37,879 nt of DNA, taken from assembly GCF_001194135.2 (NCBI RefSeq), contig NC_068989.1:83460613-83498491 (forward strand). The letters run 5' to 3'. This DNA is from Octopus bimaculoides (lineage: Eukaryota). Under the pieces are notes generated by a model. It saw nothing but the letters and a program-made list of their open reading frames with translations, had not been told where the DNA came from and did not search any database. The position numbers and the translations under genes were made by a program. The stretch's first letter is position 1, and the number at the start of each line of letters is the position of its first letter. Positions 1 through 37,879 of this stretch are shown piece after piece.

Positions 1-56
1 ATATACATATATTCACATATATATATATATACACACATACATATATACATACAAAT

Positions 57-87
<31 letters not shown>

Positions 88-260
88 CACGCATGTTTTG
101 AGTTCTGTTTCTGTTTGTGTCACCAAATCTGTGTGTGTGTATTGAATCTAAATGTATATTTATTAAACGTACGCAAATAAACAGTCTGAAAGTTGTTCAC
201 ACACAGTTTCAGTAAATAATTATTGCATAACACCAAAGAATGAATCCATTTTTCCGTGTA

Positions 261-301
<41 letters not shown>

Positions 302-499
302 GTGTGTGTTTGCGCGCGCGAGTGTGTGATCTTTTCTATCAAGAAATATGACATGTAGTATATTTAGATCAATGAAATTCTGTCTTAAGGCGTTATTCAT
401 ATTTGTCACTATTTTGTTATATAATTTCAAATATCCTCTCTTTTCATTTTTCAGATCAGCACAGGATCTACATCAACTTAATTACATAAGCAACATTAA

Positions 500-541
<42 letters not shown>

Positions 542-555
542 NNNNNNNNNNTATG

Positions 556-586
<31 letters not shown>

Positions 587-1348
587 AGAGAGAGAGAGGT
601 ACATATGCATACACACACACACCTATATTTGCGTGTGTATGTGCTTACGTAATTGGTGATTGTGACGTGCTGAAGGTTTTAGTTGCAGTCGTGGGAGCGG
701 AACACTGCTCGATTTTCCACAAGCAGCGAATAAACAACAGAAAAATATATCTATTCGACCCACAGTCATTGGTTAAAATGTCATAGAATTATATATTCTG
801 TGTTAGGTTATGGATATTATATTTGTTTTTCTGGTAGTGCTGGTGATAGTGGTGGTAGTAGTAGTAGTTGAGATTATTAGAGCAGGAAATGTGGCGGCGG
901 TAGGAAAGGACTGGGAGGTTTTCTGAAATTATTCTTGGAGAGAGAAAATGGCGATTTGTAAACCAGAAAGCTGCGATGAGATACTGGGACATCAATGCGA
1001 GACAGGAAATGATGCATCTCGACTTCCGTTAACAACAGGCATCGTTAAATACGTTGCGACCGGAAATGGTTGAATAATCTGATGGTCGCCATTTTGAAAC
1101 GATTAATGTCATTGCATTTTAATCGCTTTTGTTTCCTATCCAAAAACTAACTGAAGAAACTGAAGTGGCAACAGTAGTAGTAGTAGTAGATACCACCGCG
1201 GCCACCACCTTTACTATAACTACTGTTATGACTACTACTACAATATTATATATTGTGTGTGTTTCCTGTGCAATAATAACAACAGCAATAATAATAATAA
1301 TAATAATAATAATGAAATATAACAACAACCATGATGATGATGATAATG

Positions 1349-1381
<33 letters not shown>

Positions 1382-1713
1382 GTAATTATTCGTGATAAAT
1401 CATGATGGTAATTACGACAGAGGATATTAACTGAAATTATAAATAAAGTGCATGTGTGTGAGAGCCAAACATGAAATAATGGGAAAGAGACGAAAAAAAA
1501 AAAAAGATTAACAAAGCAAAAATTTATGCTCATCTATATATCCGTTTTTCTAATTTATATCAAATCTAATTATGTGTCCATATTTCTCTGTCTCTATATC
1601 AGATTCACTGATAGGTAAAGCTTACATCAGTTGGCGCACGAAACCTTTAGGTATGAAGAAATAATCCGGTTTACCAACACGCTTATACACACACAGAAAT
1701 ACAGTATATATAC

Positions 1714-1750
<37 letters not shown>

Positions 1751-2510
1751 CGAGAGCGAGAGAGAGAGGGATTCGCACACACATACATATGTATATGTGT
1801 GTATTTATATGTATGTGCTTGTGTGAATGATTATCGTTATATTTATCTATGTATCTACTTTGTAATCAAGCCAGCAGCTAATTACCAGAGCAGTGATTCA
1901 AGAAACTGATTATCATATTATATGAGCGTTTGTCGTATTGTGGAGAAACTTGCTAATTTTACACAAATGCGGCCAACTACTAACAATAACAACATCAACG
2001 ACAACAGCTGCGACAACAACAGCTGCAACAACAACAATGATCGTATCTACAGATACGTTGGTGTAACAGAAACATTATTTCACATATTCACTCGGGGAAA
2101 GGCATTAATACCACAAACTCATTCACTCAATCACTTGTATTCAGATGATGCTGATGGTGGTGTTGGTGATGGTGTTGTTGGTCATAGGACGATGGCTGAC
2201 CATCACCATCATAATCATTCCCATAATAATGTTCTACTTGGCATTAAAAAAAAAACAGAAACGATTCAAACTCGGAATACGTTATAAGCGCTCACGTTCG
2301 TGTCTGGATCCATATTTCGGCAAGCCTAATCACAAACGGTCGACAGCCTGCTGATAACTTGATGATTGGGAACTGAGCATTTTAACTAAAGAGGCACGAC
2401 ATTGATTTTGAAACTCTGGAAATTCTTTGTTTTGACCAGTCTGAGTTACTGCTCACAGATATGGTCTTGTAGTTCAGGCTTTACCTCCCAACTGGAAAGT
2501 GCTGCACCGT

Positions 2511-2877
2511 TTGTTGGCACTCGAGGGTTCCAGTTGATCCGATCAACGGAACAGCCTGCTCGTGAAATTAACGTGCAAGTGGCTGAGCACTCCACAGACA
2601 CTTGTACCCTTAACGTAGTTCTCGGGGATATTCAGCGTGACACAGTGTGACAAGGCTGACCCTTTGAATTACAGGCACAACAGAAACAGGAAGTAAGAGT
2701 GAGAGAAAGTTGTAGTGAAAGAGTACAGCAGGGTTCACCACCATCCCCTGCCGGAACCTCGCGGAGCTTTAGGTGTTTGCACTCAATAAACACTCACAAC
2801 GCCCAGTATGGGAATCGAAACCGCGATCCTATGACCGCGAGCCCGCTGCCCTAACCACTGGGCCATTGCGCTTCCAC
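2511..2877 (-). mobile_element. tRNA-headed SINE, family C (near full length)
   Basis: Minus strand begins GTGGAAGCGCAATGGCCCAGTGGTTAGGG (A box) ... GGTTTCGATTCC (B box). The 3' ~150 nt (CTTGTCAC..CACGCTGAAT..CTACGTTAAG..GATCGGATCAACTGGAACCCTCG) recurs at 27375-27550 and 13905-14075. Confidence 0.9.
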
Positions 2878-3206
2878 GCTGCACAGTGTATAGTATATAT
2901 CTGTTCATTGGTACGCCGGTTAAAACAATATTTCAGTGGGAATGATTCTTGATAATTTTGTTCCAAATTTTGGCTTAGAGGAAAAGAAAAGCAAGAGGTA
3001 TCACAGATAGCTCCCGATAATATGATTCCGTTCACCAGTGCCTCGCAGCTTTGATCACCCAAGGAATGTTCGGCGTCTTTTACCCGACGCTTTAGCATAC
3101 AGTTTACCTCCATTAACTATTTAGCAATCAAACCAAACCCAGTGCTGGTGTAACTATTACAGGTTAAACCACATAAAATATGGAGTCTACTGAATCCTAC
3201 AGTAAC

Positions 3207-3239
<33 letters not shown>

Positions 3240-3240
3240 T

Positions 3241-3387
3241 ACTCTTTTATTCTTTACTCTTTTACTTGTTTCAGTCATTTGACTGCAGCCATGCTGGAGC
3301 ACCGCCTTTAGTTAAGTAAATAGATCCCAGGAATTATTCTTTGTAAGTCTAGTACTTATTCTATCGGCCTCTTTTGCCGAACCGCTA
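3241..3387 (-). mobile_element. SINE family B, 3' fragment
   Basis: CTCTTTTACTTGTTTCAGTCATTTGACTGCAGCCATGCTGGAGCACCGCC...CTATCGGCCTCTTTTGCCGAACCGCTA matches copies at 6106, 16741, 22176 and 27724. Confidence 0.9.
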
Positions 3388-4244
3388 TGTATGTATTTAT
3401 AAATTGTGCATGATTGAGTGTTCCGAATTGACGTTTCTTGACTATATTTTATTCAAAACTTCCTTTAATCTTCTACATTTATGAAAAGCTTTCAGAATCC
3501 ACTTTTCAATTTTGACAATCTCTCCGCACCAGATTTAACTTGTTTTTCCATGTACTTTAACTTTGTCAAGTTGTTTTGGCTAGAATTTATTTATAAAGAT
3601 TACATGAGTAAACAGCAAAACTGCATCGCATACAATCAGACACTACCTATCACTATGTACAGTACAGTCTCCAACTAGCTAAAGTCAGTACATATCGGCA
3701 GCTACCGATATAAAGATCGAGCCGAGACCAAGACTAACTAGATTATACAACAAAATCAGCAAATAATTCGGTGGAAAAGGACAGGAGGATGAGGCAACAG
3801 CTGTAGCATAACATCTTGTACTTTTGTCTTTGAGTTCAAATAACACCTTACGACGAAAAATCAAGATGGGAAGTCCACAACGTCAAGAACATCTATGACG
3901 TTGATTCAGATGAAGTATGTGTACAAACGTTTGATATATAAAAAAGTGTTAAAGAAGAGTGAAAGAGATTAGATGAAGAAATATTTCACAAACTGGGTTA
4001 GCTTATAATAAAGAGTATCGTGAAATACAAACTCGCTATATTTGTATATATTTTCTCTAAAACGTCTGTTACAAAGGCGACATGGCTTTGAGACGACCGC
4101 CCATCTTGTAAGATGGTTCAAAAAATGAAGCAGTGGGACAAAACACATCAAGGGAGTATCCAGGAGTCATGACCCGGATACTGCGCAACCTTCTTGATGT
4201 TTAAGAAGTTGTACTGAAACGCTTGTATAATTAGCAGAAGCTTT

Positions 4245-4386
4245 GAGGCGGCGAGCTGGCAGAATCCCGTCTTTCCATTTTGAGTTCAAATTCCGCCGAG
4301 GTCGACTTTGCCTTTCGTCCTTTCTGGATCGATAGATTAAGTATCAGTGAAACACTGGGGTCGATGTAATCGACTATTTCCCCCCG
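4245..4386 (+). mobile_element. SINE family A, internally deleted copy
   Basis: GGCGGCGAGCTGGCAGAA...GAGTTCAAATTCCGCCGAGGTCGACTTTGCCTTTC...CTGGGGTCGATGTAATCGACT aligns to the full copy at 24125-24346. Confidence 0.9.
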
Positions 4387-5125
4387 CCTACCCTATAATA
4401 GAAAGGATAATTAGTAGTGGCTTCTTCTCTGAAGAATTTTTGTTCTGCCACCCACAATAGAGTTTCTTATTATTGCTGTGTTTCTATGTTATTCATTTAA
4501 TCATAATACCATCACTATAGCTGTCATTTCATTGATTTGTTACGCGGTGGGACAGAAATATGCCCCGCCATGACATTGATTGATGGTAAGAGTTCAAATC
4601 ACGAAATTCCTTTCATTTTCATGATTTCCCAGCAGTTGTTGACTTGCAATTGTTGAAGATCATCATCATTATCATTATAATTTATATAAGCATTCTAGGA
4701 GATTCTATTAAGAATATGGTTTAAACTCTTTCCCAGATGAAATCATAAGATATAAAGACTTCCTCCAGAATTTACGTTATTACCATGTAAAAATCCCCTT
4801 CCTTTTTACCAAGATACGTTTGAGCAGGAGATAAAAAAGGTACCTATTCTGAAAGGTATCGCAGCTGGACTGCTTTTGATATGATAATAGGTCTGTCTTA
4901 TTAGGGGCGACCTGGGGTGAAACAGCATCAACGTTGATGAATTTAAGTATGTTTCTGTTTCCTTGCTGAGAGGTATTGTACTGTAACGATTGGGGAATGT
5001 CTCTCTAGCTTTCTATGTTGTAGACTCTCTCACAAATATGAAGAAACAGATAGACAAACAGAACCAGAAAGATAGACAGATAATGGGACAAGACGAGCAG
5101 ACAGACAGACAGACAGCTAGACCGA

Positions 5126-5126
5126 C

Positions 5127-5192
<66 letters not shown>

Positions 5193-5400
5193 AAGAGATA
5201 GATATGTTTCTTTATTAGCCACACAGGGCTCAACACAGGGTACAATGTACAAAAGTAGAGCTTTTCTTTTTGGGAAGGGAAAGGAGAGAGAAAAAAGATA
5301 GATAGATAGATAGATAGATAGACAGACAGATAGACAGATAGACATATCTTTTTATTATGGCCACACAGGGCTAAATACAGAAAGTGGACAATAGACAGAT
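5126..5400 (-). mobile_element. Two tandem non-LTR-retroelement-like 3' ends with (TATC)n tails
   Basis: Related motifs TTTCTTTATTAGCCACACAGGGCT (from ~5206) and TTTTTTATTATGGCCACACAGGGCT (from ~5349). On the minus strand each has AATAAA followed by a (TCTA)n microsatellite tail. Confidence 0.5.
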
Positions 5401-6105
5401 TTAGACAGACAGATAGACAGATAGACAGAAAACAAGATGGATAAAGATATGAAAAAGAGAAGAAATGAAAAGATAAATATATACACACACATTCGTTCAT
5501 ATCTGCATTTCAGTTGGTGTGTACATAGTCTTCTTAGCTCTACAAATTCAGTTTCGTCTGTCGTCATCTTTAATTAGTTATTTCTGGTGGGGTTCTTTTA
5601 ATCTATAACCCAGCCCCCGCTTCCCGCTTTGCTAATCCGTCATCATTATATAACCAGATTTTAATTAGACTTTTAAATCCACCCCTCGTATCCCAGTTTG
5701 GGTGGTATGTCTATAAGTGTTGCTTCAGTGGGGGTACCCAAAGCACTATTGTCATTATTAATTCTCCAGTTCCCTCTTGCTTTATTCCCGTGAGATCATT
5801 TACGTGTCGTTATTACAGCTGCAGTCAATCCACTGAGAGACTCCGTACATGCTAGAAATAACAGCTAAATTATATTTTATTGTTTCAATAGAATGTGGTA
5901 CACTGTATAAGAGGCAGGATGGTCACAATAGGAACCTTTTTTATTATATGTCTACTGGTACAAGGTTGACATCAAGATAAATGAACTATAGCAACATCAA
6001 AAATTAAAGATGGATCCCTTACGCCCTTCTTAAAAGCAACATAGAGACAACTAGATAACCTTTGGTGGATCAGGCCTCTCCTATGGCTATAAATATTGGG
6101 AGTAC

Positions 6106-6236
6106 AAACCGATAGAATAAGTACTAGGCTTAGAACAGAAGTCCTTAGATCAATTTGTTCGAGTAAAGTCCTTCAAGGTGGCGCTCCAGCATGGCCGCAG
6201 TCAAACGACTGCAACAAGCAAAAGAATAAAAGAGTA
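6106..6236 (+). mobile_element. SINE family B, 3' fragment
   Basis: CCGATAGAATAAGTACTAGGCTT...GGTGGCGCTCCAGCATGGCCGCAGTCAAACGACTG...AAAAGAATAAAAGAGTA; reverse complement of the 3241 copy. Confidence 0.88.
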
Positions 6237-6649
6237 GATGCGCTAATAATTCTACAAACACCGCTATCCTCATACCACAACGATTACTACTACTATCACC
6301 ACTACCACCAGTACCACAGCAACCACTACTACTCGCCGTACCACCACCACTATGAAAGTCGTTCTGTAATACACTCATTTAACCTGACCGACTTCATTTA
6401 ATACCTCAGCGCCACCTATTGATAAATTGATGACTAAGGATAGCAATGTAGTAACCCCTAAAGGGAACTATTAGAAATCCCTAAACGGTTCTGTTGTATT
6501 GTGATGATCGCGTGACACCACCTGAAGCGATGCAGAAATTCTTAACGATCAATACAGACGCCGCCATCGGAAATATATATTGATGTATTTATTTATGTTA
6601 TATTCTATAGATTTCTGCAAAATATGTCTGGAATTTCGGGATGTGGAGA

Positions 6650-7005
6650 TTCATACATATATATGCACAGTTATTCAAGTACATAACATACATACATAGA
6701 CACATTCAGGCATACACACACGCGTATATACACATGCGTACTTATATGTATATATACATACGCACACATGCATACATATATATATATATGTATACATACA
6801 CACACATGCATATATATATATACATACACACAAATGCATATATATATATACATACACACAAATGCATATATATATATACATACACACAAATGCATATATA
6901 TACATACATACACACAAATGCATATATATATATACATACACACAAATGCATATATATATATACATACACACAAATGCATATATATATATACATACACACA
7001 AATGC

Positions 7006-7036
<31 letters not shown>

Positions 7037-7086
7037 CATAAGCAAACATGCATATATATATACATATATACACACATACAACATGC

Positions 7087-7121
<35 letters not shown>

Positions 7122-7270
7122 CATATAGATATAGACACACACATGCATACATATATATACATACATACACACATGCATACATATATACATATACATACGT
7201 GCATACATATATACATATACATACGTGCATATATATATATACACACATACATATATATATATATGTATAT
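6650..7270. repeat. Compound (TA)/(CA) microsatellite containing a ~28 bp minisatellite
   Basis: Seven units of approximately TATATATATATACATACACACAAATGCA at ~6810-7010 inside TA/CA low-complexity DNA. Confidence 0.95.
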
Positions 7271-7518
7271 ATTTATTTATTTATTTATGTGTTTCAGCCA
7301 AGTGGCTGCGGTCATGCTGGTGCACCACCGTGATTTTCACGTTCCTTGCATGGCTCTTCTGCCCCACCCGACATGGTCCAATCAAGAGTTTTGATGGCAC
7401 ATCTGGTGTATAAGAGAATTTGACATAGCTGCCCTAAACTGCGTCTCATTACGAGCCATTGGTTCGTCTGGTATCGTGGAGAGGAAAGCGTCAAGTTTTG
7501 TCTTGAAGACCTCTACAT
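7271..7518 (-). mobile_element. 3' end of a CR1/L2-group-like LINE (ORF2 C-terminus, 3' UTR, (TAAA)n tail)
   Basis: Minus strand 7518-7382 encodes [46 protein letters not shown], the FKxxLDxFLxxIPDxP...RAAxSNSL pattern typical of non-LTR RT C-termini. It is followed by ~90 nt of UTR and ATAAATAAATAAAT. The clade assignment is from memory and tentative. Confidence 0.75.
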
Positions 7519-8125
7519 ATGTACATATATATATANNNNNNNNNNNNNNNNNNNNNNNNNNNNNNNNNNNNNNNNNNNNNNNNNNNNNNNNNNNNNNNNN
7601 NNNNNNNNNNNNNNNNNNNNNNNNNNNNNNNNNNNNNNNNNNNNNNNNNNNNNNNNNNNNNNNNNNNNNNNNNNNNNNNNNNNNNNNNNNNNNNNNNNNN
7701 NNNNNNNNNNNNNNNNNNNNNNNNNNNNNNNNNNNNNNNNNNNNNNNNNNNNNNNNNNNNNNNNNNNNNNNNNNNNNNNNNNNNNNNNNNNNNNNNNNNN
7801 NNNNNNNNNNNNNNNNNNNNNNNNNNNNNNNNNNNNNNNNNNNNNNNNNNNNNNNNNNNNNNNNNNNNNNNNNNNNNNNNNNNNNNNNNNNNNNNNNNNN
7901 NNNNNNNNNNNNNNNNNNNNNNNNNNNNNNNNNNNNNNNNNNNNNNNNNNNNNNNNNNNNNNNNNNNNNNNNNNNNNNNNNNNNNNNNNNNNNNNNNNNN
8001 NNNNNNNNNNNNNNNNNNNNNNNNNNNNNNNNNNNNNNNNNNNNNNNNNNNNNNNNNNNNNNNNNNNNNNNNNNNNNNNNNNNNNNNNNNNNNNNNNNNN
8101 NNNNNNNNNNNNNNNNNNNNNNNNN

Positions 8126-8313
8126 NTATATATATACATATGTACATATATATATATATATACATATGTACATATATATATATATATACATATGTACATA
8201 TATATATATACATATGTACATATATATATATATATATACATATGTACATATATATATATATATATATACATATGTACATATATATATATATATACATATG
8301 TACATATACTCAC

Positions 8314-8345
<32 letters not shown>

Positions 8346-8520
8346 GTACATATACTCACATATATATATATATATACATATGTGCATACATATATATATA
8401 CACACACATACATACATGCACAATTTCATATGTATATACATATATATATATGTATATAAATGATTACATGTATATATACATAAATACATGCTTATATACA
8501 TGTATGTGTGTATATATACT
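8126..8520. repeat. (TA)n-CATATGTACA array and TA/CA microsatellite
   Basis: Repeated CATATGTACA units separated by variable (TA)n. The same unit is present left of the 7536-8125 gap. Confidence 0.95.
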
Positions 8521-8934
8521 GTCTGCGTTTTCCGTATGCTGCCTTCTCAACTTCATTGCAATCCTTCTATTTATTGAATTTCTTCAGTTCGTTATGATAT
8601 CTGGTTTGCGCCTGAAGAACATGTGAGGTCTCTCGACATATAAAACTATTAGTAGCGCTTTAATACATGTATTGCGATCTTTAGATAATATCTATCTCTC
8701 ACCTGATGGAATACTTTTTTGTTGAATTTTCACGGTTCAGTACATTATATATATATATATATATATTAAATTTGACTTACGTTGAAAGTCGACTAACAAA
8801 GTTTGCTTTAGGAGTGTTGAGATGCATCGAAAGATACAGGTAAGGAAATCATTTTACTTTTAAACGCTGGATAATGCAAATAATATAGCATGAACAGGAT
8901 AAACTACCCATATTTTGCAGGAAAATCTGTCGGT

Positions 8935-9007
8935 GGTTAGCCATGAGACTCGAATTTGCATCTCTGTGATTACGCGTCAAGTACTTTACCATTAAGCTAA
9001 ACTGCCC
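8935..9007 (-). pseudogene. Degenerate tRNA-derived sequence (SINE head or tRNA pseudogene)
   Basis: Minus strand GGGCAGTTTAGCTTAATGGTAAAG...GCGTAATC...AAATTCGAGTCTC shows A-box and B-box-like motifs, but the acceptor and T stems do not pair. Confidence 0.5.
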
Positions 9008-9077
9008 GAACGACAAATTCTGCAAATTTTTAATTTAAAATTATTTCCTTATTTGTATGTACATGTATGTATGTATG

Positions 9078-9121
<44 letters not shown>

Positions 9122-9431
9122 CATGCTTATATAATTACATTCACGCATACATGTCTGCATACATACACAGATACATACAAGCATGCATACATATGCGTAG
9201 ATACATACATGTATAGATTCTTTGCTTTACTTTCGGTCTTCAACTCCATGATAGGATCATATAGGTGCCGTTGTGACATACAGCGTGTCTTGGATAATTT
9301 TAGACGTAATGGAGGCCATTCCTCCCCAAGTTTAACCACAGTCGATTTCTTCCAGGAGATAGAAAGTCAGACAGAAAGAAAGACTGGGGAAAAGAGAACA
9401 ATCGGTTCCAGGACTGGAGCCTTTAGTTACC

Positions 9432-9531
9432 AACTCCGAAGCGATGAAAAAACAAAGTTGGCTTCGGTAGGATTTGAACCATTGCCATAAAGTAATATAT
9501 CCAATGTTTTAACGACTCCGTCGGTCGGCAG
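9432..9531 (-). mobile_element. SINE family A, degenerate fragment
   Basis: CCGAAGCGATGAAAAAACAAAGTTGGCTTCGGTAGGATTTGAAC...TTAACGACTCCGTCGGTCGGC resembles the family A reverse complement. Confidence 0.6.
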
Positions 9532-9970
9532 TACACACACACACACACACACATACATACATACATACATACATACATACCAATCTTGAGAAATTAAGCT
9601 TCTCAAAACCAGAAAGGAGAAAGCTGATTCGAAGACCACAGATCCACTCCATCACTGGAACTGTAGAAATCTGTAAAACTTTCCAGAAGTTCATCATTTA
9701 AGTATTTATGAGCATGTCTAGATATGCAAGTATATGCATGAAAAGACATACATGAAACAAAACATATAAATCTGCACGTATACACACATACATACATACA
9801 AAAATACCCTGTTATTGATGTTGAAATTCCAATGAAAGAGTCTTGGATTTAGGTTAGAAACCAGTTCTTCTTTATTGGCAAGAAATCTTGAAATAAAACT
9901 GAATAACAACACGCACACACAAATGTATGTATGTATGTATGCATGCATATATGCATGTATGTATGTGTTA

Positions 9971-10085
9971 GTGAAGATGACTGGCCTTATGGTTAGAGTG
10001 TTATACTCCCGAGACTATGGTTTCGATTCCCAGACAGGGGTTTGTATTGTTCTGGATCAAAACACTACATTCCACGTTACTCTGC
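9971..10085 (+). mobile_element. SINE family C-type tRNA head plus CORE-like segment (5' fragment)
   Basis: GTGAAGATGACTGGCCTTATGGTTAGAG...GGTTTCGATTCCCAGAC...AAACACTACATTCCACGTTACTC resembles the heads at 2877 and 27693 (minus strand). Confidence 0.7.
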
Positions 10086-10187
10086 TATAATTTTGATATC
10101 TGACGTGTGGCAAACTTGTGCACCTCTACAAACAAAGTCGATTTGATTGCGGGAAAGCTCCATTTTGCGTGCGTGCGTGCGTGTGTA

Positions 10188-10403
10188 CAAGGGGTGTTGA
10201 AAAGTTCCTAGCTGTAAAAGTATTGCGAAAGGCCTGTTTGGAGGTCCAACCTTTCGTGTACTTTTACATGGTTTAGAAAAACTGAAGGACCGCTGCTATA
10301 AGTGTGCTAATCTGAGATGGGAATATGTCGAATAAAATCATAATTGGCTGATCCTCTTACATTCTCTTTTAACCCAAAGCCAGGAACTTTTCAGCATTCC
10401 CTC
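10188..10403 (+). mobile_element. Mariner-derived non-autonomous element (MITE)
   Basis: TA followed by TIR CAAGGGGTGTTGAAAAGTTCCTAGCT; right TIR AGCCAGGAACTTTTCAGCA. Internal 10261-10335 encodes LLHGLEKLKDRCYKCANLRWEYVE*, resembling a mariner transposase C-terminus. Second copy at 23820. Confidence 0.88.
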
Positions 10404-10423
10404 TCTCTCACACACACATTATG

Positions 10424-10462
<39 letters not shown>

Positions 10463-10531
10463 TTGTGCCTCGGAGGGTAACTTTCTAGGTGCAATCCCAT
10501 AGTCAGTCATGACTGAAGGGGGTCTCAACAG

Positions 10532-10570
<39 letters not shown>

Positions 10571-11562
10571 TATAACGTTAGATTACTGGTGGTGGTGGTA
10601 GTGGTGACAGTTTTAGTGAAGTAGGCGAGGGTGATAGGAGTTGGTGGTGGTGGTGGTGATATTTGAGATGCCGGCATATCTCTAATGACAAGATCTTTGG
10701 GAGGTTTGTCAAATCCCCTTGACAGTTACAAGTGGTTTTACGTTCACTTCATTCATTGTGAGGTTTTCGATGGTTGTTTCATGTCTTATTGTGAACCTAT
10801 TAAACACACTCAACCGGACGTAACAACTTTCGTAGCTTCCGGTCGTAATGGCTACTGTTGCCGGTGTTGTCATTTTTATTGCTCTCCCCCACCACCAACA
10901 ACTATAACGTTTTTCTCGCTCCTTTCTCTTTCGCCCCCGCTTCGTTCCTTGCGTCACCAGCATCTACATTTACATGCCATTGTTTTTACGCCTCTCTTCT
11001 CTTTTCTCTCTCTCTCCCACACTCTATATTTCTTTCTCTCTCTCTTTGTATTTTAGTGTATAGATTTCACAACCCTACACCGTATTTACTCTAAACACTC
11101 AGATGAATTTCCCTTTCGTTGACAGTGTGTATAAATTTATAATATTCGATCGTCATGTCAAACCGTTAACCCCAAAACATTTTTTTCTTTCTTCGTCTTT
11201 TTTCATTCTCTTTCCTTTTTTCCCCTCTCAATCCTTTCTGTCGAAGAACGTAGGCTTGATACGTAAAAGACTTTTCCGTTCTTCCTGAGCGTTCACCTAA
11301 TATACCAGATTGCTGTTCCGATACCTGTTTTTTTGTTTCCTGTAAATTTGAACTACACACACACGCACGCACATTATATATATAATGTGCAGCACGGAAT
11401 TTCGTTAGTGAACAGGTCGCGGTCTCACAGCAACGGAAATATTTTGGCAAATTAGATTCAAATGTTGAAGTGAATCTAACGGTTTTTGTGTGTTTTTAAA
11501 TAGCCTTTAAACACCTTCTACGCTGCAATTGTTATATATATATATATATATATATAATTCCG

Positions 11563-11605
11563 GTTTCAGTCATTACACTACGTTTATACTAACGCACCGC
11601 TTGAT
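11563..11605 (-). mobile_element. SINE family B terminal tail, degenerate
   Basis: GTTTCAGTCATTACACTACGTTTATACTAACGCACCGC resembles GTTTCAGTCATTTGACTGCGGCCATGCTGGAGCACCGC. Confidence 0.45.
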
Positions 11606-11709
11606 TTTGCACAGAATTTCGTGGATGGATCCGAACCAACAACGAAAAATGACGGATATTAAATTTCAGATTGCAGTTCTACACTGTACCAACTGATGAC
11701 ACACACACG

Positions 11710-11757
<48 letters not shown>

Positions 11758-11759
11758 TA

Positions 11760-11809
<50 letters not shown>

Positions 11810-11820
11810 TCGTTTTTTTT

Positions 11821-11856
11821 TTCTTAGTTGTTTCAAGTCATTTGACTGCGGCCATT
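11821..11856 (-). mobile_element. SINE family B terminal tail fragment
   Basis: TTGTTTCAAGTCATTTGACTGCGGCCAT matches the family B 3' terminus. Confidence 0.7.
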
Positions 11857-12926
11857 CATATATATTTTTAAAAGCAACACAAGAAGATTAAAGACTGGCA
11901 AGTATGGGGGTTAGATCGAGGCATTCAAAGAAAGAGAATGTGCCTTAACGTTTCGTACCTTATTCAATAATCAGAAGAAAGAGAAGCATTAAAGGAGTAA
12001 AAAAGAGAAATGTAACAACACGCGAAAGAATAGAAGTTAGATAATACTGTTGTTCTATTGTGATAGAAGGAAGATAAAGCGAGACTTACAATTTTTTACT
12101 ACTTTTGAAATCATGATAATCATAAATATAATGAAACCGGTTGGGAAATTTTAAATACATTTGCTTAAAGTGTATTTTTAATTTCTGTCCGTCATACATA
12201 GATAAATGTATCTCATTCAGACACTGCTTCTGGTTGTTGGGTCCTGGTTCAATATTTCCAGGATTTTGCAGTGTGTTGAACCATCCCTTAACTACTACTC
12301 TTCCCAGGTTTACTCTCACTCGGAGAGTAGTAGCACTTGTCAGAATCACAGCTATTGATTAATTAGCGAGTAACAGAAGAATCTCCAAGCACTTGTGAAT
12401 ACTCTGAAACGAGACTGCGGAGTTAACCTCGGTTGCAGATCATGTAGTTGAGACCCGCAAGCGCGGCTACTACATAGTAGGTGGAGGTCTCGAGACTTGT
12501 AAAGCAATTCACCTTGATGAAGGGCACTCCCATGTAAAACCCTACAGCTAACTGGTCACTGCAGCCGTCTTAGCCTGCTGAACCACTGTGGTGGGGCCTC
12601 GACATCTAAATATTGGATTGTGCGGGCTGACTTTCAATTTGAAAGTACTAAGCAGAGCCAAGAAGTTAACCTTCCAGCGTCATGGATCACTTCACACAGC
12701 CATTTGAAGGCACTTGACTCTTCGTCAAGATCTTCAGACACGAAGAAATACTATTCAAATAGTACTGCGTAATATATTTAAAATATGCTTAACACATTTT
12801 TACAGATAAGCTACATTTCATTAAACACACCTTCATACACAAAGATCCGTAAGTGTGTGCGAGTGTTTGTATGTGTGTATATGCGAGTGGGTGAGTTTGT
12901 ATGCGTGTGAGTGTGTGTATCTTTCA

Positions 12927-12960
<34 letters not shown>

Positions 12961-13252
12961 TTGTAAAAACACGCTTTTGTCAATTTAACCAGCAAGACAA
13001 ACAGTACTCAATACTTGTTCAAGAATATATTAATTCGTATGAAGCTAGTGAGTCACTCAGTCGCAATCCAGTTTTTCTAGCTCGCATGAATAAGACACGG
13101 AGGTAAGAAATAGAGAGTGAGAGGGATGGCCGATATGCAAATAGTAGTGCAGTGTTTGCATTAAAAAAAACTTGAAGCAATGTGTTCAAGGATGTCAGTC
13201 AATTCAGCAATGTGAACTCGCTTCACAGGTTATTTATGAGGTAATATATCAG

Positions 13253-13456
13253 TTTCAAATTTTGGCACAAGGCCAGCAATTTCAGAGCAGAGGGTGAGTC
13301 GATTACTACGACTCAGTGCTCATTTGGGGTCTTATTTTATCGCCCCCGGATGGATGAACAGCAAAGTCGACCCTGGCGGAATTTTAACTCACAACGTAAA
13401 AACTGAAGAAATGCTAAGCATTTTGCCCAGCAGGCAAACGACTCTGTCAGCTTACC
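13253..13456 (-). mobile_element. SINE family A, near full length, diverged
   Basis: TTTGGCACAAGGCCAGCAATTT...AGTCGATTAC...GCAAAGTCGACCCTGGCGGAATTTTAACTC...GCTAAGCATTTTGCCC...GACTCTGTCAGC. Confidence 0.88.
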
Positions 13457-13485
13457 ATTTTCTGGAGGTAGTATGATAATAATGG

Positions 13486-13539
<54 letters not shown>

Positions 13540-13734
13540 GTGTCAATTTACAACAGCTGTTTCTAACGAGTTTTTAATCGATTAATAGAGACATTACATC
13601 ATTAGAAAAAAAAAACATTTTCCTCTGGTGAATATATGAACCACAACATTTCGATGTAAAATTTTTACCACACACGCAAAACCAAACATACATATATATA
13701 TAGCCATACAAAATCCGCGCCTGCTGGTTGGTGC

Positions 13735-14075
13735 AATATGGCTGAATGGTTTAGAAGTTCGTTTCGCAGCCGTGATGTACCATGTTCGATTCCAGTTCTT
13801 GGCAACTTGGACAAATATTTTCTATTGTTTCAGTTCGACTTATACCTTCAGTGATTTTAGGTAAGATGGAAACTGTAGTGAAGGTCATTCGAGAGATTGT
13901 ACTTGTAATTCAATAACTGCTACTTTGTCACACATACAGCGTCACGCTGATTCAACCTGAGATTTATTTTAAGAGTACCGATTACTTAGGAATACTCAGC
14001 GACGATTTAAATGTTAATTCAGCTTAACTAAGTTGATGAAACATCACAATCCTCATCGCCGAACGACGGAGATCC
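13735..14075 (+). mobile_element. Chimeric SINE: family B-like head and core with family C tail (old copy)
   Basis: A box TGGCTGAATGG, B box GTTCGATTCC, then TGGCAACTTGGACAAAT...GGAAACTG (B-like), then TTGTCACAC..GTCACGCTGA...GACGGAG (C tail). Confidence 0.7.
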
Positions 14076-15013
14076 ACTACTACTCTGTATGCCTGTGTAT
14101 ATTGACAAAAGACGTTCGCGCGTCAGATGGAATCCTTTTCAGCAGGCTTTCTGACTTTCTGTACTGAGTTTTCAAATCCTGCCAAGACCAACTTTAGCTT
14201 ATAAAAGGATAAAAGCTCACCCCGGAGTTATAAAATACCAGGTTGGACCTGAAAACGATTGCCCTTTTTTCCTTCTGCGAAAACGGCCATGTTCAGAGCA
14301 GAGGAGGCGCTCCCTTTTCTAGGTTCAAAAATCTACTGAGTACATATAACAGAGATCATATATTCATTAAAATCTGGTATACAACACTGTTGTTATTCAT
14401 TTCTTATGACTTACATACGTTACAATTTATTGCATGTGTACAATTCATTCATTAATAGTAATTTGTTACATGAAAATCGGGTGAATCTCTCTGTTGTACC
14501 AGTATTATATCTTAGAGTTTAATAATTACATATTTGGGTGTCAGCTTTTGGGTATATAATATTTTAAGATTTCTATTTTTGTCGGTGTTTTATGAGTGGA
14601 AATTTGACAAAAATTTTGTTTGAGGTCAATGATTTATTCAGAAGACAATATTAAAATGTTTTACTATGCTTGTAAAAACTAGTTGAGACCACCATATAAT
14701 GGAACTGCTGTGAAACTATAAAACGACATCATAATAGAACTTCACTACCACACCTCAATATTGTGAGAGAAACTTGCTTACAACGCCGCATACGACAGAA
14801 GTATAACTACACTACAATTGCAACAATATTGTTGAAAATAGCTTTTTAAACCACAATTCCGTGCGTCCTTCACCTTTATATACTTTAAACAAAGCAGACC
14901 GTATGAAGTAGACTATTCATGTTAGCAACTTAGCTCGTTTGAAGTAGAGAGTAAACTCAATATTTTACTGGCCTTCACTGTTGATGTCAACTTATTTCAT
15001 ATTGGGCACACAG

Positions 15014-15152
15014 TTTGGCACAAGCCCAGCGATGTCTGGTGTAGGAGTAAGTCGATTGCATTGACCCCAATGCTCAACAGGTACTCCTTTTATCGACCCT
15101 GAAAGGACGAAAAGCAAAGTCGACCTCGGTGGAATTTGAACTCTGAACGTAA
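15014..15152 (-). mobile_element. SINE family A, 5'-truncated
   Basis: TTTGGCACAAG...AGTCGATTGCATTGACCCCA...GCAAAGTCGACCTCGGTGGAATTTGAACTCTGAACGTAA. A short plus-strand family A tail fragment follows at ~15165-15218. Confidence 0.88.
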
Positions 15153-15363
15153 TAATTACCAGCTAAACATGGGGTTAATGTAATCGACTTATTCCTTTCC
15201 CAAAATTGCTGGCATATTAACCCGAAGAGCCCACCGGGTCAGTAACGGTCTGCGAACTTGTAATACTAAAACTGACAATAATTGCCCACTGAACGCGATC
15301 GCTCTGTTAAAAGTATGGGTTGGTTATTAGCAGAAGATATGCAGTGGAAATATTTTGTAATAC

Positions 15364-15542
15364 AGTTCTGTATTTGCGAGATGAGGAATTATGTACACAA
15401 TTTACATTTGACGGATATTTGTTCTCATCTTGTTTGTTGCTAACACAACGTTTCGGTTGATGTACTCTCCAGCCTTCATCAGGAGTCTTGGGGAAATTTC
15501 GAACCTGGGTTCTCATTCCTAATGTATTTTTCGATGTTATTA

Positions 15543-15578
<36 letters not shown>

Positions 15579-15583
15579 TCACT
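15364..15583 (-). mobile_element. SINE family E (hammerhead-bearing), left arm of inverted pair 1
   Basis: Reverse complement of 15604-15785. Near-identical to 29310-29516. Contains an internal (AAT)n. Confidence 0.92.
15442..15487 (-). ncRNA. Minimal type I hammerhead ribozyme motif
   Basis: GACUC-CUGAUGA-A-GGCUG-GAGAGUACAU-CAACC-GAAA-CGUU-GUGUU. The core is intact, with one mismatch each in stems I and II. Confidence 0.72.
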
Positions 15584-15785
15584 TTCCGAGTTCGATTGCA
15601 GGCAGTGAACTGAATAATAATAACAACAACAACAACATAGAAAAATACCTTAGGAATGAGAATCCAGTTCGAAATTTCGCCAAGACACCTGATGAAGACT
15701 GGAGAGTACATCAGCCGAAACGTTGTATTAACAACAAACAAGACGAGGACAAATATCCGTCAAATGTAAATAATGTAAATAATGT
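15584..15785 (+). mobile_element. SINE family E, right arm of inverted pair 1
   Basis: Starts at the B box (TTCCGAGTTCGATTGCAGGCAGTG), then (AAT/AAC)n, GAAAAATACCTTAGGAATGAG, the hammerhead motif, and GAGGACAAATATCCGTCAAATGTAAATAATGT. Confidence 0.92.
15684..15729 (+). ncRNA. Minimal type I hammerhead ribozyme motif
   Basis: GACAC-CUGAUGA-A-GACUG-GAGAGUACAU-CAGCC-GAAA-CGUU-GUAUU. The core is intact. Predicted cleavage is 3' of GUU (15724/15725). Confidence 0.72.
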
Positions 15786-16030
15786 GTAGTTTCTGTGCTA
15801 GTTTATAAATGGCTTACTTTGGGAAACGACAAACTTACATTTTCAACACATAATCAAGAAATCTGAGTCAGAAAATATTTTAAATCTAGGTAATCAGTTA
15901 AGCAACTGTTAATCTGGAAAAAACTTCTCACGCAGCCATTTTAGACAGATAACATCGTTTCACAAACTCACTGCTATACTGTGTGATGTGTCTCCACACT
16001 TAAATGTAACTCTTTCTGCTATATACCCAT

Positions 16031-16200
16031 GGCCTGCCTGAAATTTTGGAGGTAGGGGATAGTTGATTATATTAACCCCAGCATTTAACTGGTATTTAGT
16101 TTATTGAGCCTCAAAGGACGACAAGCAATGTCAGCGTAATTTGAACTCAAAACGTAAACACAGACATAATGCCACTAAGCACACTATTCTCACAGCTCGT
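16031..16200 (-). mobile_element. SINE family A, diverged copy
   Basis: TTGATTATATTAACCCCAGCATTTAACTGGTATTTAGTTTATTGAGCCTCAAAGGACG...AATTTGAACTCAAAACGTAAA. Confidence 0.75.
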
Positions 16201-16221
16201 CACATTCTCTTAAATAAAAAT

Positions 16222-16315
16222 AATTTCAAATTTTGGCACAAGGCCAGCAATTATGGGAAAGGGATAAGTCAATTACATCGACCCGAGTTTCCAACTGGTA
16301 CTTATTTTATCGACC
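16222..16315 (-). mobile_element. SINE family A, 3' fragment
   Basis: TTTTGGCACAAGGCCAGCAATT...AAGTCAATTACATCGACCC...AACTGGTACTTATTTTATCGACC. Confidence 0.88.
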
Positions 16316-16740
16316 AATTATCTCTTGTATAAGTAGTTGTGGTTCAAAAGATTACCGAGTGGTCAGAAACGTTTTAATATCAGATTAAATGTCTTAAAAT
16401 GTCTCAAATTAAACTCCTCTTCTTTTAATTTCTCATTCCAAATCCTGCTCCGAGTTAAACTGACCTTCTAGCTTGTCACCATATTTTATAAAATAAAAAC
16501 CCTTCATAAACTGGAGTCACTTTCAATGGTTATAATTAGAAATCATAAAAGGCATGGTAGTTTAGAGCAGGATTTGAACTCAGAACATAGAGGAAGGTAA
16601 ATGAAATATTGCATGACAGTTCAAGTTACTATTTCGGACTACCGCAGCTTTCATTCTTTCGTACATACATGAATATACACATACATACATGTATACATGC
16701 ATGCATACATACATACATACATACATACACACACGCACGC

Positions 16741-17134
16741 ATAGGCGTGGCTGTGGAGAAAGAAACTTGTTTCCTAGTTACACGGTTCCGGTTTCAGTCC
16801 CACTGCGTGGCACTTTAAACAAATGTCATCTTCTATAGCCTCCGACCGACCGATATGGAAACTGAAAGGAGCCCGGCGTATATGTATATGTGTGCGTGTG
16901 TGTGTGTGTGCGTGTGTGCGTGTGCGTGCGTGTGTGTGCGTGTGGTCCCACAACCGCTTGACAACTGGTATTGACGGTATTTACGTCCCTGTAACTTAGC
17001 AGTTCGGCAAAAGAGACCTATGAAATAAGTACCAGGCTAAAATGTATATAATATGCACTGGTGTTGATTCATTTGACTAAAAAATATTCGAAGCAACGCC
17101 ATTCTATGGCCACAGTCTCATGACGAATAAAGTA
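16741..17134 (+). mobile_element. SINE family B, full length with internal (TG/CG)n
   Basis: tRNA-like head ATAGGCGTGGCTGTGG...GGTTCCGGTTTCAGTCCCACTGCGTGGCAC, CORE-like segment, central microsatellite, then GTTCGGCAAAAGAGACC and a degenerate tail. Confidence 0.88.
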
Positions 17135-17167
17135 ACACCCATATATACACACACACACACATATATA

Positions 17168-17450
17168 TGGAGCCTAGCAGCAGATATAAAAAGGGGAACT
17201 TGACACGACGATCAGTCGGACGCTGACACTCGTTGATGCTGCATCGAAGAGGCCAGGGAATAGAAGAAAGAAGACATGCACCCAACACCAGAGCTGAAGA
17301 CACCTCCGAAAGGAGGGGCCCCGCCACGTCAAAACGGTAGAGGAGTAGGGGCCGAAACCGGACGTGGTTCCTCCTGATGATGTCTTCAGCTAACTGGATC
17401 CTATAAAGGAGCTGTTGTGGTAGCAGACCACGAAACATGGTTGAAATTCC
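17168..17450 (+). mobile_element. Unclassified GC-rich, structured ~280 bp insert between TA/CA microsatellites
   Basis: Sharp composition change bounded by TA/CA repeats on both sides, with several perfect inverted repeats and a TATA+Inr. Single copy in this window, so the family is not assignable. Confidence 0.4.
17185..17217 (+). promoter_or_regulatory. Candidate Pol II core promoter (TATA + initiator)
   Basis: TATAAAAAG at 17185-17193 and TCAGTC at 17212-17217 place the Inr A at 17214, 29 nt downstream of the TATA T, which is the canonical spacing. Confidence 0.45.
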
Positions 17451-18042
17451 TATATATATATATATATATATATATAAGATGATGCAATACATTACACGAC
17501 TATTTGGCATTGATTTCTTTTTAAAGAATTTGTGGTAGAATTGCTTGTTATTTCCAACAGGAGCACATAAATCTCCGCTGTTGGCAAAGAATGGAAGAAC
17601 GTGTAATTACGAGGAAAGGATGGGGAATTGTAAAAGACTTAATCAACCGTAGAAATTTATTTACAGGGAGAAAAGGCTCACTGATATTGCGCAAAGCTAA
17701 GTCAACCTTGATAGAATTTCAATTTAGTACGTAACGTTATATTTCAAGTTTTAACTCCCTTTCGATTTGGTCAAACACTGTTTTAATACAAACATGTGAA
17801 CATTCGATATATCATGAATATCTATTATGATTAAACTGATTGGAACATTATATCTTTTAATACAGTCCAATATATAATTTTCTGTAGAATAATGTAATAA
17901 TATCGTTTATTAAAAAATAACATAACACCATACATATTTTAATATATAACATTATATATTGTATGTGTATATATCATGTTATTACATAATGTATAGACAA
18001 CATGATACATGTTATGATTATAATATGATTATTATTCTAACG

Positions 18043-18211
18043 TTGGTGTGAGGCCAACAATTTTGAGTGGAGACAGCAAGACAATTACATCGATCCCAAC
18101 AGAAGAAATGAAGTTGGCTTGATGGGATTTGAACTCAGAAAATTAAAAACCGCAAATATACCACTGGATATTTTGTCCAACGCGCTAACGACTCCGCCAG
18201 CTTGTTGCCTT
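18043..18211 (-). mobile_element. SINE family A, internally deleted
   Basis: CAATTACATCGATCCCA...GGGATTTGAACTCAGAA...GCGCTAACGACTCCGCCAGCTTGTTGCCTT. Confidence 0.8.
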
Positions 18212-18312
18212 AATAGTATAATTAATATACGATAGTAATAGAACAATGATATATGCGTGTTTCCGATGGCTTCGATGAACAAGTGTCCCAATTCCTCAAT
18301 CAGTTGAGCTAA

Positions 18313-18349
<37 letters not shown>

Positions 18350-19312
18350 NNNNNNNNNNNNNNNNNNNNNNNNNNNNNNNNNNNNNNNNNNNNNNNNNNN
18401 NNNNNNNNNNNNNNNNNNNNNNNNNNNNNNNNNNNNNNNNNNNNNNNNNNNNNNNNNNNNNNNNNNNNNNNNNNNNNNNNNNNNNNNNNNNNNNNNNNNN
18501 NNNNNNNNNNNNNNNNNNNNNNNNNNNNNNNNNNNNNNNNNNNNNNNNNNNNNNNNNNNNNNNNNNNNNNNNNNNNNNNNNNNNNNNNNNNNNNNNNNNN
18601 NNNNNNNNNNNNNNNNNNNNNNNNNNNNNNNNNNNNNNNNNNNNNNNNNNNNNNNNNNNNNNNNNNNNNNNNNNNNNNNNNNNNNNNNNNNNNNNNNNNN
18701 NNNNNNNNNNNNNNNNNNNNNNNNNNNNNNNNNNNNNNNNNNNNNNNNNNNNNNNNNNNNNNNNNNNTTTTGGGATAGTAATGTGGAAAACAATCTTGAA
18801 AGACATTTAAAGTCTTTGTTGGTTTCAGAATGGATTTTAGTGTAGCATGTTTACTTGTAATACTCTTCATCAGAAAAACAAATGCTACCGATTCTACCAG
18901 CTCGCCACCTTAACGATTACAACAGAAGTGCATTTGCAAGGACACAATATTAAAAATAAAAGCGAAAACAGAAACGGTTTATTTATAGGACACTTCCGTT
19001 CTTGAAATTATCTTCTCTTAATAAAAAATAGAAATCAAGCGATTGAAATGTCGAACGTTATATGTCATTAAAATGAAAAGAAAGAATGGAGGCAAAGGGA
19101 GATAAGTGCAGGAGTTAATCGAAATTTTTCATAATTGTTTGAAATGTTTGTTTTGTATTGTAAAAAAAAAAGAAAATGTTCAATAATTAGAGAATAAAGT
19201 ATTCGCTTATATCTTCGATAGCGCATCTCTCACGAGTCGATCTAAATGATTAGTCACCTCCCCCATACAGTTTCAAGCCTTGCAATTATTATTATTATTA
19301 TTATTATTATTA

Positions 19313-19441
19313 TGAGTTCAAACTACGCCGAGGTTGACTTTGCCTTTCATCCTTTTGGAGTCGATAAATTAAGTACTAGCTGAACATTGGGGTCGATGTA
19401 ATCGACTCATCCCAAGCTTCCCTTGTGGCAAAAATTTGAAA
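19313..19441 (+). mobile_element. SINE family A, 5'-truncated
   Basis: TGAGTTCAAACTACGCCGAGGTTGACTTTGCCTTTCATCC...GGGGTCGATGTAATCGACT. Confidence 0.9.
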
Positions 19442-19470
19442 TGATAATAATAATTATTATTATTATTAAG

Positions 19471-19580
19471 TCAGCGAGCTGGCAGAGTAGTTAGCACGTC
19501 AGACAAAATGCTTAGCGACCTTTCGTCTGTCTTTACGTACTGAGATCAAATTCCGCCGAGGCCGACTTTGCCTTTCATCC
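19471..19580 (+). mobile_element. SINE family A, 5' half
   Basis: CAGCGAGCTGGCAGAGTAGTTAGCACG...ATGCTTAGCG...AAATTCCGCCGAGGCCGACTTTGCCTTTCATCC. A degenerate minus-strand family A piece follows at ~19600-19680. Confidence 0.9.
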
Positions 19581-20017
19581 GTCTTTGCGTTTCAGGAAGA
19601 ATTTGAACTTAAGTCCTAAAGTGCTGTAACTAGATACTGTAATACATTTTGTCCAGTTATTTAACTGTTCCGCCTGCAAGCCTGGCACCAGCGCTGGTTG
19701 TTCTAACGAAGGATAATCTTCAAATGAAACATAATATGGAAAAGCCTGCCGAGAATGAGATAAGATTTTTAACACGGCTGAATATGTGCAGAAGAAAGAT
19801 ACGAGAGACAAAAGAAGTCTTCTAGATTATGGCTGTTGTTGTTGTTGTTGTTGAAGACCTCTTTGACCAATCGATTGCGATGCTGATGTAGATATGCATA
19901 TGATGTGCGGGTGTATGTGTATATATACACCCTGCTATCTTCACATCACTGTCTTCAGATTACTATGTATGAGTCTCTATGTCTGCATATGTATATACAT
20001 ATTAAACTTACACACAC

Positions 20018-20060
<43 letters not shown>

Positions 20061-20309
20061 NNNNNNNNNNNNNNNNNNNNNNNNNNNNNNNNNNNNNNNN
20101 NNNNNNNNNNNNNNNNNNNNNNNNNNNNNNNNNNNNNNNNNNNNNNNNNNNNNNNNNNNNNNNNNNNNNNNNNNNNNNNNNNNNNNNNNNNNNNNNNNNN
20201 NNNNNNNNNNNNNNNNNNNNNNNNNNNNNNNNNNNNNNNNNNNNNNNNNNNNNNNNNNNNNNNNNNNTCTATGTCTGCATATGTATATACATATTAAACT
20301 TACACACAC

Positions 20310-20355
<46 letters not shown>

Positions 20356-20795
20356 CAATTTCTGTTCTTATTTTCTTCTACTACCTTCCGCCATTTTCCT
20401 TCTCTATTTTCTACTATATATTTATATATATATATTTCGTATGTTTATATTATCTATTGTTATTGTGAATATTGTAGTTGATACTTGTTGCTTATGTTGC
20501 AACTGTTGTTGTTGCAGTTTGTTTTTTAATCTTTTTTGTCTATTTTTTTTTATTGTTACTGAGAGTTACTTCTGCTGTTGTTGTTATTGTTGTTCTTGCT
20601 GCTACTGTTATCGTTGATGGCTTTGTTTTTATTGATATTGCAAATGCTCTTCTTGTTGCCATTGTTGCGTTTATTGTTGTACTTGCTGCTGCTGCTGCTA
20701 CTGTTGCTGTTGTTGCAATGTCTTGTTCTGTGTTGTTATTTAGTTTAAGCTTTAACGAAACAATACCCCAAGCTACTCACTTCAACACTCAGCCA

Positions 20796-20854
<59 letters not shown>

Positions 20855-21073
20855 GGTATGTACAATTAGAGTGTGTACGCATGTATGTGTAGATGAATGC
20901 AGCTATGTATGTATATGTGTACGAGTAAGTGCACGCTGATGTATACGAATGTATGCATATACATATGTATGAATCTATGTAAGCACATATTGTTAATAGG
21001 TGAACGTTTCCCTGCAAGCTTCAATGCGTGCATATATATAAAATGTGTATATATATATATATACATACACACA

Positions 21074-21209
21074 CAGGGTGTTCAAAATGTCTCTCCGCAG
21101 TAAGTATTTTACTGCAAATAAATATTTATAAGATGGCATAAGACTGCAAAAGAATATATTAGACTATATATTAGTGAAAAAAATTCACTGCGGAGAGACT
21201 TCCTGAACA

Positions 21210-21214
<5 letters not shown>
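21074..21214. mobile_element. Tc1/mariner-type MITE (~141 bp)
   Basis: Left end CAGGGTGTTCAAAATGTCTCTCCGCAGT, right end ACTGCGGAGAGACTTCCTGAACACTATG. About 25/30 inverted match including a perfect 13 bp. CAGGGTG starts are typical of Tc1-like TIRs. Confidence 0.75.

Positions 21215-21302
<88 letters not shown>
21212..21302. repeat. (GT)n microsatellite, ~45 units
   Basis: Uninterrupted TG run. Confidence 0.98.
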
Positions 21303-21303
<1 letters not shown>

Positions 21304-22019
21304 ATACATACATATATATAAATTGTATGTGTATATACGCGCATATACATACATATTTGAATGCATATAAATACTCACATGCATGCATGCACGACAAAAC
21401 AACTTGACTACTTCTATATTATGCTCTTTAAAAGATATTATCATATATGACAATTGAATAGAATGACCGTGTAATGGTACAATCAACAATAATCATGTGA
21501 CTGGTTGGATACAACATGTGACTGCAACACGTGAGCGTAATGTGGGTTGTTAGAGGCACTCAGTGCACAGCGCTTTCAGATAGAAAAATTCGGATTTTTA
21601 ACAGATTTCATTCATGTTGTTATTTCTTGATCAAAACTAATTTTGTCTTGCCTCCAGCACGACTGATTGAGCTGAACACAACTGTGGTAGAACATTATTT
21701 TAGCTTCCGCTTTCTGTGAGTTTTTATGCTGCCCAGAATGTGTGAGAGATGCTAGTACAATTTCCTTCAACTTCCTCTTTTCATTACCGCCATCTTTCTT
21801 CCAACCCACAATACGCTACCGCTACTACTACTACTACTACTACAAGCACAATCAGGTCAACAAGAACAACAGTGATGACAATAACAACACCAATGACATT
21901 TCCATTTAAAAGCTGGAGTTCTATACACAGCAACATCACCATCATCATCACCAACAACATTAATAATGTTAGCAACAGCAGCGGCAACAACAAGAACTAC
22001 AACCATTTCTTACATAAAC

Positions 22020-22155
22020 ACAAAAGCCAGAAATTTGGGGGAATTGTTCGTCGGTTACATTGACCCCAATATTTGACTCGTATTTCATTATATTGATACC
22101 AGAATACTGAAAGGCAAAGTTCGTCTCAGCAAAATTTGGAAGCAGAACGTAGAGT
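22020..22155 (-). mobile_element. SINE family A, diverged
   Basis: GCCAGAAATTTGGGGG...GGTTACATTGACCCCA...TGAAAGGCAAAGTT...AATTTGGAAGCAGAACGTAGA. Confidence 0.7.
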
Positions 22156-22175
22156 GTCAGACTTAAGAACGCAGA

Positions 22176-22344
22176 TTTCAGTCATTGGACTGCGGTCATG
22201 CTGGTACACCGCCCTTAGTCGAACAAATCGACCCCCAGGACTTATTCTATCGGCCTCTTTTTGCCGACCCGTTAAGTTTCGGGGATGCAAACACACCAGC
22301 ATCGGTTGTCAAGCGATGGTGTGGGACACAGACGCACAAGCACG

Positions 22345-22381
<37 letters not shown>

Positions 22382-22387
22382 GACAGG
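22176..22387 (-). mobile_element. SINE family B, 3' half running into the gap
   Basis: TTTCAGTCATTGGACTGCGGTCATGCTGGTACACCGCC...AAACACACCAGCATCGGTTGTCAAGCGATG...(AT)n...ACGACAGG, then Ns. Confidence 0.92.
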
Positions 22388-22863
22388 NNNNNNNNNNNNN
22401 NNNNNNNNNNNNNNNNNNNNNNNNNNNNNNNNNNNNNNNNNNNNNNNNNNNNNNNNNNNNNNNNNNNNNNNNNNNNNNNNNNNNNNNNNNNNNNNNNNNN
22501 NNNNNNNNNNNNNNNNNNNNNNNNNNNNNNNNNNNNNNNNNNNNNNNNNNNNNNNNNNNNNNNNNNNNNNNNNNNNNNNNNNNNNNNNNNNNNNNNNNNN
22601 NNNNNNNNNNNNNNNNNNNNNNNNNNNNNNNNNNNNNNNNNNNNNNNNNNNNNNNNNNNNNNNNNNNNNNNNNNNNNNNNNNNNNNNNNNNNNNNNNNNN
22701 NNNNNNNNNNNNNNNNNNNNNNNNNNNNNNNNNNNNNNNNNNNNNNNNNNNNTATATATCGCAACATTGTGGCTTTAGTTCACAAAGAGGTGAAGCGCTC
22801 TCTTTTGTTTCTTTTGCCAAATAAACACGGGCATTATAGTAGGTGCGTTTATTTACTCTCAAA

Positions 22864-22917
<54 letters not shown>

Positions 22918-23119
22918 CATCCCGAAATATAACAATATCTGTTTCAATACGCAGTTTCACGTCAGGAATCTTGCAACACAAATTCATAGACGTTAAATTT
23001 TATTGTTCTCTATTTATCGAATGGCAAATTTTTGCTCCATGCTACAAAGGGATGCAGTTTAGCACAATACTTAGCAATTTCAAATACAAAACGCACACTT
23101 ATACATAGAATTATCCACT

Positions 23120-23352
23120 GTATCATCGCACATCGATCAGACTATCGGATGTTGTTGTCCACCGCTGGCTACAATGCGATTCATCGGACTGTTGTGGCTT
23201 TCCAATGATTCCACCCCGCTGGGCAGACCAACATTTCCCCATCGCAGGTTTACGCTTTTACTGGTAAGCGGATTGGAGCAACGTGAAATTAAGTGTTTCT
23301 CTCATGAACTCAGCGCTCCACCGCCTTGGGAACCGAAGCCACAAACTTGCTA
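23120..23352 (-). mobile_element. SINE family D (CORE-like segment with a different tail), head cut off by a MITE
   Basis: TGGAGCAACGTGAAATTAAGTGTTTCTCTCATGAACTCAGCGC resembles 27579-27620. The 3' region (CATCGATCAGACTATCGGATGTTGTT...) is unrelated to the family C tail. Confidence 0.7.
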
Positions 23353-23354
23353 TA

Positions 23355-23580
23355 CAGTAATCCCTTGTAATATCACAGTTCACCTATCGCGGTTTATCGT
23401 CTAAGCTGACGTCGATTCCTCTGTGGTGTTGTTTTGCATTTATAATAAAATAAATATATACGAACCACAAAAATAATTTTTAAAAATATGCAGTACAGTA
23501 CTGTTTCTACTTAGCAGATTTTCACCTATCGCGAGAGTTTTGGAACGAACGTAACACCCGCGATAGTCGAGGAATTACTG
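23355..23580. mobile_element. pogo/Tigger-like MITE with TA target duplication
   Basis: TA|CAGTAATCCCTTG... and ...CGCGATAGTCGAGGAATTACTG|TA. Internal direct repeat TTCACCTATCGCG at 23379 and 23521. Confidence 0.82.
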
Positions 23581-23595
23581 TATGTATGCGTACAT

Positions 23596-23771
23596 ATAAG
23601 CGAACTTTAAGTTAGTTAAAATATGTTTGTGACATATTACATATTTCAACGCATTTTCTATACCTTTTATCATCAAAGAGAATTTTTTTTTCTCCTCGGT
23701 AACTGAAAGGAATTTGCCTAAATTTGAAATATGTCACAAACATATTCTTAACTAATTTAAACTTCGCTTAT
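23596..23771. mobile_element. Fold-back / long-inverted-repeat MITE
   Basis: Left arm ATAAGCGAACTTTAAGTTAGTTAAAATATGTTTGTGACATATT versus reverse complement of the right arm ATAAGCGAAGTTTAAATTAGTTAAGAATATGTTTGTGACATATT: 2 mismatches plus 1 indel over ~44 bp. Confidence 0.78.
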
Positions 23772-23819
23772 GCCTAAACGCTGCTTATCGCTGATACTGC
23801 TGAGTATATATATATCACT

Positions 23820-24039
23820 TGAGAGGGTGCTGAAAAGTCCCTGGATTTCAGAGCATCGTGAAAGGTCTGGCTGGAGGCCAGACGTGCCGAATTCTTATAC
23901 AAGACTTAGAAAAAAAACTGAAGAACTGCTGCAATAAGTCTGTGCATCTGAGAAGGGAATATGTTGAATAAAATCATAATTAACTGATCAACCTGTATTT
24001 CTTTTTACCCCAAACCAGGAACTTTTCAACCCCACCCTC

Positions 24040-24041
<2 letters not shown>
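23820..24041 (+). mobile_element. Mariner-derived MITE, second copy
   Basis: GAGGGTGCTGAAAAGTCCCTGG ... CCAGGAACTTTTCAACCCCACCCTCG. Internal WLEA..EF and LKNCCNKSVHLRREYVE* remnants. Homologous to 10188-10403. Confidence 0.88.
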
Positions 24042-24083
<42 letters not shown>

Positions 24084-24124
24084 ACCTTCCTCATAGTTTC
24101 AGTTTACTATATTACATTCGCTTG

Positions 24125-24346
24125 AAGGCGGCGAGCTGGTAGAGACGTTAGCACTCCGAGCGAAATGCTTAGCAGTATTTCGTCTGTCTTTACGTCCTGT
24201 GTTCAAATTCCGCCGAGGTTGACTTTGCCTTTCAACCTTTCGGGGTCGATAAATTAAGTACCAGTTGCGTACTGGGGTCGATCTAATCAACTGGTCGCCC
24301 CCCCCCTCCCCAAAAATTTCGGGCCTTGTGCCTAGTGTAGAAACGC
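24125..24346 (+). mobile_element. SINE family A, full length with 16 bp target-site duplication
   Basis: Complete head-to-tail sequence flanked by ATATTACATTCGCTTG (24109-24124) and ATATTGCATTCGCCTG (24347-24362), 14/16 identical. Confidence 0.95.
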
Positions 24347-24765
24347 ATATTGCATTCGCCTGTCATTGGCACAAAGTAAGACGACTTGTGCTTAATGTAC
24401 TGTACACCGGGATCCAGCCGTAACCCTACTGCTTGGGAAGTGAAGTTTTCGTTTGCCTTTCGGTTACAAGTTAATTTTAATATTTATGACCTACGATTGA
24501 AGACGGTCGACCAGTAATCTATCTTCTGGATCAGGGTTAAACATCGACTACCAAACAAAGAAATAAAAAATTCCAACTTTTTATCAACAACGGAAGAGAA
24601 ATTGAAGTGAAAACTTACAGAATCCTTAGTTTCGTGCATAAAGCGATGTGGGTCCTTTTTGTTATAATATACATCTTCATGTATAAATGGAGCAGATTAT
24701 TTCCGCTATGACCACCACAAAAATCGGAGTGTGTCAGTTTGTTAACTAGAGAAATATAGACTGTG

Positions 24766-24790
24766 ACTTACCTGAAAGTAAACAAAAATA
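24766..24790 (-). other. Juxtaposed 3' and 5' splice-site consensus (candidate recursive splice site)
   Basis: Minus strand reads TATTTTTGTTTACTTTCAG|GTAAGTC, with the junction between 24772 and 24771. Confidence 0.4.
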
Positions 24791-25160
24791 TATATATGTA
24801 TAAATTAAGAAATACATAAATTATATTAAAGGCTTAATACGTTTAAAAATAATAACGAAAGAAAGAAGTAGCTAAGTTACTAATTAGATACATCGTACAT
24901 TAATAAACAAAGAAAAAAGGGGAGACAGAGGTTAGAGGCCAAGTCAAACGTTAAAAAATTTGACATCCAGATGGGAATGGAAAGAGTAAGTGGAGGAGGG
25001 ATTGAAATAGCTGAGGAGAGAAATGTGAAGGAGAGCAGTGTTAGATATAATTTTAGTGGACATAGTATCAACATATTTAATATAGTAGAGAGGAATGAAT
25101 CGGCAACTAAATATACAGATTTAAACACGTAGGTGTAGGATTCTAAGTTGTGAAACTAAT

Positions 25161-25191
<31 letters not shown>

Positions 25192-25470
25192 CGAATTATG
25201 TATATATAATCTGAATTATGCAATAGAAGCTCTATATTAGAGTTTTTATCTATATAACATACAGAACTTTTGTGTGTCGTTGAAAAGTCAGAAGCTGCAG
25301 TCAGTTTTCCTTCAGGAAAATTCCCTTTCTAAATGTATTGTACAAATGAAATCGCCCTGTATGTGACTCCGAGAGCGGCAGATACGTATTTCTCCGTTGA
25401 TTCAGCTTCTCAGTGTCACGTTCTCGTGTCACTTCCGAAACTAAATCGAATCAGGTAATCTAGTAAAGTA

Positions 25471-25502
<32 letters not shown>

Positions 25503-26012
25503 AAGAGAAAGAGAGAGAGAGAGTATATGTGTGTGTGTGTGTGTGTAAACTAAACACTAGTTTGCAATGGAGCCATATAAGCAGAATCAAATTAGATTTA
25601 TGCAACGGAAACAACTCCATAGTAAAGTCTTTTGTGTATATATAACATAATGAATGTGTGTAGCTGAAAAGCCAGAATCTGCAGATTTTAGGCTGGAAGA
25701 AACTCTAAATATAAATATATTGTTTGGAAAGTTATAATATGCATCAGAGCTAGGAACGTGATTATAAAGAGAACCTCATTTACATGAATATAAGTCTTCA
25801 TATATGTGAAAATGAGAATCTGTGCCTGCGTGATTGCGATTGTGAACGTGTGTGCGTGTGTGTGAGTATTTTGTAATATCACATCATAATTTTTGTTCCA
25901 CATCTGCCAAAGACAACCATTGCATGGACTATTTTATTTCTAATTTTAGAAAAGATTGAGAGGATTTTCTCATAGGTCACGTGTTACGAAGTTAGACGCT
26001 AGAAATGTCTAT

Positions 26013-26063
<51 letters not shown>

Positions 26064-26246
26064 TGTTCTGGTCTGTTTGCGAGAACCAGTGACTAGTGGT
26101 GGGGTGCGTGTGAACGGCTGTATGCAAACGCAGTCAACTGTTACTGCTAATGTTCTTCAAATAGGAAGTTAAACAAGAAAGCAGCCCATCCGATGATTGC
26201 TCCCGAGTTCATTCATACATACATACAGGAAAGAGAAGAAGTCAGG

Positions 26247-26278
<32 letters not shown>

Positions 26279-26378
26279 TAAAAATTTCAATACTGATTAG
26301 ATTCTTGAAAATTTGTTTTTCGAAGTGTAAAAAGCTAATGTTAAGGGATAAAAAAAAGTCACATAGTAGTAGTAGTAT

Positions 26379-26413
<35 letters not shown>

Positions 26414-26978
26414 AAACAGCTTGATGAAGTGTGAATGTGTGGTTTGAGATTCGCGAGAAAATCAAATGAAAAGCAAGCGGTGTTATATAATCTAGAATTA
26501 TTATGAAAAAAATAAAAAACGTTAATCTAGCTTTCGAGGTTATGCTAATTACTAGAAAATTATGCTAATTACTAGAAAACTAACCGCAGAAGATAACGGG
26601 GATAACTTGAAGTGATTTCAATTTCAATTCCATATTTGGAAATTAAGTAGAGAAGACAACTCAAAGTTTTCTTCAAACCAGTGTTTGAAGAAACTGGGGG
26701 CTCTATTGAATGTATGTAAAATGATATACAGCTCAAAAAGTTTAGGGGTCATGTATAATAAATTTGGATGGGTGGGTATAAATTTAATCAAGGAACATTC
26801 AAGACATTATTATGGTCGAATTACTGGTAATTAATGAAGAAATATCAGTTTAAATTTTGTAGATTTCGAAGTGAAGGTTGCGCCCTCATTGTTGGATTTT
26901 GAAGCAACTTGTTGACTTGAGAGGTAACTCCCAATAATTATACTTTACTGAGTGTGTATGTATGTATGTGTGTGTGTG

Positions 26979-27160
<182 letters not shown>

Positions 27161-27252
27161 CCTGTTAAGGTGAAATCATAAATAGAATTAGAATTAAGGG
27201 CATAGAAAAATTCTACCCTATATGCTGTAAAGAGTCGCTAAATCGTCCAATT

Positions 27253-27317
27253 ACTTTTAATCATCACAAAATCACACACACGTTGGAATCGAGTGTAATT
27301 TTGTGATGATTTAAAGT
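27253..27317. repeat. 25 bp inverted repeat (23/25) with 15 nt loop
   Basis: ACTTTTAATCATCACAAAATCACAC / GTGTAATTTTGTGATGATTTAAAGT. Confidence 0.9.
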
Positions 27318-27374
27318 GTGTGTATGTAGATAGTATTTATTGGTGTACAGATTTTATATATTAAAAGTAAAGAC

Positions 27375-27693
27375 TAGCACTCCGTCAATTACGACGACGA
27401 GTGTTCCACGTGATCCGATCAATGGAATAGCCTGCTCTTGAAATCAACGAGCAAATGGCTGAACACTCCACAAAGTACACTTAACGTAGTTTTCAGAGAG
27501 ACTAAGCATAACACAGAATGTGACAAGGCTGTCCCTTTAAATTACAGGCACAGCTCATTTTTGCTAGCTGAGTGGAGTGGAGCAATGTGAAATAAAGTGT
27601 CTTGCTCAAGGACATAAAGCGCCACCTGGAATCGAACTCACGACATAACGACCATGAACCGAATATCCTAGCCATTAAACCACGCGCTTTCAC
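27375..27693 (-). mobile_element. SINE family C variant (CORE-like centre), full length
   Basis: Head GTGAAAGCGCGTGGTTTAATGGCTAGG...GAGTTCGATTCCAGG, CORE-like GTCCTTGAGCAAGACACTT...CACTCAGCTAGC, tail shared with 2511-2670. Confidence 0.9.
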
Positions 27694-27723
27694 AATAAAA
27701 ATAGGGGGTAGACAGAATTAGGA

Positions 27724-28212
27724 TTCTTTCTTTTATTCCTTTTCTTGTTTTAGTCATTTGATTGCAGCCATGCTGGAGCAAAGCCTTTAGTCGAAAAAAT
27801 CGACCCCAGGACACTAGTACTTATTATATCGGTGTTTTGCCTAACACGCTAAGTTACTGGGACGTAAACACACCAACATCGGTTTTCAAACGATAGTGGG
27901 GGAGACAGACACATGAACATATATATATATATATATGTGTGTGTGCTTTCGGTGCGAATGGACTATTTTTATACGGCGCATTTTTGCAATCCTGTAAATA
28001 ATAATATTGGTATTTTTATATAAGCTTAAAGCATATATGTATATATACGGCGGCATTCTTTCAGTTTCCGGTTAACCAAATCCATTCACAAGTTTCTAGC
28101 CAGCCCAAAGCTATAGAAGAAGATACTTGCCCAAGGTGCCACGCAGCGGAACTGAATCTGGAACCACGTGGTTTGGAAGCAATCGTCTCAGCACGCAGGC
28201 ACACCAGCGCCT
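27724..28212 (-). mobile_element. SINE family B, full length with ~90 bp insert in the central microsatellite
   Basis: Tail at 27724-27930. Head and CORE-like part at 28045-28212 (TTTCAGTTTCCG...ACTTGCCCAAGGTGCCACGCAGCGGAACTGAA). Confidence 0.9.
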
Positions 28213-29309
28213 CTCTCTCTCTCTCTCTCTGTATATATATNNNNNNNNNNNNNNNNNNNNNNNNNNNNNNNNNNNNNNNNNNNNNNNNNNNNNNNNNNNN
28301 NNNNNNNNNNNNNNNNNNTATATATATATATATATATATATAAATAGGTTCATACAGCGAAACATGGCCATATTTATTTAATCATTTTTATTTCAACCTA
28401 ATATACATTATTCCTGGCGTTTAATAGAATCTTTTATTCTTTAATAGAGTGGCTTCTAGTTCTGAAAGTTTCCTTTCAGATATATTTATTTGACTGCATA
28501 CACACACATGCATCTATATATACATGCATGCTCTGAAATATACATATGTACGCAAAAACAAAACCATACAAATGTACGATCTCAAACGCACGCAGGTAAA
28601 TACGCACATTTCACCGTTATTTCCCTCCAGTTAACCAAATGTTTAAGGAAATAGACCACCATAGTAATATCGCCAGCTAAAATAAAAAGGTCAGACATCT
28701 TGAATGAATTGGTAACCTATGGCATACCTACGTCACCGATTGACCTCGTCACGATCACAACCTAGTTTCGGGAGGTGAAAGGTTGTATCGTAAGAATTAC
28801 TGCTCAACCTCTTGAACTTTGGCCCATATAACACGTGACAAGCGGTGAAATCTTCCGACCTTTCTTCTAAAAGTGTGTTGGTATGTATACGTAGATATGC
28901 GACTGAGAGTGTGGTGCGTGTGTGCGTGTGTGTACGTGCACACATACACACATTTACAAGTTGTTTCTCCTTTCCTATGCTTGTGTACATTTTTATGTAT
29001 ATTAGTATATACTCAAGCATATGTTAGTGTTTAAATGTAGTAACGGTTTTCTTTGTAGTGTGCTCATATACATATATACATACATGTTTATTTATACATA
29101 CACACACCACATACACGCACACATTTCTTTATTGATGACGTCATAAGAGTTTAGAAACTTCGAAAACGTGAAATAATTAGTTTTATAAATAGTAAATCTC
29201 GAAGCAAATAAAGCTGTAAATATACATCTAATATTGGATTGAAACTGTTGATAGGCAGACAGGCAGACAGACAGGCAGACATATACATAGACAGCATCGC
29301 GCGTGTTGT

Positions 29310-29582
29310 AGTTCTATATTTAAGAGATGAGGAATTACGTACATTGTTTACATTTGACGGATATTTGTCCTCATCTTGTTTGTTGTTAACACAATGTTTC
29401 GACTGATTTACCCTCCGGCCTTCATCAGGCGTCTCGGGGAAACTTCCAACCTGGGTTCTCATTCCTAAGGTATTTTTCGATGTTATTATTATTATGATAT
29501 TATTATTCAGGTCACTGCCTGGAATCGAACTCGGAATTTTGGAGTTAGTAGCCCGCGCTTTTAACCACTACGCCATATACCC
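29310..29582 (-). mobile_element. SINE family E, full length (tRNA head, (AAT)n, hammerhead tail), left arm of inverted pair 2
   Basis: Minus strand GGGTATATGGCGTAGTGGTTAAAAGCGCGGGCTACTAACTCCAAAATTCCGAGTTCGATTCCAGGCAGTGACCTG has A box TGGCGTAGTGG and B box GTTCGATTCC, followed by the body. Confidence 0.93.
29388..29433 (-). ncRNA. Minimal type I hammerhead motif (stem III mutated)
   Basis: GACGC-CUGAUGA-A-GGCCG-GAGGGUAAAU-CAGUC-GAAA-CAUU-GUGUU. Confidence 0.62.
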
Positions 29583-29775
29583 ACCAACCCAAATATTCCG
29601 ATTCCAGGTAGTGACCTGAATAATAATAATATCGAAAAATACCTTAGGAATGAGAAGCCAGGTTCGAAATTTCCCCAAGACACTTAATGAAGGCTGAAGG
29701 GTATATCAGCCGAAACATCGTGTTAACAACCAACAAGATGAGGACAAATATCCGTCAAATGCAAATAATATACAC
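29583..29775 (+). mobile_element. SINE family E, right arm of inverted pair 2
   Basis: Begins in the anticodon-arm region (ACCAACCCAAATATTCCG) directly against the 5' end of the left arm. The remainder matches 15604-15785. Confidence 0.92.
29679..29724 (+). ncRNA. Hammerhead motif, catalytic core mutated (likely inactive)
   Basis: GACAC-UUAAUGA-A-GGCUG-AAGGGUAUAU-CAGCC-GAAA-CAUC-GUGUU. Stems I and II are fully paired; core substitutions C3U and G5A. Confidence 0.6.
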
Positions 29776-29879
29776 ATGTGATGTGTTTCTGTGCAGATGC
29801 TTGTATCTGCACGTATATGTGTGTATGTCTTGTGTGAATATATACATACATACATACATACATACATACATACATACAC

Positions 29880-29929
<50 letters not shown>

Positions 29930-29999
29930 GGGCAATGTTATGTATATTAGTGTACATATATGTACATACAATGTAAATATTTCTTATTGCATGTATGCG

Positions 30000-30068
30000 A
30001 GCATGTAAGCGAGTGGTTAAGAATTTTTATTTCGCAATAATGAGACACTGGTTTTGATGCCATTCCAT
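30000..30068 (+). mobile_element. Degenerate tRNA-like SINE head (family B-like)
   Basis: GCATGTAAGCGAGTGGTTAAGAATTTTTATTTCGCAA...GGTTTTGATGCCA resembles the head at 13735. Confidence 0.45.
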
Positions 30069-30609
30069 GTCATAATAGGCTCCTAACTTCTAGCAACATT
30101 TCAGGTGGAGTCGAGTATCCGAGCTTTGCGAGTGAAACAGGGAAGACGGAAATTGTATTGAGATCGGGGATTGAATCAGTAAGACAAAAACAGATAGGCT
30201 TGGCACACAGTGTTCCAATGGTTGGTAAAGTATATACCAGTGATACACTGCGGTTTATAACAGATTGTCTATTTTGTATTCTAAACATTATTGTTGTAGT
30301 TGGTTGTAACGAAAGCTACTACTGCAAAACAAGTTTGCCAACGTAGTTTCAATGCCAATATATTCCACTTGATATGAAGAAAGACTTGAACATCAAATTT
30401 TCCCTTCCATCTTTCTCTGCAGCCTACGGTAGTCATACTTGAGAAAACGGTTATATTGATTAATAATAAAAAAAATTATAACTTAGTTTGAAGAATAAGT
30501 TACGAGACACCTTGAGCTACATCTGATTATGATATATCTACACGATGGCTGTTTTTTGTGTCAAAATATCATTAGGAAAAGCAGCAAGCCCTCAGGTAAC
30601 TATGTAAAC

Positions 30610-30864
30610 CGTTGGTTCTCAACCATTTTTTGCCTGTGGACCGTTTTGATTCCTATTTCACACTACTGGAACCCCATTGCCATTCGATGCTTTAAAAAAT
30701 CCCATATTTTTATATAAAATTATTAGGAATTGTATAAAAGCATTGCTAAAATATTTTGAGTATTGAAAAAGTATAACTGATTTATTGCACAATTTTCAAC
30801 AACTAAATCTGATCTGGACCCCCCCCCCCCTCACAAGGTTCATGTAGACCCCCAGCTGAGAAAT
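30610..30864. mobile_element. hAT (Charlie-like) MITE
   Basis: Left end CGTTGGTTCTCAACC resembles CAGTGGTTCTCAACC. Right end GACCCCCAGCTGAGAA is partly deleted. Flanks ATGTAAAC (30602-30609) and ATGCAAAC (30865-30872) form an 8 bp TSD at 7/8 identity. Confidence 0.62.
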
Positions 30865-30879
30865 ATGCAAACTTTGGTC

Positions 30880-31095
30880 TGATGGGGATCGTGACGATGG
30901 ATCTGTCCTTCTTTGGCATTTCTCATCCACCATAGTAGCTCCGGCCTTCTAAACGTTGCTTGCAATAATCCAGATGCAGTTTTGTCCCATCTCCCTTTGT
31001 GCTGCAGCTATTTCTCACACCGTGTGGTCGATCCCTGCTTGGGTGAGCTGGTGTTTCAGCTGGTCTTTGAAGAGCAAATGTATCCTACCTCTTAA
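30880..31095 (-). mobile_element. RTE/BovB-like LINE ORF C-terminal fragment (pseudogenised)
   Basis: Minus strand encodes LRGRIHLLFKDQLKHQLTQAGIDHTV*EIAAAQRE...NV*KAGATMVDEKCQRR, matching the RGRPxxRFKDxLKxxL...I...W...A.DR..W...KRxRRK pattern of RTE-clade C-termini. Two in-frame stops. Confidence 0.75.
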
Positions 31096-32819
31096 ATAAC
31101 ACTAACATAACACTTCCATATAAAATATCTACATACCATCTACATAACAAAGCTAAGTAATACGTCTACGATGCAAAACACGTCTATGTAACACACCAAA
31201 GCAACACAATAACGCAACACATTAACACTGCACACTAACATAATATGACCCAGCAATACAGCACACACCAACAATGCGTGTGCATACATACACATACACA
31301 GATACGAGCAAAACCCAACTCCCAACCATCACATCATCTCTCTTCACAGACATAATTAGATAAACACGAATCACATGAAATATCATTCCCCTATTCCCAT
31401 CATTCCCAACATACAGACAAGGTGTGTGAATGAGTGTGTGTACGTGTGCATGCTTGAGTATGTATATATATCTAGATGTACATGAAACTATATATATATA
31501 NNNNNNNNNNNNNNNNNNNNNNNNNNNNNNNNNNNNNNNNNNNNNNNNNNNNNNNNNNNNNNNNNNNNNNNNNNNNNNNNNNNNNNNNNNNNNNNNNNNN
31601 NNNNNNNNNNNNNNNNNNNNNNNNNNNNNNNNNNNNNNNNNNNNNNNNNNNNNNNNNNNNNNNNNNNNNNNNNNNNNNNNNNNNNNNNNNNNNNNNNNNN
31701 NNNNNNNNNNNNNNNNNNNNNNNNNNNNNNNNNNNNNNNNNNNNNNNNNNNNNNNNNNNNNNNNNNNNNNNNNNNNNNNNNNNNNNNNNNNNNNNNNNNN
31801 NNNNNNNNNNNNNNNNNNNNNNNNNNNNNNNNNNNNNNNNNNNNNNNNNNNNNNNNNNNNNNNNNNNNNNNNNNNNNNNNNNNNNNNNNNNNNNNNNNNN
31901 NNNNNNNNNNNNNNNNNNNNNNNNNNNNNNNNNNNNNNNNNNNNNNNNNNNNNNNNNNNNNNNNNNNNNNNNNNNNNNNNNNNNNNNNNNNNNNNNNNNN
32001 NNNNNNNNNNNNNNNNNNNNNNNNNNNNNATATATATATATATATATAGAATAATTTGAAGGTATGTATGGATGAATATATTTCAATATATATACGCAAT
32101 TACATATGTGTGTATGTCTGATTGCAAATTTAGATAGGAAGAGGCCAGACATAACTACAAAGACACAGATCTAAAAGAAAGACAGAACACTTCAGCTTCA
32201 GGACATCATCTTTACACTCTCTACACACAATGTTGACGTCACTTCCTGTGCACTGTAAATGGCGTCCTCAGTTTGGTTTCGGGGGAAGATAATTGTAGTT
32301 AAGGTATTTTTTGTTGTTGCTGGTGGTGGTAGTGGTGGTTATTGTGTCGTTGTTATTGTTATTCGAGGTGAAGGTGGTGGCGATTGCGTAAGAATAGTAG
32401 CGGTGGATGGTGTGGTGGTTCTTATGGTGCCAATAATAGTGTTGGTAGTGATGGTAGTGATGTAGGTTATTATTAATGATTTTAATAGTGGAGTGGTAGT
32501 GTCGATTGTAATATTGGTAGTGGCAGAGGTGTGGATAATCGTACTGGTTGAATTGTGGTGATGAAGGATATACTGATAATAGTAGTAAGCAGTAACAGCG
32601 TTGGGGTGGGTAGATTAGTTGCGGTATTCAAGGGTGGCATTGCTATTGAAATGTAGAGGAAATTTCACGCTGTTGTTGTTATTGTTTATATCACTGCTGT
32701 TGTTTTTGTTGTGTTACCGGATCACATCGAACTGGCATGCAGCGATCAATATAAGACAATCAATATTTAGATAACATGGATTTGAAACATTTGCTTGTCG
32801 CTGAATATCTGTGTTCCAG

Positions 32820-32821
<2 letters not shown>

Positions 32822-32894
<73 letters not shown>

Positions 32895-33217
32895 CACATA
32901 CATATGTATACATATATATATACACATATGTATACATATATATACACATGTATACATATATATACATAGACATAAATACATACACACACATATCTATATA
33001 TATACATACATATATACATGCATGCATATACACACACATATATATATATATATATATACATATATATATACACAGACTCATACACACATCGATATAATAT
33101 ATACATACAGATATATACATATATATATATACATATATATATATACACACATATATACGCACACACACATACAGACTCTTCTACACAAATAGATATAATA
33201 TTTACATATATACACAA

Positions 33218-33271
<54 letters not shown>

Positions 33272-33272
33272 T

Positions 33273-33318
<46 letters not shown>

Positions 33319-33320
33319 CA
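32822..33320. repeat. Compound (CA)/(TA)/(GATA) microsatellite block
   Basis: Direct inspection. Confidence 0.97.
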
Positions 33321-33631
33321 TACAAAGGAATGAAAATATAAGGTAGGCTTCTCAAAGTGCCCCAAAACATTCTTGGTGTATTTAACGATTCATTGGCGAC
33401 ATAGCTCAAATTTTTTTTTTTTTTATAGCAAAACTGTAAAGGTATTTTGATGCCGAAAATTTATTCCCAGAAGGTTTTAGTACAAAACTTACATTAGCTA
33501 CAATAAACAGATGCAAACTTTTTTTTACCTAACAACTCTTATGATCCTACTGATGTCATGAATACACGTGTGGCTATATTTATATGCATTTATGTCAGGA
33601 TACTTAATTTTGCACCATGTAAAGGGGTTTG

Positions 33632-33968
33632 TTCTCTTTTACTTGTTTCAGTGGTTGAACATTCAGCCTTGCTAGAGTATCGCTTTGAAGAGTTTAGTTG
33701 ATCAAATCGTTCCCCAGGCGTTATCTTAAGACTGATACTAATCGACTACTTTTGCCTAGCCACTAGGTTACATGGCCGTACATAAACCAGAACCCGTTGT
33801 CAAGTGTTGTGAGTCGAACGCACACACATGTTTATAAAGAGAGAGAGAAAGAAGGGGGAGACAATTACGTCAGGCTGCTGTACTGTTAGTGATCGGTCTG
33901 GGGCTATAGTAAATGGCTCTTGCCTAAGGTTCCACACAATCGAAATTCTTCACCACATAACCATACTT
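33632..33968 (-). mobile_element. SINE family B, old diverged copy
   Basis: CTCTTTTACTTGTTTCAGT...CTTTTGCC...GTTGTCAAG...GGGGCTATAGTAAATGGCTCTTGCCTAAGGTTCCACACA. Confidence 0.7.
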
Positions 33969-35101
33969 GCGTATTTTATACTTATGTTCTGATCAATTTT
34001 CAGTTCAGTCTATTTATCATTTGATGATGTTAGCTTATGTAGTATAGTGTTTTAAATGCTAAGAACACGACTATAACTATCTTTTATGGAGTTTCTGTTG
34101 AAGGGTTTCTTGCAGCGGAGATGAACTAGGATGTCACCTTATTTATTAAAATTAGGGAATTTTTTGCAATATTTGCCTTAACGTTTAACGAAAAAGTTAC
34201 GTCTAGTTATAATTTTGAATGGGTTGTGTGAGGAGATGTAAGTTAATCCGTCTTTCAAACCATTATTTGCTATAACACAATAGTAATTGGGATTGCTTTG
34301 TGAAAAAATTATTTGATTGAAGGTTGGAAATTCTACTACTGTTAATAATTCGGTTTTTAAACATTGTGTGAAAATGACAGCAATTTTTATTTATATATGT
34401 GAAATTCGCGTTTGGATATTTTCCCGGTTTGTATTTGTTTGTGTATATATTAGAAGTAACACCGAGAAAACAATACAAAGGTTAATGGTTATGTCTAGTT
34501 CAAACCGAGATTCTTGAATATCCTAATGAGGTCAACGCTGAAGCGTGAAGAGAAATGGCTAACCCATCATCTCTGTATAATCCTATGTTTCATGCAGCGA
34601 ATTGCTTCTTCATTATATCTAATATATAAACAGACAGACAAGATCGCATATATCTGCAGCTTAATGACCCCCATACTAGCGTCGAAAGAACTTGTGAAGC
34701 TTGATTCTCTGAGCCAGAGAGAATGCTTCTTTAAAACTAGAACCTTCAATGCATAATTTTTTTTCTATGCTTATGTTGTCTATGTGATCGAGAAAAAATG
34801 AAAATGAAAGGAGAGCGAAAGAAAGATGGTGTGGAGAAGCAACAAGTGGACAAAACAATGTCAGGTCATTAAAAAAATAACGAGAACAAGTTTGTCTGTA
34901 ACATATCTTTATAGTATATTATATTTATACGGTTGATTTGAGTTTTAACTGTGTATCAAACACACGCACTTATACGTATATATATATATATATATATNNN
35001 NNNNNNNNNNNNNNNNNNNNNNNNNNNNNNNNNNNNNNNNNNNNNNNNNNNNNNNNNNNNNNNNNNNNNNNNNNNNNNNNNNNNNNNNNNNNNATAGATA
35101 G

Positions 35102-35170
35102 ATAACTAATAATGTCATATTCACACATGGAGTGAGTGTGTTTATGTATATAATAGAAGTCTTGAAAAAA
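35102..35170 (+). repeat. 69 bp direct repeat, copy 1
   Basis: ATAACTAATAATGTCATATTCACACATGGAGTGAGTGTGTTTATG...; 64/69 identical to 36531-36599. Confidence 0.92.
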
Positions 35171-35178
35171 ACATGAAC

Positions 35179-35223
<45 letters not shown>

Positions 35224-35967
35224 TGTATATAATACATACTTACATGTGTGTGTATGTGTGTGTGCAGCTACGTAACCATTATCTACGTAATAATCCAACA
35301 ACCAATACTTATGCCAACATTACACTTCTTTCTCTCTCTCGGGTCTTAACTTTTCCTCTCTATCTACTTCAGTCTATCTCTATCAACACAATGTATCTTT
35401 TTCCTCATACATATATCCATTCTCTGTCTGTCTATCTCTCTCTCTCTCTCTCTTACACTGTTTTTTATTCATACACACATACTCACTCTCTCTCTTCTGT
35501 TTCTCTCTCTCTCTCACTCACATACACATCTACCCTGTTAACTAAGCTGGCCTCTTATCATACAAATACCATGCTTTGATTTATTCCACAGACTTAAAGT
35601 GATTTTCAGAAAGAAAATAATTAAAGTTTAAAACAACAGCAACAATTACAATAAACAAATGTTCGTGGTGATGATGATGATGATGATATTGTTGCTGGTT
35701 TCCTACAACAACAAATAATAATAATAATAATAATAATGCAATAATAACAGATTAAAGTTATCATTATGTGCATGTAATTAATTGAATTCTTCTGTAGATT
35801 GGAGAGTAGGGGTGCACTTGAGGAATGTCGGGGAGCTGGTTGTGTCTTGGGGGTGGGGTTGAGTAAAGACAGAATAGAAAGAAGAAGAGAAGGAGGAAAA
35901 GTATTAAAAGCCGACGGAGGAATGCTGGGTCGGTGGAAGGTAAAATATTTGAAATAAAAACAGCAGT

Positions 35968-36018
<51 letters not shown>

Positions 36019-36530
36019 AATGGAAGAGGAGGAAAAAGAAGAAAAATGGGTGGAGGTAGAAAATTTTCAATTGTTAAAATAAAATTCTCGAAGCGAAGTT
36101 TAAAAATTGAATTTGGAGAATGAGAATGAGAGGTGTATTATATATATATATATNNNNNNNNNNNNNNNNNNNNNNNNNNNNNNNNNNNNNNNNNNNNNNN
36201 NNNNNNNNNNNNNNNNNNNNNNNNNNNNNNNNNNNNNNNNNNNNNNNNNNNNNNNNNNNNGAGAGAGAGGGAGGGAGGGAGAGAGAGATGGCTAGAGAAA
36301 GAGTGAGTTTAGGAAAGCGAGCATGTGCGGAGAATAATGAAAACAGCGGGTTGTTAGATAGATAGATAGATAGATAGATAGAGGTGTTCGGCAAAACATG
36401 CGCTTTGCAACCAATTGAATAATATCCAGGAGTATAATGTTTATAGAGGATTATTTAGGCACGCCTGGATTCCTTATCAAAACTCCATGGATGTGTCGGA
36501 GTAACGACAATGAAAAACTTTCGGTTTAAA

Positions 36531-36599
36531 ATAACTAATAATGTCATATTCACTCATGGAGTGAGTGTGTTTATGTATGTAGTAGAAATCTTGCAAAAA
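36531..36599 (+). repeat. 69 bp direct repeat, copy 2
   Basis: ATAACTAATAATGTCATATTCACTCATGGAGTGAGTGTGTTTATG...; matches 35102-35170. Confidence 0.92.
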
Positions 36600-37039
36600 A
36601 AAGAAAGAAACATGAATGTAAGTTTAAAAGACAGACAATGAGAGACATAGAGAGAGGGACAGCGAAAGAAAGAAAGAAAGAGAGAGAGAGAAAGAGAAGG
36701 GGTATTATAAGTTTGGCGGAATGTTCGAAAAGGATAGAAAAAACTGCAGTAAGAACACAAGAATGTGAAATAATGATTGAGAAGAAGAAGGGAAAGAAGA
36801 TTATGCATTGAGAATAATAAAAGCTGAATTTCTTGAAAGAGTGGGGGTGAGAGGAGACGGTGTTGGTGGGAAGATATATTTCCGGTAGCCGAGGTAGGTA
36901 AGTGAGGGTGGGTAGAGTGGTAGAGGCGGAAATGATTGGCGGGAAAAACGGTCGGTAGAAATACATGGAGAATGTATAATTGCCATTAGCAGAGGAATCA
37001 ATAAGGTTTGAGCGCGTGACACACTGCCTGGATGTTGTG

Positions 37040-37500
37040 TTGGTAGCAGGGGGTGGGGGGTGATAGTAAGGGGGGGGCTTGAAGTGGTGGTTGCGGCGGT
37101 GGCGGCAGTGCTGCTAGTAAAGGTAGTAGTGTTAGTGGTAGATCTATTAGCGAAGGCAGTGATGATGTTGGTTCTAGTAGTAGTAACGATGGTGATGGTA
37201 ATGGTGGCGGTGGTGGTGCTGCTGCTGTCATAGTGGTGGTGACAGGTATAATGGGGGGGGGGTTTAATGGCGGTGCTAGTGGTGATGGTGGTGATAATTA
37301 TGGTTGTGATGGTAGCGGTGCGGTGATAGATTGATGGCGGTGATGACGGTTGGCGGATGATGATGAGGCGTGTTGTGTTGGTTTGAAAAACGCATTGTGT
37401 CAGGTTGCACGTAGCAACTGCACTGACGATGGAGGGGGAGGAGGAGGGGGAAGAGAAAGAGAAATTCAGTAGTAGTAGTAGTAGTAGCAGTAGTAGATAA
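37040..37500. repeat. (GGT/GAT/AGT)-rich low-complexity region
   Basis: Degenerate trinucleotide repeats and G runs. Confidence 0.85.
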
Positions 37501-37655
37501 TGTTGCTGATTTGATGGTGAAAGTGATAATGAAAGTAAGGATTTCTACGCACCAATCGTGTCAAATACACTGCCTGAAATTCATCATATATATATGTATA
37601 TATATATACGTGAGCGTATATAATACATACATATACACATGCATACGTACATACA

Positions 37656-37701
<46 letters not shown>

Positions 37702-37879
37702 GCAGACGTATGCACATTTACATACAAATATACATACATATAAATTCGTCTCCGTGTATACTCTGACGCTTCACTTGGCTTCAATCATCGGACCGTAGTC
37801 ATGTCGAAGTGCCGCCATCAATGGCTTCGTCGATCATGTAGACTTCAAAGTATATATTTTTCAGTTTAGTCGGGGGGGG

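What the first reader, a model, noticed from the sequence alone, without database searches (positions are those of the whole stretch)
15442..15729. A tRNA-headed SINE that carries a Penelope-type minimal hammerhead ribozyme
Seen in sequence: all four family E copies contain a 46 nt motif at the same position. Their consensus is GACAC-CUGAUGA-A-GGCUG-(10 nt loop)-CAGCC-GAAA-CGUU-GUGUU. It folds into stem I (GACAC/GUGUU) and stem II (GGCUG/CAGCC), with the CUGAUGA and GAAA cores, one extra nucleotide after A9, a loopless palindromic stem III (AACGUU) and a GUU cleavage triplet. Each copy has different substitutions, and the consensus repairs them all. Established knowledge: minimal type I hammerheads with a 9b insertion and palindromic stem III are the form found in the terminal repeats of Penelope-like elements and are proposed to work as dimers. 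Inference: this is a Pol III (A/B box) SINE whose 3' module comes from a Penelope-like element rather than a LINE. It could be mobilised by PLE enzymes and processed by self-cleavage. I cannot tell whether this has been described for octopus.
Basis: partly seen in the sequence, partly recalled or inferred. Interest (0 to 1): 0.9.

Follow-up and report, generated by a model that had tools for sequence, protein, structure and literature searches.

The report
Octopus SINE with Penelope-type hammerhead tail
The flagged stretch is two old, back-to-back inverted copies of a short octopus retrotransposon that joins a tRNA-like promoter head to a minimal hammerhead-ribozyme module, and its insertion scars suggest that Penelope-like elements, not LINEs, copied it.

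Summary
The 46-nt motif is real and occurs four times: 15442-15487(-), 15684-15729(+), 29388-29433(-) and 29679-29724(+). The flagged interval is not one SINE. It spans two inverted copies. The four copies form two independent head-to-head pairs, 15364-15798 and 29310-29794. Only copy C (29310-29589, -) has the tRNA-like head, with A and B boxes 44 nt apart.

No copy carries an intact ribozyme. Only the majority consensus is a perfect minimal type I hammerhead (0 such motifs in 300 shuffled windows).

A profile search found about 98 related translated sequences. DNA fetched for them shows the same hammerhead plus 84-nt tail in three settings: behind a different tRNA-like head, as partial tandem arrays with inverted truncated copies, and as further head-to-head pairs.

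Three features match published Penelope-like element (PLE) insertion signatures: head-to-head pairing, variable 5' truncation, and an extra 25-31-nt tail on one arm. No PLE coding sequence sharing the module was found, and cleavage is untested.

This is best described as a new variant of a known kind; schistosome Sm-alpha is the closest precedent.

The parts
15364..15798 (.). Locus 1: head-to-head composite of two 5'-truncated family E copies (arms A and B). The arms abut at 15583/15584.
   Evidence: Inverted repeat 15388-15504 / 15667-15783, 91% complementary. Homology to locus 2 ends at 15364 and 15798. As RNA the composite folds at -236 kcal/mol, z = -27.
15364..15583 (-). Arm A: a copy 5'-truncated at about consensus position 74 (starts AGTGACCTGAA). 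It has no tRNA-like head and carries the long 3' tail.
   Evidence: Alignment A1; end sequences.
15442..15487 (-). Hammerhead motif of arm A. The core is intact, with one mismatch in helix I and one in helix II.
15364..15393 (-). Long tail of arm A: CATAATTCCTCATCTCGCAAATACAGAACT. It is absent from arm B.
   Evidence: It is homologous to tails in L054, L055, L056 and L057.
15584..15798 (+). Arm B: a copy 5'-truncated at about consensus position 54. It keeps a B-box remnant (15589-15599) and has the short 3' end plus a 15-nt extension.
15684..15729 (+). Hammerhead motif of arm B. The core is intact, with one mismatch in helix I and one in helix II.
15784..15798 (+). Unexplained extension at the end of arm B (GTGTAGTTTCTGTGC). 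It resembles the reverse complement of the distal long tail and is shared with arm D.
29310..29794 (.). Locus 2: head-to-head composite of a full-length copy (arm C) and a 5'-truncated copy (arm D).
   Evidence: Inverted repeats 29339-29493 / 29619-29773 and 29498-29527 / 29599-29628. Flanks are unrelated to those of locus 1.
29310..29589 (-). Arm C: the full-length family E SINE, about 280 nt. It consists of a tRNA-like head, an (AAT)n linker, the hammerhead module and the long tail.
29521..29575 (-). tRNA-like Pol III promoter region of arm C. A box TGGCGTAGTGG is at 29565-29575 and B box AGTTCGATTCC at 29521-29531, with starts 44 nt apart.
   Evidence: The combined pattern matches once in the window and 0 times in 100 shuffles. 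ARAGORN draws a cloverleaf only at greatly relaxed thresholds. The head is conserved in both arms of L042.
29388..29433 (-). Hammerhead motif of arm C. The core is intact, with a helix II mismatch and a C-A mismatch in helix III (CpG decay).
29310..29339 (-). Long tail of arm C: CGTAATTCCTCATCTCTTAAATATAGAACT.
   Evidence: The same tail is encoded in the fifth copy, P0001 (..NSSSLKYRTI).
29590..29794 (+). Arm D: a copy 5'-truncated at about consensus position 48, with a small deletion in the B box. It has the short 3' end plus an extension (29778-29794).
29679..29724 (+). Hammerhead motif of arm D. The core is broken (UUAAUGA: C3U and G5A).

Best explanation
Family E is an old family of tRNA-like-headed SINEs of about 275 nt in an octopus genome.

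Anatomy of a full unit:
- a head with Pol III A and B boxes;
- an (AAT)n linker;
- a 3' module of about 150 nt, made of roughly 20 nt of pre-hammerhead sequence, a 46-nt minimal type I hammerhead and an 84-nt tail.

The 3' module is a copy of a conserved unit of about 114-129 nt. In other animals this unit sits behind different tRNA-like heads. It also forms partial tandem arrays with inverted truncated copies.

Proposed mechanism:
1. Pol III transcribes the SINE from the head (inferred).
2. A Penelope-like element RT/GIY-YIG protein recognises the hammerhead-plus-tail module (inferred).
3. The protein nicks both strands of the target. It primes cDNA at one of two internal start sites, 52-59 nt or 84 nt downstream of the hammerhead cleavage site.
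4. Two cDNAs grow toward each other and are joined at their variably truncated 5' ends.
5. The result is a head-to-head pair in which only one arm carries the extra tail of about 25-31 nt.

The anatomy and the insertion scars are shown by the sequence. The identity of the enzyme and any ribozyme activity are inferred. The hammerhead was probably intact in the master copies. It most likely acts as part of the protein-recognised fold, or as a protein-assisted or dimer-dependent ribozyme. Cleavage of a monomeric SINE transcript would separate the head from the priming region, so cleavage is unlikely to be needed for SINE propagation. All four copies in this window are decayed, at 87-91% pairwise identity.
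For: Anatomy in the window:
- Four copies in two head-to-head pairs with unrelated flanks.
- The arms abut without a spacer at different 5' truncation points, consensus positions about 74/54 and 1/48.
- The long-tail arms A and C end 84 nt after the cleavage site. The short arms B and D end 52-59 nt after it.
- A and B boxes at tRNA spacing occur once in the window and never in shuffles.
- The sense strand has no T4 run; the antisense strand has three.
- The consensus hammerhead passes a strict descriptor, with 0 hits in 300 shuffles.

Published PLE signatures:
- Cervera & de la Pena 2014, PMC4209133: PLE minimal hammerheads have an extra nucleotide after A9, a G10.1-C11.1 pair and palindromic positions 15.2-16.2.
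- Craig 2021, PMC8557442, and Arkhipova 2013, PMC3846280: PLE insertions often carry an inverted 5'-truncated copy at the 5' end and a 30-40-bp tail on one end.
- Frangieh 2024, PMC11167929: a PLE protein nicks and extends both strands and starts reverse transcription at two internal sites. One lies 85-92 nt downstream of the hammerhead cut, and the tail lies between the two sites.

Relatives:
- A fifth copy in Octopus bimaculoides, P0001.
- A full HMMER scan with the module's translation gave about 98 real hits in several subfamilies.
- L042 is a head-to-head pair with the same head on both arms and an intact hammerhead with compensatory stem II changes.
- L050 and L054 are also head-to-head.
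- L055 holds two solo SINEs with a different tRNA-like head, a perfect minimal hammerhead and an 84-nt tail. The plus-strand copy has a 13-nt target-site duplication directly at both ends.
- L056 and L057 are partial tandem arrays. L056 has an inverted 5'-truncated unit. In L057 only the last unit carries the long tail.
- The whole module aligns across all of these.
- 11 of 98 translated hits read antisense module then sense module, and none shows the opposite order.

Structure support:
- 14 DNA hammerheads are 82% paired, with 10 double-change cells (6 of 500 shuffles reach this). Pair 17-30 is U-A in 6 and C-G in 5.
- At peptide level, pair 2.3/1.3 is C-G in 58, U-A in 6, U-G in 1 and mismatched in 2.

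Context: octopus genomes hold active Penelope families (PMC13282606).
Against: - No PLE coding sequence (RT plus GIY-YIG) sharing the module was found. Two word-index searches found none. The HMMER scan found no long RT protein.
- The only RT gene near a relative is an AP-endonuclease LINE.
- No convincing target-site duplication flanks the two window composites.
- Both short arms carry an unexplained shared 15-17-nt extension.
- Only one of four window copies has the head. ARAGORN and Rfam do not call it a tRNA.
- Rfam hammerhead models give no hit, although they also miss the perfect L055 motif.
- The covariation signal is modest and could partly reflect relatedness.
- The nearest-neighbour energy of the double-hammerhead dimer (-22.3 kcal/mol) is no better than that of two monomers.
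- The species behind the Logan and ENA relatives are unknown.
Confidence: 0.65

Rival explanations
1. It is an ordinary LINE-dependent tRNA SINE. The 3' tail is recognised by an octopus LINE such as RTE, CR1 or Dong-R4. The hammerhead-like sequence is a passenger relic with no role, and the head-to-head pairs arose by chance or by local rearrangement.
For: No PLE partner was found. LINEs and SINEs are the most abundant octopus transposons. A LINE lies 4.4 kb from the L056 array.
Against: There is no poly(A) or simple-repeat 3' end. Both window loci, at least three Logan loci and 11 of 98 translated relatives are head-to-head, and none is tail-to-tail. L1-type twin priming yields an inverted 5' segment joined to the 3' segment of one element, not two complete 3' ends facing outward (established knowledge). 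The two discrete 3' ends about 25-31 nt apart and the tandem arrays fit PLEs, not LINEs.
Confidence: 0.12
2. It is a retrozyme-type element. Tandem transcripts are cut by dimeric hammerheads, circularised by a tRNA ligase and reverse-transcribed by rolling circle. The tRNA-like head is incidental.
For: Relatives form tandem arrays of 114-129-nt units, each with a hammerhead. Metazoan non-LTR retrozymes are known and are proposed to depend on PLEs.
Against: There is no direct tandem in the window. Copies begin at a tRNA-like head or at variable truncation points and end at two fixed positions, which indicates linear templates primed at the tail. No 5' end falls at the cleavage site. The head is conserved in a second subfamily. 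Published retrozymes are said to lack promoters.
Confidence: 0.1
3. The composite palindrome is itself the mobile unit, a foldback or MITE-like DNA transposon. The differences at its centre are later deletions.
For: Two loci share the whole composite, including its asymmetric ends. Long palindromes are prone to central deletion (established knowledge).
Against: The inverted repeat stops 24 and 15 nt short of the ends, and the extreme ends are direct repeats, not inverted ones. There is no TA or fixed-length target-site duplication. Solo copies exist in relatives, one with a 13-nt duplication. Relatives also have tandem arrays and arms with other truncation points. The centre holds a Pol III promoter-like head.
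Confidence: 0.05
4. The hammerhead resemblance is a chance feature of a consensus built from only four copies.
For: No single window copy passes a strict descriptor. Rfam is silent.
Against: No motif appeared in 300 shuffles. Independent relatives carry perfect motifs (L055, L057) or an intact motif with compensatory changes (L042) at the same place. The spacing between core halves is invariant in 65 translated instances.
Confidence: 0.03

Closest known systems
Sm-alpha / Sj-alpha SINE-like elements of schistosomes
   Same: They are short, high-copy retroposons derived from a tRNA (tRNA-Gln for Sm-alpha), and each unit carries a type I hammerhead (PMC2770079).
   Different: Their hammerhead is the canonical form with a short helix III and loop-loop contacts, and it is found by Rfam-based searches. 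Family E has the loopless minimal form that Rfam misses. No sequence similarity was tested. The host phylum differs. In what I read, PLE-type head-to-head and tail scars are not described for Sm-alpha.
Minimal hammerheads in pseudo-LTRs of Penelope-like elements (Cervera & de la Pena 2014; Frangieh 2024)
   Same: The ribozyme architecture is the same: an extra nucleotide after A9, a G10.1-C11.1 pair, palindromic 15.2-16.2, and a short helix I. The insertion scars also match: head-to-head inverted truncated copy, optional tail, tandem units. The distance from the cut site to the reverse transcription start is similar, 84 nt here against 85-92 nt.
   Different: There is no RT/GIY-YIG reading frame and no sequence match to a known PLE. 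A Pol III tRNA-like head replaces the PLE body. The family E helix II has 6 pairs, against 7-8 in schistosome PLEs.
Metazoan non-LTR retrozymes (Cervera & de la Pena 2020; Li et al. 2026 preprint)
   Same: They are non-coding, hammerhead-bearing and proposed to be non-autonomous partners of PLEs. Relatives of family E form tandem arrays.
   Different: Retrozymes are tandem units of 150-300 nt with classical type I hammerheads. They are reported to lack promoters and to act through circular RNA. Family E copies are dispersed, have a Pol III-type head, and show linear 5' truncation.
LINE-dependent tRNA SINEs of cephalopods (OK, OR1, OR2, Ceph-SINEs)
   Same: They have a tRNA-derived head with A and B boxes, a modular build and high copy number in octopus. 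Other such families lie in the same window.
   Different: By established knowledge their tails derive from LINEs or are simple repeats, they insert singly, and no ribozyme is reported. I could not compare sequences with the OR/OK consensus sequences because they are not available in the tools.

Membership tests
Minimal type I hammerhead of the PLE kind (Cervera & de la Pena 2014) | Catalytic core CUGANGA ... GAAA with a cleavable H17 | tested here: met
   The consensus and copies A, B and C have it. D does not (UUAAUGA). Relatives L042, L055 (two copies) and L057 are intact.
Minimal type I hammerhead of the PLE kind (Cervera & de la Pena 2014) | One extra nucleotide between A9 and G10.1, and a G10.1-C11.1 pair | tested here: met
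   The extra A is present in all 14 aligned DNA copies. G-C is present at columns 14/33 in 13 of 14.
Minimal type I hammerhead of the PLE kind (Cervera & de la Pena 2014) | No helix III loop; palindromic 15.2-16.2 (AACGUU) that allows dimer pairing | tested here: met
   C-G in A, B and 8 of 14 copies overall. Other copies show CpG-decay variants (CA, TG).
Minimal type I hammerhead of the PLE kind (Cervera & de la Pena 2014) | Helices I and II maintained by compensatory changes | tested here: inconclusive
   With 10 copies there is no excess over shuffles. With 14 copies there are 10 double-change cells (6 of 500 shuffles reach this) and a covariation score reached by 7 of 500 shuffles, but relatedness can inflate both measures. 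The peptide-level pair 2.3/1.3 covaries.
Minimal type I hammerhead of the PLE kind (Cervera & de la Pena 2014) | Self-cleavage, as a dimer or with protein help | not testable with these tools
   Only nearest-neighbour energies could be computed, and they do not favour the dimer.
Rfam hammerhead families (RF00163 and relatives) | Match to a covariance model | tested here: not met
   No hit at the gathering threshold or at E<=10. The models also miss the perfect L055 motif, so this test has no power for the minimal form.
SINE (tRNA-derived) | Internal Pol III promoter: A and B boxes at tRNA spacing in a tRNA-related head | tested here: met
   Arm C has TGGCGTAGTGG, with AGTTCGATTCC starting 44 nt after the A-box start. 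The pattern matches once in the window and 0 times in 100 shuffles. The head is conserved in both arms of L042. Only 1 of the 4 window copies is long enough to show it.
SINE (tRNA-derived) | Recognisable tRNA cloverleaf or assignable parent tRNA | tested here: not met
   ARAGORN finds none at default thresholds and only a poor fold at a 60% threshold. Rfam's tRNA model gives no hit at E<=10.
SINE (tRNA-derived) | Short, non-coding, dispersed, multi-copy, with target-site duplications | tested here: inconclusive
   Shortness and multiple copies are met: 4 arms, P0001 and relatives. Duplications are not resolved for the two window composites. They are clear for the related solo SINE in L055 (13 nt).
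SINE (tRNA-derived) | 3' tail shared with an autonomous partner element | tested here: inconclusive
Octopus genome assemblies and Repbase were not searchable.
PLE-mobilised insertion (pLTR-type architecture) | Inverted 5'-truncated copy adjoining the 5' end (head-to-head) | tested here: met
   Found in 2 of 2 window loci, in L042, L050, L054 and L056, and in 11 of 98 translated relatives, with none tail-to-tail.
PLE-mobilised insertion (pLTR-type architecture) | Optional 30-40-bp tail at one end, reflecting two RT start sites | tested here: met
   Arms A and C carry 25-31 nt more than B and D. In the L057 array only the last unit has the homologous tail. This is slightly shorter than the published range.
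PLE-mobilised insertion (pLTR-type architecture) | Partial tandem repeats | tested here: not met
   There is no direct tandem in the window. Tandems are present in relatives L056 (129-nt units) and L057 (114-nt units).
PLE-mobilised insertion (pLTR-type architecture) | Sequence continuity with an RT plus GIY-YIG reading frame | tested here: inconclusive
   None was found, but the relevant genomes could not be searched.
MITE / foldback DNA transposon | Terminal inverted repeats that reach the element ends, flanked by a fixed-length target-site duplication | tested here: not met
   The inverted repeat stops 24 and 15 nt inside the ends. The extreme ends are direct repeats, and there is no duplication.

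The most novel reading that the evidence does not exclude
Family E may be one member of a widespread, so far unnamed class of Pol III-driven SINEs that parasitise Penelope-like elements instead of LINEs. On this reading, many of the thousands of 'dispersed single' minimal hammerheads reported in animal genomes are the 3' modules of such SINEs. The hammerhead plus the 84-nt tail would be the RNA that the PLE protein recognises. Because PLE integration primes on both strands, these SINEs would be born as head-to-head pairs that fold into double-stranded RNA about 190 bp long.
Probability: 0.45. Interest if true: 0.75.

Novelty: new variant of a known kind. Interest (0 to 1): 0.6.

Why it matters
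SINEs are textbook parasites of LINEs. A SINE family whose tail and insertion scars point to Penelope-like elements would add a second kind of partnership. It would also give a natural, short, Pol III-expressed substrate for studying how PLE proteins choose their RNA and where they start copying it.

The finding offers an explanation for many 'orphan' minimal hammerheads in animal genomes. Conservation of the whole 130-nt module across subfamilies marks the candidate recognition element.

PLE-style insertion creates inverted pairs at birth, so such SINEs would be a built-in source of long hairpin RNA. Cephalopods are known for heavy RNA editing, but this link is speculative and was not tested here.

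Tried and rejected
- Rfam at the gathering threshold and at E<=10 found no hammerhead and no tRNA. The only hits were plant miRNA hairpin families, caused by the palindrome. Rfam also misses the perfect L055 motif.
- ARAGORN found no tRNA in the window or in relatives. It drew only a poor cloverleaf at a 60% threshold.
- Exact-pattern scans of metagenome contigs found nothing with a 34-mer. An invariant 18-mer gave 18 hits there and 20 in bacterial genomes, all chance matches of about 20-27 nt.
- Word-index protein searches found little. The sense-frame peptide found only P0001. The frame starting at the AUG inside CUGAUGA found nothing. The profile search returned 8 proteins.
- DNA for P0001 and for the window's own ORF is not on record.
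- The RT gene near L056 is an AP-endonuclease LINE, not a PLE.
- Dimer thermodynamics were uninformative.
- A bacterial promoter/terminator scan was irrelevant.
- SRA and ENA accession numbers were not found in the literature, so the species of the relatives are unknown.
- A search for an 'empty target' copy of the terminal direct repeat in the window found none.
- Two HMMER hits, P0017 and P0053, are unrelated proteins and were discarded.
Full report
**What is at the coordinates**

The interval 15442-15729 is not one element. Its left end is a 46-nt hammerhead-like motif on the minus strand (15442-15487). Its right end is the same motif on the plus strand (15684-15729). The two motifs lie in the arms of a long inverted repeat, 15388-15504 / 15667-15783, which is 91% complementary.

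A self-comparison of the window finds a second such structure at 29310-29794. Homology between the two loci stops at 15364/15798 and 29310/29794, and the flanks beyond are unrelated.
- arms A (15364-15583, -) and B (15584-15798, +);
- arms C (29310-29589, -) and D (29590-29794, +).

No other genuine long inverted repeat exists in the window. The rest are N runs and simple repeats.

**Anatomy of a unit**

Arm C is full length, about 280 nt. Read on the minus strand, it has these parts:
- A tRNA-like head, with A box TGGCGTAGTGG and B box AGTTCGATTCC starting 44 nt after it. The combined pattern matches once in the window and never in 100 shuffles.
- The sequence CAGGCAGTGACC followed by an (AAT)n linker.
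- About 65 nt of body (ATCGAAAAATACCTTAGGAATGAGAACCCAGGTTCGAAATTTCCCCAA).
- The 46-nt motif.
- An 84-nt tail.

The head is not called as a tRNA. ARAGORN finds nothing at default thresholds, Rfam finds nothing at E<=10, and a poor cloverleaf appears only at a 60% ARAGORN threshold. 'tRNA-like head with A and B boxes' is as far as the evidence goes.

The other arms are 5'-truncated: B at about position 54 (it keeps the B box), D at about 48, and A at about 74. In both loci the two arms abut directly.

The sense strand of the consensus has no T4 run, while the antisense strand has three. This is compatible with Pol III read-through but is not significant on its own.

**The hammerhead**

The majority consensus is GACAC-CUGAUGA-A-GGCUGG-AGGGUACA-UCAGCC-GAAA-CGUU-GUGUU. 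It has these features:
- helix I of 5 pairs and helix II of 6 pairs;
- an intact core;
- one extra nucleotide after A9;
- a G10.1-C11.1 pair;
- no helix III loop, and the palindrome AACGUU;
- a GUU cleavage site.

It passes a strict descriptor. No motif passed in 300 shuffled windows, even with one mismatch allowed per helix. These are the features listed for PLE minimal hammerheads by Cervera & de la Pena 2014.

No single window copy is intact:
- A and B have intact cores but one mismatch in each helix.
- C has a helix II mismatch and a C-A mismatch in helix III.
- D has a dead core (UUAAUGA).

The one consensus tie, G/A at 16.2, is at a CpG. CG is the commonest state among relatives (8 of 14).

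Pairwise identity of the arms is 87-91%, with mostly private changes. Three sites are shared within a locus, and none is shared across loci outside the tail region. This fits old insertions from near-identical sources.

**The two kinds of 3' end**

Arms A and C end ...AATGTACATAAT-TCCTCATCTC..AAATA.AGAACT, 84 nt after the cleavage site. Arms B and D stop at ...AATGTACA(TAAT), 52-59 nt after it. They then share an odd 15-17-nt piece, GTG.T.GTTTCTGTGC.

The long tail is also encoded in a fifth copy, an annotated 51-aa Octopus bimaculoides 'protein' (P0001...NSSSLKYRTI). This hit also indicates that the window comes from an octopus.

The odd piece resembles the reverse complement of the distal tail, so each composite carries a short direct repeat at its two extremes. 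The repeat is more alike between loci than within a locus, so it is not a plain target-site duplication. No empty-site copy exists in the window. No clear target-site duplication lies outside these boundaries. I leave this unexplained.

**Relatives from elsewhere**

The sense strand of the 3' module is an open reading frame. I used its translation as a handle.

A profile of the A, C and P0001 peptides was scored against 1.84 billion representative proteins. It gave 100 hits, of which 98 are real. They are short spurious ORFs that fall into several subfamilies. In all of them:
- P-[D/E]-E-G encodes C-CUGANGA-A-GG;
- P-K-R-C encodes CC-GAAA-CGUU-GU;
- the two halves are separated by an invariant five residues in 65 instances.

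Many hits contain two or three tandem units of 43 residues.

DNA could be fetched for ten of them.

The Logan contigs come from one sequencing project (SRR11869384-94, species unknown) and are 70-81% identical to family E:
- L042 is a head-to-head pair in which both arms carry the family E head. Its hammerhead is intact, with stem II GGGUG/CGCCC.
- L050 and L054 are also head-to-head.
- L040, L041 and L046 break at the (AAT)n linker at contig ends.
- L039 looks solo.

The ENA contigs come from ERZ21867824 (species unknown):
- L055 holds two solo SINEs. They have a different tRNA-like head (TGGCGTAACGG ... GGTTCGATTCT), a perfect motif ACAC-CUGAAGA-A-GGCCGG-(8)-UCGGCC-GAAA-CGUU-GUGG, and an 84-nt tail.
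- One of these copies (2850-3214) is flanked directly by a 13-nt target-site duplication.
- L056 is a partial tandem of 129-nt units. An inverted 5'-truncated unit is joined to it at a GGCC microhomology.
- L057 is a tandem of 114-nt units. The internal units stop at the short end, and only the last unit carries a 31-nt tail (TATAATCAAACCTCATCTCATAGATTCAGAA). This tail is homologous to the family E tail.

The whole module aligns across octopus, Logan and ENA sequences, from just before helix I to the tail end. It also gives direct BLAST matches to the window.

Eleven of the 98 translated hits read antisense module then sense module within one ORF, which is the head-to-head order. None shows the reverse order.

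**Is the fold conserved?**

- On ten decayed DNA copies, covariation is no better than in shuffles.
- On fourteen copies, 82% of cells pair, against 14-46% when the partners are slid. Ten cells show changes on both sides (6 of 500 shuffles reach this). Pair 17-30 is U-A in six copies and C-G in five. Pair 16-31 occurs as C-G, G-C and U-A. Pair 3-44 occurs as C-G and U-A.
- At peptide level, the 2.3/1.3 pair is C-G in 58 instances, U-A in 6, U-G in 1 and mismatched in 2.

The tool warns that relatedness can produce such numbers. I rate this as moderate support, not proof. Rfam hammerhead models miss even the perfect L055 motif, so their silence carries no weight.

**How it most likely works**

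Published work describes PLE insertions as follows:
- They are often preceded by an inverted 5'-truncated copy.
- They carry a 30-40-bp (31 bp in a rotifer) tail on one end.
- They form partial tandems.

A purified PLE protein nicks and extends both DNA strands. It starts reverse transcription at two internal sites. One lies 85-92 nt downstream of the hammerhead cut, and the tail is the stretch between the two sites. The same study found hammerhead cleavage to be protein-assisted and not needed for insertion.

Family E matches on four points: head-to-head pairs, variable 5' truncation, two 3' ends 25-31 nt apart, and a long end 84 nt after the cut. Octopus genomes contain active Penelope families.

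I therefore think family E RNA was copied by PLE machinery that recognises the hammerhead-plus-tail module. The RNA was probably made by Pol III from the head. The fact that different heads carry the same module, as with LINE-derived tails in ordinary SINEs, supports the module being the recognised part.

The anatomy and scars are shown directly. The enzyme, Pol III transcription and any ribozyme activity are inferred.

Self-cleavage of a monomeric SINE RNA would sever the head from the priming region, and no 5' end maps to the cut site. Cleavage is therefore unlikely to be part of SINE propagation.

**What is missing**

- No PLE reading frame sharing the module was found.
- The RT gene near L056 is a LINE.
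- Octopus assemblies and Repbase could not be searched.
- Only two loci are available in the window.
- Target-site duplications of the composites are unresolved.

**Comparison with known elements and novelty**

The closest precedent is the schistosome Sm-alpha/Sj-alpha family. These are tRNA-derived SINE-like elements with a canonical hammerhead.

Non-coding PLE derivatives with hammerheads, the non-LTR retrozymes, are also known, but they are described as tandem, promoter-less and circular-RNA based.

Thousands of dispersed single minimal hammerheads have been reported and loosely ascribed to truncated PLEs.

In the searchable literature I found no description of a tRNA-headed SINE with a PLE-type tail, and none of hammerheads in cephalopods. 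I rate this as a new variant of a known kind, of moderate to good interest.

Noticed in passing
window 15364-15377 / 15787-15798 and 29310-29323 / 29783-29794: Both composites carry a short direct repeat at their two extremes (AGTTCTGTATTTGC ... TAGTTTCTGTGC). It is more alike between the two independent loci than within a locus, so it is not a plain target-site duplication. Its origin is unexplained.
   Followed up: partly
window 27380-27695 (-), 13725-13800 (+), 15041-15152 and 16052-16157: Other SINE-like repeats are present. One is a tRNA-like-headed family of about 310 nt (GCGCGTGGTTTAATGGCTAGG...GAGTTCGATTCCAGG). Another is a tRNA-like head starting GGTTGGTG, like the family E head. A third is a repeat that flanks locus 1 on both sides in direct orientation.
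   Followed up: no
window 15478-15691 and 29435-29677: At E<=10, Rfam calls the two palindromes as plant miRNA precursor families (MIR7996, MIR2606, MIR7533). This is an artefact of the ~190-bp arms. As RNA, the locus 1 composite would fold at -236 kcal/mol (z = -27), making it a potential long double-stranded RNA.
   Followed up: partly
L055 2840-3230: Rfam's hammerhead and tRNA models miss a perfect minimal hammerhead and its tRNA-like head even at E<=10. Genome annotation based on Rfam will not see this class.
   Followed up: yes
L056 10154-10511; L057 10120-10529: Tandem units are 129 nt and 114 nt, both multiples of three, and the sense frame stays open through the arrays and in about 98 cluster representatives. 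This may be selection bias of a protein database, or a relic of the start of a PLE reading frame.
   Followed up: no
window 15640-15683 and 29434-29476; L057 unit junctions; L056 unit junctions: The ~20 nt before helix I in family E (GAAATTTCCCCAAGACAC) resemble the inter-unit junction of the L057 arrays and the tail end plus unit start of L056. The family E module therefore looks as if it was captured from a tandem.
   Followed up: partly
window 15535-15572, 15613-15637, 29484-29507, 29619-29631: An (AAT)n/(AAC)n microsatellite of variable length joins the head to the hammerhead module in every copy, and in the Logan relatives. PLEs are reported to favour microsatellites and to pick up (AAT)n/(AAC)n by template jumps. 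Contigs of relatives often break there.
   Followed up: partly
window, e.g. 7514-8152, 18300-18800, 22400-22750, 31500-32050: There are many runs of N next to (TA)n/(CA)n repeats. The window comes from a gapped draft assembly, so some repeat copies may be missing or collapsed.
   Followed up: no
L056 3162-5246: A 694-aa open reading frame of an AP-endonuclease/RT LINE lies 4.4 kb from the hammerhead array. It is not a PLE and is probably unrelated to the array.
   Followed up: partly
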